Shown here in pieces: positions 1 through 64,000 of a DNA stretch of 64,000 nt. The position numbers and the translations under genes are program-made. The stretch covers positions 1,760,001-1,824,000 of the forward strand of contig CAXXTU010000002.1 in the NCBI GenBank assembly GCA_963662655.2. The letters run 5' to 3'. This DNA is from Candidatus Cloacimonadales bacterium (GTDB lineage Bacteria > Cloacimonadota > Cloacimonadia > Cloacimonadales > JAIOQZ01). The notes beneath the pieces were generated by a model. The model made no database searches, had not been told where the DNA came from, and saw nothing but the letters and a program-made list of their open reading frames with translations. Every line of letters begins with the position of its first letter. Positions within the stretch are counted from its first letter, which is position 1.

Positions 1-2
1 TG

Positions 3-1154
3 CGACACGGATCCTACGAATCCGAGTCGCGAACCATCACCGCACCGAAGGGTCAGGACATCATCGAGCGTTTCACCCTCAAGGCGAAACAGGGCCGCTT
101 CATCGTGGTTGTCGAGCCGATGGACGCGTCCGTTACCATGCTCTCCGGTCAGAAGATCGTAAGCTCGTGGACGGGATCAAAGGAATTCGATCAGATTCTT
201 ACAGGAGAATATCAACTCGTGGTGAACAAATCGGGCTACAAGGAGCAAACGCTTCTTGTGAGAATCGACGAAGATCAGACCAAATCCATGACGGTTGTTC
301 TGGAAAAGGGTGAATCCACTCCGGGAACAGCCGCTCAGGAGAAGCCCAAAACCGCCCCGAACATCCAGATTCGCGGTTCCGAAGGCAATATGGTTTTCGT
401 TCAGGGCGGAAAGTTCATGATGGGGGATGAATTCGGCGACGGCGTCAACAACGAGCGTCCGGTGCACGAACTTACGATCAAGAGCTTTTACATGGGTAAA
501 TTCGAGGTCACGCAGCAGGAATGGGAAAGCCTGATGAGTTCCAACCCATCCAGTATCAAGGGACCCCAATTGCCGGTTACGAACATCACATTCCTCGAAA
601 TGCTCGTTTTCTGCAACAGACTCAGCGAACAGCACGGGCTTCAACCCGTTTATAAAATGGACACGAACAAGGTAACCTACGATTGGAGATCGCGCTCCGT
701 TCAACGTATGGAATGGGAGTACGATGAATTCGCCAACGGCTACCGTCTGCCACTCGAGAAAGAATGGGAGTACGCTGCGAAAGGCGGCGCCATGGCCACG
801 CATACAAAATACAGTGGAAGCAACAACATTGATGACGTCGCGTGGTTCTCCACAAACTCGCAACGCAAGACACATCCGGGCGGTGAGAAGCAGCCGAACG
901 AACTCGGGATATACGACATGAGCGGAAACGCCTGGGAGGCATGCTACGACTGGTATGACCGCGCTCATTACACCCGTCAGAGCAAAGCCCCGGATAAATA
1001 CCCGCAAGGCCCGACCCGCGGCAACCGGAGAATCCGGCGCGGCGGCGGGTACTCCGACAAGGGCAACACATGCACCGTCTCGTACCGGCACAGCTTCAGT
1101 CCCGCCAAGCCAAGCAATGTCGTGGGGCTCAGGGTAGTCCGCAACGCGGAATAG
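3..1154 (+). CDS. PEGA-repeat + formylglycine-generating enzyme (FGE-sulfatase/SUMF1) domain protein, 5' truncated by the window
   Basis: The frame is open from base 3. FGE motifs FMMG, ERPVH, FEVTQ, YRLP.E.EWEYAA and NELGIYDMSGN; PEGA-like GEYQLVVNKSGY upstream. Confidence 0.85.
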   Translation, partial: RHGSYESESRTITAPKGQDIIERFTLKAKQGRFIVVVEPMDASVTMLSGQKIVSSWTGSKEFDQILTGEYQLVVNKSGYKEQTLLVRIDEDQTKSMTVVLEKGESTPGTAAQEKPKTAPNIQIRGSEGNMVFVQGGKFMMGDEFGDGVNNERPVHELTIKSFYMGKFEVTQQEWESLMSSNPSSIKGPQLPVTNITFLEMLVFCNRLSEQHGLQPVYKMDTNKVTYDWRSRSVQRMEWEYDEFANGYRLPLEKEWEYAAKGGAMATHTKYSGSNNIDDVAWFSTNSQRKTHPGGEKQPNELGIYDMSGNAWEACYDWYDRAHYTRQSKAPDKYPQGPTRGNRRIRRGGGYSDKGNTCTVSYRHSFSPAKPSNVVGLRVVRNAE

Positions 1155-1162
1155 AGGGCTGA

Positions 1163-3004
1163 ATGAGACGTCTCACGCTGATTCTGCTGATCATCGTCCT
1201 GCCGTTTATCATGGCTGCACAGACCATCCAGGAGATAAAGGCCGGAAGCGAGTACTACTGGGGCGACGCTACCGCAGATAGCGAGCAGCAGGCCTCTGAC
1301 GCGGCCTTGCGGCGCTTGATGAATCAGATATCGGTTCGAATCGTCTCATCCTATCAAGGCAAGCTTAAAGAAACCGACGGCAGCGTTGAGGAATCGGTCG
1401 AATCAATCGTGAACACGCATTCCACAGCGACGCTTCGCAATGTGGAAACGATCAAGACTTCTCTTCCTGAAGGCATTTACGTCCTTCACTACATACACCG
1501 TGGCGAAGTCCAGAAAATCTGGGACAACCGCAAAAAACTCATCTACGACATCTTCAGTCAGGCCAGCGAAATGGAAGCGTCCGGAAACCTGGGCAACGCC
1601 CTCAAATGGTACTACTTCTGCACCGTGCTGATCAACTCGCTGCCCGAAGAAACCGTCAGATATCAAGAACACAATTTCAGCATCGAAGCGCCGGCGAGCA
1701 TCAACCGCATTCTGCAGGGGATCAACTTCAGTTTCGATAGCGAGCAGCTTTATACGGACAACGAACGCATCATCGATCTACGTATCGACTACCGGGGCAA
1801 GCCGGTTTCCTACCTCGAATTCTCCTTCTGGGACGGCTACGACCAGATACGCGTCACCGGAAAAGACGGTAAGGCAACCGTTCACCTGCTCGGATCCAGC
1901 AAGGACTTCGACAAGCTCGATATCGAGACGCGATACGCCTTCCCGGAGTGCCGCAACGAATACAAGACCGTGAGCGACCTCTGGGATCTGGTCAACAAGC
2001 CCACCTTCAAAGATCGCAAGCGTGTGATGCTCGATAGACCGGGCGAACCCTCCCGGCATGCGCAGAAAATGAAGAGGGGAAAGATGAGCGAACGAGTAAC
2101 CTCGGTCGACCAACTCGACATCACGTTCCATGACGAGACGCCGTGCCCGGTCAAGGAAACCATCGAACAGCAAACACTTGACGTGCTGCCGCTGTTCAAC
2201 GTGAAGGACCGCTTCGAGGCGGCGAGTCATTTCTCCAGCGATCCCTTCCTCAGCAGCAAATTCAAGAGAATCCTGCGCTACAACCAGCCCAGCGTTGTCC
2301 ATACCGAGTTCGAGGCAGAGATCAATCCCACGGCAACCGGATGGGAAAGCCGCAAGTTTACGGTGCTCAACGAGTATCCCACCCTCAAGAAGCAGGTCAC
2401 GGAACACCTGGTGTACGATTACACTCCGGACGGCATGCTCGAGGACATCAACTACAGCATTCTCGACGACCTGTATCAGGACTTTGTTGCAAAAAGCAAG
2501 CTGGGGAACGACTGGGAGAACCGGCAGGTGATCATCAAGTTTGTTGAGAAATACCGCACCGCCTACATGAATCGCGATTCCGAACTGCTCGAATCGATCT
2601 TCTCCGACGACGCGGTGATCATCGTCGGAAGGATACTGACTCCCGCAGAAAAAACCCGGGACTACAAGTACGACAAGCTCAACGAAGATCAGCCGGATGT
2701 GGAATACATCCGCATGACCAAAGACGAATACATGCAACGCCAGAAAGCGACATTCGCGAAGCAGCAGGATATCTACCTGGGATTCTCGACCTTCCGCATC
2801 ACACGAAAGAACAACCTGCAAGGCGTTTACGGCGTCAGCATGCGACAACACTACAACTCAACTGGCTACTCGGACGAAGGCTACCTCTTCCTGCTTATCG
2901 ATTTCAACGACGCAGAACCCAAAATCTACGTCCGCTCCTGGCAACCCCAGGAATGGGAAGAAGAAAAGCTCATCCAGCTCTCCAACTTCAGGATACATAA
3001 GTAA
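1163..3004 (+). CDS. Exported protein with an LPP20-like N-terminal domain and an NTF2-like C-terminal domain
   Basis: Signal peptide; YYWG...A..AL..L..QI pattern; C-terminal FVEKYRTAY...IFSDDAVIIVG...YSDEGYLFLLIDF..PKIYVRSWQP. Starts 8 bp after the FGE gene. Confidence 0.6.
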   Translation: MRRLTLILLIIVLPFIMAAQTIQEIKAGSEYYWGDATADSEQQASDAALRRLMNQISVRIVSSYQGKLKETDGSVEESVESIVNTHSTATLRNVETIKTSLPEGIYVLHYIHRGEVQKIWDNRKKLIYDIFSQASEMEASGNLGNALKWYYFCTVLINSLPEETVRYQEHNFSIEAPASINRILQGINFSFDSEQLYTDNERIIDLRIDYRGKPVSYLEFSFWDGYDQIRVTGKDGKATVHLLGSSKDFDKLDIETRYAFPECRNEYKTVSDLWDLVNKPTFKDRKRVMLDRPGEPSRHAQKMKRGKMSERVTSVDQLDITFHDETPCPVKETIEQQTLDVLPLFNVKDRFEAASHFSSDPFLSSKFKRILRYNQPSVVHTEFEAEINPTATGWESRKFTVLNEYPTLKKQVTEHLVYDYTPDGMLEDINYSILDDLYQDFVAKSKLGNDWENRQVIIKFVEKYRTAYMNRDSELLESIFSDDAVIIVGRILTPAEKTRDYKYDKLNEDQPDVEYIRMTKDEYMQRQKATFAKQQDIYLGFSTFRITRKNNLQGVYGVSMRQHYNSTGYSDEGYLFLLIDFNDAEPKIYVRSWQPQEWEEEKLIQLSNFRIHK

Positions 3005-3023
3005 AACCTTCATACCTCACAAG

Positions 3024-3148
3024 AGTGAAGCAGATTCGTTCGATCGCCGTCTGTGCAGGGTGTTTCACAGCCTTGCTACTTTATTCTCTTTGATTTGCAA
3101 GGCTGTGGTATATCCCTGTGCAGACGGCGATCGGGCGAAGATGCCACG
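3024..3148 (+). repeat. Rod-hairpin element family 1, copy A
   Basis: Long imperfect inverted repeat ...AGATTCGTTCGATCGCCGTCTG..CAGGG..CACAGCCTTGC / GCAAGGCTGTG GTATAT CCCTG..CAGACGGCG ATCGGGCGAAGAT GCCACG. Shares motifs with the copies at 10902, 26079 and 56752. Confidence 0.9.
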
Positions 3149-3203
3149 AAGCTGCAAAAGGAACGAAAACACACCGCCTGCAGCCTCCCCTCTCTCCATC
3201 CCT

Positions 3204-3245
3204 ATCCTGTATATCCTGCGAATCCTGCAAATCCTGATTCTGACA
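3204..3245. repeat. 9-bp period tandem repeat (ATCCTGnnn)x4 ending ATTCTGAC
   Basis: ATCCTG at 3204, 3213, 3222 and 3231. Confidence 0.85.
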
Positions 3246-3263
3246 TCTCCCAGCTTCATTCAC

Positions 3264-3295
3264 AAAAAAAAGCCCCCACCTTATCGATGGGGGCT
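3264..3295 (-). terminator. Rho-independent terminator of the kor-mmd operon
   Basis: AGCCCCCA/TGGGGGCT stem with an A8 tract on the left (U tract on the minus strand), 16 bp past the mmdB stop. Confidence 0.85.
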
Positions 3296-3311
3296 CACAG
3301 TATATAATCGT

Positions 3312-4424
3312 CTATCCCAAAATACCCAGCAGCACACCGGCAGCCACAGCGGAACCGATCACACCGGCCACGTTGGGCGCCATCGCGTGCATAAGCAGGT
3401 AATTCGATTTGTCGTAGGCCCTACCCACATTGTGAACAACGCGAGCGCTGTCCGGAACAGCCGAAACGCCGGATGCTCCAATCATGGGATTGAGCTTTTC
3501 CTTGAGGAAGAGATTCATCAGCTTGGCGAAAAGCACGCCACCTGCGGTAGCAACGCAGAAAGAAAACGCGCCAAGCGCAAAAATCTTCACCGAGTCGACC
3601 TTCAGGAATACGTCGGCCTGCGTACTTGCGCCCACGCTGAATCCCAGGACGATGGTAATGATATCGATCAACGCATTGCGAGCGGTATTCGCCAAACGCT
3701 CGGTAACGCCACTCTCTTTGAGCAGATTCCCGAAGAAAAGCATGCCTAAAAGCGCGGATGCGCCCGGAGCGATGCAGATCGTAACGATACCGGCAATCAG
3801 CGGGAAGAATATCTTCTCGCGCTTGCTGACAAGTCGCGGGGTTTTCATCTTGATGAGGCGTTCCTTACGGGTGGTCAGCGCTTTGATAATGGGCGGCTGA
3901 ATCACCGGAACGAGCGCCATGTAGGAATACGCCGCAATCGCGATGGGACCCACCAGATGCGGAGCCAGCTTCGATGACAGGAAGATCGATGTCGGGCCGT
4001 CCGCCCCACCGATGATACCGATCGCGCCGGCTTCCCCAATGGAGAATCCAAGCATGATCGCGCCGAAGAACGTTGCGAAGATACCCACCTGTGCCGCCGC
4101 GCCGAGAAGAATCAGCTTCGGATTCGCAATGAGAGTAGAGAAGTCGGTCATAGCACCAATTCCGAGGAAAATCAGCGGAGGATAAATTCCGCCGGTCACC
4201 CCGAAGTACATTTGGTTGAAAACCGATCCTAAATCATACACGCCCAAGCTGCCCGGAATGTTTCCCAGGATGATACCGAATCCGATCGGCACCAGCAGAA
4301 GCGGTTCGTAGTCTTTGGCGATTCCCAGATATATGAACGCCAACCCCACGACGATCATCACGCCGTATTGCCAGGTAAACTGGGCAAAAGCGGTTGTCCC
4401 GATAAAGTGAAGTAGTTCCGCCAT
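3312..4424 (-). CDS. mmdB: Na+-translocating decarboxylase beta subunit (MmdB/OadB)
   Basis: EPLLLVPIGFG, IFLGIGAMTDF, IIGGADGPT, AAYSYMALVP and HAMAPNVAG motifs. Confidence 0.95.
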   Translation of the reverse strand: MAELLHFIGTTAFAQFTWQYGVMIVVGLAFIYLGIAKDYEPLLLVPIGFGIILGNIPGSLGVYDLGSVFNQMYFGVTGGIYPPLIFLGIGAMTDFSTLIANPKLILLGAAAQVGIFATFFGAIMLGFSIGEAGAIGIIGGADGPTSIFLSSKLAPHLVGPIAIAAYSYMALVPVIQPPIIKALTTRKERLIKMKTPRLVSKREKIFFPLIAGIVTICIAPGASALLGMLFFGNLLKESGVTERLANTARNALIDIITIVLGFSVGASTQADVFLKVDSVKIFALGAFSFCVATAGGVLFAKLMNLFLKEKLNPMIGASGVSAVPDSARVVHNVGRAYDKSNYLLMHAMAPNVAGVIGSAVAAGVLLGILG

Positions 4425-4425
4425 A

Positions 4426-5172
4426 TCAGTCTCCCAATTCGACTAATATATCGTGTTCCTGAACGGTATCGCCTTTCTTCACACGAACGGCTTTCACCTT
4501 GCCGGCCCACGGGGTAGGCACTTCGGATTCCATCTTCATCGCTTCCAGAATCACCACGGTATCTTCCGCTTGAAGCACGTCGCCTTCCTTCACCAGGACG
4601 TCGAGAATGATGCCAGGCATGGGAGACGTGATGTTCTTCGCACCGGTCGGCTGCGGTTTTGGTTGCGGCTTGCTTGCCGGAGCTGTTTTACCGCTGATGC
4701 CTTCGCCAACGGGTTTCGCAGGCTTGGCAGGAGCTGGTTCGGCTGGTTTTTCGAGGCTCTCTATCAGGATGAGTGTTTGACCTTCCTGAACGGATTCGCC
4801 CTTGGAGCACCGTATCTTCGTGATCGTGCCGTCAAACGGCGCTACGATCTCCGATTCCATCTTCATCGCTTCGAGAATCACCAGCACATCGCCGGCTTTC
4901 ACCACATCCTTTTCCTTCACGGGAATGGAAATGATGACGCCAGGAAGCGGCGCTGAAATCTCGCCGTTCGATCGGGATCCCGAAGAAAGCTTCGGAACGC
5001 TCGCTGCGGAAGTGCTGGAGCGGACAAGCTTCGGTGAATGGCTCACCTCATCCTGTTCGAGCTCGACGAAATATTCGAGATCGTTGACGGTAACTTTTGC
5101 CGTCAGCCCATCGTACGTGCGAACACGCGCATTGTAGGTCTGACCGTTTATTTTCATTCGATATGTTTTCAT
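4426..5172 (-). CDS. mmdC: Biotin carboxyl carrier subunit with two biotinyl domains (MmdC-like)
   Basis: Start reassigned to MKTYRMKING (ATGA overlap with the upstream gene). EAMKMES occurs twice, separated by a Pro/Ala/Lys linker. Confidence 0.9.
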   Translation of the reverse strand: MKTYRMKINGQTYNARVRTYDGLTAKVTVNDLEYFVELEQDEVSHSPKLVRSSTSAASVPKLSSGSRSNGEISAPLPGVIISIPVKEKDVVKAGDVLVILEAMKMESEIVAPFDGTITKIRCSKGESVQEGQTLILIESLEKPAEPAPAKPAKPVGEGISGKTAPASKPQPKPQPTGAKNITSPMPGIILDVLVKEGDVLQAEDTVVILEAMKMESEVPTPWAGKVKAVRVKKGDTVQEHDILVELGD

Positions 5173-5768
5173 GATCTCCCCTTCGCCTGGAAATAGGTTT
5201 GGTTCGGCATTGCAGATCTGGATGAACCACGCCACAGGGAAAGCGGTGCGCGTTTCCAGGTCAAAAGAAGTTTCTGACGTTCTTCCGCTTCGGCGATGTG
5301 CAAATGAAGCGCTGTTATCACGGCAATGATTGCATTGGTGCTGATATCGGGTTGTGGCCCGGTTACCTTGCCAATAGAGGTCTTGACCGTTTGCTCGGGT
5401 GTGTTGACCTTTTTCGGCTTCTGGTTGATATGCTTGATCTGTGAGATGATGACGCCCGTCACGATCAGACTCAGGAACACCACGAGCATACCCGTGATCG
5501 TGATGGACGTACAGAAAGCCATTAAATTCCCGTGGAAATCCTTATGGACTTCCTCGAGCTGTTCCTTCGTAATCCCCAATTCACCGATTGTGGATGTTCT
5601 CGGGGTCTCGTGAGGAAGTTCCAGCTTCTGAACAAGCTTCTTCACCGGCATCTTCATCGCTCTGGCAGTCTGCAACAGCGTCATGTCGCCAGTCACGGAA
5701 AGCTTGTCTTCCGCCCATACAGCCGAAGCAATCAATACAATCAGGAGAATCGACAAGAAGGTTCTCAT
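5169..5768 (-). CDS. Decarboxylase delta/gamma-type subunit (MmdD/OadG-like) with an extra N-terminal exported domain
   Basis: GMLVVFLSL TM segment, IAVITAL motif and C-terminal W..S.R pattern; lies between mmdA and the biotin carrier. Confidence 0.75.
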   Translation of the reverse strand: MRTFLSILLIVLIASAVWAEDKLSVTGDMTLLQTARAMKMPVKKLVQKLELPHETPRTSTIGELGITKEQLEEVHKDFHGNLMAFCTSITITGMLVVFLSLIVTGVIISQIKHINQKPKKVNTPEQTVKTSIGKVTGPQPDISTNAIIAVITALHLHIAEAEERQKLLLTWKRAPLSLWRGSSRSAMPNQTYFQAKGRS

Positions 5769-5780
5769 GTCATCTCCTTC

Positions 5781-7331
5781 CTATAAAGGCATGTTGCCAT
5801 GTTTTTTAGGCGGATTGCTGTCCTTCTTGGTGGCCAGCATCTCCAGCGCGCGAATAACTCTGAAACGGGTTACAGATGGCTCGATCACGTCGTCGACGTA
5901 ACCTTTCTCCGCCGCGGCATAAGGATTGGCGAATTTATCGCGATATTCCTGTTCTTTCTCGGTGAGTACCTTGTCGGGATTGGCAGATTCCTTGGCTTCC
6001 TTACGGAAGATGATCTCCACCGCTCCCTTGGGACCCATCACAGCGATCTCCGCCGACGGCCATGCGTAGACGACATCCGCACGCATGTGACGGCTGTTCA
6101 TCACGCAGTACGCGCCACCGTAAGCCTTGCGCAGGATAACGGTGATCTTTGGCACCGTCGCTTCCGCGAAAGCGAACAACAGCTTCGCGCCGTTGCGGAT
6201 AATTCCGTTGTGCTCCTGATTCGATCCCGGAAGGAATCCGGGAACGTCCTCCAGCACGAGAATCGGGATGTTGAACGAATCGCAGAAGCGGATGAATCGC
6301 GCCGCTTTGATCGATGCGTCGATATCCAGAACGCCGGCAAGGAACTTCGGCTGATTTGCGATGAAACCGACCGAGTAACCGTTCATGCGACCGAAGCCCG
6401 TGACAATATTCTGCGCGAAGTTTCTGGCAACTTCCAGGAATTCGCCGTCGTCAACCAGCAGGCTGATGACATCAAGAATGTTGTATGGCTTGTTCGGGTT
6501 GTCCGGGATGATCGAGTTGAGCTCGTCGCTCTTGCGATCGATCGGATCCGTCGTGGGAACGTAAGGCGGGTCTTCCAGGTTGTTTGAGGGCAGGTAGCTC
6601 AGCAGCTTCTGGATCAGCAGGATGGTTTCCTGCTCGTTATCCGTGATGAACTGTGCCACACCGCTCTTGCTGGCGTGGATTTGAGCTCCGCCGAGACCTT
6701 CCGTCGAAATGTCTTCGTTCAGAACGGTCTTAACCACCTTGGGGCCCGTAACGAACATATAGCTGGACTCGCGGTCCATAATGATGAAATCGGTGATGGC
6801 GGGGGAATATACCGCGCCACCGGCACACGGGCCGAGGATCGCCGATATCTGCGGGATCACGCCGGAAGCCTGCACGTTGCGCCAGAAGATTTCTGCGTAA
6901 CCGGCAAGCGCGTCAACGCCTTCCTGAATACGAGCGCCACCGGAATCGTTGAGACCGATAACCGGAGCTCCCACCTTCATCGCCATGTCCATGATCTTGC
7001 ATATCTTGTCGGCGTAGGTTTTGGAAAGCGATCCACCAAAGACGGTGAAATCCTGCGCAAAGATGTAAACCAGACGCTTGTTGATGGTAGCGCAACCGGT
7101 AATTACACCGTCGCCGGCAATACGGCTTTTCTCGAGTCCGAAGTTGTGACTCTGATGTTTTACAAACATGTCGAACTCTTCAAAGCTTTCAGGGTCAACC
7201 AGCGCTTTGATTCGTTCACGGGCAGTCATTTTACCCTTGGCGTGTTGATCGTCAATTCGTTTCTGACCGCCGCCAAGCTCTGCTTCTTCTCTCATTGCGC
7301 GAAGCTTGGCGATCTGGTTATTCATTTCCAT
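5781..7331 (-). CDS. mmdA: Methylmalonyl-CoA decarboxylase alpha / acyl-CoA carboxyltransferase
   Basis: [45 protein letters not shown] and KKHGNMPL. Confidence 0.95.
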
Positions 7332-7746
7332 GATTCTCCTCGTGATGATCCTTATCCTTGCACAGCTCCAAGAGGACGCCGTTGGTCGATTTCGGATGCA
7401 GGAAAGCTATGTCTGCTCCATGGGCTCCAGGACGCGGCACTTTATCGATCAGTTGCAAGCCCTTCTTCTCGGCTTCTTCAAGCTCCTTGGGAAGGTCGTC
7501 CACCGACAATGCCAGATGCTGGATTCCTTCGCCTCGTTTCTCGATGTACTTGGCGATGGGGCTGTCCTCCGAGGTGGCCGAGAGCAGTTCGATGCGAACG
7601 TCTCCCACGGTAATGAAAGCGACCTTCACCTTCTGAGATTCAACAACCTCGGTGCTATCCACTTTCAAGCCCATCTTCTCGTAGAATTTTGCAGCCTCGT
7701 CCAGATCCTTTACCGCGATTCCGATATGACTGATTTTCTTTATCAT
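7318..7746 (-). CDS. mce: Methylmalonyl-CoA epimerase
   Basis: [30 protein letters not shown] (VOC fold). Confidence 0.95.
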
Positions 7747-7758
7747 TGTATTTCTCTA

Positions 7759-8316
7759 TTATTCGTTGTCCGCTAATTCAAAGCCGATCTTCATCGCTTT
7801 GAGATTGATATCAACATAAGCCGGTTTCACGCTCTCGCGGATGCCCTTTTCCAGCGATTCGGCCGTGACGATTCCCGTCTTTCTCACCAGGAACGAAAGC
7901 GACAGAATGTTGGTTGAAAGCGGAGAACCGAGTTTCTCGATGGCGATTTCCGTGAACGGCAATTCATAGGATGAGGAATTGAGCAGCGAGATGTTCTTGA
8001 CGTATGTCGTATCCGCGATCAGGATTCCGTCATCCTTCAGGTCGAAGAGATACTTATCGCAGGCTTCCTGGGTGAGCGCCATGAGGATATCGAAATTGGT
8101 CGCTTCCGGGTAGAAAACCTCTTCGTTGCTGATGATCACGTCGGCACGGCTTGCACCGCCGCGAGATTCCGGTCCGTAGCTCTGGGTCTGCGTAACGCGA
8201 TATTTCTCGTACATGGCTGCCTTGGCAAGAATGATGCCGGCAAGGATGAGTCCCTGGCCGCCGCTTCCGCTCAGGCGAACTTCGCTACGAAAATATTCTT
8301 CTTTCTTACTTTTCAT
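7759..8316 (-). CDS. korC: 2-oxoacid:ferredoxin oxidoreductase gamma subunit
   Basis: GSGGQGLILAG, QSYGPESRGG. Confidence 0.9.
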   Translation of the reverse strand: MKSKKEEYFRSEVRLSGSGGQGLILAGIILAKAAMYEKYRVTQTQSYGPESRGGASRADVIISNEEVFYPEATNFDILMALTQEACDKYLFDLKDDGILIADTTYVKNISLLNSSSYELPFTEIAIEKLGSPLSTNILSLSFLVRKTGIVTAESLEKGIRESVKPAYVDINLKAMKIGFELADNE

Positions 8317-9154
8317 CTTTAGCCTCCTTGCCAGTAAGGTTGGCGATGAGGTTTGCGTATCTTTGCGTATATTCGAGTGATTCTCTTTGTCTCAGGATGC
8401 CGCGGATGATCTTCCCGTCTCTTTCTTCTTCGGGGATTTTCTCGGCGGCCTTCATGGTGATCGAATTCTCCTGCAGATACTTCAGCATCTGGGGGGCGCT
8501 TCCCTTCTTGTTCAGCCGTCCGAAGATGACCGGGCAGGTGCTGGCGATCTCGACCAGCGAGAATCCCTTGTGCTGGATCGCCTTTTTGAGGAAGTCCTGG
8601 GTCTCGTTCGTGTGGAACGCGGTGGTGCGTGCAACGAATGACGCGCCGGCTCCCATCGCGAGTTCGCAGATATCGAAGTTGGGATCGATATTGCCGTAAG
8701 GGGTTGTCGTCGAGATGCTCTCTTCCGGTGTCGTCGGAGAGTACTGACCGCCGGTCATACCGTAGATGTTGTTGTTTATCAGGATCACGGTGATGTCGAT
8801 GTTTCTGCGTGCGGCGTGGATAAAATGGTTTCCACCGATCGCCGTCGCGTCCCCGTCACCGGTTACAACGATCACGTGAAGCTCCGGACGGAACATCTTG
8901 ATACCGGTCGCGTAAGCGATTGCGCGGCCGTGTACCGAGTGAAGCGTATTGAAATCAACATAGACCGGCATACGGCTCGAACAGCCGATTCCGGATACCA
9001 TTACGATATCGTCGCGATCGAGGCCAAGCTCGGATGTCGCGCGGATGATGTCGCCAAGGACGATGCCGTTACTGCAACCCGAGCACCAGACATGCGGAAA
9101 CTTCTTGTTATGTCTGAGATAGCTGTGAATGGTTTTTTGCGGTATGGCTGCCAT
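8306..9154 (-). CDS. korB: 2-oxoacid:ferredoxin oxidoreductase beta subunit
   Basis: WCSGC, SGIGCS and the TPP motif GDGD...NN.IYGMTGGQ.SPT. Confidence 0.92.
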   Translation of the reverse strand: MAAIPQKTIHSYLRHNKKFPHVWCSGCSNGIVLGDIIRATSELGLDRDDIVMVSGIGCSSRMPVYVDFNTLHSVHGRAIAYATGIKMFRPELHVIVVTGDGDATAIGGNHFIHAARRNIDITVILINNNIYGMTGGQYSPTTPEESISTTTPYGNIDPNFDICELAMGAGASFVARTTAFHTNETQDFLKKAIQHKGFSLVEIASTCPVIFGRLNKKGSAPQMLKYLQENSITMKAAEKIPEEERDGKIIRGILRQRESLEYTQRYANLIANLTGKEAKDEK

Positions 9155-10350
9155 TAGAACACCTCCTTGATCTTACTGAGGATTCGACGTGGTGGGATCA
9201 TTTCTCCATCGAAGCGCTGCATCGGGATAATCGCGCTGTCGCTCTTCTCTTTCGCAAGGCGCTCGATTTCGTGAATAAACTGTCCCTGGTTGAGCTCGGG
9301 AACGATGACGGTTTCAACGTTCTTGAGCATCTTGCGCACTGCGTCGTCCGGGAACGGCCAGATTGTCAATGGGCGAAGCAGACCGACCTTAAGTCCCTCT
9401 GCGCGCGCCATATTGACCGCGGCTTTTGCCGAACGGGCAACGATACCGGCGGCGAAGACCGCCACTTTCGCGTCGTCCATCATATAGCTTTCGATCTGAA
9501 CGAGGTCGCGGATATTGCGCGTGATTTTCTTCTTCAGACGATTCATCATGTCGTCGACTTCTGTCGGACGGTTGGTCGGGAATCCCTGCTGATCGTGCGC
9601 AAGGCCCGTCACGTGGAAGCGATATCCTTCACCGAAGCTCGCGAGCGGTGAGAGGTACTTCTGGTTTTCGTCGTAGTGTTTGTACCACTCCGGCGGAACG
9701 GTTGGCTTGATGCGGTTGATGATGCGATAGCGATTCACATCGGGAAGCTTCACGGCTTCGCGAAGATGGGCTATCACCTCGTCCAGAAGCAGCACGACGC
9801 AGGTGCGGTACTTCTCGGAAAGGTTGAACGCGCGGATCGACAATTCGTAGATTTCCTTCACCGAATCCGGGTAGAGTACGATCGCGGGAGCATCACCGTG
9901 CGAGCCCCAGCGGGACTGCATGATATCGCCCTGAGAAGGACGGGTCGGCAGGCCGGTGCTTGGGCCTCCGCGCTGTACATTGATAACCACGCACGGCGTT
10001 TCGGTGATCTTCGCGAACCCGATACTCTCCTGCATAAGAGAAAAGCCCGGACCGCTCGTTGCTGTCAAGGCTTTGGCTCCCGCAAGCGATGCGCCGATCA
10101 CAGCGCCGATGCTGGCAATCTCGTCTTCCATCTGGATGAACTTGTGACCACGCTTGGGAAGCTCACGGGAAAGAATCTCCGCGACTTCGGTTGAAGGTGT
10201 AATCGGGTAACCAGCGAAGAAATTGACTCCGGCGGCCAGCGCGCCGAACGCTGCGGCCTCGTTACCCTGCATCAGAACGTACTTCTCTTCTGCTTCCGGT
10301 TTATCTATGGTTTCCTTCATTTCCTTGTTGGTTTTGACTGTTTTTGGCAT
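9154..10350 (-). CDS. korA: 2-oxoacid:ferredoxin oxidoreductase alpha subunit
   Basis: GYPITPSTE, QMEDEIAS, ATSGPGFSLM, QRGGPSTGLPT. Confidence 0.92.
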   Translation of the reverse strand: MPKTVKTNKEMKETIDKPEAEEKYVLMQGNEAAAFGALAAGVNFFAGYPITPSTEVAEILSRELPKRGHKFIQMEDEIASIGAVIGASLAGAKALTATSGPGFSLMQESIGFAKITETPCVVINVQRGGPSTGLPTRPSQGDIMQSRWGSHGDAPAIVLYPDSVKEIYELSIRAFNLSEKYRTCVVLLLDEVIAHLREAVKLPDVNRYRIINRIKPTVPPEWYKHYDENQKYLSPLASFGEGYRFHVTGLAHDQQGFPTNRPTEVDDMMNRLKKKITRNIRDLVQIESYMMDDAKVAVFAAGIVARSAKAAVNMARAEGLKVGLLRPLTIWPFPDDAVRKMLKNVETVIVPELNQGQFIHEIERLAKEKSDSAIIPMQRFDGEMIPPRRILSKIKEVF

Positions 10351-10362
10351 GCTCTCCTCCTA

Positions 10363-10662
10363 TCAACGCTTTGCGCCCGTTATAGCAAAATCAGGGCAAA
10401 GCCGATCGCAAGTACCACAATGAATGCATTTTTCCGGTTTCTCCACGTAGGGAGCGCCATCCGGTTTCCGACTCAATACTCCGGTGGGACAGAAAGCAAC
10501 ACAAATGCCGCAACGCTTGCACCATTCGTAGTAAATATAAACAGGCGACTTACGATAGTCGCCAGCTGTATTCACCTCTGTTACTTCAACTTCCATCTTT
10601 TCAGGAGAGTCTTCCTCCAGGATGATCGTTCCTTCGCGATGTTTCTCCAGTTTTTCTTTCAT
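10363..10662 (-). CDS. korD: 2x[4Fe-4S] ferredoxin-like delta subunit
   Basis: CKRCGICVAFCP and CIHCGTCDRLCP. Confidence 0.9.
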   Translation of the reverse strand: MKEKLEKHREGTIILEEDSPEKMEVEVTEVNTAGDYRKSPVYIYYEWCKRCGICVAFCPTGVLSRKPDGAPYVEKPEKCIHCGTCDRLCPDFAITGAKR

Positions 10663-10901
10663 CTGAAGCTCCTCCGCCTTAGAATTGTGCCAAACCTAGG
10701 AGGCTTACTTTTTTGTACAAGATATTTCTGAAAAAAGTATTTCGCCATTTTTGCAGGTAAATGAAAGCGACTCAATAATGTAGATTCGCAATTACCCGCA
10801 GTACCTATTATATGGGCAATCCTGGGAAATGAAACCGGTTCATTTTCAAGCGATAAATGATTGTTAACGGCCATGAGAAAACTTTATATCATAGTCCATG
10901 A

Positions 10902-11056
10902 GTCGTGAGGAGATTCGTTTGATATCACGCGAAAACGTGGTGTTACACATCGAAAAGCGGATTGCAAATCAAAATGAATACAACGATTATCGAGTGTCCG
11001 CTTGAAGATGTGTTATATCCACGTTGGAGCGGGATATCGGGCGAAGATTCCACGAC
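10902..11056 (+). repeat. Rod-hairpin element family 1, copy B
   Basis: GTCGTG AGG AGATTCGTTTGATATC..AACGTGG TGT TACACATC..AAGCGGA / TCCGCTT..GATGTGT TATAT CCACGTT..GAT ATCGGGCGAAGAT TC CACGAC. Confidence 0.9.
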
Positions 11057-11083
11057 GGTAATCGATCCCGATACGAAGAATAG

Positions 11084-12376
11084 CTACTTCTCTTCCTTGC
11101 TCAGTACCTTGCCGTAGAGGAAATATCCGCTGAGGATTGTCGAGAAGGAGATTGCGGAAACGGTGGCGATGGATGCACCGATGATTCCCATCGTCTTGAT
11201 CAGCCAGATATCCAGCAGAACATGTAGAACCGTCGTCGCGATCCCCACGATCAGGTTGAACTTGATCTTGAGCTGGCTGGCGATCGTGTTCCCGAAAGGA
11301 ATCCGGAACGTTCCGCTGATCAGGTACCCGAATGACAGAACCCGGAACGGGGGAACCGCATCGATGTACTGTTTCCCGAACAGAATCGTGATGATATAAG
11401 GCGCAAACGCGACGAGGAACGCGAATATCGCGAGGTTCAATACGCCCAGATACAACTGGAGCTTATTGAGCAATTGCCGCAGGCTGCTATCCTGCTTCCG
11501 CACAAGATACGGAAAAACGAATGTAATCATGGATTTCGGAATGAAGCTGAGCGCAAAGGGAATCACGGTCGCAACTTTATACGTCGCCACGGAATCGGCG
11601 GAAGTAATGAGAAGCCCCACGAGGAAGGTATCGACCATGTACAGAACCTGCGAAACGCTGTTCGTCAGCATCGCGATCGCAGAGTAATTGAGAAATGTCT
11701 TTTTCTCGTCCTTCCCCACAACGACAGCGCCGGGATCGATCCTCAGCTCTTTACGTATGATGACAAGTATGATCGTCGCAGAAACAATGAACGGGAAATA
11801 CCCGAACAACGCGACACCGTCAACCGAGAAAAGCCACGCGCCCGTCAACGCGAAAATTAGCATCATTGCCGAGTTTATAACATTTGCGTAGGCAAACGCG
11901 CGATTCCAGAGCAAGCTCCTGAGGTACTGCATTCCAGCCTGGAACATGTGGAAACACAGGGGCATGAATGCCATGATCCGCAGGATGCGCGTCGAGCCGA
12001 CCACGGACAGATCGATGAAGTGCGTCAGAACGAGAATCCCGAACCCGAGCACAAGCCCGAAGAGAATCTCGATCTTGATACCGAAGCGGAAAAAGGACGC
12101 CCTCTTGCTCGACACGTCCGCACGCGTACAGAATTGCATAATGCCGGATTCGATGCCGAGTCCGCCGATGATGAAAAGCATGTTGATGATATTCTTCGCG
12201 TAGGAGAATTGCCCGAATTCGTCTTTCGTGAGCACACGAACCAGAAAGAACGACACCGAGAACGCGATGATGTTCTGCAGTACGTTCGCGCCAACGATAT
12301 GAAACAATCCCTTCCTGGTTGATTTAACGAAATCGCCCTTGAGCTTCTTCACGTATTTCGATTCCCCCGCGATCAT
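11084..12376 (-). CDS. Wzx-like oligosaccharide flippase (MOP/PST family)
   Basis: About 12 hydrophobic segments; LVRVLTKDEFG.F.Y, D.FLVG and GIIGASIAT patterns. Confidence 0.85.
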   Translation of the reverse strand: MIAGESKYVKKLKGDFVKSTRKGLFHIVGANVLQNIIAFSVSFFLVRVLTKDEFGQFSYAKNIINMLFIIGGLGIESGIMQFCTRADVSSKRASFFRFGIKIEILFGLVLGFGILVLTHFIDLSVVGSTRILRIMAFMPLCFHMFQAGMQYLRSLLWNRAFAYANVINSAMMLIFALTGAWLFSVDGVALFGYFPFIVSATIILVIIRKELRIDPGAVVVGKDEKKTFLNYSAIAMLTNSVSQVLYMVDTFLVGLLITSADSVATYKVATVIPFALSFIPKSMITFVFPYLVRKQDSSLRQLLNKLQLYLGVLNLAIFAFLVAFAPYIITILFGKQYIDAVPPFRVLSFGYLISGTFRIPFGNTIASQLKIKFNLIVGIATTVLHVLLDIWLIKTMGIIGASIATVSAISFSTILSGYFLYGKVLSKEEK

Positions 12377-12494
12377 TTTCTTTAACGCTCATACAGGCGG
12401 AAACAGGATTTTCGGTCAAGGGAATGTTTTCTCAATCCACGCTCCACTAGCCTGAATTGACCGGACCAAGGAGAAATTAGTATCGTTACCGTGG

Positions 12495-13565
12495 CTAATC
12501 AGCATAGCTTAAGCCATAAAGAAATCCTGAGGCGGTCATACCTGTACCGTTAACGTAATTGTAATTGTCTACATAGAACCATCCGGTGACGTTGTGCTCC
12601 GTCCTGACCTTACACCACCTTACATCGTCGGTTGCGATAATTTCAAGTACCGTGAGCGGCTTGATGATTTTTGATGGGCTTTCCGTATCCCGATCCCGAA
12701 AGATCGTTAGTGGGCTTTTCAGATATAAGGTGACATTTGTGCTGTAAACATTGTTCTCGATGGTCTTCAGATGATGGTTTTCATCCAATATGTATAGTTT
12801 TTCGAAAATCCATGTTTGGAGAAAACTTCCTCTTGTGACAATTCGCAAATTCCTGTGTCCGTCAAAGCCAATCCCATCATTGTACAAGCTGTAGGTTTCA
12901 CCTATGATTTCAACGTTGTTATCTCGATATATGAAGAAGTCCGAGCTCGGATCATCGCTCGGGCCGAGTGCGCTGACGACAACTTCCTTTATCCCGTCGT
13001 TAACATCGATATCTACGATGGCGAAGGAATCGACCAGACATTCCGCGTGTCCATGATACGTCGAGCCATTGATCGTGAGTTCGTATTTAAATCGATTGAT
13101 TGTGTACCGGATCGTATCTTGCTTACCGTCGTCGTTCAAATCATAAAGGACATCTTCGTCACGATGAAACGTTGGTGGATGATGCTCGAGACGGTAATAT
13201 TTCCTTATCTTGGTCAGGCAACGCTCATAATACCTGAACAATCCGATATTGTATTCCTCGTATCGATTGAGGTTCGTCGAATCCCTGCTTATCGGCGTGT
13301 ACCACGGTTTGCTTCTGAAATATTCGTCCCACTGCTCCGACTCGAAGATAAAGCCCTTTCGAGCGTAAATCTCGTTTCTTGCGATTGAAAAAGTTTCCAG
13401 TGTTGGCTGTCTGCAGCCCAGACTGTAAAAATCATTCGAGACCAGTTCTCTTAAGTGGCTTTCCGGGAAAATGAAATCCCTGTATGTGAGACTCTCCGGT
13501 TCCTTGAAGGAAAAAAGAATACTTGCGCACAGGAATAGTAGTGCAAAGATTAAATGTTTGTTCAT
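12495..13565 (-). CDS. Exported YARHG-domain protein with an SH3-like C-terminus
   Basis: Signal peptide; IARNEIYARKGFIF...YF.SKPWY.P; C-terminal WCKVRTE..VTGWF. Confidence 0.8.
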   Translation of the reverse strand: MNKHLIFALLFLCASILFSFKEPESLTYRDFIFPESHLRELVSNDFYSLGCRQPTLETFSIARNEIYARKGFIFESEQWDEYFRSKPWYTPISRDSTNLNRYEEYNIGLFRYYERCLTKIRKYYRLEHHPPTFHRDEDVLYDLNDDGKQDTIRYTINRFKYELTINGSTYHGHAECLVDSFAIVDIDVNDGIKEVVVSALGPSDDPSSDFFIYRDNNVEIIGETYSLYNDGIGFDGHRNLRIVTRGSFLQTWIFEKLYILDENHHLKTIENNVYSTNVTLYLKSPLTIFRDRDTESPSKIIKPLTVLEIIATDDVRWCKVRTEHNVTGWFYVDNYNYVNGTGMTASGFLYGLSYAD

Positions 13566-13711
13566 GACAACACCTCCTTCACCTCTTCAATCCGTAAACA
13601 ATCCTACAGAAATGAACCTGCGTTGTCGAGATAATTCCCCAGAGTACGTTGTGGAAGAAAAAGAAAAGGACCACCGTGACGGTAGTCCTTTCTATAAGAA
13701 ATCTATCCGAA

Positions 13712-14791
13712 TCAGCCTTTGTATTCTTTGGCTTCTTCTTTGCCTTTGAGAACCAGAACACCGCCTTCGGAGAGGGCTTCCATCTCTTTTTCACCCGGGT
13801 AGGTGTGAACGGGAGCGATGAACTGAACGTACTTGCTGATTTCCTTCACGATGTACGGATCGTAGACGAGTCCGCCGGTGAGGAATATCGCGTCGACTTT
13901 GCCTTCGAGCGCTGCTGCGTATCCGCCGATTTCCTTCGCGATCTGATAGCACATTGCGTCCAGAACCTGCTTGGCTTTGGTGTCGCCGGCCTTGATGCGG
14001 TTTTCGATCTCGATTCCGCTATCGGTTCCGAGGTAAGCGATGAGTCCCGCAGTCTTGCAAAGCTTGTTTGCGAGCTCTTTCTGTGTGTATTTTCCGCTGT
14101 AAGCGAGGTCGAGAAGGTCACCGATCGGCAATGCACCCGCACGCTGCGGCGAGAACGGTCCCATTCCCAGAAGCGCGTTGTTCACATCCACGACCTTGCC
14201 TTTTTTGATCGCGCCAACGGTGATTCCGCCGCCCATGTGAACGGCGATCATGTTCATCTCGTTGAATTCGCGTTTGACGTCCTTCGCGAGATGACGCGCG
14301 GTATAACGGATGTTCAGCGCGTGGAACAGCGATTTGCGCTCGATCTCCGGAACACCGGAGATGCGGGAAATGTCTTCAAACTCGTCAACGGTTACCGGAT
14401 CGACGATAAACGCGGGGATGTTCAGCTCTTTGCTGATTGAGTTCGCGATGAACGCGCCGAGGTTGGAAGCATGGATGCGTCCCCAGATGCTCGGATCCTT
14501 CAGATCCGCCATCATCTTTTCGCTGACCTTGTACGTTCCGCCGGGAACGGAGCGAACCAGTCCGCCGCGACCCACAACCGCTTCGAGCGTTGCCGGATCG
14601 ACGTCGTTTTCTTTAAGGGCTTCCATCACCAGGTTTTTGCGGAATTCGTACTGATCCAGAATTCCACCGATCTTGTCGAGCTCCGCGGGATCGTGGCGAA
14701 GCACTTTTACGAAAACTTTCTGGTCGTCGTCAAAGACGGCAATCTTGGTTGAAGTTGAACCGGGATTAATGGCTAAAACACGGTAATTCAT
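13712..14791 (-). CDS. buk: Butyrate kinase
   Basis: INPGSTSTK, VGRGGL, HASNLG, HALN, HMGGGI, GPFSPQRAG, YPGEKEM. Confidence 0.95.
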   Translation of the reverse strand: MNYRVLAINPGSTSTKIAVFDDDQKVFVKVLRHDPAELDKIGGILDQYEFRKNLVMEALKENDVDPATLEAVVGRGGLVRSVPGGTYKVSEKMMADLKDPSIWGRIHASNLGAFIANSISKELNIPAFIVDPVTVDEFEDISRISGVPEIERKSLFHALNIRYTARHLAKDVKREFNEMNMIAVHMGGGITVGAIKKGKVVDVNNALLGMGPFSPQRAGALPIGDLLDLAYSGKYTQKELANKLCKTAGLIAYLGTDSGIEIENRIKAGDTKAKQVLDAMCYQIAKEIGGYAAALEGKVDAIFLTGGLVYDPYIVKEISKYVQFIAPVHTYPGEKEMEALSEGGVLVLKGKEEAKEYKG

Positions 14792-14872
14792 TCATCCTCC
14801 ATAGTTTTGAATCTATCTTTTTTCTTCGTAACACGAAACTTGTGGGCCATTTCCTTTGTTTAGCCCGATTGG

Positions 14873-15982
14873 TCAAATCATTTTTTTTAACGCCATCTTC
14901 ATCATCACTTCAATACCTGTCTCGATGGAGCTTTCGTCCGGCAGGAAACGATCGGAATGCAAGTCGCCTGCTGCTTCTCCAGCGCCCAGCCAGAAGAGCA
15001 GGCCGTCGTATCTCGTCGTGAAGAATCCGAAATCCTCGCCCGTCATGGTAACTGCCGCTCCCTCGTGTTGAACACCCTCGGGAAGCTGCTCCAGAAATTC
15101 ACGGTAGAGTCGTCCGGAATTGACAACCGGGTCATACGTGCTGTGCAAAACAACCTCGTACTCGACATCGTGCATTTCCGCCGTGCTCTTCGCAACGCGC
15201 TCCATCAGGTCGTTGATTTCCTTCCAGTTCTCGCGGGAAAGGCTTCTCGTCGTTCCCTTCATCACGCATTCCCTCGGGACGGCGTTGCGTACGTCTCCGG
15301 CGTTCATGGTTCCCACGTAGAACACAACCGATTCGGTCGCCGGAAATCGCTCCAGCATCATCCTGGACATCGCCTGATAGAAGGTCACTCCCGCCGCAAG
15401 CGCGTCTCTTCCCGTCTGAGGGAAAGCGACATGCGCCGATTCGCCCCTGAATATCACGTCGAACTCCTGCGGGATTCCGAAGAAGATTCCCTCCCGGGTG
15501 GAGACCGTGTTGACCGGCAATCCGCCCTTCACATGCAGCGCGTAGGCTTCGGCGATCTCGAACCTGTCCAGCAATCCCGTTTTCAGGATGCGCTCCGCCC
15601 CACCAAGTCCTTCCTCGGCAGGCTGGAACAGAAAAAGATAATTCCGATCCGGCTTTTCTTTCATCAGACGATCGATCAGTCCGAGCAGAACGGTCATGTG
15701 GATATCGTGGCCGCACGCATGCATCTTCCCCATATGGGTCGAAGCAAATTCGCATCCGGTTTTCTCGGCGATGGGCAGCGCATCCATATCCGACCGGAAA
15801 AGTTTGTAGGACTTTTCGTTGCGAGTATACTCCGCTACAATACCGGGGAAATCGAACGTGTGAATCGTCAATTCCATGTGCTGCTTAAGGATATCGAGAA
15901 TGTAATCCTGGGTATTCCACTCGTCGAATCCCAGCTCGGGAATGCGATGCAAGTCTTTGCGGATTTCAGTGAGGCCTTTCAT
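14873..15982 (-). CDS. M20 amidohydrolase (N-acetyldiaminopimelate deacetylase-like)
   Basis: LHRIPELGF.E, RSDMDALP, MHACGHD, FQPAEEG, GEDFG. Confidence 0.85.
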   Translation of the reverse strand: MKGLTEIRKDLHRIPELGFDEWNTQDYILDILKQHMELTIHTFDFPGIVAEYTRNEKSYKLFRSDMDALPIAEKTGCEFASTHMGKMHACGHDIHMTVLLGLIDRLMKEKPDRNYLFLFQPAEEGLGGAERILKTGLLDRFEIAEAYALHVKGGLPVNTVSTREGIFFGIPQEFDVIFRGESAHVAFPQTGRDALAAGVTFYQAMSRMMLERFPATESVVFYVGTMNAGDVRNAVPRECVMKGTTRSLSRENWKEINDLMERVAKSTAEMHDVEYEVVLHSTYDPVVNSGRLYREFLEQLPEGVQHEGAAVTMTGEDFGFFTTRYDGLLFWLGAGEAAGDLHSDRFLPDESSIETGIEVMMKMALKKMI

Positions 15983-16013
15983 AATCTTTCCTGTCGTAGT
16001 GTTATAATAAAAC

Positions 16014-16038
16014 GAAAGCTGCCTCGCGACAGCTTTTC
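16014..16038 (-). terminator. Probable terminator after argS
   Basis: AAAGCTG/CAGCTTT stem with A/T tracts on both sides, about 28 bp past the stop. Confidence 0.55.
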
Positions 16039-16065
16039 AAAGGATTTATCGTTATCTCATATCGA

Positions 16066-17718
16066 TTACATTTTTTCGGGAGCGGAGATGCCCATCAGAT
16101 CGAGGCCAAGGAACAGCACCGTACGCACGGCGGTGATCAGATACAGCCTTGCCTGCGAAAGCTCCAGGGATTTCGCGTTGACGATGGTGTATTTCTGGTA
16201 GTACTTGTGGAACATTCCCGCAAGCTCCATCACGAAATCCGCCAGGCGGTGCGGCTCTCTCGTTTCGGAAATGGAGATGAGGATGTTGGAGAATTCCAGC
16301 ATCTTCTTGATCATCAGGATTTCATCCTGTTTGTCCAGCCTGCGCAGGCTTTTCGGATCGAAATTCTTGAGCGTGACCTTCTCCTTCTTCGCCTTCTTGA
16401 TGATGCTGCAAATACGCGCATGCGCATACTGGCAGTAATATACCGGATTCTCGCTGGACTGCTTTTTCGCCAGCTCCATGTCGAAGTTAAGGTGTGCGCT
16501 CGGACGGCGATTGATGAAGAAGAACCGTGCCGCGTCCTTGCCCACCTCGTCGATCAGGTCGTCCATCGTGATAATGCGTCCCTCTCGCTTGGACATCTTC
16601 ACGCGCTCGCCCTCCAAGAAAAGATTCACCTGTTGCAGGAACACGACTTCGAGCTTGCTCTCGTCGTATTCCAGCGCGTTGATCGCCGCTTTGAGGCGGG
16701 GAACGTAGCCGTGGTGATCCGGACCCAGAACGTCGATCATCACGTCGAAGCCGCGCTGGTACTTGGTGAGGTGATATGCCACATCCGGCACGATGTATGT
16801 GATGCTGCCGTCGCTCTTCATGAGAACGCGGTCCTTTTCATCGCCAAACTTGCTGGACGCGAACCAGACAGCCTCGTCCATCTCGTAGGTGCAATTGGCT
16901 TCCGCCAGGAAGCTGAGGACTTCCTCGACAACGCCCTGAGCCCTGAGATTCTTCTCTGAAACCCAGCTATCGAACTCCACGCCGAAGCGCTCGAGACTGT
17001 TGATCTGCATTTCGTGTATCTCTTGCAGCGCGAACTCTTTCATCTTCTGCAACCTGTCCCGCTCGGAGACATGCAGAAGCTTGGTTCCTTCAATCGCGTT
17101 CAGGTGCGCGGCGATCTCTTTGATGTACTCGCCGTGATAGGCTTCCACGGGGAACTCGCCGATGTTCTCGTTGTGCAGTTCGCGATAGCGCAGCTCCACC
17201 GACTCGGCCAGAATGTCCACCTGGTTGCCGGCGTCGTTGTTGTAATACTCGCGAACGGGCTGGTAACCGGTGTATTTCATCACGCGGTAAAGGGTATCGC
17301 CATACGCTGCGGCGCGAGCGCTCACAACGTTGAGCGGGCCGGTCGGGTTGGCGCTGATGAACTCGATGAGAATCTTTGTACCGTTGCCATGATCGACCTT
17401 GCCGTAAGTCTCGGGATTCTCGACGATATTGACCAGCTCGTTCTGGAATACCGTATTGGAGAGCTTGAAGTTGATGAAGCCCGGGCCAGCGACATCGACG
17501 GAACCGTAGTAGCGTTTCTTCTTGAGGACTTCCGCTATCTTTTCCGCCATCTCACGCGGTTTCATCTTGTTCAGCTTGGTGCTGACCATCGCAACGTTGC
17601 TCGAGTAGTCTCCGAAATCCACATGAGACGGAATCTCGATGTTGAAATCAGGATTCACCTTGAGTTCGAGTGACTCCATGGCTGCTTGAATATCTTTGCT
17701 GATTTTATCCTTGATCAT
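16066..17718 (-). CDS. argS: Arginine--tRNA ligase
   Basis: GDYSSN, GPGFINF, EFISANPTGPL, KMSKR, NPVYYCQYAHAR, APEKM C-terminus. Confidence 0.97.
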   Translation of the reverse strand: MIKDKISKDIQAAMESLELKVNPDFNIEIPSHVDFGDYSSNVAMVSTKLNKMKPREMAEKIAEVLKKKRYYGSVDVAGPGFINFKLSNTVFQNELVNIVENPETYGKVDHGNGTKILIEFISANPTGPLNVVSARAAAYGDTLYRVMKYTGYQPVREYYNNDAGNQVDILAESVELRYRELHNENIGEFPVEAYHGEYIKEIAAHLNAIEGTKLLHVSERDRLQKMKEFALQEIHEMQINSLERFGVEFDSWVSEKNLRAQGVVEEVLSFLAEANCTYEMDEAVWFASSKFGDEKDRVLMKSDGSITYIVPDVAYHLTKYQRGFDVMIDVLGPDHHGYVPRLKAAINALEYDESKLEVVFLQQVNLFLEGERVKMSKREGRIITMDDLIDEVGKDAARFFFINRRPSAHLNFDMELAKKQSSENPVYYCQYAHARICSIIKKAKKEKVTLKNFDPKSLRRLDKQDEILMIKKMLEFSNILISISETREPHRLADFVMELAGMFHKYYQKYTIVNAKSLELSQARLYLITAVRTVLFLGLDLMGISAPEKM

Positions 17719-18076
17719 ACTTGGTCTCTATCTTTTTTATTTCAGCGGATTGTTTCTTCCAGATGTCCTCAATATCGTAGTAATTACGGGTTTCCTCACG
17801 GAAAATATGCAGGATCACCATTCCAAAATCGACCAGCACCCAACTGAGGCCTTCCATTCCTTCCTTGCCGAGCAGCTGGTACGGCTTGCCCTTCGTCTCG
17901 TGGGTCACATGATCGTAAATGGCACGCACGTGAAGATCGCTGCTGCCAGTGCAGATCAGCAGGTAATCCGTGTAACCGGATTTTTCGCTCACATCGATCT
18001 GCTCGATGTTTTCCGCTTTCTTTTCCTGAATGGTTTCAGTGAGGAAATCAAGTAATTCTTTTGCTGTATAGTCCAT
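17705..18076 (-). CDS. rsfS: Ribosome silencing factor
   Basis: EKKA..I..ID, W.LVDFG...LHIF..E.R.YYD.E..W. Confidence 0.92.
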   Translation of the reverse strand: MDYTAKELLDFLTETIQEKKAENIEQIDVSEKSGYTDYLLICTGSSDLHVRAIYDHVTHETKGKPYQLLGKEGMEGLSWVLVDFGMVILHIFREETRNYYDIEDIWKKQSAEIKKIETKYDQG

Positions 18077-18091
18077 AAAACCCCTATTACG

Positions 18092-18541
18092 CTAATTTTC
18101 CAGGAATCGCTTGTAGTCGTCGCCGATGATGATTTGAAAAGGCGTTTCCGCCATTTCATCGAGGGCATATACGACCTGATCGATTCCCGTATTGGCTTTT
18201 AGTCTTTCAAGATCATCCTTGTGGTCCTTCCGAACCACGATGATCGATTTGTTGTATATATATTTCTTTGCATTTCCGAATCGGATAACGTCGATGTTGT
18301 GATCGAGCAAACGATCACGCACCTTCCGCGCCACGTCGGGAACTCCGCACCCGTTGAGAAGCTCGATCTGTATCGGAGGCAGGTTCTTCTCGACTTCCGC
18401 CGCTTCCTTCGCCTTCATGCGAGGAGGAATCACGACAAGAGCGATGATCCCTCCGGCCAGAACGATAAGGATCGCCAGCCAGAACCAGATACGAAACTTC
18501 TTCGCGGATGACAAATTATTGATCCCCCGATTGCTTGTCAA
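18092..18541 (-). CDS. LytR C-terminal domain membrane protein
   Basis: Single TM helix, then IELLNGCGVPD.A...GNA...IIIG.DY. Confidence 0.8.
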   Translation of the reverse strand: MTSNRGINNLSSAKKFRIWFWLAILIVLAGGIIALVVIPPRMKAKEAAEVEKNLPPIQIELLNGCGVPDVARKVRDRLLDHNIDVIRFGNAKKYIYNKSIIVVRKDHKDDLERLKANTGIDQVVYALDEMAETPFQIIIGDDYKRFLEN

Positions 18542-19019
18542 ATTGTTCTTTCAAGCGACGATAGGCTCGATCGAAGCTCTCGGGAACGACTCTCGTTCCG
18601 CCGATTGTCGTCATGAAATTACTGTCGCCATACCAGCGGGGTAAAATGTGAACATGGATGTGTTCGTCAATTCCCGCTCCGGCGGCCTTCCCGATATTGA
18701 TACCGACGTTCAGGCCCTCCGGGTGGAAGGCTTCTCTCAACACTTTTTCCGTAAAACGCACCGAAAGGAACAAATCGGCAACCTCTTCCTCGCCGAGATC
18801 GGTGAGTGAGGACACGTGTCGGTAGGGTACGACCATCAGGTGACCGTTGTTGTACGGATATGCGTTCATGATGACAAAACAATGCGCAGCGCGATGGAGA
18901 ATCAGGTGCTTCTCGTCATACGCCTCGTCGCCGGGTCGCTCGATGCAGAAGATGCAGCGATTCTCCTTTTCGGAAAGGATGTAATCGATCCGCCAGGGAG
19001 AATAGAGAATGTCCGACAT
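18516..19019 (-). CDS. HIT family hydrolase (Ap4A phosphorylase-like)
   Basis: PWR..YI, CIFC, N.YPYNNGHLMVVP, HIHVHILPRW. Confidence 0.92.
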   Translation of the reverse strand: MSDILYSPWRIDYILSEKENRCIFCIERPGDEAYDEKHLILHRAAHCFVIMNAYPYNNGHLMVVPYRHVSSLTDLGEEEVADLFLSVRFTEKVLREAFHPEGLNVGINIGKAAGAGIDEHIHVHILPRWYGDSNFMTTIGGTRVVPESFDRAYRRLKEQFDKQSGDQ

Positions 19020-19020
19020 G

Positions 19021-20034
19021 CTACCTGAAGTCCTCGCTGTAATCGAGCTTTGTCGCGGGGCTCATGTATGCGTTGATCACGACGTTGAGTCCCGGGAGGA
19101 TGCAACCCGCACCCAACCGGGCATCTTCGAGGATACACCCCGGCCCGATACGGCATCCGTCGCCAATGAGCGTCTTGCCCCTGATCACGGTTCCCGATCC
19201 GATCTCGACGTCGTTCTCGATCTGAACGTTCTCGCCGATGGTCACCGTTTCGGGATTCTTGATGGTCACACCGTGCGTCATCCAGTGGTCCCGAATCTCG
19301 CTGTGATAATGGTCTTCCAGCTCCGCGAGCTGCTTCTGGGAATTGATCCCGGCAGCCTCGGTCATGTTGTCGAGAATTCTGGAGCTGACGATGTGCCCGT
19401 CGTTACGCAGGATCTCGAGCGTGTCGGTGAGGTAGTACTCGTTCTGCTGGTTGTTGTTGCCGACCCTTGAAAGGGCATCGAAAAGCAGCCTGATATCGAA
19501 GCAATAGATACCGGTGTTGATCTCGTTGATCTTCCGCTGCTCGTCGGTGGCGTCCTTGTACTCAATGATGCTGTGGACGTTGCCTTTCTCGTCGCGAAGG
19601 ATCCTGCCGTAACGGGCCGGATCGTCCAGGATCGCAGTAAGCACCGTGCACGCAGCTCCGATTTCACGGTGCTGTTTGAGTAAGCCGGCAAGCGTTTCCG
19701 GCTTGAGAAGCGGGACATCGCCGCACAGGATGAAAACATCGCCCTCGGTTCCAACGAAATCGTCAGCGGTCATCATCACCGCGTGGCCGGTTCCGTTCTG
19801 TTCCTTCTGCTCGGTAAAGCGCAATCCGTCATAGCTTTCAAGCGCCGCGGTTACATCGTCTTTACGATATCCCACCACAACGACGATGCGATCGCTCTGA
19901 ACCTTCTGCGCTGTATCGACAACATGATTGATCAACGGCTTCTCGCCAAGCTCGAAAAGGACTTTCGCACGATTCGATTTCATCCTGGTGCCTTTTCCGG
20001 CTGCCAGAATGACCGTTCCGATTATTCGATTCAA
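19021..20034 (-). CDS. glmU: Short GlmU-like protein: GlcNAc-1-P uridyltransferase domain plus a few hexapeptide coils
   Basis: ILAAGKGTRMKS, QNGTGHA, GDVPL, YGRI.R, EINTG.Y, EYYLTD. Ends at 337 aa, directly against the HIT gene start. Confidence 0.8.
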   Translation of the reverse strand: MNRIIGTVILAAGKGTRMKSNRAKVLFELGEKPLINHVVDTAQKVQSDRIVVVVGYRKDDVTAALESYDGLRFTEQKEQNGTGHAVMMTADDFVGTEGDVFILCGDVPLLKPETLAGLLKQHREIGAACTVLTAILDDPARYGRILRDEKGNVHSIIEYKDATDEQRKINEINTGIYCFDIRLLFDALSRVGNNNQQNEYYLTDTLEILRNDGHIVSSRILDNMTEAAGINSQKQLAELEDHYHSEIRDHWMTHGVTIKNPETVTIGENVQIENDVEIGSGTVIRGKTLIGDGCRIGPGCILEDARLGAGCILPGLNVVINAYMSPATKLDYSEDFR

Positions 20035-20120
20035 TTTATTCTCCTCAAAGGTTTTCTACGAACAGAGTCAAGAAATGACAAGCCCCAATAATTAACAAGA
20101 AAATTTCGCTCACTCGTTCG

Positions 20121-20624
20121 CTAATCGGTGTTCTTCACCGGAAATTTCCCGTCGATCCGCTCCATGATGCGCTCGACAATCTTGCCTTCGCTGCCGTCAA
20201 CCGTTGCGCCGGTGATCGCGTCCAGGCCGTTGTAATCCCACTCGAAGTCTTTGGAATCCGCCGTTACGAGCAAAACAACCTTCTCCTGCGGGATTTTTTT
20301 CAGGGCGCGCTTGAGTCGCGAATTCATGTGCATCCAGGCCTCGCAGGCATCCATCACGACAATCGCGTCGTACTTCTTGTTCTCGAGGTCTTTCACGCTC
20401 TTCAGATTCATCACTTCAACCGTGAAGCGGCCTTGCAGCTTTTCTACCAGCTTGTCGGCGATTTTCTGCTTGAAGGGCGTACCCTTACCTGCAATCGCCG
20501 AAATGATAATGGTCGCTTCCGCCTCGGGATTTTCCACCAGGCGGGTCTCAAGAAAATCGCTCGCGCAACCGGCGAGCAGGATAACAATTATACTAATTGC
20601 AGCTATTTTCAGATAATTTTTCAT
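20121..20624 (-). CDS. Hypothetical lipoprotein
   Basis: Lipobox LLAGC after a hydrophobic stretch; GGAG RBS. Confidence 0.7.
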   Translation of the reverse strand: MKNYLKIAAISIIVILLAGCASDFLETRLVENPEAEATIIISAIAGKGTPFKQKIADKLVEKLQGRFTVEVMNLKSVKDLENKKYDAIVVMDACEAWMHMNSRLKRALKKIPQEKVVLLVTADSKDFEWDYNGLDAITGATVDGSEGKIVERIMERIDGKFPVKNTD

Positions 20625-20636
20625 GATTCCTCCGGA

Positions 20637-23315
20637 CTACAGGTCCTTCTCCACGTCGACCAGCGAGCTGTGCAGATCGGGTTTGACCGCGAAGCCGCGC
20701 TTCTTGAAAACGTTGATCATCCGTGGGTTGTTGGCGGTGGTTTGCGCCACGATTTTCTTGAGGTTCCAGCGCTGCGTAATCTCCATGCAGAAATCGGTCA
20801 GCAGGGAACCTAGACGTTTGTTTTGCCAGGCGTCGGGAACGAGAACCGCGTACTCGACGGACTCGAGGTCGGGATCGGCCACAAGGCGTCCCACGCCGAT
20901 TAACTTTCGCTCCTTATCTATCTCTACTTCCGCGACAATGCCGATCTCGCGATCGTAATCGATGAAGCAATAGCGGACAGCGACATCGTGCGAATCCCAG
21001 AAGAAGAAATAGCGGAAACGCTGGTAGATCGATTCCTTGGAGCAGCTTCCTAGCATCTCCAGCCACATGGGCTCGTCCTCCGGCTTAATGGGCCGCAGCG
21101 TCACTACCGTCCCGTCGTCCAGATTCACTTTTTTCGTGTATTCTTCCGGATAGGGTCGCAGGGCAAGGTGACTGTACTCTTCGATGCCGCGTTTCGCGGG
21201 ATCGACCACGATGCGTGCATCCAAAGCGACAACGTCCTTCGGAGACACGAGAAGCGGATTGATATCCAACTCCACGATTTCGGGATAATCCGCCGCCAGA
21301 TACGACATCCGGATCAGCACCTCCACCAGTTGGTCCATGTTGACCGGAGGCTTCCCGCGATAGCCCTTCAGAAGCGGCATGATCTTGAGGCTCTCCAGCA
21401 TCCTTCGGGCAAGGCTTTCGTTCAGCGGGGGAAGACCCAACGAGCGATCCTTGAACAACTCGGCATAAATCCCACCCATGCCGGCGAGCATCACCGTACC
21501 GAAGACAGGATCCTGTTTCACGCCCAGAATCATCTCCACGGCATTGTCCCGCCTGATCATCGGTTGGACAGTCACACCTTCGATGCGAGCTTTGGGCATC
21601 ATTTCCCGGGCGGAATTCACAATTGTCTGGAATCCCTTTCTGACAGCTTCCTCGCTATCGATGTTGAGAAGAACGCCTCCGACATCGGTCTTGTGGGTGA
21701 TGTCCGGCGAGAATATCTTGAGCACGACCGGGTAACCGGCCTCGTTCGCGAACTGGACCGCCTCGTCCTCCGTACTTGCGGGGACGGGCTTCGATGTCGG
21801 AATACCGTAGCTTTCCAGAAGCGATTTCGAAATCTCTTCGGAGAGGATGCGGCCATTCTGGTTCAGCGCCTGGTCGAACTGCTTGCGAAACTCCTTGCGA
21901 TCCACCTTGAACTCCACCGGCACATCCTTGGGCGTCTCGTACAGAGCCCTCAGATTGCGCGCGTAATCCACCAGCGTCATGAACGCGCCGATAGCCTGTT
22001 CCGGTGTGCTGTATGTCGCGACCCCCACTTCCGTGAGAATCTCGATGCCTTCTTTCATGCTGGCTCCTCCGAGCCACGCTGCGAGAATCGGCTTCCTGGC
22101 TTTCTCGGCGATCTTGCCCACTTCGCGAGCAGTCCCCGCCGGGTTCGTCATGGATTGCGGTGTCAGAATAACCAGCACCGCGTCGACGTTATCATCGTCC
22201 AGGACGATGGATACCGTCTTGGCGATGCGCTTGGGACGCGCGTCTCCCAGAACATCCACGGGATTACCGTGCGACCAGATGGGCGGGAGATTCAGATTGA
22301 GCTGTTCCATCGTGTCCTCGGATAGCTTGGCGAGCTCGCCATTCGCCGCAATCAACGCATCCGTGGCCATCACGCCCGGGCCACCCGCATTGGTGACGAT
22401 CGCGAGACGTGAACCTTCGGGGGCCTTTTTCCTGCCCAGGAGTTCCGCTACATCGAATATCTTGCCGATATCGAAGATTCTGGCGATCCCGGCGCGGCGG
22501 AATACCGCGTCGTAAACCGCGTCCTCCGCAGCCATCGCTCCTGTGTGAGACGCCGCGACCTCCGCCGATTCGGGGAAGCGTCCCGCCTTGTATGCGATAA
22601 TCGGCTTGGTACGGGCAAAAGCGCGGCTGGCGGTCATGAACTTGCGCGCCATCGCGATGGACTCTATGTACAGGATGATGAATTTGGTGTCTTCGTCCTC
22701 GCCCAGGTAGTCGATCAGATCACCGAAATCGACATCGAGCGTGTTGCCGATGGAAATGAAGTAGGAGAAGCCGATCTTTTCCTCGATCGCCCAGTCCAAA
22801 ACCGAGGTGCAGAGTGCGCCGGACTGCGAAACGAATGCGATGTCCCCTTTCTTGGGCATGCCATCGCCAAAGCTGACGTTGAGCTTGTTCACCGGTGAGA
22901 TGTAGCCAAGGCAGTTCGGCCCCATGATGCGCATTCCCGGGTATTTGCCGCGAACATCGCGAATCTGCTGCTCCAGCTCCCTGCCTTCCTCGCCGGCTTC
23001 CTTGAATCCGGCGGAGACGACGATGATCCCCATGGTTCCCGCTGCACCGCAGGCATCGATGTAGGTCGGAACCTGTTCGGGAGCCGAACAGATAATGCCC
23101 AGCTCCGGAGAATTGGGAAGCGATTTCACATCGGGGTAACACTGGATGCCCATAACGGCTTCCAGGTCGGGATTCACAGGGTAAACGACCCCGCGAAATC
23201 CGCTGGTCACGAGGTTGCTGAGGATTTTCCCTCCGACACTGCGCGGATTGGCGCTTATGCCGAGAAGGGCGATTCGATTTGGCTTGAAAATGTTGTCGAG
23301 ATTATGTATGCTCAC
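20637..23315 (-). CDS. ADP-forming acyl-CoA synthetase (alpha+beta) fused to a C-terminal GNAT domain (Pat/PatZ family)
   Basis: GPNCLG, SQSGA, AASHTGA, NAGGPG, HKTDVGGV, ELDINPL, DARI, then RPYP..LRPIKPED GNAT. Confidence 0.9.
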   Translation of the reverse strand: MSIHNLDNIFKPNRIALLGISANPRSVGGKILSNLVTSGFRGVVYPVNPDLEAVMGIQCYPDVKSLPNSPELGIICSAPEQVPTYIDACGAAGTMGIIVVSAGFKEAGEEGRELEQQIRDVRGKYPGMRIMGPNCLGYISPVNKLNVSFGDGMPKKGDIAFVSQSGALCTSVLDWAIEEKIGFSYFISIGNTLDVDFGDLIDYLGEDEDTKFIILYIESIAMARKFMTASRAFARTKPIIAYKAGRFPESAEVAASHTGAMAAEDAVYDAVFRRAGIARIFDIGKIFDVAELLGRKKAPEGSRLAIVTNAGGPGVMATDALIAANGELAKLSEDTMEQLNLNLPPIWSHGNPVDVLGDARPKRIAKTVSIVLDDDNVDAVLVILTPQSMTNPAGTAREVGKIAEKARKPILAAWLGGASMKEGIEILTEVGVATYSTPEQAIGAFMTLVDYARNLRALYETPKDVPVEFKVDRKEFRKQFDQALNQNGRILSEEISKSLLESYGIPTSKPVPASTEDEAVQFANEAGYPVVLKIFSPDITHKTDVGGVLLNIDSEEAVRKGFQTIVNSAREMMPKARIEGVTVQPMIRRDNAVEMILGVKQDPVFGTVMLAGMGGIYAELFKDRSLGLPPLNESLARRMLESLKIMPLLKGYRGKPPVNMDQLVEVLIRMSYLAADYPEIVELDINPLLVSPKDVVALDARIVVDPAKRGIEEYSHLALRPYPEEYTKKVNLDDGTVVTLRPIKPEDEPMWLEMLGSCSKESIYQRFRYFFFWDSHDVAVRYCFIDYDREIGIVAEVEIDKERKLIGVGRLVADPDLESVEYAVLVPDAWQNKRLGSLLTDFCMEITQRWNLKKIVAQTTANNPRMINVFKKRGFAVKPDLHSSLVDVEKDL

Positions 23316-23389
23316 CGTGCACCTCTTTATACATTATTCGGTTCCTACGCTTTTTCATCCCGAAATCAGGTCAAGGATTTTCTGTAACG

Positions 23390-24223
23390 TTATGGAAGGA
23401 ACCAGATTAGAAGCAGTAGAATCACCATGTCTATCTTTATCCATGCAGAGAGTAAACGGTAGCGTCGCGCGCTCGCGGATCGCAGACTCATCGCGATGGC
23501 AACGATCGACGGAACGTGAACGAGCAATCCGAGAGCCGCCACCTGATACGTCGAGAGAAGATCGTTGAGAAATCCATAAACGGTCACGCCGCACAGCAGG
23601 AGTGCAAGCGCAAGGTTCAGCGCCATCGTTGTCCGATGCCCCGCCTTTATGGCAAAGGTGTTCGCCTTGATGAGGCTATCGCCTTCGATGTCCTCCAGAT
23701 CCTTTACAAGCTCACGTATGAGTGTGTAGATAAATGCATACGCCGCGATCAGCCACACATTCTCCAGATTACCGGCGACAATCCCGCCATACACGAAGGT
23801 CGATGCGGACGCGTAGGCGACGCTCAGGTTGCCGAGCAGAAAGGAGGTTTTCAGCTGGCGCGCGTAGAAGAACAGCAGAAGCAGATTGAACATCGCCATG
23901 AAAACAGCCAGGAAGGTTCCTGTCAGGAAGCTCGCCTGCAAGCCGGCAACGAAAAGCACGATGGTGTAGATATAGGCGGTCCTGGGCTGCATCTGGCCAG
24001 ACGGAAGCACGCGTTTGGGACGGTTGACACGGTCGATGGGGAGATCGAAATAGTCGTTGATTACGTACCCACCGGCTCCGATCAGCGTTGCCGAAAGGAT
24101 CCCCCACAGGAAGGGAAGCGTGAAGCTGGCATGGTTTTGAAAAAAAAGCCCGAACAGGACTGTCAGTGCGATAAACAGACAGTTGAACGGGCGGATTATT
24201 TTAAAATACGCTTGAATTTTCAC
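23390..24223 (-). CDS. UbiA prenyltransferase, DGGGP-synthase-like
   Basis: IIRP.N, INDYFDLPIDRVNRPKRVLPSG and RELVKDLEDIEGD; multi-TM. Confidence 0.8.
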   Translation of the reverse strand: MKIQAYFKIIRPFNCLFIALTVLFGLFFQNHASFTLPFLWGILSATLIGAGGYVINDYFDLPIDRVNRPKRVLPSGQMQPRTAYIYTIVLFVAGLQASFLTGTFLAVFMAMFNLLLLFFYARQLKTSFLLGNLSVAYASASTFVYGGIVAGNLENVWLIAAYAFIYTLIRELVKDLEDIEGDSLIKANTFAIKAGHRTTMALNLALALLLCGVTVYGFLNDLLSTYQVAALGLLVHVPSIVAIAMSLRSASARRYRLLSAWIKIDMVILLLLIWFLP

Positions 24224-24258
24224 TATGGAATTTATCGAGCGGCGTGAAGCCCCGTGTT

Positions 24259-25146
24259 TTACGGAAGCCGCTCGCGAATCATATTGATGAATTCAACAAG
24301 AACATCGTTGTTTTTCATGCTCTTGATCAGCTTATAGGAATCGTCGAGAAGCTTCTCAGCGGTTTTCTTCGATTTCTCCAGGCCTATCAGAGAGGGATAG
24401 GTTGTCTTGCGGTTTTTGTGGTCCTCGTAGGGTTCTTTGCCCAGCATCTCGAACGCTCCGACATCGTCAAGGATATCGTCGATGATCTGGTAGGCAAGCC
24501 CGAGGTTCAACGCGTAATTGCCCAATGTGATCGTAAGGTTTTCCTCGGCGCCGTACATGATACAGGCCATATCCATCGCCGCTTGCAGGAGGGCTCCGGT
24601 CTTTTTCAGGTGGATATATTTCAGTACGTTGACCCGTATTCTCTTTTTCGTGGAGAGGATATCGACCGCTTGGCCGCCGATCATTCCGCGGGTCGACACC
24701 GCGCGCGCAAGCGTGTTGACGCACTTGAGCGCTTTCTTCTTGTCGCGAATTTCCGTTAACGCTTCAAAAGCCTTGGTAAGCAGGGCGTCGCCTGCGAGGA
24801 TCGCCATCGCTTCGCCGTACTTCTTGTGAACCGAGGGCACTCCGCGGCGTTCATCGGAATTGTCAACGCTCGGAAGGTCGTCGTGAATCAACGATGCCGT
24901 GTGAACCAGTTCCAGTGCACAGGCGCATGGCTGCAACGACTTGAGTGTGCTGATGTTCTTACGCCCACGAAGCATCTCGTAAGCGGAGATCATCAGGATC
25001 GGGCGCAGGCGTTTACCACCGTTGAACAGCGAATAATTCATAGCCTCATAAAGCTTCGTTGAGCCTTTCTTCGGCTTCGTGACGTATTCTCTCAGAGATT
25101 CCTCGATAATATCTTTTCGCGAATCAAAATAGCGTTGAATCAGCAA
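24259..25146 (-). CDS. Short-chain polyprenyl diphosphate synthase (probably GGPP synthase)
   Basis: GGKRLRP, FARM HTASLIHDDLPSVD, GQAVD, KTG, SARM YQIIDDILD; TTG start with a GAGGTG RBS. Confidence 0.92.
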   Translation of the reverse strand: MLIQRYFDSRKDIIEESLREYVTKPKKGSTKLYEAMNYSLFNGGKRLRPILMISAYEMLRGRKNISTLKSLQPCACALELVHTASLIHDDLPSVDNSDERRGVPSVHKKYGEAMAILAGDALLTKAFEALTEIRDKKKALKCVNTLARAVSTRGMIGGQAVDILSTKKRIRVNVLKYIHLKKTGALLQAAMDMACIMYGAEENLTITLGNYALNLGLAYQIIDDILDDVGAFEMLGKEPYEDHKNRKTTYPSLIGLEKSKKTAEKLLDDSYKLIKSMKNNDVLVEFINMIRERLP

Positions 25147-25241
25147 TCTTCACCTCACAATTCCATTTTCGTACCATTTATTTATAAACGTCCTGCTGTC
25201 AATCATTTTTCGTGCATTGAGCTGGAATATTTGCCGGTTGC

Positions 25242-26033
25242 CTAATTCTCTTTCATCGCGGTCCGGCAAAGGCGCAAACCAGTATTGAAACTTCGGCAGT
25301 CTGCGCACCAATCGCCGCGTCGGCTTACACGGCTCCCCTCGGCACCGATATTCCACGTTCCACCGCGTATTATACGGGTTTCTCCATCTTGCGGCCCACG
25401 TGGATCAACCTGAGCTCCTTTCGGGTATTCGGCATACCAGTCCCAGCACCATTCCCATTGACCTCCGCTCATATCGAAGAATCCAAGCTCGTTCGAGCGC
25501 TTGAGTCCGATAGCATGCTCCGTTCCCTCGCAGTTGTCATGGTACCATCCGACCTCGTCCAGGCTGTTGCTGCCTGCGTAACGGTATCCTTTACTCGCGT
25601 TGCCGCCACGGGCGGCAAAAGCCCATTCAGCCTCGGTTGGAAGTCGGTAACCGTTAGCCGCGAAATCGCAGGTCACGATCTCGCCCATCCCCGAATAACA
25701 AGGTGTCAGCCCGTCCCTCTTGCTCAGCATGTTGCAAAATCGCACCGCATCGTACCAGCTGACCATCCCCGCAGCAAACGCGGGGTTCTTGTTCTCCGAA
25801 GGGTTCGAGCCCATCACAGACTCCCATAACGCCTGCGAGACCTCAGTACGTCCAAGATAGAAGCTCGACACCCCCACCCCGTGCACGGGCTCCTCATCCT
25901 CATTGCCGTCTTCGGAGCCCATCGTGAACTCGCCTCCCGCCACAAGGATCATGTCAGGCTCAATTCTATCCTGCGAAACAAGACCAGTACTTGCAATCAA
26001 TATCATCAAAGAAATCCATATCCACTTTCCCAT
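25242..26033 (-). CDS. Exported FGE-sulfatase/SUMF1 domain protein
   Basis: FTMGS, EEPVH, TEVSQ, YRLPTEAEW.FAARGG, NELG.FDMSG..WEWC.DWY. Confidence 0.88.
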   Translation of the reverse strand: MGKWIWISLMILIASTGLVSQDRIEPDMILVAGGEFTMGSEDGNEDEEPVHGVGVSSFYLGRTEVSQALWESVMGSNPSENKNPAFAAGMVSWYDAVRFCNMLSKRDGLTPCYSGMGEIVTCDFAANGYRLPTEAEWAFAARGGNASKGYRYAGSNSLDEVGWYHDNCEGTEHAIGLKRSNELGFFDMSGGQWEWCWDWYAEYPKGAQVDPRGPQDGETRIIRGGTWNIGAEGSRVSRRGDWCADCRSFNTGLRLCRTAMKEN

Positions 26034-26078
26034 GTTAAAACTCCTGTTATCTATCGCATTACCCGAAACTCGTACTGA

Positions 26079-26204
26079 GGCGTGAGTAGATTTGTTCGTT
26101 CAGCCGCGTTGACGTGGTGTTCCACACCTTATTCTTGCGCTCGATAGTCTCAAAGGTGTGGTATATCCACGTTAACGCGGCTGATCGGGCGAAGATGCCA
26201 CGCC
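26079..26204 (+). repeat. Rod-hairpin element family 1, copy C
   Basis: GGCGTG AGT AGATTTGTTCG TTCAGCCGCGTTGACGTGG TGT TCCACACCTT / AAGGTGTGG TATAT CCACGTTAACGCGGCTG ATCGGGCGAAGAT GC CACGCC. Confidence 0.9.
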
Positions 26205-26225
26205 GGTCGGACATCACCATACAAC

Positions 26226-27014
26226 TCACATCTCATCGATGTTCATCACTTCCGGCTTAGGTAGAAAATCCTGATCGAACATCCGCGCCGTGAAGAGCCG
26301 AAGCACAAGAAACACCGTCAGCGTAACTGCGGAGACAATCGCCAGCATAATCATGATCTGATACTTGATTGCCGTTACCGGACTCGCCCCGCTCAGTATC
26401 TGGCCGCTCATCATTCCCGGTAGCGCGATGATCCCCATCGCGGAGATATTCATGATGCGAGGCATCAGCGACATCTTCAACGCCTTCTGGCAAAAACCGA
26501 AGGTCGCTTCCCGGGGAGTTGCACCCATGGTGATATACGTGTAGTATTCCTTCCAGTTCGTCTTGATATCGCTGTGGAAACGCTCCAGTGCAAGCGCCGA
26601 GCTGTTCATGGAGTTCCCGAGCACCATCCCGAAAAGTGGAATAATGAAACGCGCGTTGATGAGCGGTTCGGGACGCACGATGACAATGATAACAAATGGC
26701 ATAATCAATAGCGTGGTGATCAGAAGCGGATAAGCGACCACCGGCAATAGAAAGCGCCAGTTGATGTCCAACCGCGAAATAATGGTGTGCACCGCGGCGA
26801 TGATCATGACCGCCATCCAGCCAATTGTGCTGCCCGGGTGATTCCACTTGAAAAGATATTCCAGAATCAAGCCGATCATGGCAAGCTGTACCACCATGCG
26901 CGATACCGACTTGAGCAGCGTCTTGATCAAATCGAGTTTCTTGAAACGAGAAATCACGATCGGAATCGCGAGCAGCAAGAAACTCAACACAAGACCGGTC
27001 CAGCGAATATCCAT
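26226..27014 (-). CDS. UPF0014 ABC permease (FetB/STAR2-like)
   Basis: R..VQL..IG.IL, IP..GMVLGNSMN, LPGMMSGQILSG.SP..AIKYQI; start MDIRW 2 bp after the ATPase stop. Confidence 0.85.
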   Translation of the reverse strand: MDIRWTGLVLSFLLLAIPIVISRFKKLDLIKTLLKSVSRMVVQLAMIGLILEYLFKWNHPGSTIGWMAVMIIAAVHTIISRLDINWRFLLPVVAYPLLITTLLIMPFVIIVIVRPEPLINARFIIPLFGMVLGNSMNSSALALERFHSDIKTNWKEYYTYITMGATPREATFGFCQKALKMSLMPRIMNISAMGIIALPGMMSGQILSGASPVTAIKYQIMIMLAIVSAVTLTVFLVLRLFTARMFDQDFLPKPEVMNIDEM

Positions 27015-27016
27015 GC

Positions 27017-27661
27017 CTACCCCCTTACCTTGATCAAACGCAAGTTCTCGATAGCATAGTGGATCGGAAACGCCTCCTGCCAAACAGGATCGTGGCTGAT
27101 ACATAAAACTGCTGCCGGGCAACGATGTAGGATGAAATCAAGCACCATACGGGAAATGTCCTTGTCCAGCGCTGACGACGGCTCGTCCAGAAGAAGAACC
27201 TCCGGCTGCAACATCATGGCACGCACCATTGCCACTCGCTGCTTCTCACCACCCGAAAGCTTTTCGGTGGATTGATTCAGAATCTCTTCCGGAAGCTTGA
27301 AGGAGTTGAGCAACAGCTTCAGCCGATCCTCGGAAAACTCGCGTTGCCGATTCGCACGAAAGTCAAACGGCTTACGCATCGAATCAATAACCTTGCCCCG
27401 CCCCAGGAACGGTTCCTGCATCACCTCGACAATCCGGTGCCGGATATCGATGGGATTCATCTCCCTGACATCCTCGCCATGAAATTTTACTGCGCCGTTC
27501 CAGCCCATCGTCATTCGGTTAAGCGTGTGTATCAGGGAAGTCTTCCCGGAACCCGTTTCTCCGCTGAGCACGACCTTGCCTTCCGGAGGTATCTCGAGCA
27601 GGACATTCTCCAGAAGCGTCCTTGCCCCGTGAAACAAGCGATCCAACCTGATCTCAATCAT
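27017..27661 (-). CDS. ABC ATP-binding protein (FetA-like)
   Basis: GETGSGKT, LSGGEKQR, LLLDEP, SHD. Confidence 0.88.
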   Translation of the reverse strand: MIEIRLDRLFHGARTLLENVLLEIPPEGKVVLSGETGSGKTSLIHTLNRMTMGWNGAVKFHGEDVREMNPIDIRHRIVEVMQEPFLGRGKVIDSMRKPFDFRANRQREFSEDRLKLLLNSFKLPEEILNQSTEKLSGGEKQRVAMVRAMMLQPEVLLLDEPSSALDKDISRMVLDFILHRCPAAVLCISHDPVWQEAFPIHYAIENLRLIKVRG

Positions 27662-27683
27662 ACCTGTCCTTTATCACTCAATG

Positions 27684-28739
27684 TTATAACCATTTCTTGC
27701 GCTTGAAAAACAACAACATCACGACAACCACGATTACCAGAATGAACAGCACGGCCGGATAGCCCCAGTGGAACTCCAACTCCGGCATGTAACGGAAATT
27801 CATGCCATACAATCCAACAATGAAGCTGAGTGGAATAAATATGGTCGAGATGATCGTGAGCGTCTTCATGACTTCGTTCATGCGGTTGCTTATGTTCGAC
27901 ATGTACAGCTCGATCAAGCTGGTGATGCTCTCGCGCAAGGCATCCACAGAGTCTCGTATCATGACGGCATGCTCGAAAAGGTCGTGGTAGTACATGCTCA
28001 AATCCGTGCCGTTGCTGAGACGTATTTCCTTGTCCAGGCGGTTCATCATCTCATATACGTGTCGCGAATCCTTTCGGAGCTCGAGAACGTCCGAACGATA
28101 ACGATAGATATCGCGGATCGTCCCGGTACTTGGACTTTCAAGCACCGCATTCTCTGATTCTTCGAGGCGCTGCGTAATGTCTTCCAGAACCGGGAAATAA
28201 TAATCGAGCACGATATCCATCAAGCAGTAATACAGATAACAGACGCCCTGCCGTCGGATGCGCCCACTTCCCTCCATGATTCGCTTGCGTAAGGGTTCCA
28301 GAAACGACCGGTCTTCGGACTCCTGCATGGAGATCACCGTGTTTCCGGTCATGATGAGGCTGATCTGCTCCTTCTTCAGGATATCCTTCTCGTACTCGTA
28401 GCGATTCAGCAGGGAGAACACGTAATTGTCTTCTTCATAAATGCGGCAGAACTGCACCGTATGGAGGATGTCCTCCAAATGCAGCCCATGAATCCCGAAG
28501 CGTTGACCGAGATGCTGAACGAGATGCTCATCCACGGCCCTCGTGATATGAATCCAGTGAACCCGCTCCTTCGTCTCCGACCACGTCAGGATGTCTTTGA
28601 TCGTATCGATGTCGATATGCTCGGCATTATATGAAATGCACTCGACATCAGCAATCCCATCCCTTTTCTCACCTGTGTAAGCAAGACTCCCGGGAGCTGT
28701 CCCGATCTTCTTCCTGTTGTTTCTCTTGATTCGATGCAT
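27684..28739 (-). CDS. corA: Mg/Co transporter CorA
   Basis: G.APGSL.YTG, NEVMKTLT, YGMNF..MPEL...WGY. Confidence 0.95.
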   Translation of the reverse strand: MHRIKRNNRKKIGTAPGSLAYTGEKRDGIADVECISYNAEHIDIDTIKDILTWSETKERVHWIHITRAVDEHLVQHLGQRFGIHGLHLEDILHTVQFCRIYEEDNYVFSLLNRYEYEKDILKKEQISLIMTGNTVISMQESEDRSFLEPLRKRIMEGSGRIRRQGVCYLYYCLMDIVLDYYFPVLEDITQRLEESENAVLESPSTGTIRDIYRYRSDVLELRKDSRHVYEMMNRLDKEIRLSNGTDLSMYYHDLFEHAVMIRDSVDALRESITSLIELYMSNISNRMNEVMKTLTIISTIFIPLSFIVGLYGMNFRYMPELEFHWGYPAVLFILVIVVVVMLLFFKRKKWL

Positions 28740-28748
28740 GCTCCCTTC

Positions 28749-29096
28749 TTACAGCTTCTTGTGGGTTTCGTTGATAAAAAAAGGTGGGGTGGTCTCATCA
28801 TTTTGTTTGAAAATGAAATCCAGCCGATTCCAAACAACAATTACGATCAAGGTCAGGGCCGGCAACAGTATCCAGTCGTCCCAGAACATCCTCTCTGAGA
28901 CACGCAACAACACTACGATGATGTAGGCGATCATCGCGGCAATCAACAGAAATCCGATGATCCACATCAATTTGTACCGCTTTCTCCAGGAAACCGGTAT
29001 ACCGTCGAGCTTTTTCACAGGATACAAATAGAATATCCCGCGTAAAAGGAAATAGGTTATCACCAGCAAAGGAATCAACAGGTAAACCCACAGCAT
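28749..29096 (-). CDS. Hypothetical membrane protein (3 TM)
   Basis: GAGGTG RBS; three hydrophobic segments; TTGACA on the minus strand near 29144-29149. Confidence 0.6.
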   Translation of the reverse strand: MLWVYLLIPLLVITYFLLRGIFYLYPVKKLDGIPVSWRKRYKLMWIIGFLLIAAMIAYIIVVLLRVSERMFWDDWILLPALTLIVIVVWNRLDFIFKQNDETTPPFFINETHKKL

Positions 29097-29240
29097 GATC
29101 ACCTCGAAGTTTTTTTCTTACTATTCTCTAAGCTGCGTAATATTGTCAAGCTCGAAGAGGTTGAGACTGTTTCTCGCGATATCGATGATTTTTCGGATCA
29201 AAAAAAATTTTCCATTGACAAGAAAACGATTATACTGTTT

Positions 29241-30966
<1,726 letters not shown>

Positions 30967-30987
30967 ACCATTTCGCATTAGATTACG

Positions 30988-31014
30988 AGCCCCGAAGAAA
31001 TTCGGGGCTTTTTT
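30988..31014 (+). terminator. Rho-independent terminator of groL
   Basis: AGCCCCGAA-GAAA-TTCGGGGCT followed by a T tract. Confidence 0.9.
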
Positions 31015-31064
31015 CATAACATCCTTTTTTTAGCTATTCACAATGATTGACACAAACATTGAGG

Positions 31065-31928
31065 TTAATACCAAGCCTCATAAAACATTGATGTTGATGA
31101 AATTTTGCCGGATTTCTTCGTATTGCATCTGTGACACAGTAATTGCATATTGGTGACATCATTAGTTCCTCCCTTTACTAAAGGGACCATGTGGTCGAAG
31201 TACTCCTTATTGTTTAAACTAACCAAATTAGTCAAATCCTTGTTGCACAGAACACATCGACCACGATCTCGAAAAAAAACAGCTCTTTTAACCCATCTTG
31301 GTATATACACTCTTTTCAATCTGCCATCCGATGAAAAGTTGACTTTTTTATCACCAGCCATTTCATCAATCCTTTCCGTTGAAATCACTTCAGCAATAAG
31401 TGAATTGAAATCCAAAAGGATTTTTCTGTTCGAAAACAGCAGAAAAAAAACTTCACTTACTAACCTATCTAATAAACCGTAATAGAGCCCCGACTCTTGC
31501 AGATAAGAATAGTAATCATTGGCAATATCTATCTCAACTTTGTCATAGCTAATACCATAGTCCGATAACCATTGTAAAAATCCAATATGCACCATTCCGT
31601 ACTCTCTTAGAGCACCATTAATTGGAAGTTCTCGAATTAAGTCAGCATATGGATGAACATCTTTTACACGATTGTATTCATTTGATTTATTTTGAAAGTC
31701 TATTCTATATAACTCTTCGTAAAATAATCTATCGACTATAAATTCGATAAATTCATGGAGTATTGAAAATTTCTGATAGGGCTTATAGAAAAATAAGTTC
31801 ATTGGTTCCCCATAGAATTCATCAATAGCCCTACAATAATCCATTGTATTCTCAAGAACATTCTTAATAACACCAGCATAATAGTAAGTATATGAATATC
31901 GAATCTCGATGCTTTGCCTCTTGATCAT
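31065..31928 (-). CDS. HNH endonuclease-domain protein in an AT-rich segment
   Basis: C-terminal VFFRDRGRCVLC...FDHMVPL.KGGTND..N.QLLC..CN..K; visibly AT-rich compared with the flanks. Confidence 0.85.
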   Translation of the reverse strand: MIKRQSIEIRYSYTYYYAGVIKNVLENTMDYCRAIDEFYGEPMNLFFYKPYQKFSILHEFIEFIVDRLFYEELYRIDFQNKSNEYNRVKDVHPYADLIRELPINGALREYGMVHIGFLQWLSDYGISYDKVEIDIANDYYSYLQESGLYYGLLDRLVSEVFFLLFSNRKILLDFNSLIAEVISTERIDEMAGDKKVNFSSDGRLKRVYIPRWVKRAVFFRDRGRCVLCNKDLTNLVSLNNKEYFDHMVPLVKGGTNDVTNMQLLCHRCNTKKSGKISSTSMFYEAWY

Positions 31929-32063
31929 AGCCTCTCCAAGAAACCAGTAATTACCTTATTCAATATATAAACATCTAAAAAAATTCACCTCAACAACATT
32001 GAGTCAAGGACTTTATTTACATAAGAAGACGCGATACTTGCAGAAAACACTTGTAGTAACCTT

Positions 32064-32102
32064 AAAAAAGAACCGATAACGTCATCGACGCATCGGTTCT
32101 TT
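32064..32102 (-). terminator. Terminator after the response regulator
   Basis: AGAACCGAT/ATCGGTTCT stem with an A6 tract on the left. Confidence 0.7.
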
Positions 32103-32138
32103 CATTGGATGTTGTGGATTATATTGTGGGACGAACCG

Positions 32139-32810
32139 CTATTCGTCCTTCATGATGTAACCTTTTCCGCGCACGGTATAGATCAGTTTCTTGCTGAAAC
32201 CGCGATCCATTTTGTTGCGCAGGTGATGAATGTAAACGTTCACCACGTTGGTTACCGGGTCGTAGCTCATGTCCCAAACGTTTTCGACAATCTCGAGCTC
32301 GGAAACGACTCTTCCTTTGTTCCGCATCAGGAATTCAAGCAAGGCATATTCCTTGCCGGTAAGCTGAACAACCTTGCCAGCGCGGTTCACGCGTCTGCTG
32401 AGGAGGTCAAACTCAAGATCGGCAACCTTGAGGATAATACCCTTGTATTCCTGATCGCGACGAATCAAGGCCCTGATGCGAGCGATTAATTCGCTGAATG
32501 AGAACGGCTTGCACAGATAGTCATCCGCGCCGGCGTCGAGTCCCTTGATCTTATCGTCGATGGTATCCTTACCCGTAAGCATGATGACTGGAGTCAAAAT
32601 GCCTTGTTTACGCACGTTTTTACAAACTTCAACACCGTCTTTTCCGGGTATCATGATATCCATTATTATAAGATCGAATTTGTTCTTTGAAATCTCTTCG
32701 ATTGCTTCATTGCCGTTGGCAATGATTTCGACATCAAACGACTCTTCTTTGAGGCCTTTTTGAATGAAATCGGCAACCTTTTTTTCGTCTTCAACAAGTA
32801 GTATTCGCAT
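32139..32810 (-). CDS. OmpR/PhoB-family response regulator with no adjacent kinase
   Basis: GGAGGT RBS; MRILLVEDE, DIMIP, GADDYL.KPF, LT.KEY.LLE.L, TVRG.GY. Confidence 0.92.
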   Translation of the reverse strand: MRILLVEDEKKVADFIQKGLKEESFDVEIIANGNEAIEEISKNKFDLIIMDIMIPGKDGVEVCKNVRKQGILTPVIMLTGKDTIDDKIKGLDAGADDYLCKPFSFSELIARIRALIRRDQEYKGIILKVADLEFDLLSRRVNRAGKVVQLTGKEYALLEFLMRNKGRVVSELEIVENVWDMSYDPVTNVVNVYIHHLRNKMDRGFSKKLIYTVRGKGYIMKDE

Positions 32811-33054
32811 AGCGCGTACCTCCATTTAATCTAAGACCAAAACTCACTCTCGTGAATCCACTTAGCATCTATGTAAAAATATTTATCATAGATATATTAA
32901 AGCATTGTGTCGAAATGCCGATAAAAAAATGAAAAATATTTTTTCGTGAATGCAAAATAGATTCAGGGAGGAAGAAATGAGCATTCGGAATGAAAAACCA
33001 AAGAGCGGAACGAACAGCATCGACTCGATCGAAAAGCTGGCAGTTTTAGTGCAC

Positions 33055-33213
33055 GACAGTATCATTGAACACCGCAGGGACGCGATTGTTGCACAGATCG
33101 TCCAGATTCCCGCATAAACTGAATCGGAAAGCCTGCCAATGTTCGGCTGCTCCTGTCTTCAGGAGCCCATAAAAAGTTTGTTCCAGACCTCGCTTCACCA
33201 CGAAGCGACTGTC
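33055..33213. other. Multi-stem structured intergenic segment of unknown identity
   Basis: GACAGT/ACTGTC closing stem; GAACA..GCAGG/CCTGC..TGTTC; GCTCCTG/CAGGAGC; CGCTTC/GAAGCG. Confidence 0.35.
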
Positions 33214-33221
33214 TCCATTGT

Positions 33222-33258
33222 AAAAGAGCCGCCCCATCTCCGGGAGCGGCCCTTTTTT
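33222..33258 (-). terminator. Terminator after the ABC exporter (possibly bidirectional)
   Basis: GCCGC/GCGGC stem with A and T tracts on both sides. Confidence 0.65.
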
Positions 33259-33274
33259 ATTATCTTCTCAATAA

Positions 33275-35086
33275 TTATCCCGTCAGTAGCGCTTTCTCGT
33301 TCTCTTCCAGGAACTGATTCGTGTACAGATTGTAGTAATGTCCCTTCAAACGAATCAGGTCGTGGTGCGATCCCTCCTCGATCACCTCGCCCTTGCTCAG
33401 CACCAGGATGCGGTCCGCGGAACGTATCGTGGAGAGCCGGTGCGCGATCAGGAAACTTGTGCGACCCTTGAGCAGTTTGTCGATCGCGTCCTGGATCAGG
33501 TGCTCGGTTTCCGTATCGATGGACGAAGTCGCTTCGTCGAGAATGAATATCTGCGGATCGGATATGATCGCCCGTGCAAAGGAGAGCATCTGCTTCTCGC
33601 CGGTAGAAAGCATGTTTCCGCCCTCGCCCACAGAAGTATCGAGTCCCTTCTCCATCCGCGCGATCAGCTTGTCCGCATTTACAAGACTCAGCGCTTTGAG
33701 AATTTCCTCGTCGGTAGCGTCAAGCTTGCCGTAGCGGATGTTATCCCGGATGGTTCCGTTGAACAGGTGCGGTGTTTGAAGAACAACACCAATGTTAGAC
33801 TGCAATTTCTCCAGCGGGATATCGTGGCTGTCGGTGCCATCGAAGCTGATGCTTCCCGATTGCGGCTGATAAAACCGGCAGACCAGATTCACGATCGTCG
33901 TCTTGCCGGAACCGGTCTCGCCCACCAGGGCAATCTTCTCTCCGGCGCGAATCTTCAAGCTGAAATCCCTGAGAACAGTCTCCCCTTTCTTATATGCGAA
34001 GCTCACATTCTCAAAGCAAATCTCCTTATCGATGCTGAAGGGCTTGTCGCCCCAGCCTTTCGTCCGGGATTCATCATCCTTGATCTCCACTTCCGTATCC
34101 AAGAGCGAGAACACCCGTTCTGCCGAGGCTTGCGCGTTCTGCATCTCCGCGAATATCCGCGCGATCTGCCACACCGGCTCGAAGAACTGCACGATGTAGG
34201 AGGTAAAGGCCACCAGCGTACCGTACGTCATTACGCCGGCAATAACGCCCGAGCCGCCGAACCACACGACGAGCCCCGATCCCAGCGCGCTGATGAACAG
34301 CACCACGGGAAAGTAGATCGCCGAAAGGATCGCCGCACGCACCGAAGCGCTGTACATCGAGCCGGTGAGACTCTGGAACTCCGAAAGGTTCTCCTTCTCC
34401 CGCACCAGCGTCTTGGTGGTCTTGGCGCCGTTGATTCCCTCGTTGAATGCGCCGGTGATTTTCGAATTGATCTTGCGCACCTTGCGGTAGGAGCCGAGGA
34501 TCACCGTCTGGAACTTCAAGCTAACGATCACCAGCACCGGCACGACCGACAACGCGATCAGCGCCAGCTTCCAGTTGAGAATCAACATCACGACTGATAT
34601 GCCGATCATCAGCGCGATACCCCAAACCATGTCGACGATGCCCCAGGCAATGGTCTCGCCCAGACGTTCGCAGTCGGAGGTCATTCGCGCCATCAGCCAG
34701 CCCACGGGCGTCCGGTCGAAATAGGTGAAGGAAAGCTCTTGCAGCTTGTTGAATCCATCCCGCCGGATGGTGTAGATCATGTTGGTCTCCAGCTTACCGG
34801 CGATCAATATGAACATGCAAATATTGAATCCGAACACAACGACGATCCCGAAATAGATCGCGGCGAATCGCCAGATTCCGTCCAGATTCTTCGGAACGAT
34901 GTAGTGATCGATCACGTACCTCGTGAACAGCGGGAACACGGTGTCCATCAGTGCCGTCAGTAGCATGCAGACGAGCAGAAACCCCAGCATGACCTTGTAT
35001 TTCAGCGCATACTGGAACACGCGAACCCACAGTTTGTAGTCGAATCGCTTTGTATAATCTTGTTCTTCGAATGCTGTATGTGCCAT
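33275..35086 (-). CDS. ABC exporter subunit (TMD+NBD) with degenerate signature LSTGE
   Basis: 6-TM domain; GETGSGKT, LSTGEKQ, ILDEATS, AHRLST. Confidence 0.93.
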   Translation of the reverse strand: MAHTAFEEQDYTKRFDYKLWVRVFQYALKYKVMLGFLLVCMLLTALMDTVFPLFTRYVIDHYIVPKNLDGIWRFAAIYFGIVVVFGFNICMFILIAGKLETNMIYTIRRDGFNKLQELSFTYFDRTPVGWLMARMTSDCERLGETIAWGIVDMVWGIALMIGISVVMLILNWKLALIALSVVPVLVIVSLKFQTVILGSYRKVRKINSKITGAFNEGINGAKTTKTLVREKENLSEFQSLTGSMYSASVRAAILSAIYFPVVLFISALGSGLVVWFGGSGVIAGVMTYGTLVAFTSYIVQFFEPVWQIARIFAEMQNAQASAERVFSLLDTEVEIKDDESRTKGWGDKPFSIDKEICFENVSFAYKKGETVLRDFSLKIRAGEKIALVGETGSGKTTIVNLVCRFYQPQSGSISFDGTDSHDIPLEKLQSNIGVVLQTPHLFNGTIRDNIRYGKLDATDEEILKALSLVNADKLIARMEKGLDTSVGEGGNMLSTGEKQMLSFARAIISDPQIFILDEATSSIDTETEHLIQDAIDKLLKGRTSFLIAHRLSTIRSADRILVLSKGEVIEEGSHHDLIRLKGHYYNLYTNQFLEENEKALLTG

Positions 35087-35200
35087 CTTGTTACTCCAAA
35101 TCTATTAAACGTAATTCCACGCAGAAATTTGAATTACCATTTGTTGTGCGTCTTGTCCCTGTTCATGCCGTCGATCGTGTAAGGATAAAAGAGGACATCC

Positions 35201-37072
35201 TTACGCGGGGCGCGGCTCTTTCTTATCTTCCATGCCGGAACGTTCAGATAACATATCAACTTCTTCATCCAGTTCATTTTGAACATCCTTTTCCAGAGCG
35301 TTCTGGATATTCCATATCCTCTGGTACAAACCTTCCTGCCCCACAAGCTCGCGGTGCGTTCCCTGCTGAACGATACGTCCGCCGTCCAGCACCAGGATCA
35401 TATCCGCCTCCACCAGCGTGGTGATGCGGTGGGCAATTATGAAGGTCGTTACCTTGTCTTTCTTGCTTTTCAGGGCGGCCCGAATGCGAGAGTCCGTCTC
35501 AGTGTCAACCGCGCTGAGCGAGTCGTCGAAGATCAAAATCGGCGCGTTCATGATGATCGATCTCGCAATCGCCACCCTCTGCTTCTGTCCGCCGGAGAGG
35601 GTCACGCCCTTTTCTCCGACAACGGTTTCATAGCCATCCTCGAATCGCTCGATCACATCGTGGATCGAAGCGACTTCCGTCGCCTGCGCGACGTGCTCGA
35701 ACGTTGATCCGGGAGTACCCAGCCGGATGTTCTCCTCCAACGTTCTGGAGAACAGGAAGGGCTCCTGCAGGACGATTGCCGTGTTCTGCCGGAGATACTC
35801 GCGATCGATCTCGCGGATGTCGTGACCGTCCAGACGAATGCTACCCGCCGTCACGTCGTACAGCCTTGGAATCAGGTTCACCATGCTGCTTTTTCCGGAT
35901 CCGGTCGGCCCCAGGATTGCCACGGTTTTGCCAGCCTCCACTTTGAAGCTGACATCCCGGAGGATCGGATTCTTGCCATCGTAATCGAAGCAGACGTTCT
36001 CGAACTCGATGTTCCCTCTGATCGGCGCTGGCTTGATGCCGGTGTTCTCCAGCGGCTCTTCCGGCTCGTCCAGTACCTCTTGTATACGGGTTACCGAGAC
36101 AAACGTCTTACCCATATCGGTGAGGATTCTTCCCATCTGCCGAATCGGCCACAGGAGTGAATGGACGTAGCTCACGAAGGCCACCAGCGTTCCGATGGAA
36201 ATCTCCCCCTGCACCGCGCGATACGATCCGATGATCATGATCACCAGCACCTGCAGGAAGCAGAGCGTGTCCGACGAGCCCCAGTAGAAGCCCATCAGCC
36301 GGATGAACCGGTACCACTTGTCGCGATTGTCGCTGTTCTTTCCGTGGAATTTGTCGATCTCGAACGCCTGCCGGTGAAACGCCTTCACAACGCGAATACC
36401 GGAGAGGTTCTCCTGCAGCATTGCCGACATCGCGCCTTCGGCTTCGTCCGCAAGCTTGAAATTCCTCTCTACCTTCATGAAGAAGATCACCGCGAATGTG
36501 AAGATGATCGGGATCACGGACATCGACGCAAGCGTCATACGCCAGTCAAGCGAGATCATGATCGGCAGCACCATGGCCAGCATGAAGAGCGCTCGTCCCA
36601 CTTCAACGAACTGCATCGCCAGGAAGCGTCGGATCGTTTCGACGTCCGACGAACAGCGCTGAATCAGGTCCCCCGTCTCCACCTTGACATGGTAGGAGAA
36701 GGGAAGCCGCTGAATGTGATCATACAATTTATCGCGCAGATTTTTCGCGGTTGATTCCGACGCCTCCGCCAGCCATTTGCCCTTCACAAAGAAGAAGATT
36801 CCCTGCGAGGCGGTGATCAGCACCAGGATGCTCGCCAAGCGCCACAGGTTCGTCTGCAACGTATCTCTTCCTCCCAATGCGCCGAGAAAGCGCTCACCCA
36901 GTGTTCCGCTGGCGACCTGCATGTCGCCGATCACCGAGTCGATGGTAATCCGCATGACCAGCGGTGACAGAAACTGGAAAAATGCCGCAAAAATAATCGC
37001 TACTACCGAAAGCAGATAAAGCGTTCGGTTACCTTTCATGTAACTCCATAAAATCTTTAATTTTTTCTTCAT
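35201..37072 (-). CDS. ABC exporter subunit (TMD+NBD) with degenerate Walker B (IFDD); heterodimer partner
   Basis: GPTGSGKS, LSGGQKQR, IFDDSLSAVD, AHR; tandem pair typical of heterodimeric exporters. Confidence 0.93.
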   Translation of the reverse strand: MKKKLKILWSYMKGNRTLYLLSVVAIIFAAFFQFLSPLVMRITIDSVIGDMQVASGTLGERFLGALGGRDTLQTNLWRLASILVLITASQGIFFFVKGKWLAEASESTAKNLRDKLYDHIQRLPFSYHVKVETGDLIQRCSSDVETIRRFLAMQFVEVGRALFMLAMVLPIMISLDWRMTLASMSVIPIIFTFAVIFFMKVERNFKLADEAEGAMSAMLQENLSGIRVVKAFHRQAFEIDKFHGKNSDNRDKWYRFIRLMGFYWGSSDTLCFLQVLVIMIIGSYRAVQGEISIGTLVAFVSYVHSLLWPIRQMGRILTDMGKTFVSVTRIQEVLDEPEEPLENTGIKPAPIRGNIEFENVCFDYDGKNPILRDVSFKVEAGKTVAILGPTGSGKSSMVNLIPRLYDVTAGSIRLDGHDIREIDREYLRQNTAIVLQEPFLFSRTLEENIRLGTPGSTFEHVAQATEVASIHDVIERFEDGYETVVGEKGVTLSGGQKQRVAIARSIIMNAPILIFDDSLSAVDTETDSRIRAALKSKKDKVTTFIIAHRITTLVEADMILVLDGGRIVQQGTHRELVGQEGLYQRIWNIQNALEKDVQNELDEEVDMLSERSGMEDKKEPRPA

Positions 37073-37159
37073 CGTTCTACTCCGAGTCGAAAATAATCGT
37101 TCTCTGTCGAATTCCTGTCCTGTCTGAAGCGTCCGCGCTTATATAAAATGATCTTATCA

Positions 37160-37240
37160 CAACAAAAGCCACCGATCCGTTTGGACCCGTGGCTTGGACA
37201 AAAAGAAAGCCACGGACATTTTTCAGAACGTCCGTGGCTT
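37160..37240 (-). terminator. Two tandem leader terminators upstream of the ABC exporter
   Basis: Minus strand: AAGCCACGGAC-N12-GTCCGTGGCTT TCTTTT (37240-37201), then AAGCCACGGGTCC-AAAC-GGATCGGTGGCTT TTGTT (37195-37161). Confidence 0.8.
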
Positions 37241-37255
37241 ATATTTATATTAAAA

Positions 37256-37354
37256 CTAATTCATATTCACCAACGGACGCATCTTGCCCCGACGACGATC
37301 AATAACGGATACAAACAATCTTCGAGACGTCATCTTACTGCTAAAGTCGAGCAT
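37256..37354 (-). CDS. Putative 32-aa leader peptide MLDFSSKMTSRRLFVSVIDRRRGKMRPLVNMN
   Basis: GGAGGT RBS 4 nt before the ATG; TTGACA at 37416-37411; stop 15 nt before the first terminator. Confidence 0.65.
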   Translation of the reverse strand: MLDFSSKMTSRRLFVSVIDRRRGKMRPLVNMN

Positions 37355-37466
37355 CGATACCTCCATTAATATTTTATTTTATGAGCCAATGATGTTCATC
37401 AATCATTTCGTGTCAAACAGTTTTTCCGCTTTTTCGAAATTTTTTATGAAATCCGGCCCCAATCGG

Positions 37467-38333
37467 CTACAAAATCGAATAGCTGAAACCGAGCGCCAGG
37501 TTCTCGCGATACTGAACATCATGGTCCTGCTGCTTGTCGAAGACCATCTCTACTTCCAGGTTCACGGTCAGGGATTTCCATATCTTGGCGTTGAGCGTGT
37601 TGAGCCACGTCACATCCGTCGATTTCCAGTCGTCGTTCGGGAGGTCGTCCGACTCCGAATTGAAAAGCGCCTGGAAGACGTTCAGCTTGCTCTCGAAGGT
37701 TACCGTCTCGTTCAGGGCTTTCATGTACTCGCCCACGAGCTCGAGACCGCCGTCGGTGACGGTATCGGTCTTCTGGTCGCCATTCTCATCGCGCGAATTG
37801 CGATCGATGTGCTGCCTTGCCGCCGCGCCAAATCTCGTGGAGAGTCGATGCGTCTCCTCATTGTAGAATATGTGAGCGACACCGGCGGACTCAGTGATGA
37901 GAACCGGATTGAAAGTCCGTGTGTTGTCCTCCTGGCTTTCATCGATGAACTGAGATTCCAACCTTACCGCCACGAACGGATCCACCACTTTTTTCAGCGT
38001 GAACCGGAACATCGATTCAAGATCGATAATGTCCGCGCTCTTCTCGGGCTTTGCCCAATACTTGTCGCCGTTCTCGTCAACTCCCTGTTGGTGTGCCTGA
38101 CCGAACGCGAGCTTCAGCGTATTGCGGTTGTGCAAGTAATCCTTAAGCTGTTTCTGCGCGGAGCCGTTGATCTTTGCCGTCCATGAAACGCCGCCCATCT
38201 CCGTACCATTCCAGTTGTTCGAGTAAGCGCTCTGGTTCATGAGGAAGCTGAAATCCGATTTGATTTCCCACTCTTCCGCAAAAAGAACGCTCATAAAAAC
38301 GACCATTATCAAAGCGATTATTGTTTTTTCCAT
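37467..38333 (-). CDS. DUF3078-like exported/outer-membrane protein
   Basis: Signal peptide; NQSAYS.NW.G, L.LAFG, W.K..D.IDLES; beta-strand C-terminus LALGFSYSIL. Confidence 0.7.
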   Translation of the reverse strand: MEKTIIALIMVVFMSVLFAEEWEIKSDFSFLMNQSAYSNNWNGTEMGGVSWTAKINGSAQKQLKDYLHNRNTLKLAFGQAHQQGVDENGDKYWAKPEKSADIIDLESMFRFTLKKVVDPFVAVRLESQFIDESQEDNTRTFNPVLITESAGVAHIFYNEETHRLSTRFGAAARQHIDRNSRDENGDQKTDTVTDGGLELVGEYMKALNETVTFESKLNVFQALFNSESDDLPNDDWKSTDVTWLNTLNAKIWKSLTVNLEVEMVFDKQQDHDVQYRENLALGFSYSIL

Positions 38334-38564
38334 TTCTCCTCCTTATTCCGATGAAACATTATACAAGCAGGAGTTGATGTCAATATAAACGCCGTGCACG
38401 CATACTCCCATTTTTTCATAAAGCTATGGTTCGTTGCCTGTTTGATGATGTTATCAACCGTTTGTCCTTCGATTATTTTGCACATTATTAACCACCACGA
38501 CACCCAAACTGTCATAGTTATTTTATCTGCACAGAAGTAAATCGGAGTGCATACGAACCGTTGT

Positions 38565-39821
38565 TCATCCTTCTGAAGGAATAATCGTAACGGCCTTCCG
38601 GTGCTTCCTGTACATCCTCCAGTTGATAAGCGCGCCTGTCAGATGGAAACACGAAGCCAGGATAAAAACCGCCCGAATCCCGATCAGCTCCATCACGATA
38701 TAGCCCAGGAACGGGGCGAGTAACCCACGCACGCCAGTCAGGGTAATATGTACGCTCTGGTACATGGAGGCATCCTCGTCACCGGCGAAATAGATTGAAC
38801 TGATGTTCCAGGATACATTCACAGCGCTCATGGCAATACCATAGATCAAGTAGGAGACGAATACCATGACAATCGAAGCGGTAATCGTCGGAGCAATATC
38901 CGCTACGACCAGGCTCAACGGGTACATTGATATCAGGATGAAACCTATACAGGTGAAGAGCATGGGATCGCGGCTATCGTGAATTTTCCCCGCAAGCGGC
39001 GAGAGAAACAACAGGCCCAGTTGCGAAACAACGCCCTTCGCGAGAAATGCGGTGGTGTATGTCATTCCGAGATCGATCACAAGGAAACGGGGGATGACGG
39101 GAACCACCATGATGAATCCCAGACCATAGACAAAGAAGCTGAACTGGAAAAGAGCAAAATCCCGGTTGCGGTTCAGGAGATTCCACGTCCGTACAAGGGG
39201 AGCCATGATGATGGTCTTCACCGCGATTCCCGATGATTTTTCCTGCGTCTCCTGCTGGTTGATCCTGATTCTCGATATTACGGCTGTCCCGATGAAGCCG
39301 AGAACGCCAATCGAAGCCAGGACATGCCGGAAGAAATGTTCGTTCGTATCGAGCAGCCTACCGCCGATAACAGTCGTGATCAAGGCCAATAGCGTCGCGA
39401 TGCTCGATATATAGCCGAAAACGCGGCCTCTGTTTTTCGGACGGAAATTCCTTTGCAGGATTGAATTCTGAATGGGAATATATAGTGCGTTGAAGGAATA
39501 CACCATCGTGAGGATAAACAGCAAGTGGTAGAAATTCGATATCCAAAGCGCCCCAAGCAAGACGAGACGTCCTCCGAAGCCAACCACCCACATGTAACGT
39601 GACTTGTTGTTGGAGCTCTCCAGAAGGCGTCCCCACCAAATGGAAAAGAAATTGGACACCGGCCATACCATTGCCAGAAGCGTGATTTGCCAGTCGGCAG
39701 CATCCAGGGCTTTCTTGGCAATGATATCCTGCATCGCGCCCAACGCCATGAAAAACCCGTTGAGCACTCCGCCCGGTAAAAACCTGCTGAGAGTCTCTTT
39801 TTCGATGCGATCCATCTTCAT
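38565..39821 (-). CDS. MFS transporter
   Basis: About 12 TM; RGRVFG and G.RGLLAPFLG patterns. Confidence 0.8.
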   Translation of the reverse strand: MKMDRIEKETLSRFLPGGVLNGFFMALGAMQDIIAKKALDAADWQITLLAMVWPVSNFFSIWWGRLLESSNNKSRYMWVVGFGGRLVLLGALWISNFYHLLFILTMVYSFNALYIPIQNSILQRNFRPKNRGRVFGYISSIATLLALITTVIGGRLLDTNEHFFRHVLASIGVLGFIGTAVISRIRINQQETQEKSSGIAVKTIIMAPLVRTWNLLNRNRDFALFQFSFFVYGLGFIMVVPVIPRFLVIDLGMTYTTAFLAKGVVSQLGLLFLSPLAGKIHDSRDPMLFTCIGFILISMYPLSLVVADIAPTITASIVMVFVSYLIYGIAMSAVNVSWNISSIYFAGDEDASMYQSVHITLTGVRGLLAPFLGYIVMELIGIRAVFILASCFHLTGALINWRMYRKHRKAVTIIPSEG

Positions 39822-40005
39822 AAGCTGTTTTCCATATTGAGAAGATATCCAAATCCAAATGCCATGCTCGATATTTTCTCAATCTTGCCAATCGATTTTC
39901 CTTACCGGAATGATAATTATAATTTTTACATAACGATACAGGTTTTTTGCTGAAGCGCAATCATTCCTCGTCGGTATAACCAATGTACCTTGCAAAGGAG
40001 ATAAT

Positions 40006-40812
40006 ATGCATCCAGCGCTACCGAATTTCTTTATCATCGGCGGAATGAACTGCGGCACGACCAGCCTGCTCGAATACCTGAAGCTTCATCCCGAAATATT
40101 TATGTCAACTCCTAAAGAGCCGAGCTTTCCTGGATGGAAAGGGAGTTGCCTGGTACAAAAGCCTGTTTGACGGGTCTTACCCGCTACGTGGCGAATCAAC
40201 GGACAACTACACAAAATTCCCTGGGTACAAGAACGCCCCCGATCGCATCAAGAAAATGGTCCCCGATGCGAAGTTGATCTACCTTGTGAGGAATCCCGTC
40301 GATCGCATCGTTTCGCATTATCGCTGGCAGGTATTTCATGCGGGAGAGCGGAGAAGCTTCAGCGAAGTGATGAAATCCCCCAAGTGGTATGTGATGGTCA
40401 GCAGCTACTATTCGCAACTGGCGCAATACCTCAAACATTTTCGCCTGATCAGATCAAGATCATTCAATTCAACGATCTCGTGAAGAATCGGGTCGAAACC
40501 ATACAGAATGTTTTCCGCTTTCTGGGAGCGGATGATACGTTTGTGCATGAAGGTTTTCACAAGACCCACAACCAATCGAAGGATCGGAAAGTATTGAACT
40601 CTCTTGGACTGGTATTAGCGAGAAACCCGCAATATCAAAGGCTTTTGCGCAACGAGGTGCTGCAGGAACCTCATAAAAATTTATACCAGGCAGTGGAGAA
40701 GCCTTTGGTGACGCCGGCAATTCGGCAACGGCTTCTGGAAAGGCTGTTTCCGGATATCAGCAAGCTCGAAGCTTACACCGGCTGGGACCTCAGAGAGTGG
40801 TACGCCATGTAG
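40006..40812 (+). pseudogene. Sulfotransferase, frameshifted twice (pseudogene or sequencing error)
   Basis: AGGAG RBS; MHPALPNFFIIGGMNCGTTSL...KEPSF; shift near 40130 into WYKSLF..GES..Y..PDAKLIYLVRNPVDR; shift near 40440 into PDQIKI. Confidence 0.8.
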
Positions 40813-40899
40813 CGTCTTCGTCCAACCCGAAATGCAGGTGTCCAGCTTTCAACCCGGGTTGAACGAATCCGCTACACCAATCCATTCGAAGGCGAGTTA

Positions 40900-41367
40900 T
40901 CAGTCCTGGAAGAACTTGCGAAGAGGCTCCGGAATTTCTTCCATCAGTTTTGGCCCGGAGCCGATAATGATCTTGCCTTCCGCGTAACGCTTCCGGCTCT
41001 CGGTCGCTTCTTCCTGCGCCCAGCGCTCCACTCCGATTTTCTTCATCCGCATGAGATTGTAGACCTTCTGGTTCTGGGGGTATCGATCTGCCTGCCAAAC
41101 ACACGGATGCAGAATCTTGCACGGGAATTCATCGCATTCGAAGCAGAATTCAATACCTTTGGCATTGATGCATTCCTTGCATTCACACCTTGCATTACCG
41201 ATAACTGCGCACCCATTGATCTTGCAGCCTTCGCAGGCCATGTCTTCCGGCTTGAGTCCCCGCTTTTCAGCGATAAACGAGGCAAGTTCCGGGGTGATGT
41301 TGTCCTTGTAAACCTGGCAGTTGAAGCAATCGATTCCGCAATGCGAAACGAGTTTCTTGTAATCCAT
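40900..41367 (-). CDS. DUF3795 Cys-rich protein
   Basis: CGIDCFNC, CEGC, C..KEC...KGIEFCFECDEFPC. Confidence 0.85.
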   Translation of the reverse strand: MDYKKLVSHCGIDCFNCQVYKDNITPELASFIAEKRGLKPEDMACEGCKINGCAVIGNARCECKECINAKGIEFCFECDEFPCKILHPCVWQADRYPQNQKVYNLMRMKKIGVERWAQEEATESRKRYAEGKIIIGSGPKLMEEIPEPLRKFFQD

Positions 41368-41443
41368 TTTTCCTCCTGATTTTGGACTTCCAGATGAGGT
41401 TTCACTCGGAAGCCCTGCAATGAATCATCACTTTCTAATATGA

Positions 41444-41472
41444 TTAGAGTCAGGAAGGGGGATCAGGTTACA
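41444..41472 (-). promoter_or_regulatory. Putative ECF-type promoter for the DUF3795 gene
   Basis: Minus strand TGTAACC-N14-GACTCTAA, immediately after the ECF sigma stop. Confidence 0.5.
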
Positions 41473-41479
41473 AAGTTTC

Positions 41480-42286
41480 TTAATTTTTATCGTTCAGGAT
41501 GTGGAGGCGCCCCTCTTCGCGGAGTTCCTTGATGTGTTTTTTGAACTCGGGGTAATTGATCCCCCGGATATCCGTATAATACAGGTGCTCGAAATCGAGG
41601 ACCGTGTTCAGTTCCTCTCGATAGCGACGAGCGCTGTCCCGCTCCTGCTGAGGGATTGCGCGAATTGTCAGCAGCTTCTCGGTCTGCCTGTTCTTGTATA
41701 GATGATTTGCGAATGTGCTGCAGCAGCACACGCCGTCTTTGCAAACCAGCGAGCATCTGCCGTCGAAATGGGATTTTATGATCTCACGTGCGCGGTGCAG
41801 GTCGGTTTTCACAACCGCCTCGCTGCATTCGAGTATATCCGCGGTATCCGCGACAGTGAACTCGAGGATAACCCGTAATGTGAATACAACGCGATACTTG
41901 GGAGGCATGCAATTCATAAACATTTGCAAGCACGATTGCTTCACGCGCTCGACAAGATACTGATCCTCCGAATCGCCGGCAGAATTGATGACATGATATA
42001 CCTGATTCTCCGTCATCTGGTGCTCCTCGGCGTAGTTCGTCACGTGGAGCCGCCGTTCTTTCTTCATGGTCTGGCGTGCGGTGTTCACCGTAATCCGGTA
42101 CAACCATGTGAAAGGCGAGCTATCACCACGGAAGTCGTCCCATCCCTTGTACGCGTTCAGAAAGGCGTTTTGCAGAACATCTTCCGCGTCTTCTTTATTG
42201 CCAGTAAACCTGAAGACCATGGTGTAAAGTCGCTGATAGTGCTCTTTGAATAGGTTATCAAATGTTCTTTTTGCGCTCTCGGTCAT
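41480..42286 (-). CDS. ECF sigma factor with a Cys-rich C-terminal extension
   Basis: DAEDVLQ.AF..A, F.G.SS..TWLY.I..N, region 4 HTH; extension GRCSLVCKDGVCCC; AGGAG RBS before MTES. Confidence 0.9.
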   Translation of the reverse strand: MTESAKRTFDNLFKEHYQRLYTMVFRFTGNKEDAEDVLQNAFLNAYKGWDDFRGDSSPFTWLYRITVNTARQTMKKERRLHVTNYAEEHQMTENQVYHVINSAGDSEDQYLVERVKQSCLQMFMNCMPPKYRVVFTLRVILEFTVADTADILECSEAVVKTDLHRAREIIKSHFDGRCSLVCKDGVCCCSTFANHLYKNRQTEKLLTIRAIPQQERDSARRYREELNTVLDFEHLYYTDIRGINYPEFKKHIKELREEGRLHILNDKN

Positions 42287-42392
42287 CCAATCTACTCCTT
42301 GCTGAATTGCGGGCATTTTTTAAGGAAATGCCGATCTGTCAACGGGTTTCTGCTAAACTTCGAACACGTCTGGAAGTCTTGGGGTTACTGCT

Positions 42393-42574
42393 GCCTGGGG
42401 GCGCGGCGTGGGAAGCCCTGCGACCGCAGCAGCATGTTTGAATTGATCAAATTATTCGAACAAACATGCTGCTGCGGTCTTATCGGGGCTTCCCGTAACA
42501 CTGCTGGGCGGTTTCTTATTGGAAACCGCCCAGCAGTGTTACGTGTGCAAGGCACACACGCCGCGCCCCCGGGC
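42393..42574 (+). repeat. Four-way-junction element family 2, copy 1
   Basis: P1 42393-42409/42558-42574; P2 42410-42420/42484-42494 enclosing a perfect 19-bp stem; P3 21-bp perfect 42495-42542; P4 GTGTGC-AAG-GCACAC. Confidence 0.9.
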
Positions 42575-42654
42575 TCGGTTGGTTGCTCGCCATCGAGTCG
42601 TGAATCTGTTTGACAGGAAAGCATCTCCGATAATCCTGACTGGAAGGAGACAGG

Positions 42655-43284
42655 ATGTCAGATACATTATACACGATCGAGAATGATCGCTCGCACGAGA
42701 TCAAGATTCAGCGATCGAGGTTTATCTGTTCCATGCGGCACGTAACCAGCCTGGAAGACGCGAAGGCGTTCATCTCGGAGATCGCAGCGCAACACAAGCA
42801 GGCAAATCACAACTGCTGGGCCTACGTCGTGGGCGATAACGGCGAACTCTTTCACGCGTCCGATGCGGGAGAACCTTCCGGCACAGCCGGCAAACCCATG
42901 CTGAATTCCCTGAAGCGGCACAACCTGACGAAGGTATCCGTCGTCGTTACACGCTATTTCGGCGGAATCAAACTGGGCATCCGCGGCTTGATCGAAGCTT
43001 ATACTCAAGCCGTTGAAGAATGCATCCAAACCCACCCGCTCAAGAAAATCTTGTACCTGCGCCATTTCAATATCGTTACAGATTACGGTTTCGCCGAGAC
43101 CCTGAAGCACCGAATCTCCGGTTTGAAAGGCAATGTCGCCGACGCCTCGTACACTGATAAGGTTACACTTACGGTGGATGTGGAAATGGACAATAGCCAG
43201 TCGCTCTTCGATTTCCTTACCGAATTGCAACAAAGCGGAACGCTGAAGTTTCACGAGATGGACCACGCCGAAGTCGAAGAATAA
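42655..43284 (+). CDS. yigZ: IMPACT/YigZ family protein
   Basis: I..SRFI, A.HNCWAY, SDAGEPSGTAG.PML, VVTRYFGGIKLG. Confidence 0.9.
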   Translation: MSDTLYTIENDRSHEIKIQRSRFICSMRHVTSLEDAKAFISEIAAQHKQANHNCWAYVVGDNGELFHASDAGEPSGTAGKPMLNSLKRHNLTKVSVVVTRYFGGIKLGIRGLIEAYTQAVEECIQTHPLKKILYLRHFNIVTDYGFAETLKHRISGLKGNVADASYTDKVTLTVDVEMDNSQSLFDFLTELQQSGTLKFHEMDHAEVEE

Positions 43285-43505
43285 ATAGGAAACGCTATCA
43301 AACACATTTGCCACAGACGAGAAAATCATTGACATGGAAGCCAATCCTCAACATTATTCAATAATATGAAAAATCCGTTGCATATTAATGAATTACGCGC
43401 ATCATTAAGTAATCCAAATATGCTGCGGAACGCGTTTTGCATTATAATATATAGTAGCGGGATGGCATCGAGTCATCGCGCTTACGGGGAATGCAAACAG
43501 GAGAG

Positions 43506-44318
43506 ATGGAGGAAGAATTGTCATACCGGGTAGGATTCTTGCAGTTTAAGCCGGTTCATCATAAGCCCGATGAAAACCTGAGCTACATACAGAAACAGCT
43601 TTCCGGAGCGCCGGAAGCCGATCTGATCGTGTTGCCGGAACTGGCTACAACCGGCTACCTCTTCAAGGATCGAGCAGAGCTCGATGCGCTTGCGGAAGAT
43701 CCCTGCACCGGCTCGACTGCGGTTTTGCTCAAGAAGCTTTCCCAAGAGAAGAATACAAGCTATGTCATTGGCTTTGCGGAGAAAGCGACTAATGGACTCT
43801 ACAACTCGTCCATGCTCGTCAATCCCGACGGCAACATCTACCTCTATCGCAAAATACACCTGTTCGATGATGAGAAAAGAGTGTTCGATTCCGGAGACTT
43901 GGGCTTTCCGGTGTACGAAGCAAAAAACGGCATCAAAGTCGGGCTGATGATCTGCTTCGACTGGATATTCCCCGAATCTGCACGAACCCTCGCCCTCAAA
44001 GGCGCGCAGATACTCTGCCATTCTGTTAACCTGGTTCTACCATGGTGCCAGCAGGCAATGCTGACAAGGACGCTGGAGAACGGCGTTTTCGCCATCACTG
44101 CCAACCGTTTCGGCAGGGAGACTTACGCAGGTAGCGACCTGACATTCACCGGCCAGTCACAGATCGTCACGAACAAAGGGGCGATTGCTTATCGGGCCTC
44201 CGAGCAAACTGATGAGATCGTCATCCGTCAGATCGAGCCGGAAGAGGCTTTGAATAAAATGATTACGGGCAGAAATCATCTGCTCGATGACAGACGTCCA
44301 GATATGTACAAAAAATAG
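43506..44318 (+). CDS. Carbon-nitrogen hydrolase (nitrilase superfamily); start uncertain
   Basis: LPEL..TGY, YRKIHLF, ICFDW.FPE (E-K-C triad). Confidence 0.9.
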   Translation: MEEELSYRVGFLQFKPVHHKPDENLSYIQKQLSGAPEADLIVLPELATTGYLFKDRAELDALAEDPCTGSTAVLLKKLSQEKNTSYVIGFAEKATNGLYNSSMLVNPDGNIYLYRKIHLFDDEKRVFDSGDLGFPVYEAKNGIKVGLMICFDWIFPESARTLALKGAQILCHSVNLVLPWCQQAMLTRTLENGVFAITANRFGRETYAGSDLTFTGQSQIVTNKGAIAYRASEQTDEIVIRQIEPEEALNKMITGRNHLLDDRRPDMYKK

Positions 44319-44362
44319 AAGTAATAAAAACGAACAGTAAAGAATCACAAGGAGAGAAACTC

Positions 44363-47300
44363 ATGCGAAATCTGTTACTTACAATAGTACTGGTTTTGAC
44401 CGTATTTTCGCTGGCAGCCAAATCGGTTGACTTCAGTGCGACCGTCAATAACCCACCGATCGAACGAAGCGGAAATCCGGCTTCGGACGCAAACTTCGTA
44501 ATGGCGGAAACTGGCGAACCCATGCTTCCCTTCGAGAGCTACAACCTGGTTCTTCCTTACGGAACCTCGGTTGACGACATCGTCGTCGAACTCACCGATT
44601 ACACCGTTCTTGGTGGAGAATGGGACATTCCTCATGTCAACGCTCCATCCCGTACCGGCGCCCCCGTTTTCGAAACACCACGCAACGAAGCGATCTACAG
44701 ATCGAATGCCCCTTACCCGGCAAACGATTTCGAACTCGTGACCGTTCAGCGTCTTGCAGGTATCGACATCGCTGTCATCAACGTTTATCCTTACAAGTAT
44801 TCACCGGCATCCAAGGAACTTGGATACTATCGGAATATCGATATCCATATCGATGCCCAGGACGACAACTCGGTCCGCGAAGAACAAAATCGTAAGATTT
44901 GCAAGTCCGAAAGCGTCATGAAGCGCATTAATATCCTTACCGCTAATCCTGAAAACGTTTCAACCTATCCAAACTACAACACACCGAATCACGAGAGAAA
45001 CCTGGTTGATCCTAACGATCCATACCAGTACATTATCGTTTGTGGCGCGGCCTACGTTGACCTCTTCGAGGACTATGCCGATTGGAAGGGCGAACACGGT
45101 GTAACCGCGGGTGTTTTCACAATCGAATCGATCTATACCGAGTACTCCGGTACCCAGCAGGGCAAGCTTCGTGCTTTCATTACCGATGCCTATGAAAACT
45201 GGGCAAACTCTTCAACTCCTCTCGAATACGTGCTTCTCGCCGGCGATGACGAAATCATCCCGATTCGTGGGGTATGGGGTCACGTAAACGAGACCGACAA
45301 CTCAATCCCCTGCGACATGTACTACGGCTGTCTCGACGGTACCTGGAACGCCGATAACGATCAGATTTACGGCGAAACAAGCGATAACGCGGACCTTTAC
45401 GCCGAAGTGCACATCGGACGATATCCTGGCGACACCATGGAAGACTTCGAAAACATGATCTTCAAGACAATCCAGTATGTTGACTTCCCAGCGGCCTCCA
45501 TCGACAAGTGTACGCTCGTCGGTGAGCAGCTTGACGATTACCCGACATACGGTGGCGACTACAAAGATGAAATCGCGAACAGCACAACCATGCTTCCTTC
45601 GTACTATAACGTCTCTACCTTCTATGAAAGGGACGGGACCTTCGATACCGGCGACCTGATCGATCATATCAACGATGATCAAGCTGGCTTGATGAACCAC
45701 ATGGGACACTGCGACTACAATTATGCGATGAGCCTCACACCTGCTCAAATCCAGAATCTTCATAACACCGAATATCCATTCGTCTACTCTCAAGGCTGCT
45801 ACGCGCTCGCGTTCGATCAGCAAACCAGTGGCGACGTGGAATGTATCGGCGAAAACATGCTTTTCAACGATGCCGGCTGGTTCGCTTTCTGCGGTAACAC
45901 CCGTTACGGCTGGTATGCAAACGGAAGCACCAACGGTGCATCACAGCAGTTCGACAAGAAGTACTTCCAGTCACTGTTCTACAACGAAATTCGCGAAATG
46001 TCCGCGGCCCTCGCAAACTCGAAAGAGCAGCTTGTGGCTTACGTCAATTCCGGTAGCGGAACCTATCGCTGGGTCTACTACGAAATGGTTCTCTTCGGCG
46101 ATCCGGAAGTGGCAATCTACAACGGCGAAGGCAACATGCCCGACCTCGACATCTTCTATCAGCAAGTGCTTGAATATGGCGGAGACGGCGACGGCATCCT
46201 CAATCCCGGCGAGCAAGCCCAGGTTGTCATCATGTTGATCAACAACCCGGGAACCGGCGTTGCAGCAAATTCATCCGCAACCCTGGTTACCGATAACGAA
46301 TATGTCGAAATCATCGACGGTCATCGTGATTTCGGTAGCCTCGCTGCCGGCGCAACAGCTGACAACTACAGCTCACCGTTTATCATCCAGCTTTCGGAAG
46401 ACTGCCCGGTTGGCGAAATCAACTTCACCGTTGAACTCAGCGCCAACGCAGGTTCCGAAACTTACTTCGTGAAGCAATACGCGCTCACGGCGACCAGTCT
46501 GCTTTACTACCCGAACTTCCCATTCACAACGCAGACTTCCGTATACTCGTCACCGATCGTGGCGGACGTCGATGCCGACGGTAACGAAGAAATCGTTTCC
46601 GCCGACGCATCTGGCAATATCTATGCCCTCAGATCAAACGGCAACAACATCAGCGGATTCCCTGTGGCAACCGGTTCCAATATCAGAACCAACGTCGCTA
46701 TGGGTAACCTCGACGCGGACGAGCAGCTTGAGATTGCCTCCATCTCGTTCGATCACATCCTTACGATCGTGGACAACGATGGAACCATCATGTATCAGAA
46801 TTCAGATTACCAGGTGTTCATGAATTCTCCGACCATCGCCGACATCGCCGGTGACGCAAGAGAAGAAGTGATCTTCGGTAACATGAACCATTACCTTTAC
46901 GCTCTCGATGCTACCGGCACTCCGGTGACCAACTTCCCGGTCGAGCTACCGGACAGGATCCTTGGCGGCGCGGCAGTCGGCGATGTTGACAGCGACGGAC
47001 AGAAGGAAATCGTTGTGGGATGTTTCAACGGCAACCTTTACATCGTTGAATCCGACGGAAGCTACCGCAGCGTGACTCTCAGCGGTCAATTCTCGACCAC
47101 TCCGCTGATTTTCGGAAGCGGCAAGATCGCTATCGGCAGCAGCGACAGTCATGTCTACATTATCGAATCGGATGCCGTCGTGCAGGATATTACTCTCGAC
47201 GCGAAAGTATCGAAAGGGATCATCGCTGCCGATTTCGACGGTGACGACGATTACGAGCTTGCATTCTCGCTCGAGAATGGCACAACATACATCATGGAAG

Positions 47301-47977
47301 ACGACGGTACGGTCTTCAACGGCTGGCCTATTGACCTCGGCGCGGGTGTCGATGGAACCCCGGTTGCCGGAGATATTGACGGCGACGGAATGATCGACCT
47401 GCTCGTTCTGAACTCGGAAGGTACGATCCAGGGCAAGAACATCAGCGGCGAAGACCTTCAAAACTTCCCGATCGGCTACGGGATCCCGACCCAGAGCTCT
47501 GTAAGCATCTGTAATGTCGATCGCAACGCTTCCGCTGAACTTGCTGCCGGAACCAACACCGGCGTTTCTCTGTGGGATATCAAGTTGAACTGCGGCGATC
47601 TGAACGTGTGGCCGTACCTTTACGGAGACATCGGTCGTACATCCTGTACCCAGACCATCGTAGCGAACGACGACGATACCGTTCCCGAAGTGATTACTTC
47701 GCTGACGGGCAACTATCCGAATCCGTTCAATCCCGAAACCACAATCAAATTCTCGATCTCAGATCAAGACAGCAAGCAGCCTGTAAGTCTCAAGATTTAC
47801 AACATCAAGGGCCAGCTTGTGAAGACGATCGTGAACGAAAAACTCGCTACGGGCGAGCATTTCCTGACCTGGCAGGGTAACAGCGATACCGGTAAATCGG
47901 TTGCATCCGGTATTTACTTCTATCGCCTCACCACATCGTCATCCAGCCAGAACCGCAAAATGCTCCTGCTGAAATAA
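44363..47977 (+). CDS. Secreted C25 (gingipain-like) peptidase with FG-GAP repeats and a FlgD/T9SS-like C-terminal domain
   Basis: Signal peptide; GEPMLP propeptide; YVLLAGD, IGRYP, NHMGH, SQGC, LFGDP; DVD.DG..EI repeats; NYPNPFNPET...SGIYFY. Confidence 0.9.
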   Translation: MRNLLLTIVLVLTVFSLAAKSVDFSATVNNPPIERSGNPASDANFVMAETGEPMLPFESYNLVLPYGTSVDDIVVELTDYTVLGGEWDIPHVNAPSRTGAPVFETPRNEAIYRSNAPYPANDFELVTVQRLAGIDIAVINVYPYKYSPASKELGYYRNIDIHIDAQDDNSVREEQNRKICKSESVMKRINILTANPENVSTYPNYNTPNHERNLVDPNDPYQYIIVCGAAYVDLFEDYADWKGEHGVTAGVFTIESIYTEYSGTQQGKLRAFITDAYENWANSSTPLEYVLLAGDDEIIPIRGVWGHVNETDNSIPCDMYYGCLDGTWNADNDQIYGETSDNADLYAEVHIGRYPGDTMEDFENMIFKTIQYVDFPAASIDKCTLVGEQLDDYPTYGGDYKDEIANSTTMLPSYYNVSTFYERDGTFDTGDLIDHINDDQAGLMNHMGHCDYNYAMSLTPAQIQNLHNTEYPFVYSQGCYALAFDQQTSGDVECIGENMLFNDAGWFAFCGNTRYGWYANGSTNGASQQFDKKYFQSLFYNEIREMSAALANSKEQLVAYVNSGSGTYRWVYYEMVLFGDPEVAIYNGEGNMPDLDIFYQQVLEYGGDGDGILNPGEQAQVVIMLINNPGTGVAANSSATLVTDNEYVEIIDGHRDFGSLAAGATADNYSSPFIIQLSEDCPVGEINFTVELSANAGSETYFVKQYALTATSLLYYPNFPFTTQTSVYSSPIVADVDADGNEEIVSADASGNIYALRSNGNNISGFPVATGSNIRTNVAMGNLDADEQLEIASISFDHILTIVDNDGTIMYQNSDYQVFMNSPTIADIAGDAREEVIFGNMNHYLYALDATGTPVTNFPVELPDRILGGAAVGDVDSDGQKEIVVGCFNGNLYIVESDGSYRSVTLSGQFSTTPLIFGSGKIAIGSSDSHVYIIESDAVVQDITLDAKVSKGIIAADFDGDDDYELAFSLENGTTYIMEDDGTVFNGWPIDLGAGVDGTPVAGDIDGDGMIDLLVLNSEGTIQGKNISGEDLQNFPIGYGIPTQSSVSICNVDRNASAELAAGTNTGVSLWDIKLNCGDLNVWPYLYGDIGRTSCTQTIVANDDDTVPEVITSLTGNYPNPFNPETTIKFSISDQDSKQPVSLKIYNIKGQLVKTIVNEKLATGEHFLTWQGNSDTGKSVASGIYFYRLTTSSSSQNRKMLLLK

Positions 47978-47994
47978 TTAGCTTTCAAGCAAAC

Positions 47995-48031
47995 GAAAAA
48001 CGCCCAATCGTCGATTGGGCGTTTTTCTTTT
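47995..48031 (+). terminator. Bidirectional Rho-independent terminator
   Basis: GAAAAACGCCCAATCG-T-CGATTGGGCGTTTTTC followed by TTTT. Confidence 0.9.
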
Positions 48032-48059
48032 TACGAGGTACAAGCTTCAGGTTGTGTGC

Positions 48060-48223
48060 CCACCAGCGCGGCGGGGCGGCGTTGGAAGCCTGGCATGTGC
48101 AAGTCATTATCTGATTCGGGAACTTTGCGCTGAATGGAGTCTTGAGAACGCTGGTCGACCGGCTTCCTGATCGATGTACATCGATCGTGCGCGAAGCGCA
48201 CACGCCGCCCCGCCGCGCGGTGG
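48060..48223 (+). repeat. Four-way-junction element family 2, copy 2
   Basis: P1 GCGCGGCGGGGCGGCGT/ACGCCGCCCCGCCGCGC; P2 GGAAGCC/GGCTTCC; P3 GATCGATGTACATCGATC; P4 GTGCGC-GAA-GCGCAC. Confidence 0.88.
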
Positions 48224-48284
48224 ATCGACGGTTGGAAGTAGAAGCACGTTAGCGGAAAGAGATGGATGAACGGGGTATGGTGAA

Positions 48285-49262
48285 CTAAAGGATCGCCTGG
48301 TTCATCTTCTCGATGAACGCGATGGTTTGAACGAAATCCTCGGGCAGTGGAGCCTTCAAGAGAAGTCTTTCGCCGGTGATCGGATGTTCAAAGGCGAGCG
48401 AGGACGAATGAAGCGCCTGACGCTGCATGTGATTCGCAACGAGGTATTTCATGCGTTTCTGGAGATTCAGCGGCAACATACTCAGCTCGCGTTTGAGCGT
48501 CGAGTAAGTCCGATCCCCCAGAACAGGGTAGCCGATGTGTGAAAGGTGTACTCTTATCTGATGGGTTCTTCCGGTCAGGATGCAGACGTCCAGCAAACCA
48601 AAGTATTCGAGATCCTTCTCGATACGGAAGATGCTGATCGCATCCTTTCCGCCTTCGACAACACTCATCTTCTTGCGATCCGAACCGCTCCTGGCGATTC
48701 CCGTACGGATTTCGTTGTCCAGGTCCCGAGGTAAACCCACCGTCAACGCCAGGTAATGCTTCTCGATCTTCCGCTCCTGAAAAATGCGCGATAGCAGCGA
48801 ATGCGTCCTGTCGTCCCTGGCCACGAGAATGATCCCACTGGTGTCCTTGTCCAGCCGGTGAACGATTCCCGGGCGGGTCGGGTCCGACCCGGTAGAAAGC
48901 GTTCCCGAAAAGTGGTGCATCAGAGCGTTAACGAGCGTGCCGTTCCAGTTACCCGGTGCGGGATGAACCGTCATACCAACCGGCTTATTCACGGCGATCA
49001 AATAGGGGTCTTCGTAGACGATGTCGAGAGGAATCACTTCCGCCTTAACCTTGCTCGATTCCGGCTCGGGAATGCTCAACTCGATCTCGTCTCCCTCTTC
49101 AACCAGATAGCTCTTTTTCACGGGCTGCCCGTTGACGAGCGCTTCGCCATTCTTGATCAATCGATCGATAAACGAACGGGAATAGAGTTCGTCGAGCTGT
49201 AAGTCACTCAGGTACTTGTCGATACGAGGCCTTGAAGAAATATCGCAGAGAATCTTCATCAT
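48285..49262 (-). CDS. rluD: RluA/RluD family 23S rRNA pseudouridine synthase
   Basis: S4 domain, VNKP.G..VHP, GIVHRLDKDTSG, TGRTHQIRVH, QALH. Confidence 0.9.
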   Translation of the reverse strand: MMKILCDISSRPRIDKYLSDLQLDELYSRSFIDRLIKNGEALVNGQPVKKSYLVEEGDEIELSIPEPESSKVKAEVIPLDIVYEDPYLIAVNKPVGMTVHPAPGNWNGTLVNALMHHFSGTLSTGSDPTRPGIVHRLDKDTSGIILVARDDRTHSLLSRIFQERKIEKHYLALTVGLPRDLDNEIRTGIARSGSDRKKMSVVEGGKDAISIFRIEKDLEYFGLLDVCILTGRTHQIRVHLSHIGYPVLGDRTYSTLKRELSMLPLNLQKRMKYLVANHMQRQALHSSSLAFEHPITGERLLLKAPLPEDFVQTIAFIEKMNQAIL

Positions 49263-50071
49263 TCGTCGGAATCTTTACCTTTCTCGCCTTTCTTGCGATC
49301 GATATTGAACACGCCCAGAACAACACCGATAGGCATTCCACCCACATCGCGTACCATGCTGCTCTTGAGCGTGATATGTCGCTTCAACGATGGTATGAAA
49401 TACTGCTGTGAGGGCTGAACGCTTCGATTCTGCAAGATCGGGAGCGCATACTTGACGATGCTGTTGTTCACCTCCGGCTGGAAGCTCGAATCGAAGAGAT
49501 TGAGGTTCTCCGCAAGAAGCGGGAACACATCATTCAGGTTGTCGCTGAGGAACTTGATGTCTCCATCGATATCGATGACGATGAATCCGTTCTCAGACAG
49601 CTTCAAAATGCTCAGAATGCGGTTCATGTGCTCGATGATCTTCTCTTTCTTCGCTTGATCGAAATGAACGACCGAATTGAGCATCTTCTTGACCTGAAGG
49701 ATCAATTCCATCACGTCTTCATCGTTGCGACCGCTCAGCTCGGTTTCGTCGATATCGAGATTGTAGTTACCTCGCGTAATCTCCTTTAGTAGCTTGTTGA
49801 CATCCGTGAACCCACGATGGAGAAACACGGGAACGTAAAAGAAGAAGATAATCGCGACCAGAAATTGCAAGAACAGGAATATCCACAAAATATTGCCGAT
49901 GTCCTTCTTCATCAGTTCCGCGCGCTCCCTTAGCATGGTCGCATCGTCCATCGATCCCATCGCGCCCTTGTGAGTCGCCATGGTGAACCAGATAACAACA
50001 CCCTGCGCTGCCGTCAGCAGAAGCAACAGAATGATGAAATAGCGTATCTTGCGAGTAATGAAGTATTTCAT
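49259..50071 (-). CDS. Membrane protein with 2 TM, HAMP-like and PAS-like regions, no kinase domain
   Basis: Two hydrophobic helices; ITRGNY...DEDV.EL; ENGFIVID.DG.I.F; DVGG.PIGVV C-terminus. Confidence 0.6.
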   Translation of the reverse strand: MKYFITRKIRYFIILLLLLTAAQGVVIWFTMATHKGAMGSMDDATMLRERAELMKKDIGNILWIFLFLQFLVAIIFFFYVPVFLHRGFTDVNKLLKEITRGNYNLDIDETELSGRNDEDVMELILQVKKMLNSVVHFDQAKKEKIIEHMNRILSILKLSENGFIVIDIDGDIKFLSDNLNDVFPLLAENLNLFDSSFQPEVNNSIVKYALPILQNRSVQPSQQYFIPSLKRHITLKSSMVRDVGGMPIGVVLGVFNIDRKKGEKGKDSDE

Positions 50072-50075
50072 AGGA

Positions 50076-50774
50076 TCAATCCTGCATCGTTTCCTTGATG
50101 ATTTCGTTGATTCTCGGCTCGGGCCCCAGAAGGACAAGCTGATCGCCTTCCTTTATCACGTCGTTTGCTCCGGGAAGATCGTTGATACGCTTCTCGAGCT
50201 TGTTCTCGCCATCCTCCGAAACCGTGAGATGATCGTACTTGATCGCGACAATGTGAACGCCCTTGCTCGCTGGCAAGGCAAGCTCCTGAAGCGTCTTGCC
50301 CACGTAACTGTCCGGCACGGAGATTTCCACTATCGAGTGCCCGGTGGCGAGGTTGTAGTAGCGTATCACATTGCGAGAGAGCAGAGAATGCGCCAGTTCG
50401 AGCCCAATCTGCTCCTCGGGAAAAACAATGTGCTTCACGCCGATGAGTTCGAGAATCCTCGCGTGGAGCTTGCTATCGACTTTCGCGTGTATGTTTGCCG
50501 CACCCAGCTTGGTGAGAATAACGCTGGTGAGAACGCTGACCTCGATATTGTTACCGATCGCCAGGATCACGGCGTCCATGTCGTCCACACCCACCTGCTT
50601 AAGCGCTTGTTCGTCCGTGCTGTCCATGCAAATGGCAGCCGTAACGCTGTTCTTTATCTCGTCGATCAATTTCTGATCCGAATCGATGACCGTTACCTCC
50701 GCGCCGTTCTTGAACAGCGTCGACGACACGGTCATACCGAATTTACCCATTCCAATAACCAGGAACTTAGCCAT
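50076..50774 (-). CDS. ktrA: KtrA/TrkA RCK-domain K+ uptake subunit
   Basis: VIGMGKFG, IG..IE.S, VFPE..IG, VGKTLQEL. Confidence 0.9.
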   Translation of the reverse strand: MAKFLVIGMGKFGMTVSSTLFKNGAEVTVIDSDQKLIDEIKNSVTAAICMDSTDEQALKQVGVDDMDAVILAIGNNIEVSVLTSVILTKLGAANIHAKVDSKLHARILELIGVKHIVFPEEQIGLELAHSLLSRNVIRYYNLATGHSIVEISVPDSYVGKTLQELALPASKGVHIVAIKYDHLTVSEDGENKLEKRINDLPGANDVIKEGDQLVLLGPEPRINEIIKETMQD

Positions 50775-50786
50775 ATAGACTCCTCA

Positions 50787-52718
50787 TTATCCTATTGAAA
50801 TTTTCTCGACTGTATATGCAAGCGTTTTTTTCGTTTTGGATTGAGTCAGAGCGAAGATCAATGTGAGAGGCCCCACCCTCCCGAGGTACATAAGCAAGAT
50901 GATGATGATCTTTCCGCCAATCGTGAGATCCGCAGTAATGCCCATGGAAAGCCCCACCGTGCCGAAGGCGGAAAAGGCTTCGAAAACAACCTTCCGGAAC
51001 GATTTCTGTTCGCTCCACTGATATTGCGTATCCACTTTTTCATACTGGGCCAAGCGCTGCGGTTCACGCACAATCACCGAATCGGAGATTGCGGCAACCG
51101 AAAGACTTTCCGCAGGAACCATCTCGGCAGGAATCGCCGTTTCCCAAGTCTTTCGTGTTTCGCTTACAACAATCGATTTCGGTGGCGTTGTCTCGAAAAA
51201 AAGGAGCAGGAAGATCATGATCGAGATAAATCCGATCGAAGTGGCGATGAGGGCCAGCACCCGTTTGAGCATCTCGTCCGAGATACGCCGTTTGAATATG
51301 GAAACCCCTTCCCCGCCTTTGATAATGGCAAGAACGGATAGAATAATGATTGCGAAGGTTGTCGTTTTCACGCCGCCACCGGTAGATCCAGGGGACGCAC
51401 CGATGAACATGAGCAGGTTGGTGATGAACACCGAGGAATTACTAAGCTGCGCGTTATCGATTGTGTTGAACCCGGCTGTTCTGGTCGTAACCGACTGGAA
51501 CATCGAGGCAAGTAAGCGCTCCAGGAACGAGAAATCTCGCATGGTGTGATTGTATTCCGATATGAAAAACGCCACAAAGCCGATCAGAATCAAGCAGACT
51601 GTCATAAGCAGAACAAGCTTGGTATGAAGGGTCAATCTCCCCGGATTGTATCGTTGGACTACGTTTCTTCGTAAATCGACCAGTACCGAGAATCCTATAC
51701 CGCCCACAATAATGAGGAACATGGTAATCAGGTTCACCCCAAGCGAACTCTTGAACTGGACCAGGCTGTCGCTGAACAGGCTGAATCCCGCGTTGCAGAA
51801 TGCGGAGATCGAGTGGAATACCGCGTAGTATCCGGCACTGCCGGTGACCAATGGATGTCTGCGGAACATGAAGTAGTAAACCGCTGCCCCGCCCATCTCG
51901 AAGAGCATTGTCACCAGGAAGATATCCTTGATCAGCGTGAGCATATCCAGCCGGTTCGATTCCCCCATCACATCTTTCATCACGTTTTCGCTGCGTTGGG
52001 TGAGTTTTTCACCGAGTAAAATTGCAAAGGCAGTCGATATCGTCATAATTCCCAGGCCGCCGATCTGGATCAGAATCAGGATGATGATCTGCCCGAAGGA
52101 TGTGAAGTATGAACCGGTGTCCTGCACGATGAGGCCGGTTACACAGGTGGCGGATGTCGCTGTGAAAAGTGCGTCGAGGTACGGCGTATCGCTATGGTGG
52201 TTGCTGGATACCGCCCACGGCAACGAAAGCAGGAACGAACCCAGGATAATCACAACGAAGAAGCTGAGCAGGAAAAACACCGGCGGATTCGCGGAAAGTT
52301 TACGGAATATTTTCTCGTTGTAACTAACGTATGCCAGTCCTTTCACGATCATATACGTTTGCCGGCCGATCAGGTAGAGGCTGAAGAACTGGTAGCCTTT
52401 GAATTTCGTAACGATCAACGCCGCAACGATCATCAGATCGATCAGCATCGAGCGAATACGTATCGGCGAGAATCCAATCCCGATCAGCCTTACAGCCATG
52501 AAGCCCACGAAATAGAGCATGGAAGAAACGGAAATGACTCGCGAGAAGAGGAAGAAGGTCTTGTCGTCCGAGAAGTGATAGCTCAGTAGCAGCATCGCCA
52601 GGCTTACAAGCGCAAAGCCATGCAACATCCACTGCATGGTGGATGACAATCTGCCGAAGAAATTGATGAAGCTGCGATATAGCGATTCCGCAGTCTTTGT
52701 CGCTTTGTTTTTACTCAT
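50787..52718 (-). CDS. ktrB: KtrB/TrkH K+ uptake membrane subunit with an N-terminal extension
   Basis: SATCVTGL, SAFCNAGF, TRTAGF, GSTGGGVK, SAFGTVGLS, MYLGRVGPL. Confidence 0.9.
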   Translation of the reverse strand: MSKNKATKTAESLYRSFINFFGRLSSTMQWMLHGFALVSLAMLLLSYHFSDDKTFFLFSRVISVSSMLYFVGFMAVRLIGIGFSPIRIRSMLIDLMIVAALIVTKFKGYQFFSLYLIGRQTYMIVKGLAYVSYNEKIFRKLSANPPVFFLLSFFVVIILGSFLLSLPWAVSSNHHSDTPYLDALFTATSATCVTGLIVQDTGSYFTSFGQIIILILIQIGGLGIMTISTAFAILLGEKLTQRSENVMKDVMGESNRLDMLTLIKDIFLVTMLFEMGGAAVYYFMFRRHPLVTGSAGYYAVFHSISAFCNAGFSLFSDSLVQFKSSLGVNLITMFLIIVGGIGFSVLVDLRRNVVQRYNPGRLTLHTKLVLLMTVCLILIGFVAFFISEYNHTMRDFSFLERLLASMFQSVTTRTAGFNTIDNAQLSNSSVFITNLLMFIGASPGSTGGGVKTTTFAIIILSVLAIIKGGEGVSIFKRRISDEMLKRVLALIATSIGFISIMIFLLLFFETTPPKSIVVSETRKTWETAIPAEMVPAESLSVAAISDSVIVREPQRLAQYEKVDTQYQWSEQKSFRKVVFEAFSAFGTVGLSMGITADLTIGGKIIIILLMYLGRVGPLTLIFALTQSKTKKTLAYTVEKISIG

Positions 52719-53363
52719 TCAGGATAAGTTGATGTGACGTTCGTTTAGAACCCTCACGACCTCTCTGTGAATTACATCGGGTTTCTGGTCGGCGTCGATG
52801 GTTCGTAGTTTGCCCTGGTTGCGGAAATACTCGATCGCCAGATCGGTTTGTTTATGGAAATCATTTATTCGCTTCTGAATCGCCTCTTCGTTGTCGTCGC
52901 TACGCATGACGAGTTTTCCGCCACAGTGATCGCAGATTCCTTCCTGCTTCGGTTTGCGGAAAAGCACGTTGAAATCGGAGTGGCAGTTGACACATATACG
53001 CCGAGCAAGGAGCCGTTCCATCGATTTCTCGTCCGAAAGCACGAACAGAATCGCCAGATCGATGGGATAGTGCTCGTTCAGGAATTCGGCTTGCGCCATA
53101 TTGCGCGGAAAACCGTCGAGAACAAACCCCTTCGGGCATGCAGCCATTTTCTTATCGATAACATCAAAAACGATTTCATCCGGCACCAGCAGTCCGTTTT
53201 CGATGAAGTACTTCACTTTCATGCCGGTTTCCGTATCGTGCTTGATATGCCAGCGAAACTCGTTTCCAACGTTGATATGGAAAAGCTCGAAGCGCTCTTG
53301 CATCAACTCGGCCTGGGTTCCCTTACCACTTCCCTGGATACCCATAAATACCAGATCGACCAT
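52719..53363 (-). CDS. adk: Adenylate kinase (Zn-lid type)
   Basis: GIQGSGKGTQA, LDGFPRN, CVNC...CDHCG lid, RSDD. Confidence 0.93.
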   Translation of the reverse strand: MVDLVFMGIQGSGKGTQAELMQERFELFHINVGNEFRWHIKHDTETGMKVKYFIENGLLVPDEIVFDVIDKKMAACPKGFVLDGFPRNMAQAEFLNEHYPIDLAILFVLSDEKSMERLLARRICVNCHSDFNVLFRKPKQEGICDHCGGKLVMRSDDNEEAIQKRINDFHKQTDLAIEYFRNQGKLRTIDADQKPDVIHREVVRVLNERHINLS

Positions 53364-53555
53364 GGATCCTCCCTTGAAAGATTCACATGAACTTTCTCAA
53401 AGTGTAATTTGATGACATTCGGATAATAAGTCAAGTTTTCTGAGCGAATATACAGAATATATCCCTGAGCGACAATGTTTCCACTGCTTGAATATACTTG
53501 TTTTCCCTCCAACTTCTCAAGCCAGTTCGAAGCCCCGGAGAGGGCGCGGATTCCC

Positions 53556-53671
53556 GCGCCGGGGGGCGGCGCCGCAAGCCCGTATGGGCTTGCGGCCTGC
53601 TTTTGAAATGCCTTCAGCAAGGCATTTCAAAAGCAGGTTAGTGCGCTACGCGCACGCGCCGCCCCCGGCGC
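53556..53671 (+). repeat. Four-way-junction element family 2, copy 3
   Basis: P1 GCGCCGGGGGGCGGCGC/GCGCCGCCCCCGGCGC; P2 CGCAAGCCC/GGGCTTGCG; P3 19-bp perfect 53596-53637; P4 GTGCGC-TAC-GCGCAC. Confidence 0.88.
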
Positions 53672-53790
53672 TGAGCTGGGCACCAATCTTCCTATTCCCT
53701 TACTCCGCGAGCAGAGAAAAGATAAGAAAAAAACTGCTTGCCATGAGCACTGTTTGCCGAAATACTATCCTCAAGCACACGGAGGTAAGA

Positions 53791-54213
53791 ATGGAAAGTC
53801 AAATCATCGAGTCGACCCACATCCTGCGGTTGGACCCGGGGGAAGAGATCGTGACGTCTCTCATTGACTATTGCGAGGAGCAGGGAATCCAAAGCGGACT
53901 CGTTACGGCAATCGGCGCGGTTAACGATGTGACGATCGGGCTCTTCGATCCAGATACAAAGGAGTACGCTTCGGAGCGGAAGAAGGGTAACTTCGAGATC
54001 GTCGCCCTCACGGGCAATATCGCGACCAAGGACGGCGAGGTCTACGCTCATCTGCATATCGGTTTTGGCGACGACCAACATGCTATGTACGGCGGTCACC
54101 TGAATCAAGCTTTCGTCAGCGCAACCTGCGAAATCTACCTTCTGGCATTGAAGGACAAGGTTGAGCGTTTCTACAGCAGTGAAATCGGTTTGAATCTGCT
54201 AAAACTCAAATAA
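53791..54213 (+). CDS. PPC/DUF296 domain protein
   Basis: GGAGGT RBS; RLDPGEEI, AIGA, FEI..LTGNI, HLH, GGHL, TCE. Confidence 0.88.
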   Translation: MESQIIESTHILRLDPGEEIVTSLIDYCEEQGIQSGLVTAIGAVNDVTIGLFDPDTKEYASERKKGNFEIVALTGNIATKDGEVYAHLHIGFGDDQHAMYGGHLNQAFVSATCEIYLLALKDKVERFYSSEIGLNLLKLK

Positions 54214-54222
54214 GGAAATCAC

Positions 54223-54417
54223 ATGAAAAAAGACTGGAAGAATCTTCTTATCGGCTTCCTGGGAGCCTGCCTCCTCTTCGCGCTCATCGGAAGCAGCCAG
54301 GGTGGAAACACGGGCAAGTACCAGGTTTCCGCCGTTCAAACAAAGCAATACCCCGCCTACATCATTATCGACACTGAAACCGGAGACATCGTCAAGACAG
54401 GATATTTCGGGAATTAG
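54223..54417 (+). CDS. Small exported hypothetical protein (64 aa)
   Basis: AAGGA RBS; hydrophobic N-terminus; G.YQ and IDTETG motifs; fits tightly in the operon. Confidence 0.6.
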   Translation: MKKDWKNLLIGFLGACLLFALIGSSQGGNTGKYQVSAVQTKQYPAYIIIDTETGDIVKTGYFGN

Positions 54418-54426
54418 GCCAATCCC

Positions 54427-56744
54427 TTGATCCGCATTGCCGTACGCTCGCTGATCGAATTCGTTCTGCGTTCGGGCGATTACCGTTGCGAATTCACATC
54501 GCCTGCGCGTCCTCTGGAAGGTGCACGTGGACATCGTCGTGTCCAGAAATCGAGACCGGAACATTACCGTAGCGAAGTGGCGTTCAAGCACACGTTCAGC
54601 GTCGAAGACCTCGAGATTCAGCTTCAAGGTCGCATCGACGGCATTTTCGACGAGGAAAGCGGTCCCGTCATTGACGAGATTAAAACAACCTACGGCGAGC
54701 TTACCCACGACGGCCACGACATGCACTGGGCGCAGGCGAAATTCTACGCCTGGATCATCCTGCTCGAGCAGAATCTCGACCGGATCGACGTCCAGCTAAC
54801 CTACCTGCAACTCGAATCGAACGAAATCCGGGAAATACGCAAAACGTTCTCCGCCGGGGAACTACAGGATTTCTACCGACCTGTCCTCGAGAGCTATGCT
54901 GAGTGGGCTCGCCTACGCTCCCATTGGGAAAACCTCAGAGAGGAATCGGCGATGGCGATCGAGTTCCCGTTCGGTGATTACCGGAAAGGTCAGCGCGAGC
55001 TGGCGGTAGCGGTATGGAAAGCGATCGATGCGAAGAACAAGCTGTACATTCAAGCCCCGACCGGCATCGGAAAAACCATCGGCACCATCTTCCCCGCCGT
55101 AAAAGCTTCCTCATCGTTCGCAAAGCTGTTCTACCTCACGGCCAAAACAACCGGCAGAGCTGTCGCCGAGAAGGCGTTCGCTCTTCTGAGAGATAACGGT
55201 CTGCGCTACAAAACCCTTACCCTTACAGCCAAAGAGAAAATCTGCTTCATGCCCGGCGCGGCTTGCATACCGGAAGAATGCCCTTTCACCGTCGGTTACT
55301 ACGACCGCCTGCGGGGCGCGGTTGAGGACGCTCATCTCTTCGACAACCTGGATCGCCAAACCGTCGAAGAGCTTGCGAAGAAGCATCGAATCTGCCCGTT
55401 CGAGTTCTCGCTGGAGCTCTCCCTGTGGGCGGACGCGGTCATCTGCGACTACAACTACGTGTTCGATCCGAGAGTATACCTCCGAAGATTCTTTCAAGAC
55501 ACCGCAGAGCCATACGTGTTTCTGGTGGACGAGGCCCACAACCTGCCTGATCGTGCGCGAAGCATGTTCTCCGCCTCACTCTCCAAGAAAGACACATTAC
55601 AGCTCTCGCGCACCTGCAAGGATTATGCCCCGCAGTTAACAACTCCTCTCAAGAACCTGAACAAAATCCTGATCGATAAACGAAAGCAGGCCGAAGCAAT
55701 CAAGCAAGAAGCCTTCACGGGAGAATGAAGCCCCAGCGGAGATCGTCACCCTCGTGAAGAAATACATCGCAGAGGCGGAGAAATGGTTGGCAATAAATCC
55801 GAAAGTCGGATGGCAAGCAGGAGATACTCGACTTCTATTTCCACTGCCTCGCGTTCGTGAGGACATCCGAGTTCTTCGATGAGCGCTACGTCACGCTTTA
55901 CGAGAAGCAGCGCGACGAGCTGATCGTCAACCTGTTCTGCATGGACCCGTCGTACCTGCTCGGACTCGCCTTCGAAAAGAGCGTCTCGTCGATCGTATTC
56001 TCCGCCACGCTGACTCCGCTTGATTACTACATGGACATCCTCGCTGCCAAGCCGGAAGACGGCTCCCTGCTCCTCGAGTCGCCCTTCCCGGGAAGAAATG
56101 TGGCTGTTTTAATTGCGAACAGAATCCCGACCACCTATAAGCAACGGGAAAACTCGGCGATGGAAGTCGCCCAAATGATCCATGCCGCCGTGAACAGCCG
56201 GAAAGGCAATTACATCGTCTACTTCCCATCCTATCGCTATATGCGGCAGGTGCTGGATTTCATCAACCTCCCGGAAACCGAGATCATCGTCCAGGAATCG
56301 GGAACCACCGAAGAAGAGCGAGATGTTTTCCTCGCCAAATTCTCCAGCGCGAACGAAAAGACGCACGTTGGATTCTGCGTTATGGGTGGCGTGTTTGGAG
56401 AAGGGATCGACCTGGTCGGAGACCGCCTTATCGGCGCAATAATCGTCGGCGTCGGATTGCCGCAAATCAATCCGAGGCTCGACTTGATTCGCGACTACTA
56501 CAACCATCTCGAAGGCTCGGGATTTCAATACGCTTACATGTTCCCCGGCATGGGGAGAGTCCTGCAGGCCGCCGGCAGGGTCATCCGCACCCCGGAAGAC
56601 AAAGGCATGATCTTTCTCATCGACGAACGCTTCGCCCACCAACGCTACCTGCAACTCTTCCCGGAACTTTGGCGAAACTGGCGTCCCATTGGAAAACCGG
56701 AAGAAGCGGAAAGACTACTGAATGGATTCTGGGAAAGAGTCTGA
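54427..56744 (+). CDS. PD-(D/E)XK nuclease fused to an Fe-S XPD/DinG helicase, split by two +1 frameshifts (~55720, ~55803)
   Basis: GRIDG..EIKT, APTGIGKT, four Fe-S Cys, DEAHNL, FSATL, YFPSY, EGID, QAAGRVIR. The intervening frame reads ENEAPAEIVTLVKK..., then KQEILDFYF. Confidence 0.85.
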
Positions 56745-56751
56745 AACAAGA

Positions 56752-56880
56752 GGACGCGAGCAGATTGGTTCGATCCTCTCTTCAGCGTGGTGCTTCACAG
56801 CGTAGTGTTCAATTTCCAATTCCTTACGGAGCTGTGGTATATCCACGGTGAAGAGAGGATCGGGCGAAGATGCCGCGTCC
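56752..56880 (+). repeat. Rod-hairpin element family 1, copy D
   Basis: GGACGCG AGC AGATTGGTTCGATCCTCTCTTCA GCGTGG..CACAGC / GCTGTG GTATAT CCACG G TGAAGAGAGG ATCGGGCGAAGAT GC CGCGTCC. Confidence 0.9.
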
Positions 56881-56898
56881 GTCACGGTTGTATGACAA

Positions 56899-57634
56899 TC
56901 AGTGCTGTACGGTTCCTGAATAAAAAGGCTGAATCATGCCGTTCTCCAGACGAAGAAGCAGGCGCTCCCTCCCGGTTGACTCCCGCAACTTCGCCTTCGA
57001 ATCGCTTGAACGGGGTCTCCAGGACAATTCGTTTCCCCTTCAGGAAGCAGTTCTCACGATAGATCGGCAGAAAGTACTCCCACCCGTTTTCAATAAACGC
57101 CGGCAACGATGCTGCAAAGCGATCGAACACGGCCTTCATGATCTCGATTAAATCTCTTTCACGGCCGGTCTCAGCCACGATCGATGAAGCGATTCCCGAT
57201 AAATCCTGGGGAAACTCCCGATTGTTTACATTGATTCCAATTCCCACCAGATGGTAATGCTGAAACGAGAGATGCTCCGTGTGAATACCGCATATCTTCT
57301 TATCATTCAGCATGATGTCGTTGGGCCATTTGATACGTGTATCAGCATCACACAAAACCTGCTTCAAGGCCTGAAGAACACACACGCCGGTAAATAACGT
57401 GAAATTCGAGGCGGCTTCAAGATTCAATAATCCCATCGTCATCCATATCCCACCGGGCGGTGAGAACCATGCGTTACCTTTTCTTCCTTTACCGGAAGAC
57501 TGCTCGTCGGCATACACCAGGAAATTGCCCGTAATCATCCGGTTTCGCACCATGCTCTCGGCTTTCGAGGTCGTGCTTCCGATACGCTTCAGATGATAGA
57601 TTTCATCGAAAAAGGGATGTTCGAAATCACTCAT
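56899..57634 (-). CDS. birA: Biotin-protein ligase (no HTH), with an apparent +1 frameshift near 56962
   Basis: QSSGKGRKGN.WFSP, IKWPND, KKICGI, GIGINVN. Removing one base gives GALLLRLENGMIQPFYSG and a stop at 56899. Confidence 0.88.
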
Positions 57635-57642
57635 GATATTCC

Positions 57643-58722
57643 TCACAGAATCAACATCGCATCGCCGTAACTGAAGAAGCGGTATTTCATTTCCACTGCC
57701 TCGTGATAGGCTTTCATGATGTTATCGTACCCTGCAAACGCGGAAACCAGCATCAGCAGCGTTGAGCCCGGCATGTGGAAGTTGGTGATCATCCCGTCGG
57801 GAATTGTCACCTGCTTCCCGGGATACACGAACAAGTCCGTCCACTTCTCTCCGGATTGTAGTTCTCCTGCCGAAGAGAAAGACTCCAGCGTCCGCATGCT
57901 TGTGGTGCCAACCGCCAGGGCGCGACGCCCATCGCGCTTCGCGCGATTGACCGCATCCGCGGTCTGCGGCGGGACGATGCAGAATTCCGAGTGCATCCGG
58001 TGCAGCCGAATATCCTCGGTGCGAACCGGCCGGAAGGTTCCCAAGCCCACATGCAGGATCACCTCGGTAAACTGGACGCCCTTGCACCGGAGCGAGCCCA
58101 TCAATTCGGGTGTGAAATGAAGTCCCGCCGTGGGCGCCGCTACCGACCCACGCTGCTCGGAGTAGACAGTCTGGTAGGTAAGCTGGTCTTTCTCTTCGGC
58201 CTCACGCTCGATATACGGAGGTAACGGCATCTTACCATACCGCCCCAGCTTCTCCCAGAAATCGCCCGTAACCTCGAAATCGACAACACGATTCCGTTCG
58301 TCGTTACGATCTCCAACCACAGCCTCAAATCCCTCGCCGATCAGTATCCTAGTTCCGCCTTTGATTCGGGCCGATGGCCGAACCATGCACTCCCATCGAG
58401 TGCCTTCCAGATGGTTGAGCAGGAAAATCTCCACCTGACCGCCGGACGTTTTCTTCCCGAAGATTCGCGCGGGAATCACCTTGGTCCTGTTGATAATCAG
58501 CAAATCGCCGTCCTGAAGAACATCGACGATATTCGAAAACTTCGTGTGAGCGATTGCACCACTGCTGCGATTCAGGTGCAGCATCCGTGAATCGCTACGG
58601 TTCTCGAGCGGATACTGCGCGATCAATGACTTGGGTAAATCGTATTCGTAGCTGGATCGTCTGTATTGAAACGGGATGCCCGGATCAGTATCCTGTGTTT
58701 TTTGCGTCTTCGAGAATTGCAT
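57643..58722 (-). CDS. queA: S-adenosylmethionine:tRNA ribosyltransferase-isomerase; start uncertain
   Basis: YDLP..LIAQ.P, PLPPYI.R, YQTVY, AAPTAGLHF, TNFH.P.STL, YRFFSYGDAM. Confidence 0.95.
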   Translation of the reverse strand: MQFSKTQKTQDTDPGIPFQYRRSSYEYDLPKSLIAQYPLENRSDSRMLHLNRSSGAIAHTKFSNIVDVLQDGDLLIINRTKVIPARIFGKKTSGGQVEIFLLNHLEGTRWECMVRPSARIKGGTRILIGEGFEAVVGDRNDERNRVVDFEVTGDFWEKLGRYGKMPLPPYIEREAEEKDQLTYQTVYSEQRGSVAAPTAGLHFTPELMGSLRCKGVQFTEVILHVGLGTFRPVRTEDIRLHRMHSEFCIVPPQTADAVNRAKRDGRRALAVGTTSMRTLESFSSAGELQSGEKWTDLFVYPGKQVTIPDGMITNFHMPGSTLLMLVSAFAGYDNIMKAYHEAVEMKYRFFSYGDAMLIL

Positions 58723-59434
58723 AAAAATTCCACATACCTATTTTACTTCTTACCTGAACGGGAATCTTGAACGCGTCGTCCGTAAGCCAGATTTCAATCC
58801 TTCCCGATTGCTTGAAAATCGCGTCGCCTTCCAGAAGCGGCTCGATGAGGATGCACTGCTTCTCGCCGAACATCGTATCGATCGTTTCGTACTTGTGCAC
58901 CTGCACGGTAGCTCGATAGCTCCTGCCGTCAGCCACCACATTCACATACAGCGTGTCGCCCGGCACGAAATCCTTCATCCGCACCCAATACAGCGAGCTC
59001 AGGATATCCTGTGTGTCTTCTGGCATCTCCATCCGCTGCTCCTTCATCGTCTGTTTCTTGAAGTCGTAGCGATTGTAAATGGTGAATCCCTGCTCCGGGT
59101 AGTAGAAATGGATTCTGAGTTGCCGGTACGATCCCTCGTGAAGGTTCTTGCTGAACTTGTGCGTTACCTGCGTACGTGCGTCCCACACCGACGTAATCTC
59201 GTCCCGTACCTTGTAGAATGTGTCGAAGAACGAATTCGTTCGCGCCTTCGAAACAATCTCGAATACAGGAATCGTATCCTGCAACGTCGATTCGCTGAAG
59301 GTGATGTCGGCCTTTCCAGCGCTTATCCCAGCATACTTGACGTTGAATGTCAGCTTCTCGCCCGGCGTTACCGCAGCGAGCACGCTCGCCGCAAGGCACA
59401 GAAAGAGAATCGCGTATATCGTTTTATTCATCAT
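58685..59434 (-). CDS. DUF3108-like exported protein
   Basis: Signal peptide; GEKL.F.V.Y..I.AG, F..FYKVRD, D.LS..Y..R, IW.TDD..KIPV. Confidence 0.75.
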   Translation of the reverse strand: MMNKTIYAILFLCLAASVLAAVTPGEKLTFNVKYAGISAGKADITFSESTLQDTIPVFEIVSKARTNSFFDTFYKVRDEITSVWDARTQVTHKFSKNLHEGSYRQLRIHFYYPEQGFTIYNRYDFKKQTMKEQRMEMPEDTQDILSSLYWVRMKDFVPGDTLYVNVVADGRSYRATVQVHKYETIDTMFGEKQCILIEPLLEGDAIFKQSGRIEIWLTDDAFKIPVQVRSKIGMWNFYAILEDAKNTGY

Positions 59435-59442
59435 TGTTTGGA

Positions 59443-60162
59443 TCAGACCTTCCCGCCCGTCAGATAAAATTCCTCACCGGACAGATACGTGTTTTCTTCT
59501 GAAACCAGAAACTTGCAGATTCCATACGAATCTTCCACCTTCGCAAGCCGCCCCTGCGGAATGCGTGAAAGCTGCCTGCGATAATACTCTTCCCGGAAAA
59601 GCCTATACATTCCCGAGAAGTGCGTGTCGTCTATTTCAACGGGCCCGGGCGACACAACGTTACACAGAACGTTCCGCTCCTCGAGCGCTATCGTGCGGCA
59701 CATATTGCTTATCGCGGCCTTGGAAGCGGCATACGCGCTGCCGTTCATCAATCCGATCCGGCTTACATCCGAACCAAAGAACACAATCCTCCCCGGCTCC
59801 GCTTTTCTCAGTGCCGGCAAGAATGCCTTGAGAACGTTGTAAGCGCCCATCACATTCGTGTTGAGGGTCGCGCGCCAATGCCCGGGATCCGTTTCTGCCA
59901 GCGGCATGAAATCCGTGCTTCTGACCGACGCCGTATGGATCAGCGCATCCAGCTTACCAGAGTGCGATTGTGCATACGACTGCACTGCTTCCCAGTCAGT
60001 CAAATCGATCCGGAGAATCTCCACCGCGTCGCTTTCGCCAAGCGATTCGATCCGATCGCTTTTTCGATGGCACCACAGGATCAGCCTGTGACCATCCTCC
60101 AGGAATTTTCGGGCAAGATACGAACCGATGTTGCCGTTCGCTCCCGTTATCAAGATCGTCAT
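59443..60162 (-). CDS. SDR family oxidoreductase
   Basis: TGANGNIG, YAASK, N.VSPG. Confidence 0.88.
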   Translation of the reverse strand: MTILITGANGNIGSYLARKFLEDGHRLILWCHRKSDRIESLGESDAVEILRIDLTDWEAVQSYAQSHSGKLDALIHTASVRSTDFMPLAETDPGHWRATLNTNVMGAYNVLKAFLPALRKAEPGRIVFFGSDVSRIGLMNGSAYAASKAAISNMCRTIALEERNVLCNVVSPGPVEIDDTHFSGMYRLFREEYYRRQLSRIPQGRLAKVEDSYGICKFLVSEENTYLSGEEFYLTGGKV

Positions 60163-61331
60163 ACGGTTTCCTTTCCGCAGGCAACAATATCGAGCATCCT
60201 GTTGGCAATATCGAACTTGTCCCCGGAAATCTCGATAACATTGTCCTTCGACACAAAGTGAACCAGGGACTCTTTCTGCCCGGATACCTTTATCAGATTA
60301 CCCGCCACATAGTCCAGGCGCTTCAATTCAAGCTTCTTGCGCGCGTTTTCGACGACATCCTCGCTCTCGGCGGCAAAACCGATCAGCGTTTGGCCGGTTC
60401 TCTTGATTTCTCCCAGAGATTTCAGCACATCCTTCGTACGTTTCATCGGAAGATTCAGGTCATCCGCCTTTTTCATCTTGCCTTCGACTCGTTCGGCAAA
60501 AGTGTAGTCCGTCACCGCGGATGCCATGAACAGGATATCGCATTCCTCGAATGCGTTGTGACAGGCGTCGTACATCTGCTGCGCCGTCTCAGCTCGAATG
60601 GCATCAATATCGTACGGTACCTTGTAATCGATGTGCGCGTGAATGAGCCTGACGTCCGCTCCGCGCAAGAAAGCCGCGCGAGCCAGCGCAAGACCCATGA
60701 GACCGGAAGAGTGATTGGTGAGAAAACGCATGTCGTCAAGGTGCTCCCTGCAAGCTCCGGCCGTAACCAGAACGCGCTTACCGACCATGTCTCTGCCATG
60801 TTCGAGATAGCAACGAATCGCGAAGAGTACCTCTTCCACATCCGGGAAACGTCCCTTTCCCTCATAGCCGCAGGCAAGCCTGCCGGTATCTGGCTCCAGA
60901 ATCATCCATCCGTGGCGTCTAAGCTTCTCGAGGTTCTCCTGCACAATGGAATTGGCGTACATGTGCACGTTCATCGCCGGAACCACGAGGCGTGGTTTGT
61001 GCATGGCCAGCACGGTCGTGGAAAGCAGATCGTCGCCTATGCCTCCGGCGAGCTTCCCGATGATGTTCGCGGTCGCCGGTGCCACGACAAGCATGTCCGC
61101 CCAGTCCGCCATATCGATGTGCGCGATGGGCTCATCCAGATTGAAGGCCTCCGTCTCGACCTGATTTCTCGTAATCGCCCGGAAAACGTCCGGGGTGACG
61201 AATTTCTGGCTGTTCTTCGTCAGAATCGTCTTGACCTCGGCTCCTGCTTTGATGAGCCGGCTGGCGAGATCGATCGCCTTATATGCTGCAATACCGCCAG
61301 TTACGCCCAGCAGAATTTTGGTGTTTTTCAT
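60159..61331 (-). CDS. coaBC: Phosphopantothenoylcysteine decarboxylase/ligase
   Basis: GVTGGIAAYK, APATAN, PAMN..M, LACG.EG.GR, RFLTN.SSG.MG, GFAAE. Confidence 0.95.
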   Translation of the reverse strand: MKNTKILLGVTGGIAAYKAIDLASRLIKAGAEVKTILTKNSQKFVTPDVFRAITRNQVETEAFNLDEPIAHIDMADWADMLVVAPATANIIGKLAGGIGDDLLSTTVLAMHKPRLVVPAMNVHMYANSIVQENLEKLRRHGWMILEPDTGRLACGYEGKGRFPDVEEVLFAIRCYLEHGRDMVGKRVLVTAGACREHLDDMRFLTNHSSGLMGLALARAAFLRGADVRLIHAHIDYKVPYDIDAIRAETAQQMYDACHNAFEECDILFMASAVTDYTFAERVEGKMKKADDLNLPMKRTKDVLKSLGEIKRTGQTLIGFAAESEDVVENARKKLELKRLDYVAGNLIKVSGQKESLVHFVSKDNVIEISGDKFDIANRMLDIVACGKETV

Positions 61332-61653
61332 CGTAACCTCTCAAGCTATGATAGGGTTAAAAAATTGACCCGCACGAAGTTGTAAAGGAAAAACAAATGC
61401 GCTCCCACGCATTCTGAACAGGAATCTCTTTTTTCTTTATTGCGGAAATTGTTCCCATAGAACGATTTCCCAATCATTCTTTCCAGCATTTATGCCACGT
61501 GAAATTAGAAATCGTATAACCGTTTGAAAATCAATAAAATGGATTTTCCGCGATTCAAAATAATGGCTTGACAAATATTACATTCGGAATTTTTTCGTAT
61601 CGTGTCTGTTTCACTCGCTGTGAACAACACAAAAAGCCAGATACTCGATCGAG

Positions 61654-61681
61654 AAACTGACAGTTCCAGTCAGTTTTTTTT
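61654..61681 (+). terminator. Leader terminator upstream of rimP
   Basis: AAACTGAC-N7-GTCAGTTT followed by a T tract, between TTGACA (61568-61573) and the rimP start. Confidence 0.7.
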
Positions 61682-61741
61682 ATGACAAAAAGTGGATTAG
61701 AATCGAGGTTTCCGACCCGAAAAATAATGCTTGAGGTTACG

Positions 61742-62215
61742 ATGGATAAACATTTTCAAGAGCTCGAATCCCTGGCAAAGGATATCTGCCAGAAAGAGGG
61801 CGTCGCACTGTACGACATCGAGGTGAAGAACACGAGAAAAGGCATGGTTGTCGCAGTGTTCCTGACCAAGATCAATGGCGTGAAGGTGGACGACTGCGCC
61901 CGGGTCAGCAGATCGATCGAGCAGGAACTGGATCGTGTGGACCTCTTTCCCGGGAGTTATTTTCTGGAAGTCTCTTCAGCAGGACTCGAGCGTCCGCTCA
62001 AGCTGAAGAAACACTTCGTCAGCGCGATCAACGAACTGATCCGCGTCACCTGGAAGACGGACGACAAAACCTTCTCGCACGATGGCATTCTCGCCGAAGT
62101 CCGCGAGGACGATATCGTGCTCCGTGTGGACGAAGAACAGATGAATATCCCCTACAAAGAAATCCGCAAAGCCAAGACTGTTTTTGAAATGAAGAAATGC
62201 AATAAAAGTCAATGA
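61742..62215 (+). CDS. rimP: Ribosome maturation factor RimP
   Basis: GAGGT RBS; GV.VDDC..VSR, Y.LEVSS.GLERPL; immediately upstream of nusA. Confidence 0.92.
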   Translation: MDKHFQELESLAKDICQKEGVALYDIEVKNTRKGMVVAVFLTKINGVKVDDCARVSRSIEQELDRVDLFPGSYFLEVSSAGLERPLKLKKHFVSAINELIRVTWKTDDKTFSHDGILAEVREDDIVLRVDEEQMNIPYKEIRKAKTVFEMKKCNKSQ

Positions 62216-62228
62216 GGGAGTCAAAGCA

Positions 62229-63464
62229 ATGGCAGCAAATTTGATGGCGATAGTAAACGAGCTGGCATCGATCAAGCAGCTCGATAAAAGTAAGGTTGCA
62301 GAAATTATCAAGGAAGGGCTTCTCGTGGCGATTTCCAAAAAACTGCTCCCCGAAAACGAACTCGAGATTGTCACCAATTACGAGAAAAGCGCCGTGGTTG
62401 CTAAATTCAAGCGTCACGTAGTCGAGCAGGATTATCAGCTTGGTGAGATTTCTCTCGAAGAGGCTCGCGATCTGCATGATCCGGGCGCAGAAATTGACGA
62501 CTGGATCGAAGTGGAAATGCAGATCCACGAATTCGAGCCGAAGGTCATCAAGAACGCCCGCAAGGCGATTCAGGAGAAGATCAAGTTGCTCGAAGAAGAA
62601 CGGATCATGTTCGATTACGAGAAGCAGCACAAGCAGATCGTAACCGGTAAAATCCGCAAGGTCGATTACAACGGCTACACCGTGGACATCGGCTATGCCG
62701 ACGCGCTGCTCCCCGTTGAAGAGCAGGTTGACGACGAGTATTACAAAGTCGGCGATCTGGTGAAGGCGTATGTTCTCAACATCCGCAAGCTGAAGACCGA
62801 CGTTAGGGTCATCCTCTCGCGCACGCATCCCGAATTTGTTAAAAAGCTTTTCGAAAGTGAAATTCCCGAAGTCTTCTCCGGCGACATCGATCTTCGCAAG
62901 ATCGTCCGCGAACCTGGCCTCCGCACGAAGGTGTGCGTCTTCTCGAAAGACAAGAACATCGACCCTGCCGGAAGCTGCCTGGGACCCAAGGGTATCCGCA
63001 TCGAACAGATCCGCAAGGAACTCCACAGTGAGCAAATCGATATCGTAGTCTGGGATGACTCGCCCGAGCAGTTCATCGCCAACGCCATCGGGAACGACCT
63101 CGTGGAACGCGTGTATCTGGCGGATCGCGGAAAATTCGCCCGCGTCATCGTGAAGGAGCAGAACAAGAACCTCGCGATCGGGAAAAAGGGAAAGAACGTC
63201 AAACTGGCGGCAAAGCTGACCGAGTTCAAGCTCGATATTTACACCGAAGAAGAATTCGAAGATAAAATTTCCGAAGAACGCCGTATCACCAGCCACGTTA
63301 TCGAGCTGGACGGTATTACCACGAAGATTGCGGACATCCTCAAGGATCATGGCTACACCTCGGTGCAGGACATCCACGATGCCTCGGTGGAGGAGCTCTG
63401 CAACCTGGAGGGTATCGGAGAGAAGACCGCGATCAAACTGAAGGAATCCGCGGCGCTGTTCTAA
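62229..63464 (+). CDS. nusA: Transcription termination factor NusA
   Basis: S1 and KH domains, LSRTHP, REPG.RTK, AIGKKG.NV.LA.KLT. Confidence 0.96.
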   Translation: MAANLMAIVNELASIKQLDKSKVAEIIKEGLLVAISKKLLPENELEIVTNYEKSAVVAKFKRHVVEQDYQLGEISLEEARDLHDPGAEIDDWIEVEMQIHEFEPKVIKNARKAIQEKIKLLEEERIMFDYEKQHKQIVTGKIRKVDYNGYTVDIGYADALLPVEEQVDDEYYKVGDLVKAYVLNIRKLKTDVRVILSRTHPEFVKKLFESEIPEVFSGDIDLRKIVREPGLRTKVCVFSKDKNIDPAGSCLGPKGIRIEQIRKELHSEQIDIVVWDDSPEQFIANAIGNDLVERVYLADRGKFARVIVKEQNKNLAIGKKGKNVKLAAKLTEFKLDIYTEEEFEDKISEERRITSHVIELDGITTKIADILKDHGYTSVQDIHDASVEELCNLEGIGEKTAIKLKESAALF

Positions 63465-63703
63465 TGCCGAACCGATCATCTCACGCGGGGCACGTGCCGC
63501 AGCGAACCTGCGTCGCCTGCCGGAAAAAGGCGAACAAAGAATCGTTCTTGCGTATGGTGGTTCTGGATCGGAACTTGTATTTTGATTTGACGGCGAAGCT
63601 GCCGAGACGCGGCTTTTACGTCTGCGATGACAACCAGTGCCTGGCGAAGCTGGACAACTGGTTGAAGAAGAAATTGAGAAAAGCTGATAAAGGTAAGAAG
63701 TAA
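63464..63703 (+). CDS. ylxR: YlxR/DUF448 family protein
   Basis: PQRTCVACR...K..LR.V...RGFYVC....C. Confidence 0.88.
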   Translation: MPNRSSHAGHVPQRTCVACRKKANKESFLRMVVLDRNLYFDLTAKLPRRGFYVCDDNQCLAKLDNWLKKKLRKADKGKK

Positions 63704-64000
63704 TGGATACCGGTAAGGTGGAAGAAAAGATCATAGCCCTGGTGCATTTCAGCCGCAAGGCGGGGAAACTCGCCATCGGTTACGATGCCGTGAGACGCTC
63801 GATTGAAAAAGGAAACACGCGTCTCGCGCTCATCGCGACCGATCTCGAAAAAGGGCGGCAACGCAGCATGCGCTATCTCTGCGACCAGACGAATGTTCCG
63901 CTGCGGAGCATCTCGACCAAGAAAGAGATCGGCGAAGCGCTCAACGTCCGCGACGTGGGCGTGCTTGGAGTCGAAGACATCAACCTTGCCAAAGGTATGA
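63703..64000 (+). CDS. L7Ae/YlxQ-like RNA-binding protein, 3' truncated by the window
   Basis: TAATG overlap with ylxR; translation MDTGKVEEKIIALVHFSRKAGKLAIGYDAV...LIATD...KKEIGEAL...VGVLGVED. Confidence 0.85.
   Translation, partial: MDTGKVEEKIIALVHFSRKAGKLAIGYDAVRRSIEKGNTRLALIATDLEKGRQRSMRYLCDQTNVPLRSISTKKEIGEALNVRDVGVLGVEDINLAKGM

Follow-up and report, generated by a model that had tools for sequence, protein, structure and literature searches.

Four intergenic segments of the DNA analysed here, a stretch of 64,000 nucleotides of a Candidatus Cloacimonadales bacterium genome ("the window"), are predicted to fold into long rods that resemble one another in layout more than in sequence, which raises the question of what kind of element they are, on which strand and in which molecule their shape is read, and how they have spread. 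A first-pass annotation had described them as a four-copy family and as a candidate undescribed single-stranded DNA (ssDNA) element or non-coding RNA. The four copies are real and all lie on the + strand (Table 1), but the family to which they belong is far larger than four. The pattern of the right arm has 4 matches in the window versus 0.00 in 100 shuffles. Folded as ssDNA rods, three of the copies reach z = -8.9 to -9.8, with the + strand folding better than the - strand in each, and the fourth reaches -35.6 kcal/mol on the + strand versus -30.5 kcal/mol on the - strand; folding of both strands thus bears out, for all four copies, the claim that the + strand is the better folder. Both genes next to the focal copy are encoded on the - strand, as had been reported, and no promoter-like site was found at this copy. 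The segment ATCGGGCGAAGAT, described as invariant, is so in 4/4 window copies but varies genome-wide. What had been taken for an extrahelical T is better read as a single base within a stack of mismatches (T.T, G.A, T.Y, T.T), because a symmetric 4x4 form without the spare base occurs in congeners.

Table 1. Coordinates of the rod copies, of the parts of the focal copy and of neighbouring or related features (window positions unless a contig is given).
Feature	Position	Strand	Remarks
Focal rod hairpin, 127 bp	26079..26205	+	weakly conserved unpaired 3' tail to about 26215
Outer stem with bulged A, and 5' strand of outer box (tandem G.A/A.G, then tandem T.G)	26079..26100	+
Variable stem, 5' strand	26101..26112	+	fully paired in focal copy; 10-13 nt family-wide
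Inner box, 5' strand: TGTT side of mismatch stack, then covarying X-Y pair	26113..26126	+
Tip stem-loop, subfamily-specific	26127..26156	+	14-307 nt family-wide; long tips contain a second REP-like repeat
Inner box, 3' strand, TATAT side	26157..26170	+
Variable stem, 3' strand	26171..26183	+
Outer box 3' strand and outer stem	26184..26205	+
Copy A	3023..3151	+	convergent gap; 19 nt past stop codon of + strand gene
Companion repeat "module C"	3231..3245	+	3' of copy A, same strand, as in congener trains
Copy B, long tip (67 nt)	10902..11057	+	27 nt from stop of - strand flippase-like gene
Copy D	56753..56880	+	fills convergent gap between DinG-like helicase gene and biotin ligase gene
Neighbour gene, GldK/EgtB-like domain (below family cut-offs)	25242..26033	-	outside element
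Neighbour gene, FetB-like permease	26226..27014	-	outside element; stop codon 21 nt from focal copy
Arrays of second REP-like repeat	G000:C2:772302-772614, 606518-606883, 184462-184616

Read from its base, the rod starts with an outer stem that carries a bulged A. Next come an outer box (A-T, tandem G.A/A.G, four pairs, tandem T.G), a variable stem 10-13 bp long, an inner box (T.T, G.A, T.Y, T.T, followed by a covarying pair) and a tip. The annotation's central claim, conservation of structure over sequence, is borne out by pairs that change on both sides while the fold is kept: in a 30-copy alignment 32 of 45 pairs do so, a score reached by 0/500 shuffles, and pairing stands at 91% versus 35-48% in slid controls, a control that ignores relatedness among copies. 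In well-paired stems G.T outnumbers A.C (21:3, 14:4 and 29:15), an excess which indicates that pairing is maintained on the + strand. Among the 115 of 128 copies that could be parsed, 113 have two purines at the G.A site and 0 have a Watson-Crick pair there; 91 keep the T.G tandem intact and 4 show full Watson-Crick pairing in its place. These counts lean towards intact boxes because the parsing was motif-guided. The + strand is also the better RNA fold in 114/115 copies. Most short-form tips (12/13) are C-GAA-G; PMC13037366 reports such loops to be far more stable in DNA than in RNA and to occur at phage and plasmid priming sites. A major subfamily carries a conserved unpaired motif in its tip, and in 19 rods of the genome the tip contains or adjoins a further REP-like repeat. 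This second repeat, with GAA-loop mini-hairpins, has 39 matches, distributed between tandem arrays of its own (Table 1) and the tips of long rods. A likeness to hairpin-ribozyme loops was dropped, as the registers misfit and there is no Rfam match.

In the genome under study (G000, 3.81 Mb) two arm profiles returned 131 paired matches, and a reversed-genome control returned 0 at E up to 0.1. Leaving out one opposite-strand shadow and two copies with one arm overwritten into a perfect palindrome gave the set of 128 copies used below, and retrained outer-box profiles gave 137 loci. The family thus numbers 128-137 intergenic copies in G000, with dozens in each of three congeners (G001, G002 and G003). 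A covariance model built from 30 copies found 132, 63, 39 and 31 matches, counting shadows, in the genus's four genomes and none in four other genomes of the family; across the phylum it matched 3/151 genomes and an outer-box pattern matched 4/232, in both cases all within the same genus, and the 228 other genomes of the phylum gave no match to the pattern. A scan of 185,579 species genomes yielded 28 loci, 17 of them in Candidatus Cloacimonadales bacterium; the 11 others did not score with the covariance model and were rejected. Plasmid and phage collections held no real match to the rod, pattern searches of viral contigs gave 0, 24 chance and 0 loci, and the first metagenome pattern gave 0. 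In keeping with the claim that the element is uncatalogued, Rfam 15 had 0 matches at the gathering score in the window, with weak miRNA-hairpin matches alone below threshold. A literature search, mostly without subscription journals, produced no paper on Cloacimon hairpin intergenic repeats and, within the same limit, none on MITE or ERIC stem-loops with compensatory change or on palindromic REPs with GIY-YIG; ISAzo13 was absent among the literature matches listed.

A relaxed pattern retrieved 52 metagenome and viral loci, of which one, L308, scored with the covariance model (E=8e-9). This locus, on a metagenome contig, is a 203-bp element (L308:733-935) with 19-bp inverted ends and a TTA duplication, and it splits a RelE/ParE-type addiction-module gene. 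It holds the outer box and, 11 nt further out, another tandem G.A motif. L308 is a single locus, and the outer box alone is common to it and the rod family.

The placement of the rods was analysed with gene calls made here for G000 (2,874 genes). Copies are dispersed singly through all types of gap; 127/128 overlap no called gene, 118/128 adjoin a gene 3' end, and 85 lie within 60 nt of a stop codon. Convergent gaps hold 55/128 copies versus 294/2872 of all gaps. A large, loosely defined family of secreted-looking proteins has a rod at the 3' end of 35/158 genes, compared with 131/1207 for other unit-terminal genes (P=1e-4). The flanks of the 128 copies contain neither inverted nor direct repeats beyond shuffled pairing, and no target duplication; no sequence is conserved upstream of position -12, nor is a promoter, and the sole signal of the 5' flank is a weak CGA 5' of the stem. 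Some pairs of copies share flanks of variable length. No small gene recurs beside the copies. Similarity between any two cores stays at or below 96%, giving no hint of current activity, and contigs from two runs of one sample showed no joint from which a copy had been removed, a comparison of low power given that contigs cannot show absence.

The orientation of the rods follows replication. With the origin of G000 at C2:2.767 Mb and the terminus at 0.809 Mb, both placed by skew and dnaA, the better-folding strand is the C-rich lagging-strand sequence, i.e. the leading-strand template, in 95/128 copies (P=4e-8), including 39/55 in convergent and 10/10 in divergent gaps. In a logistic model with two factors, replication accounts for orientation with P=2.5e-7 and transcription with P=0.02, the latter in the antisense sense; the folded strand is antisense in 44/63 tandem gaps. 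These P-values overstate the case because the copies are related. The same polarity was found in 38/46 copies on a congener contig, and at 10/10 loci examined in another congener the orientation agrees with local skew. The claim that the element is strand-asymmetric is supported. Young and old copies are equally polarised (28/37 and 67/91), a result in favour of a bias that acts at insertion. Away from rods, six further modules are mostly unpolarised (7/13, 7/12, 8/15, 35/70, 103/186 and 20/39), and module C is mildly polarised there as well (18/26).

Covariation in these rods has more than one possible source. The variable stem exists in an imperfect form and in perfected forms in which one arm appears to have been copied from the other: it is perfect in 38/115 copies; by heuristic labels, the right arm is the common one in 9 of these and the left arm in 2. 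According to PMC7202029, template switching at quasi-palindromes yields exactly such perfected arms. Since arm-to-arm copying needs no selection, covariation alone is no proof of function; the covariation is real, part of it can come from such copying, and stronger evidence is provided by the mismatches that are retained. Congener copies at orthologous sites keep the outer box, with inner parts that differ or have been replaced, and the outer stem covaries freely, uncorrelated with the core (Spearman 0.03-0.06); both observations suggest that copies convert one another. Core replacement is also seen among copies, as are tandem duplications. The loci G000:C2:2349467-2349737 and 2468383-2468652 share a composite, duplicated as a unit, in which a standard rod is combined with an inverted, arm-exchanged one.

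The inner box is found with its two strands exchanged, not complemented, in 8/137 loci of G000 and 11/46 on the congener contig, and both strand orders are present in all three congeners. The reverse complement of the inner box, which inversion would be expected to produce, was not seen. In the predicted fold the exchanged box retains the same mismatch stack, so that the folded single strand is most simply taken as the conserved unit. Symmetric forms exist, and stepwise change by way of them is another possible route to the exchanged box.

Synteny was compared between G000 and the congener contig G003:C4, which covers 2.54 of 4.1 Mb. Empty sites were found at orthologous loci: 15/17 syntenic sites are empty on G003:C4, and there is in addition a clean empty site. 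The empty sites compared with G000 are too diverged to fix the ends of the element. Gene order is broken at 34/51 testable rod sites versus 130/392 controls. The break rate in convergent gaps equals that of controls (13/18 vs 18/25), the excess being confined to tandem gaps (18/28 vs 49/138, P=0.006), and the same gene end lies beside a rod in both genomes at 12/150 versus 32/620 control ends (P=0.17). Because convergent gaps match controls and shared gene ends are not enriched, operon shuffling by rods is unsupported and was rejected. At the 40-kb scale, comparison of G001-G003 with the window shows gene order broken at nearly every operon boundary, at 70-85% nucleotide identity.

In G003 the rod is part of ordered trains of REP-like modules, a-A-rod-B-C-D-E. 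In every case (13/13 and 10/10) congener modules a and A share the strand of the rod and precede it on its 5' side, and modules B and C lie 3' of it (12/13 and 20/21). Trains of five to seven different repeat modules occur on G003:C4, e.g. at 823917, 849403, 1117158 and 2435652. Three of these modules flank genes elsewhere as well: A an IS200-type Y1 gene, E other Y1 genes and B DUF559 genes. In G000, 100/132 rod-bearing clusters consist of a lone rod.

An HUH enzyme, recombinase or reverse transcriptase (RT) flanked by copies was looked for and not found. G000 has no Y1 transposase. Congeners carry Y1 genes, e.g. a 137-aa candidate at G003:C4:2318621-2319034, and the 5 on G003:C4 are flanked by other repeats, none lying within 20 kb of a rod; 23 loci of DUF559, GIY-YIG, RT and four integrase genes likewise hold no rod. 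The genome has 6 tyrosine recombinases, the best of which scores 127.8 with TIGR02249 versus an integron-integrase cut-off of 265; the one directly beside a rod is XerD-like and was set aside. The sole RT found, a defence-type gene at L080:1141-2700 with Drt3b as best match below cut-off, is interrupted by one TGA; it is not near a rod and was likewise discounted. G000 has no DUF559 gene, and its GIY-YIG genes are one long UvrC-sized gene and one broken short gene; PF13366 has no match in the genus and G000 has no GxxExxY-type nuclease. PF07592 (ISAzo13 transposase) had no match in 5 genomes, a weak result in that no control genome gave a match either. The DUF559 and short GIY-YIG genes of the genus are each flanked by direct copies of a hairpin repeat of their own, and these loci (L257-L263, L265-L268 and L276) have a REPtron-like layout with non-HUH nucleases. 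At L270 and L272, both in G003, a short GIY-YIG gene lies inside an apparent 23S rRNA gene, in two identical copies. G000 also contains what we take, naming them by eye, to be 10 identical ISL3-like and 6-8 IS3-like transposases, and presumably Mu-like prophage segments, several of them near-identical (G000:C1:11921-20595, C2:479827-507485, 2744249-2752444 and 3290132-3315354).

Several known systems share features with the rods. ERIC, Correia and RUP are rod-shaped bacterial MITEs, which are similar in size, rod fold and position near stop codons; unlike them, the rod family has neither inverted ends nor target duplication, and its outer stem is free in sequence. An element of Geobacter (PMC2700814) has a different central palindrome; the rod motifs are absent from the 13/19 supplement files of that paper that were searched, and its alignment figure may bear on the comparison. 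REPINs and REP-BIMEs with RAYT (TnpA-REP; PMC3116915, PMC6006769 and PMC3733652) are likewise extragenic and present in many copies, with hairpins bearing compensatory changes, conserved blocks around a free middle, mosaics of several repeat types, and an enzyme acting in trans or missing, the CGTC REPs being without a dedicated transposase; a tie between REPs and GIY-YIG nucleases was considered and dropped, as PMC3733652 does not make it. The rod, on the other hand, has no inverted REP doublet and no GTAG/GTGG guide tetranucleotide 5' of the hairpin foot; its arms are not interchangeable, it has two mismatch boxes and a replication polarity, and no REPtron was found for it. Integron attC sites (PMC5371416) share with it the precedence of structure over sequence, two boxes with a spacer, a variable terminal structure, strand selectivity and a folded strand mostly on the leading-strand template, but the rod lacks the conserved GTT/AAC crossover triplet, its outer stem varies with compensation, and rods are dispersed at housekeeping-gene ends, with no cassette arrays and no integron integrase. 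IS200/IS605 elements and their non-autonomous derivatives (PMC6006769) also use a single-strand hairpin substrate, make no target duplication and have a fork-tied orientation; they have two subterminal hairpins of 20-25 nt where the family has one rod of 110-180 nt, the rod has no fixed target tetra- or pentanucleotide, and its folded strand lies on the opposite template, IS608 and ISDra2 acting on the lagging-strand template according to the same source. The proposal of an undescribed ssDNA element thus stands in that the family is uncatalogued, conserved in structure and built like an ssDNA substrate, though without the defining features of attC or REP.

On balance, the family is likely a non-autonomous, REPIN-like element that has been moved as folded ssDNA, probably by an HUH/Y1 enzyme acting in trans. 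At the replication fork, an enzyme that recognises structure and is provided in trans would have copied such an element in the form of one folded DNA strand; the enzyme was most likely an HUH/Y1 transposase no longer present in G000. The two boxes would be the parts read by the protein, the stems may be rewritten by template switching between arms and by gene conversion between copies, copies with "repaired" boxes would cease spreading, and polarity would be fixed at insertion. The placement of the folded strand on the template opposite to that of IS608 and ISDra2 is the main unexplained point of this best explanation, since an HUH model then needs either that the other strand is cut or a different route of insertion. 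It is possible, with less confidence, that the two-box rod is a portable, end-free module read purely as folded ssDNA by an undescribed fork-associated enzyme; it would insert with the folded strand as nascent lagging strand, tolerate a 180-degree turn of the inner box, drag neighbouring repeats into ordered mosaics, and have been adopted by unrelated inverted-repeat MITEs in other bacteria because it boosted their spread.

The remaining explanations appear less probable. A former MITE, of which the rod would be the core, could have been moved by a DDE transposase and have lost its inverted ends by decay in the genus, later spread being due to gene conversion and local duplication. L308, with an outer box inside an element that has 19-bp inverted ends and a TTA duplication, fits this history, as do the tandem duplications and core replacement; we nevertheless regard it as unlikely in view of the 128 flanks free of repeats beyond shuffled pairing, the outer stem that covaries independently of the core, the single locus and single box by which L308 is linked to the family and, as a weak argument owing to the lack of a control match, the missing ISAzo13 transposase. 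We also doubt, and somewhat more strongly, that the rods are structured RNA, whether a multi-copy small RNA, a retroposed RNA or a 3'-end signal on neighbouring transcripts. Their G.U-rich stems with tandem G.A motifs, the better RNA fold of the + strand and the preference for gene 3' ends and convergent gaps would suit an RNA, but polarity tracks replication more than transcription, the folded strand is antisense in most tandem gaps, nothing is conserved upstream of -12, the focal copy has no promoter-like site, and neither an Rfam match nor an RT near a rod was found. Replication polarity, antisense bias and the missing conserved promoter thus disfavour the non-coding RNA half of the original proposal.

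A further candidate is a single-strand origin or priming signal (sso- or ssi-like; the rod, we presume, resembles an sso), or else a site for a host protein on the leading-strand template, either of which would help the carrier DNA and so have been adopted by unrelated shells. The length of the rod (110-200 nt), its putative action on a single strand, the conserved unpaired motif in the tips of a major subfamily, and the occurrence in a shell with terminal inverted repeats (L308) and at the centre of mosaics are consistent with such a role, as are the C-GAA-G loops, which PMC13037366 places at phage and plasmid priming sites. The rod was not found in plasmid, phage or viral collections, it occurs in one genus of the phylum alone and its sites are rarely common to congeners, all of which makes this role improbable. 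Least probable of all, and very much so, is that the rods are attC-like recombination sites that shuffle operons genome-wide. Two boxes, a spacer and a free tip recall attC, the folded strand coincides with the leading-strand template, a trait also of large chromosomal integrons (PMC5371416), and gene order is more often broken at rod sites than at controls; that excess, however, is limited to tandem gaps, convergent gaps break at the rate of controls, shared gene ends show no enrichment, 0/6 tyrosine recombinases reach the integron-integrase cut-off, and there are no cassette arrays.

Only a handful of DNA elements, namely attC, REP and the ends of IS200/IS605, are known for being read purely by their shape, and each of them led to a distinct enzyme. 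The shape code of the rods, together with a fork polarity opposite to the IS608 rule and their orphan status, points to a further ssDNA enzyme or route. The family also offers nature's own test of the ways in which copying between arms and selection on mismatches shape covariation, a question of relevance to genome-wide searches that take covariation as evidence of RNA.

Follow-up and report, generated by a model that had tools for sequence, protein, structure and literature searches.

The window, a stretch of 64,000 nucleotides (positions 1760001-1824000 of contig C2 in the assembly under study, G000), contains three copies of a repeat with a predicted four-way fold, in which the stem P1 closes the hairpins P2, P3 and P4 (Table 1). 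They lie among an ECF sigma factor gene, two blocks of genes and a PCC-domain gene. The start listed for the last of these, a TTG at 53488, would make the gene run through copy 3. Two of the copies are placed between divergent genes and one between convergent genes, as an earlier note on this DNA had described. All three divide blocks that have other neighbours in the congeners G001, G002 and G003. The block between copies 1 and 2 is a single conserved block in the congeners, but has different neighbours there, and both ends of the block between copies 2 and 3 adjoin other genes in them. The three congeners mostly agree on these block neighbours, although G001 and G003, at 75-77% identity, are no closer to one another than to G000. 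Further to the right, a gene for a PD-(D/E)XK and DinG-like helicase (54427-56744) is split by frame changes at two places, near 55720 and near 55800, whereas in G001 it forms one frame. The place falls in a gap of the short-read contigs, so the split may be an assembly error.

Table 1. Repeat copies and neighbouring features in the window
Feature	Position	Strand	Details
Rod-shaped second repeat, four copies	3030-3144, 10909-11050, 26086-26198, 56760-56873	+	
Rod-shaped second repeat, fifth copy	40812-40872	-	
ECF sigma factor gene, left of copy 1	41480-42316	-	Elsewhere, with other neighbours, in three congeners
Copy 1, closed four-way junction	42393-42574	+	P1 42393-42410/42557-42574; P2 42411-42493 (long); P3 42494-42543 (22 bp); P4 42544-42556 (AAG loop); one-base slide of the junction possible
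Gene block from copy 1 to copy 2 (UPF0029/YigZ, C-N hydrolase, C25 peptidase)	42655-47977	+	
Terminator-like hairpin with A/T tracts	47991-48031	.	Beside copy 2, outside the element
Copy 2	48066-48218	+	P1 48066-48082/48202-48218; P2 48084-48167 (long, decayed); P3 48169-48186 (short, 18 nt); P4 48187-48201, capped by GCGAAGC; 1+1 bases unpaired at the junction; outer pairs, starting at about 48060, imperfect
Gene block from copy 2 to copy 3 (pseudouridine synthase ... TrkH ... adenylate kinase)	48285-53363	-	
Copy 3	53556-53671	+	P1 53560-53572/53656-53668, outer pairs to 53556/53671; P2 53573-53594 (short); P3 53595-53638; P4 53641-53655, inverted loop TAC (opposite strand: GTA)
Weakly conserved 3' tail of the four-way family, at copy 3	53672-53690	+	Starts with unpaired TG
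PCC-domain gene, right of copy 3	53791-54213	+	ATG read from sequence

Folded as DNA, copy 1 reached -91.9 kcal/mol (z = -19.6), and none of 200 shuffled sequences did as well. The computed structure agrees with the closed four-way junction drawn earlier for this copy, whose register (P2 42410-42494, P3 42495-42542, P4 42543-42557) is a one-base branch-migration isomer of ours. A perfect junction had also been claimed for copies 2 and 3. Both keep the arm order P1-P2-P3-P4, but each has two unpaired junction bases, which in copy 3 precede P4. Contigs from a public run contained copies 1 and 3 with their flanks and zero differences. The assembly was probably made from this same run, in which case the match tests the assembly only and is not independent. 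Among the matches listed, no joint in these contigs skipped a whole copy.

A dispersed repeat family with a four-armed fold

Descriptor searches of G000 gave 80 rows, and 76 complete copies remained when four opposite-strand duplicates were subtracted, 73 on contig C2 and three on contig C1. All of them are intergenic, 100-200 nt long and without genes, and have the P1-P2-P3-P4 order that the earlier note had proposed to search for in the genome and its relatives. They occur in all gene contexts (14 co-directional, 20 opposite, 23 convergent and 19 divergent). These numbers bear out the claim of a dispersed, structure-defined, non-coding element, and also the view that the copies are not terminators. 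Profile searches of G000 added two truncated copies, both right halves, and revealed no pool of decayed copies.

The exact P4-P1' pattern had 44 matches in G000, one in each of the three congeners and none in 37 further genomes of the order, and this did not change when one mismatch was allowed. One copy was present within the 2.4 Mb of G001 examined. The expansion of the family is specific to the G000 lineage. In a collection of genome contigs the pattern had nine matches, two of them real (both congener records); in metagenome contigs it had 12 matches, none with the fold, and in viral contigs it had none. Being strict, the pattern would not detect families that have diverged. Phages and plasmids gave short chance-level matches and nothing more. 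Two Polyangiales contigs that matched the pattern by chance had long nested palindromic repeats in common, with a fold unlike that of the four-way family. A four-way-junction DNA repeat family was not described in the literature searched, which included few subscription journals and whose supplements may contain repeat catalogues. Within this scope, the family is real and undescribed; its mechanism we infer.

A site upstream of queD carries a copy in G001 and G003, with different, still paired arms, and none in G000 and G002. At this site and at three sites of conserved gene order, the sequences were too diverged for placing the edges of the element, and no clean empty site could be aligned. 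G002 has a copy on contig C10 with 91% identity to the copy at C1:115433 of G000. Horizontal transfer of this copy was rejected: core genes of the 38-kb contig (fliP/Q/R, motA/B, kdsA and pyrE, named by eye) were not found in G000, and there are two fliP genes in G002. Contig C10 is probably a misplaced piece of the G000 organism or of a near relative; if so, at least 38 kb are missing from the G000 assembly.

In all 76 copies, the predicted fold has three hairpins within P1. The junction has no unpaired base in 24 copies, one in 11, two in 24, three in six and four in 11. Sequence is conserved in P1, P4 and the base of P2, with compensatory changes, the pairing of P1 and P4 being partly built into the search. 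A weak foot motif was also seen: P1' is followed by an unpaired TG in 44 of 76 copies, and P1 is preceded by CCC or ACC in 34 of 76. The 3' tail fades across about 25 nt. P1 measures 11-24 bp. The lengths of P3 and of the P2 tip had been called unrelated, but P2 and P3 each fall into two length classes: P2 is either short, with 16-32 nt in 33 copies, or long, with 64-95 nt in 43, and P3 has 35-60 nt in 67 copies and 17-28 nt in nine. No copy has both arms short (0/75). For the sequences of P3 and the P2 tip, the same word was too strong, as copies 2 and 3 have similar sister copies. The sister of copy 2, at C2:3139661, is 84% identical to it with an identical P3, and that of copy 3, at C2:725596, has 78% identity.

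The P4 loops (n = 76) were GAA in 27 copies, GGA in 19, GCA in six and GTA in three, which makes a GCGNAGC mini-hairpin cap in 55. According to the part of PMC13037366 used here, the melting points of GCGNAGC hairpins in DNA rank A > G > C > T, and an RNA counterpart has a far lower stability. The loop frequencies in P4 have the same rank order. Inverted TNC loops made up five of the 17 non-GNA triloops in P4, an over-representation (P = 0.004). Among 19 short-P2 triloops, six were GNA and seven TNC (P = 2e-8), and both orientations were equally common. At positions 2-16 of P3 in 66 long arms, 919 of 990 cells were Watson-Crick pairs, 14 were G·T and 14 were A·C. The mini-hairpin caps, the inverted loops and the equality of G·T and A·C in P3 point to a repeat that acts as DNA and not as RNA. 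Of the junction of ssDNA or RNA recognised by an unknown protein, as inferred in the earlier note, the DNA level stood, RNA is disfavoured and the protein was not found. That note had also stated that the copies are always in the same orientation, which is due to chance in the window: among the 73 copies on C2, the leading strand is faced by 37, so there is no bias. Its proposed check against Rfam 15 gave no match at the gathering score in the 64-kb window, and of nine sub-threshold hits six were generic miRNA hairpins.

Sister copies reach identities of 84-91%, and the similarity ends a few bases from the foot of P1. In the pair with 91% identity, it stops at -4/+2 of the core. Flanks more than 15 nt out were no more alike than those of random pairs (P = 0.52 and 0.11; 14 close pairs among 2775). 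The sole near-identical pair is the product of an ISL3 rearrangement, and one of its members was excluded from later counts. The histories of P2 and P3 were uncorrelated (rho = 0.05, 528 pairs), and four pairs of copies had a related P2 and an unrelated P3. Judged from these comparisons, the arms turn over independently. P3 stays paired even where the pairing in the interior of a long P2 is fully lost. We surveyed whether P2 and P3 arms were captured from elsewhere in the genome and obtained 11 short matches at E < 0.05, which is the chance level. Cognate outer flanks paired no better than mismatched ones (-7.6 versus -7.7 kcal/mol). An autonomous copy with a gene inside P2 was rejected, because the one distant P1/P4 pair was a complete copy plus a truncated one.

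The arms had been suggested to be regenerated by template switching. Inverted loops and preserved arm pairing are known signatures of this process in yeast, in the portion of the work cited here (PMC8604942). The inverted loops and the upkeep of P3 are no more than consistent with the suggestion, and selection on the fold would give a similar pattern.

Copies at gene-order breakpoints

The strongest clue, which was missed in the first reading, is the link between the copies and rearrangement breakpoints. Gene order was compared with 2.4 Mb (62%) of G001, against which 50 of the 76 copies were testable and 26 were untestable. Breaks were found at 47 of the 50 copies. Comparatively, 199 of 326 element-free gaps of at least 200 nt (61%) were at breaks (P = 8e-7). 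The copies also exceeded terminator-bearing gaps, 68 of 94 of which (72%) were at breaks (P = 0.002). Further controls were plain gaps (230/420) and gaps with another REP-like repeat (11/21). Where both flanks were mapped, 20 of 22 copies were at breaks, versus 28 of 51 terminator gaps, 72 of 238 plain gaps and 6 of 16 gaps with the REP-like repeat. Among divergent gaps only, the counts were 9/9 for copies and 76/135 for plain gaps. Contig C10 of G002 took no part in building these counts. It has three breaks relative to G001, each at an element (one four-way copy and two rods).

Five arbitrary 16-kb pieces of G003 showed about 12 long-range jumps relative to G000 and two relative to G001, with one repeat hit omitted in each comparison. 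Therefore, G000 is the shuffled lineage. Its GC skew is clean despite leading or lagging sense being retained in only 151 of 271 chains, which suggests that the shuffling is old.

A four-way or rod copy was carried by 26 of 77 clean junctions, compared with 10 of 197 gaps inside conserved blocks. On the ancestral partner ends, copies were not enriched: they were present on 12 of 50, versus 68 of 318 for element-free breaks. Taken as pairs, 10 had copies on both ends, 38 on one and 46 on none, compared with about 9, 40 and 45 expected by independence. The lack of enrichment on partner ends argues against reciprocal recombination between copies, and would fit one-ended joining at insertion, insertion into existing breaks, or breakage at resident copies. 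In the part of PMC11708052 cited here, an insertion sequence was seen at a joint that had no target duplication, which was explained by insertion into breaks already present.

Relation to known repeats and possible mechanism

The earlier note had proposed looking for a linked HUH/RAYT or recombinase gene and for target duplications, and both searches were negative. In the G000 assembly, from which at least 38 kb seem to be missing, there was no Y1_Tnp match, no Y1-like protein by tblastn and motif scan, and no IS110 or TnpB. The best match to the integron integrase model TIGR02249 had 67 bits in G000 against a cut-off of 265, and none of four genomes, controls included, had a match over the cut-off. 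A search for Y2/IS91 gave no signal in the control genomes, so it has no bearing on G000. Twelve Y1 loci of family members that we inspected were flanked by other repeats or by none of the four-way family, and the RAYT genes of the congeners were flanked by repeats other than this family. G000 has a single reverse transcriptase gene, Abi-like by eye, with an internal stop, about 10 kb from the nearest copy; for the retron msr-msd reading, no linked retron reverse transcriptase was found in G000. The Abi-like gene lies in an AT-rich insert (C2, about 981050-982600). Shorter neighbouring genes without a match in the G001 stretches looked by eye like ordinary cell genes.

Target duplications of 7 nt or more were seen at two of 76 copies, compared with 8.8% in mismatched flanks, although old copies could have lost them. 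REP foot tetranucleotides were rare within 14 nt of the core (n = 76): GTAG was found in none, GTGG in one, CGTC in six, TGTC in one and CCTC in six. The attC core RYYYAAC/GTTRRRY was present in none of the 76 copies. By eye, P1 differed from the ends of the resident ISL3 (13 copies) and IS3-like (eight full copies) elements.

MITEs of the RUP, BOX, ERIC or Correia type are non-autonomous, 100-200 nt long and intergenic, with terminal inverted repeats. The four-way family resembles them in being non-autonomous, in length and in position, with P1 as the terminal inverted repeat. However, it has no target duplication, its P1 is unlike the resident IS ends, and its inner arms are conserved in shape only. 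REPs and REPINs, as far as the cited parts of PMC3116915, PMC6006769 and PMC3733652 describe them, come closer to it in the way they work: these multi-copy DNA elements are short and non-coding, lie outside genes and have inverted ends that are conserved around a variable interior that stays paired, no target duplication is seen, and the enzyme acts in trans. A 'clover' fold has even been proposed as the transposed form of REPINs, in the legend of Fig. S11 of PMC3116915. In contrast to the doublet of REP hairpins that makes a REPIN in these sources, the four-way family has one stem closing three different hairpins (76/76). It has no GTAG tag, CGTC in only the six copies counted above and no RAYT in the assembly, and it is strongly tied to long-range breakpoints. 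On the best reading, the family is most like REPINs in lifestyle, yet is not a REP/REPIN member, because neither the tag, the doublet nor the RAYT was found.

We favour, with middling confidence, a non-autonomous mobile element whose copies mark rearrangement joints and which an enzyme in trans moved in the form of folded single-stranded DNA. The recognised form would be the folded single strand, read through P1, the base of P2, P4 and the unpaired foot TG. What is copied would be the cloverleaf closed by P1, and its insertion would leave no target duplication, as with strand transfer by HUH (Y1) enzymes. Insertion may have been one-ended or may have patched breaks, so that only one of the new joints would carry a copy; on one side, the enzyme would probably join the element to DNA from far away. 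Once the element is inserted, template switching, selection or both might keep its short-looped arms paired in place while their sequence drifts. The enzyme may have been lost, may lie in unassembled DNA, or may come from a family outside those searched.

Several observations stand against the mobile-element reading. No mobilising enzyme was found in G000. Apart from the pair made by ISL3 there is no near-identical pair, and thus no sign of current movement, and the clean GC skew makes the shuffling old. A selfish family that is dying out might leave more truncated copies than the two found. Of the 77 clean junctions, 51 lack four-way and rod copies alike, and no clean empty site could be aligned. 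The copies show no replichore bias, whereas a strand bias is usual for IS200/IS605.

An alternative, which we regard as unlikely, differs from the favoured reading mainly in the order of events. Copies would have been inserted first and then acted as fragile sites: RuvC or SbcCD would cut the junction or the long P3 hairpin on exposed single-stranded DNA, and the ends would be repaired to unrelated loci. With host enzymes cutting, the element would need no joining activity of its own. The same breakpoint enrichment fits, and RuvC is present in G000, but it is also present in the congeners. Perfect hairpins of at least 14 bp are frequent in the copies, which hold 42 of the 64 on C2, compared with five in 2.4 Mb of G001. 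The truncated copy at C2:3617690, which retains only the 3' arm of P3, looks as if it had been broken at the P3 tip, but the missing 5' arm is nowhere else in the assembly. Resolution of the junction should also give two-arm products closed by P1, and none was found in G000. The spread of the copies is left unexplained. A bolder and somewhat more doubtful reading is a new kind of genome-shuffling element, in which a gene-less single-stranded mimic of the Holliday junction, with arms of measured length and no transposase of its own, spread via host junction-processing or break-repair enzymes and scrambled the gene order of the lineage.

It is improbable that the copies are DNA sites useful to the host, kept by selection at operon boundaries as nucleoid-protein, primase/primosome or similar sites, with breaks falling there merely because such boundaries tolerate rearrangement. 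The intact state of old copies, the quantised arm lengths and the absence of copies with both arms short would be expected, and so would the filling of the queD site in G001 and G003 with different yet paired arms. However, that copy is absent in G000 and G002, and the congeners live with about one copy each. The enrichment at breaks is also above that of terminator-bearing gaps and is seen in divergent gaps. GCGNAGC mini-hairpins occur at the G4/ssiA priming sites of phages and at N4 promoters, in the part of PMC13037366 cited here, with the same cap as in P4 and the same preference for A > G > C > T. In G000, the caps belong to 76 dispersed chromosomal copies in a four-way fold, with no phage or plasmid context.

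We consider it quite improbable that the copies are attC-like sites, at which an integrase recombines the folded forms and shuffles gene blocks. As in attC, on the portion of PMC5027507 cited, structure is conserved over sequence, which is free to vary, an unpaired base stands at a fixed place in the foot, and the copies lie at the ends of gene blocks. The four pairs with related P2 and unrelated P3 would also fit arms being exchanged or replaced independently. But reciprocal recombination predicts copies on both partner ends, whereas the partner ends are unenriched and the end pairs are near independence. The four-way family further differs from attC in its four arms, in the absence of an AAC core, an array and, in G000 as in the controls, an integron integrase over the cut-off, and in its mixed orientation.

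Least probable by our estimate is a structured RNA family (a small RNA, a leader or a 3' stabilising element): the fold is strong as RNA as well, on one strand the closing pair of P3 is G·T in 22 of 66 long arms (a position defined by the fold, so that A·C could not be counted there) and the P4 caps are strand-biased (54 GNA versus 5 TNC), but G·T equals A·C inside P3, the triloop caps are of the DNA type and are also found inverted, the copies show no orientation relative to neighbouring genes, and Rfam gave no match at the gathering score, with mostly generic miRNA hairpins as weak hits.

The small repeats known from bacteria consist of one hairpin or a pair of hairpins, and a tag or an enzyme can usually be recognised for them. 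In the four-way family, a four-armed shape and the lengths of the arms persist while most of the sequence turns over. No enzyme can be recognised for it, and it stands at the joints of a reshuffling that is specific to the lineage and spans the genome. If this link is causal, it would offer a testable explanation of how bacteria lose gene order through folded single-stranded DNA, and would point to an undescribed junction-reading recombinase or to an unusual use of host enzymes.

Other repeats and mobile elements

By a loose descriptor, the rod-shaped repeat, which has fixed mismatch patches, occurs about 130 times in G000 and 25 times in 2.4 Mb of G001. Its orientation is biased relative to replication, with 36 of 125 copies on the leading sense, and it too is found at breakpoints (52/61). 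Rods are often closed by GGCGT/ACGCC, with which P1 of the four-way family also ends. A flank motif common to the two families was rejected, as it was weak and not strand-specific.

A third, REP-like repeat with GNA caps (C2 885122-885292; 51 pattern hits genome-wide) lies beside a broken GIY-YIG gene and is not enriched at breakpoints (the 11 of 21 gaps given above). The GIY-YIG gene was dismissed as an enzyme candidate for the four-way family because it adjoins this different repeat. A tandem array of about 45-nt units, each with two small hairpins, also lies beside the REP-like repeat (C2 772330-772600).

Both xerC/xerD-like genes of G000 directly precede an element, a four-way copy for the one at C2 1848001-1848710 and a rod for the one at C2 1153450-1154146. 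In G001 and G003, the first xer gene precedes a RAYT-like gene with its own repeats. The elements that follow the two xer genes, and two copies next to places where congeners have RAYT, were set aside as within chance or post hoc. G000 also contains several near-identical Mu-like prophage segments (named by eye) and two families of insertion sequences, likewise assigned by eye. The IS3-like family includes the full copy at C2 475673-477005. The ISL3 family is recent and has AT-rich targets, and one of its copies is at C2 2159256-2160603. Two ISL3 copies were inserted just 5' of four-way copies, with one linked duplication of a copy.
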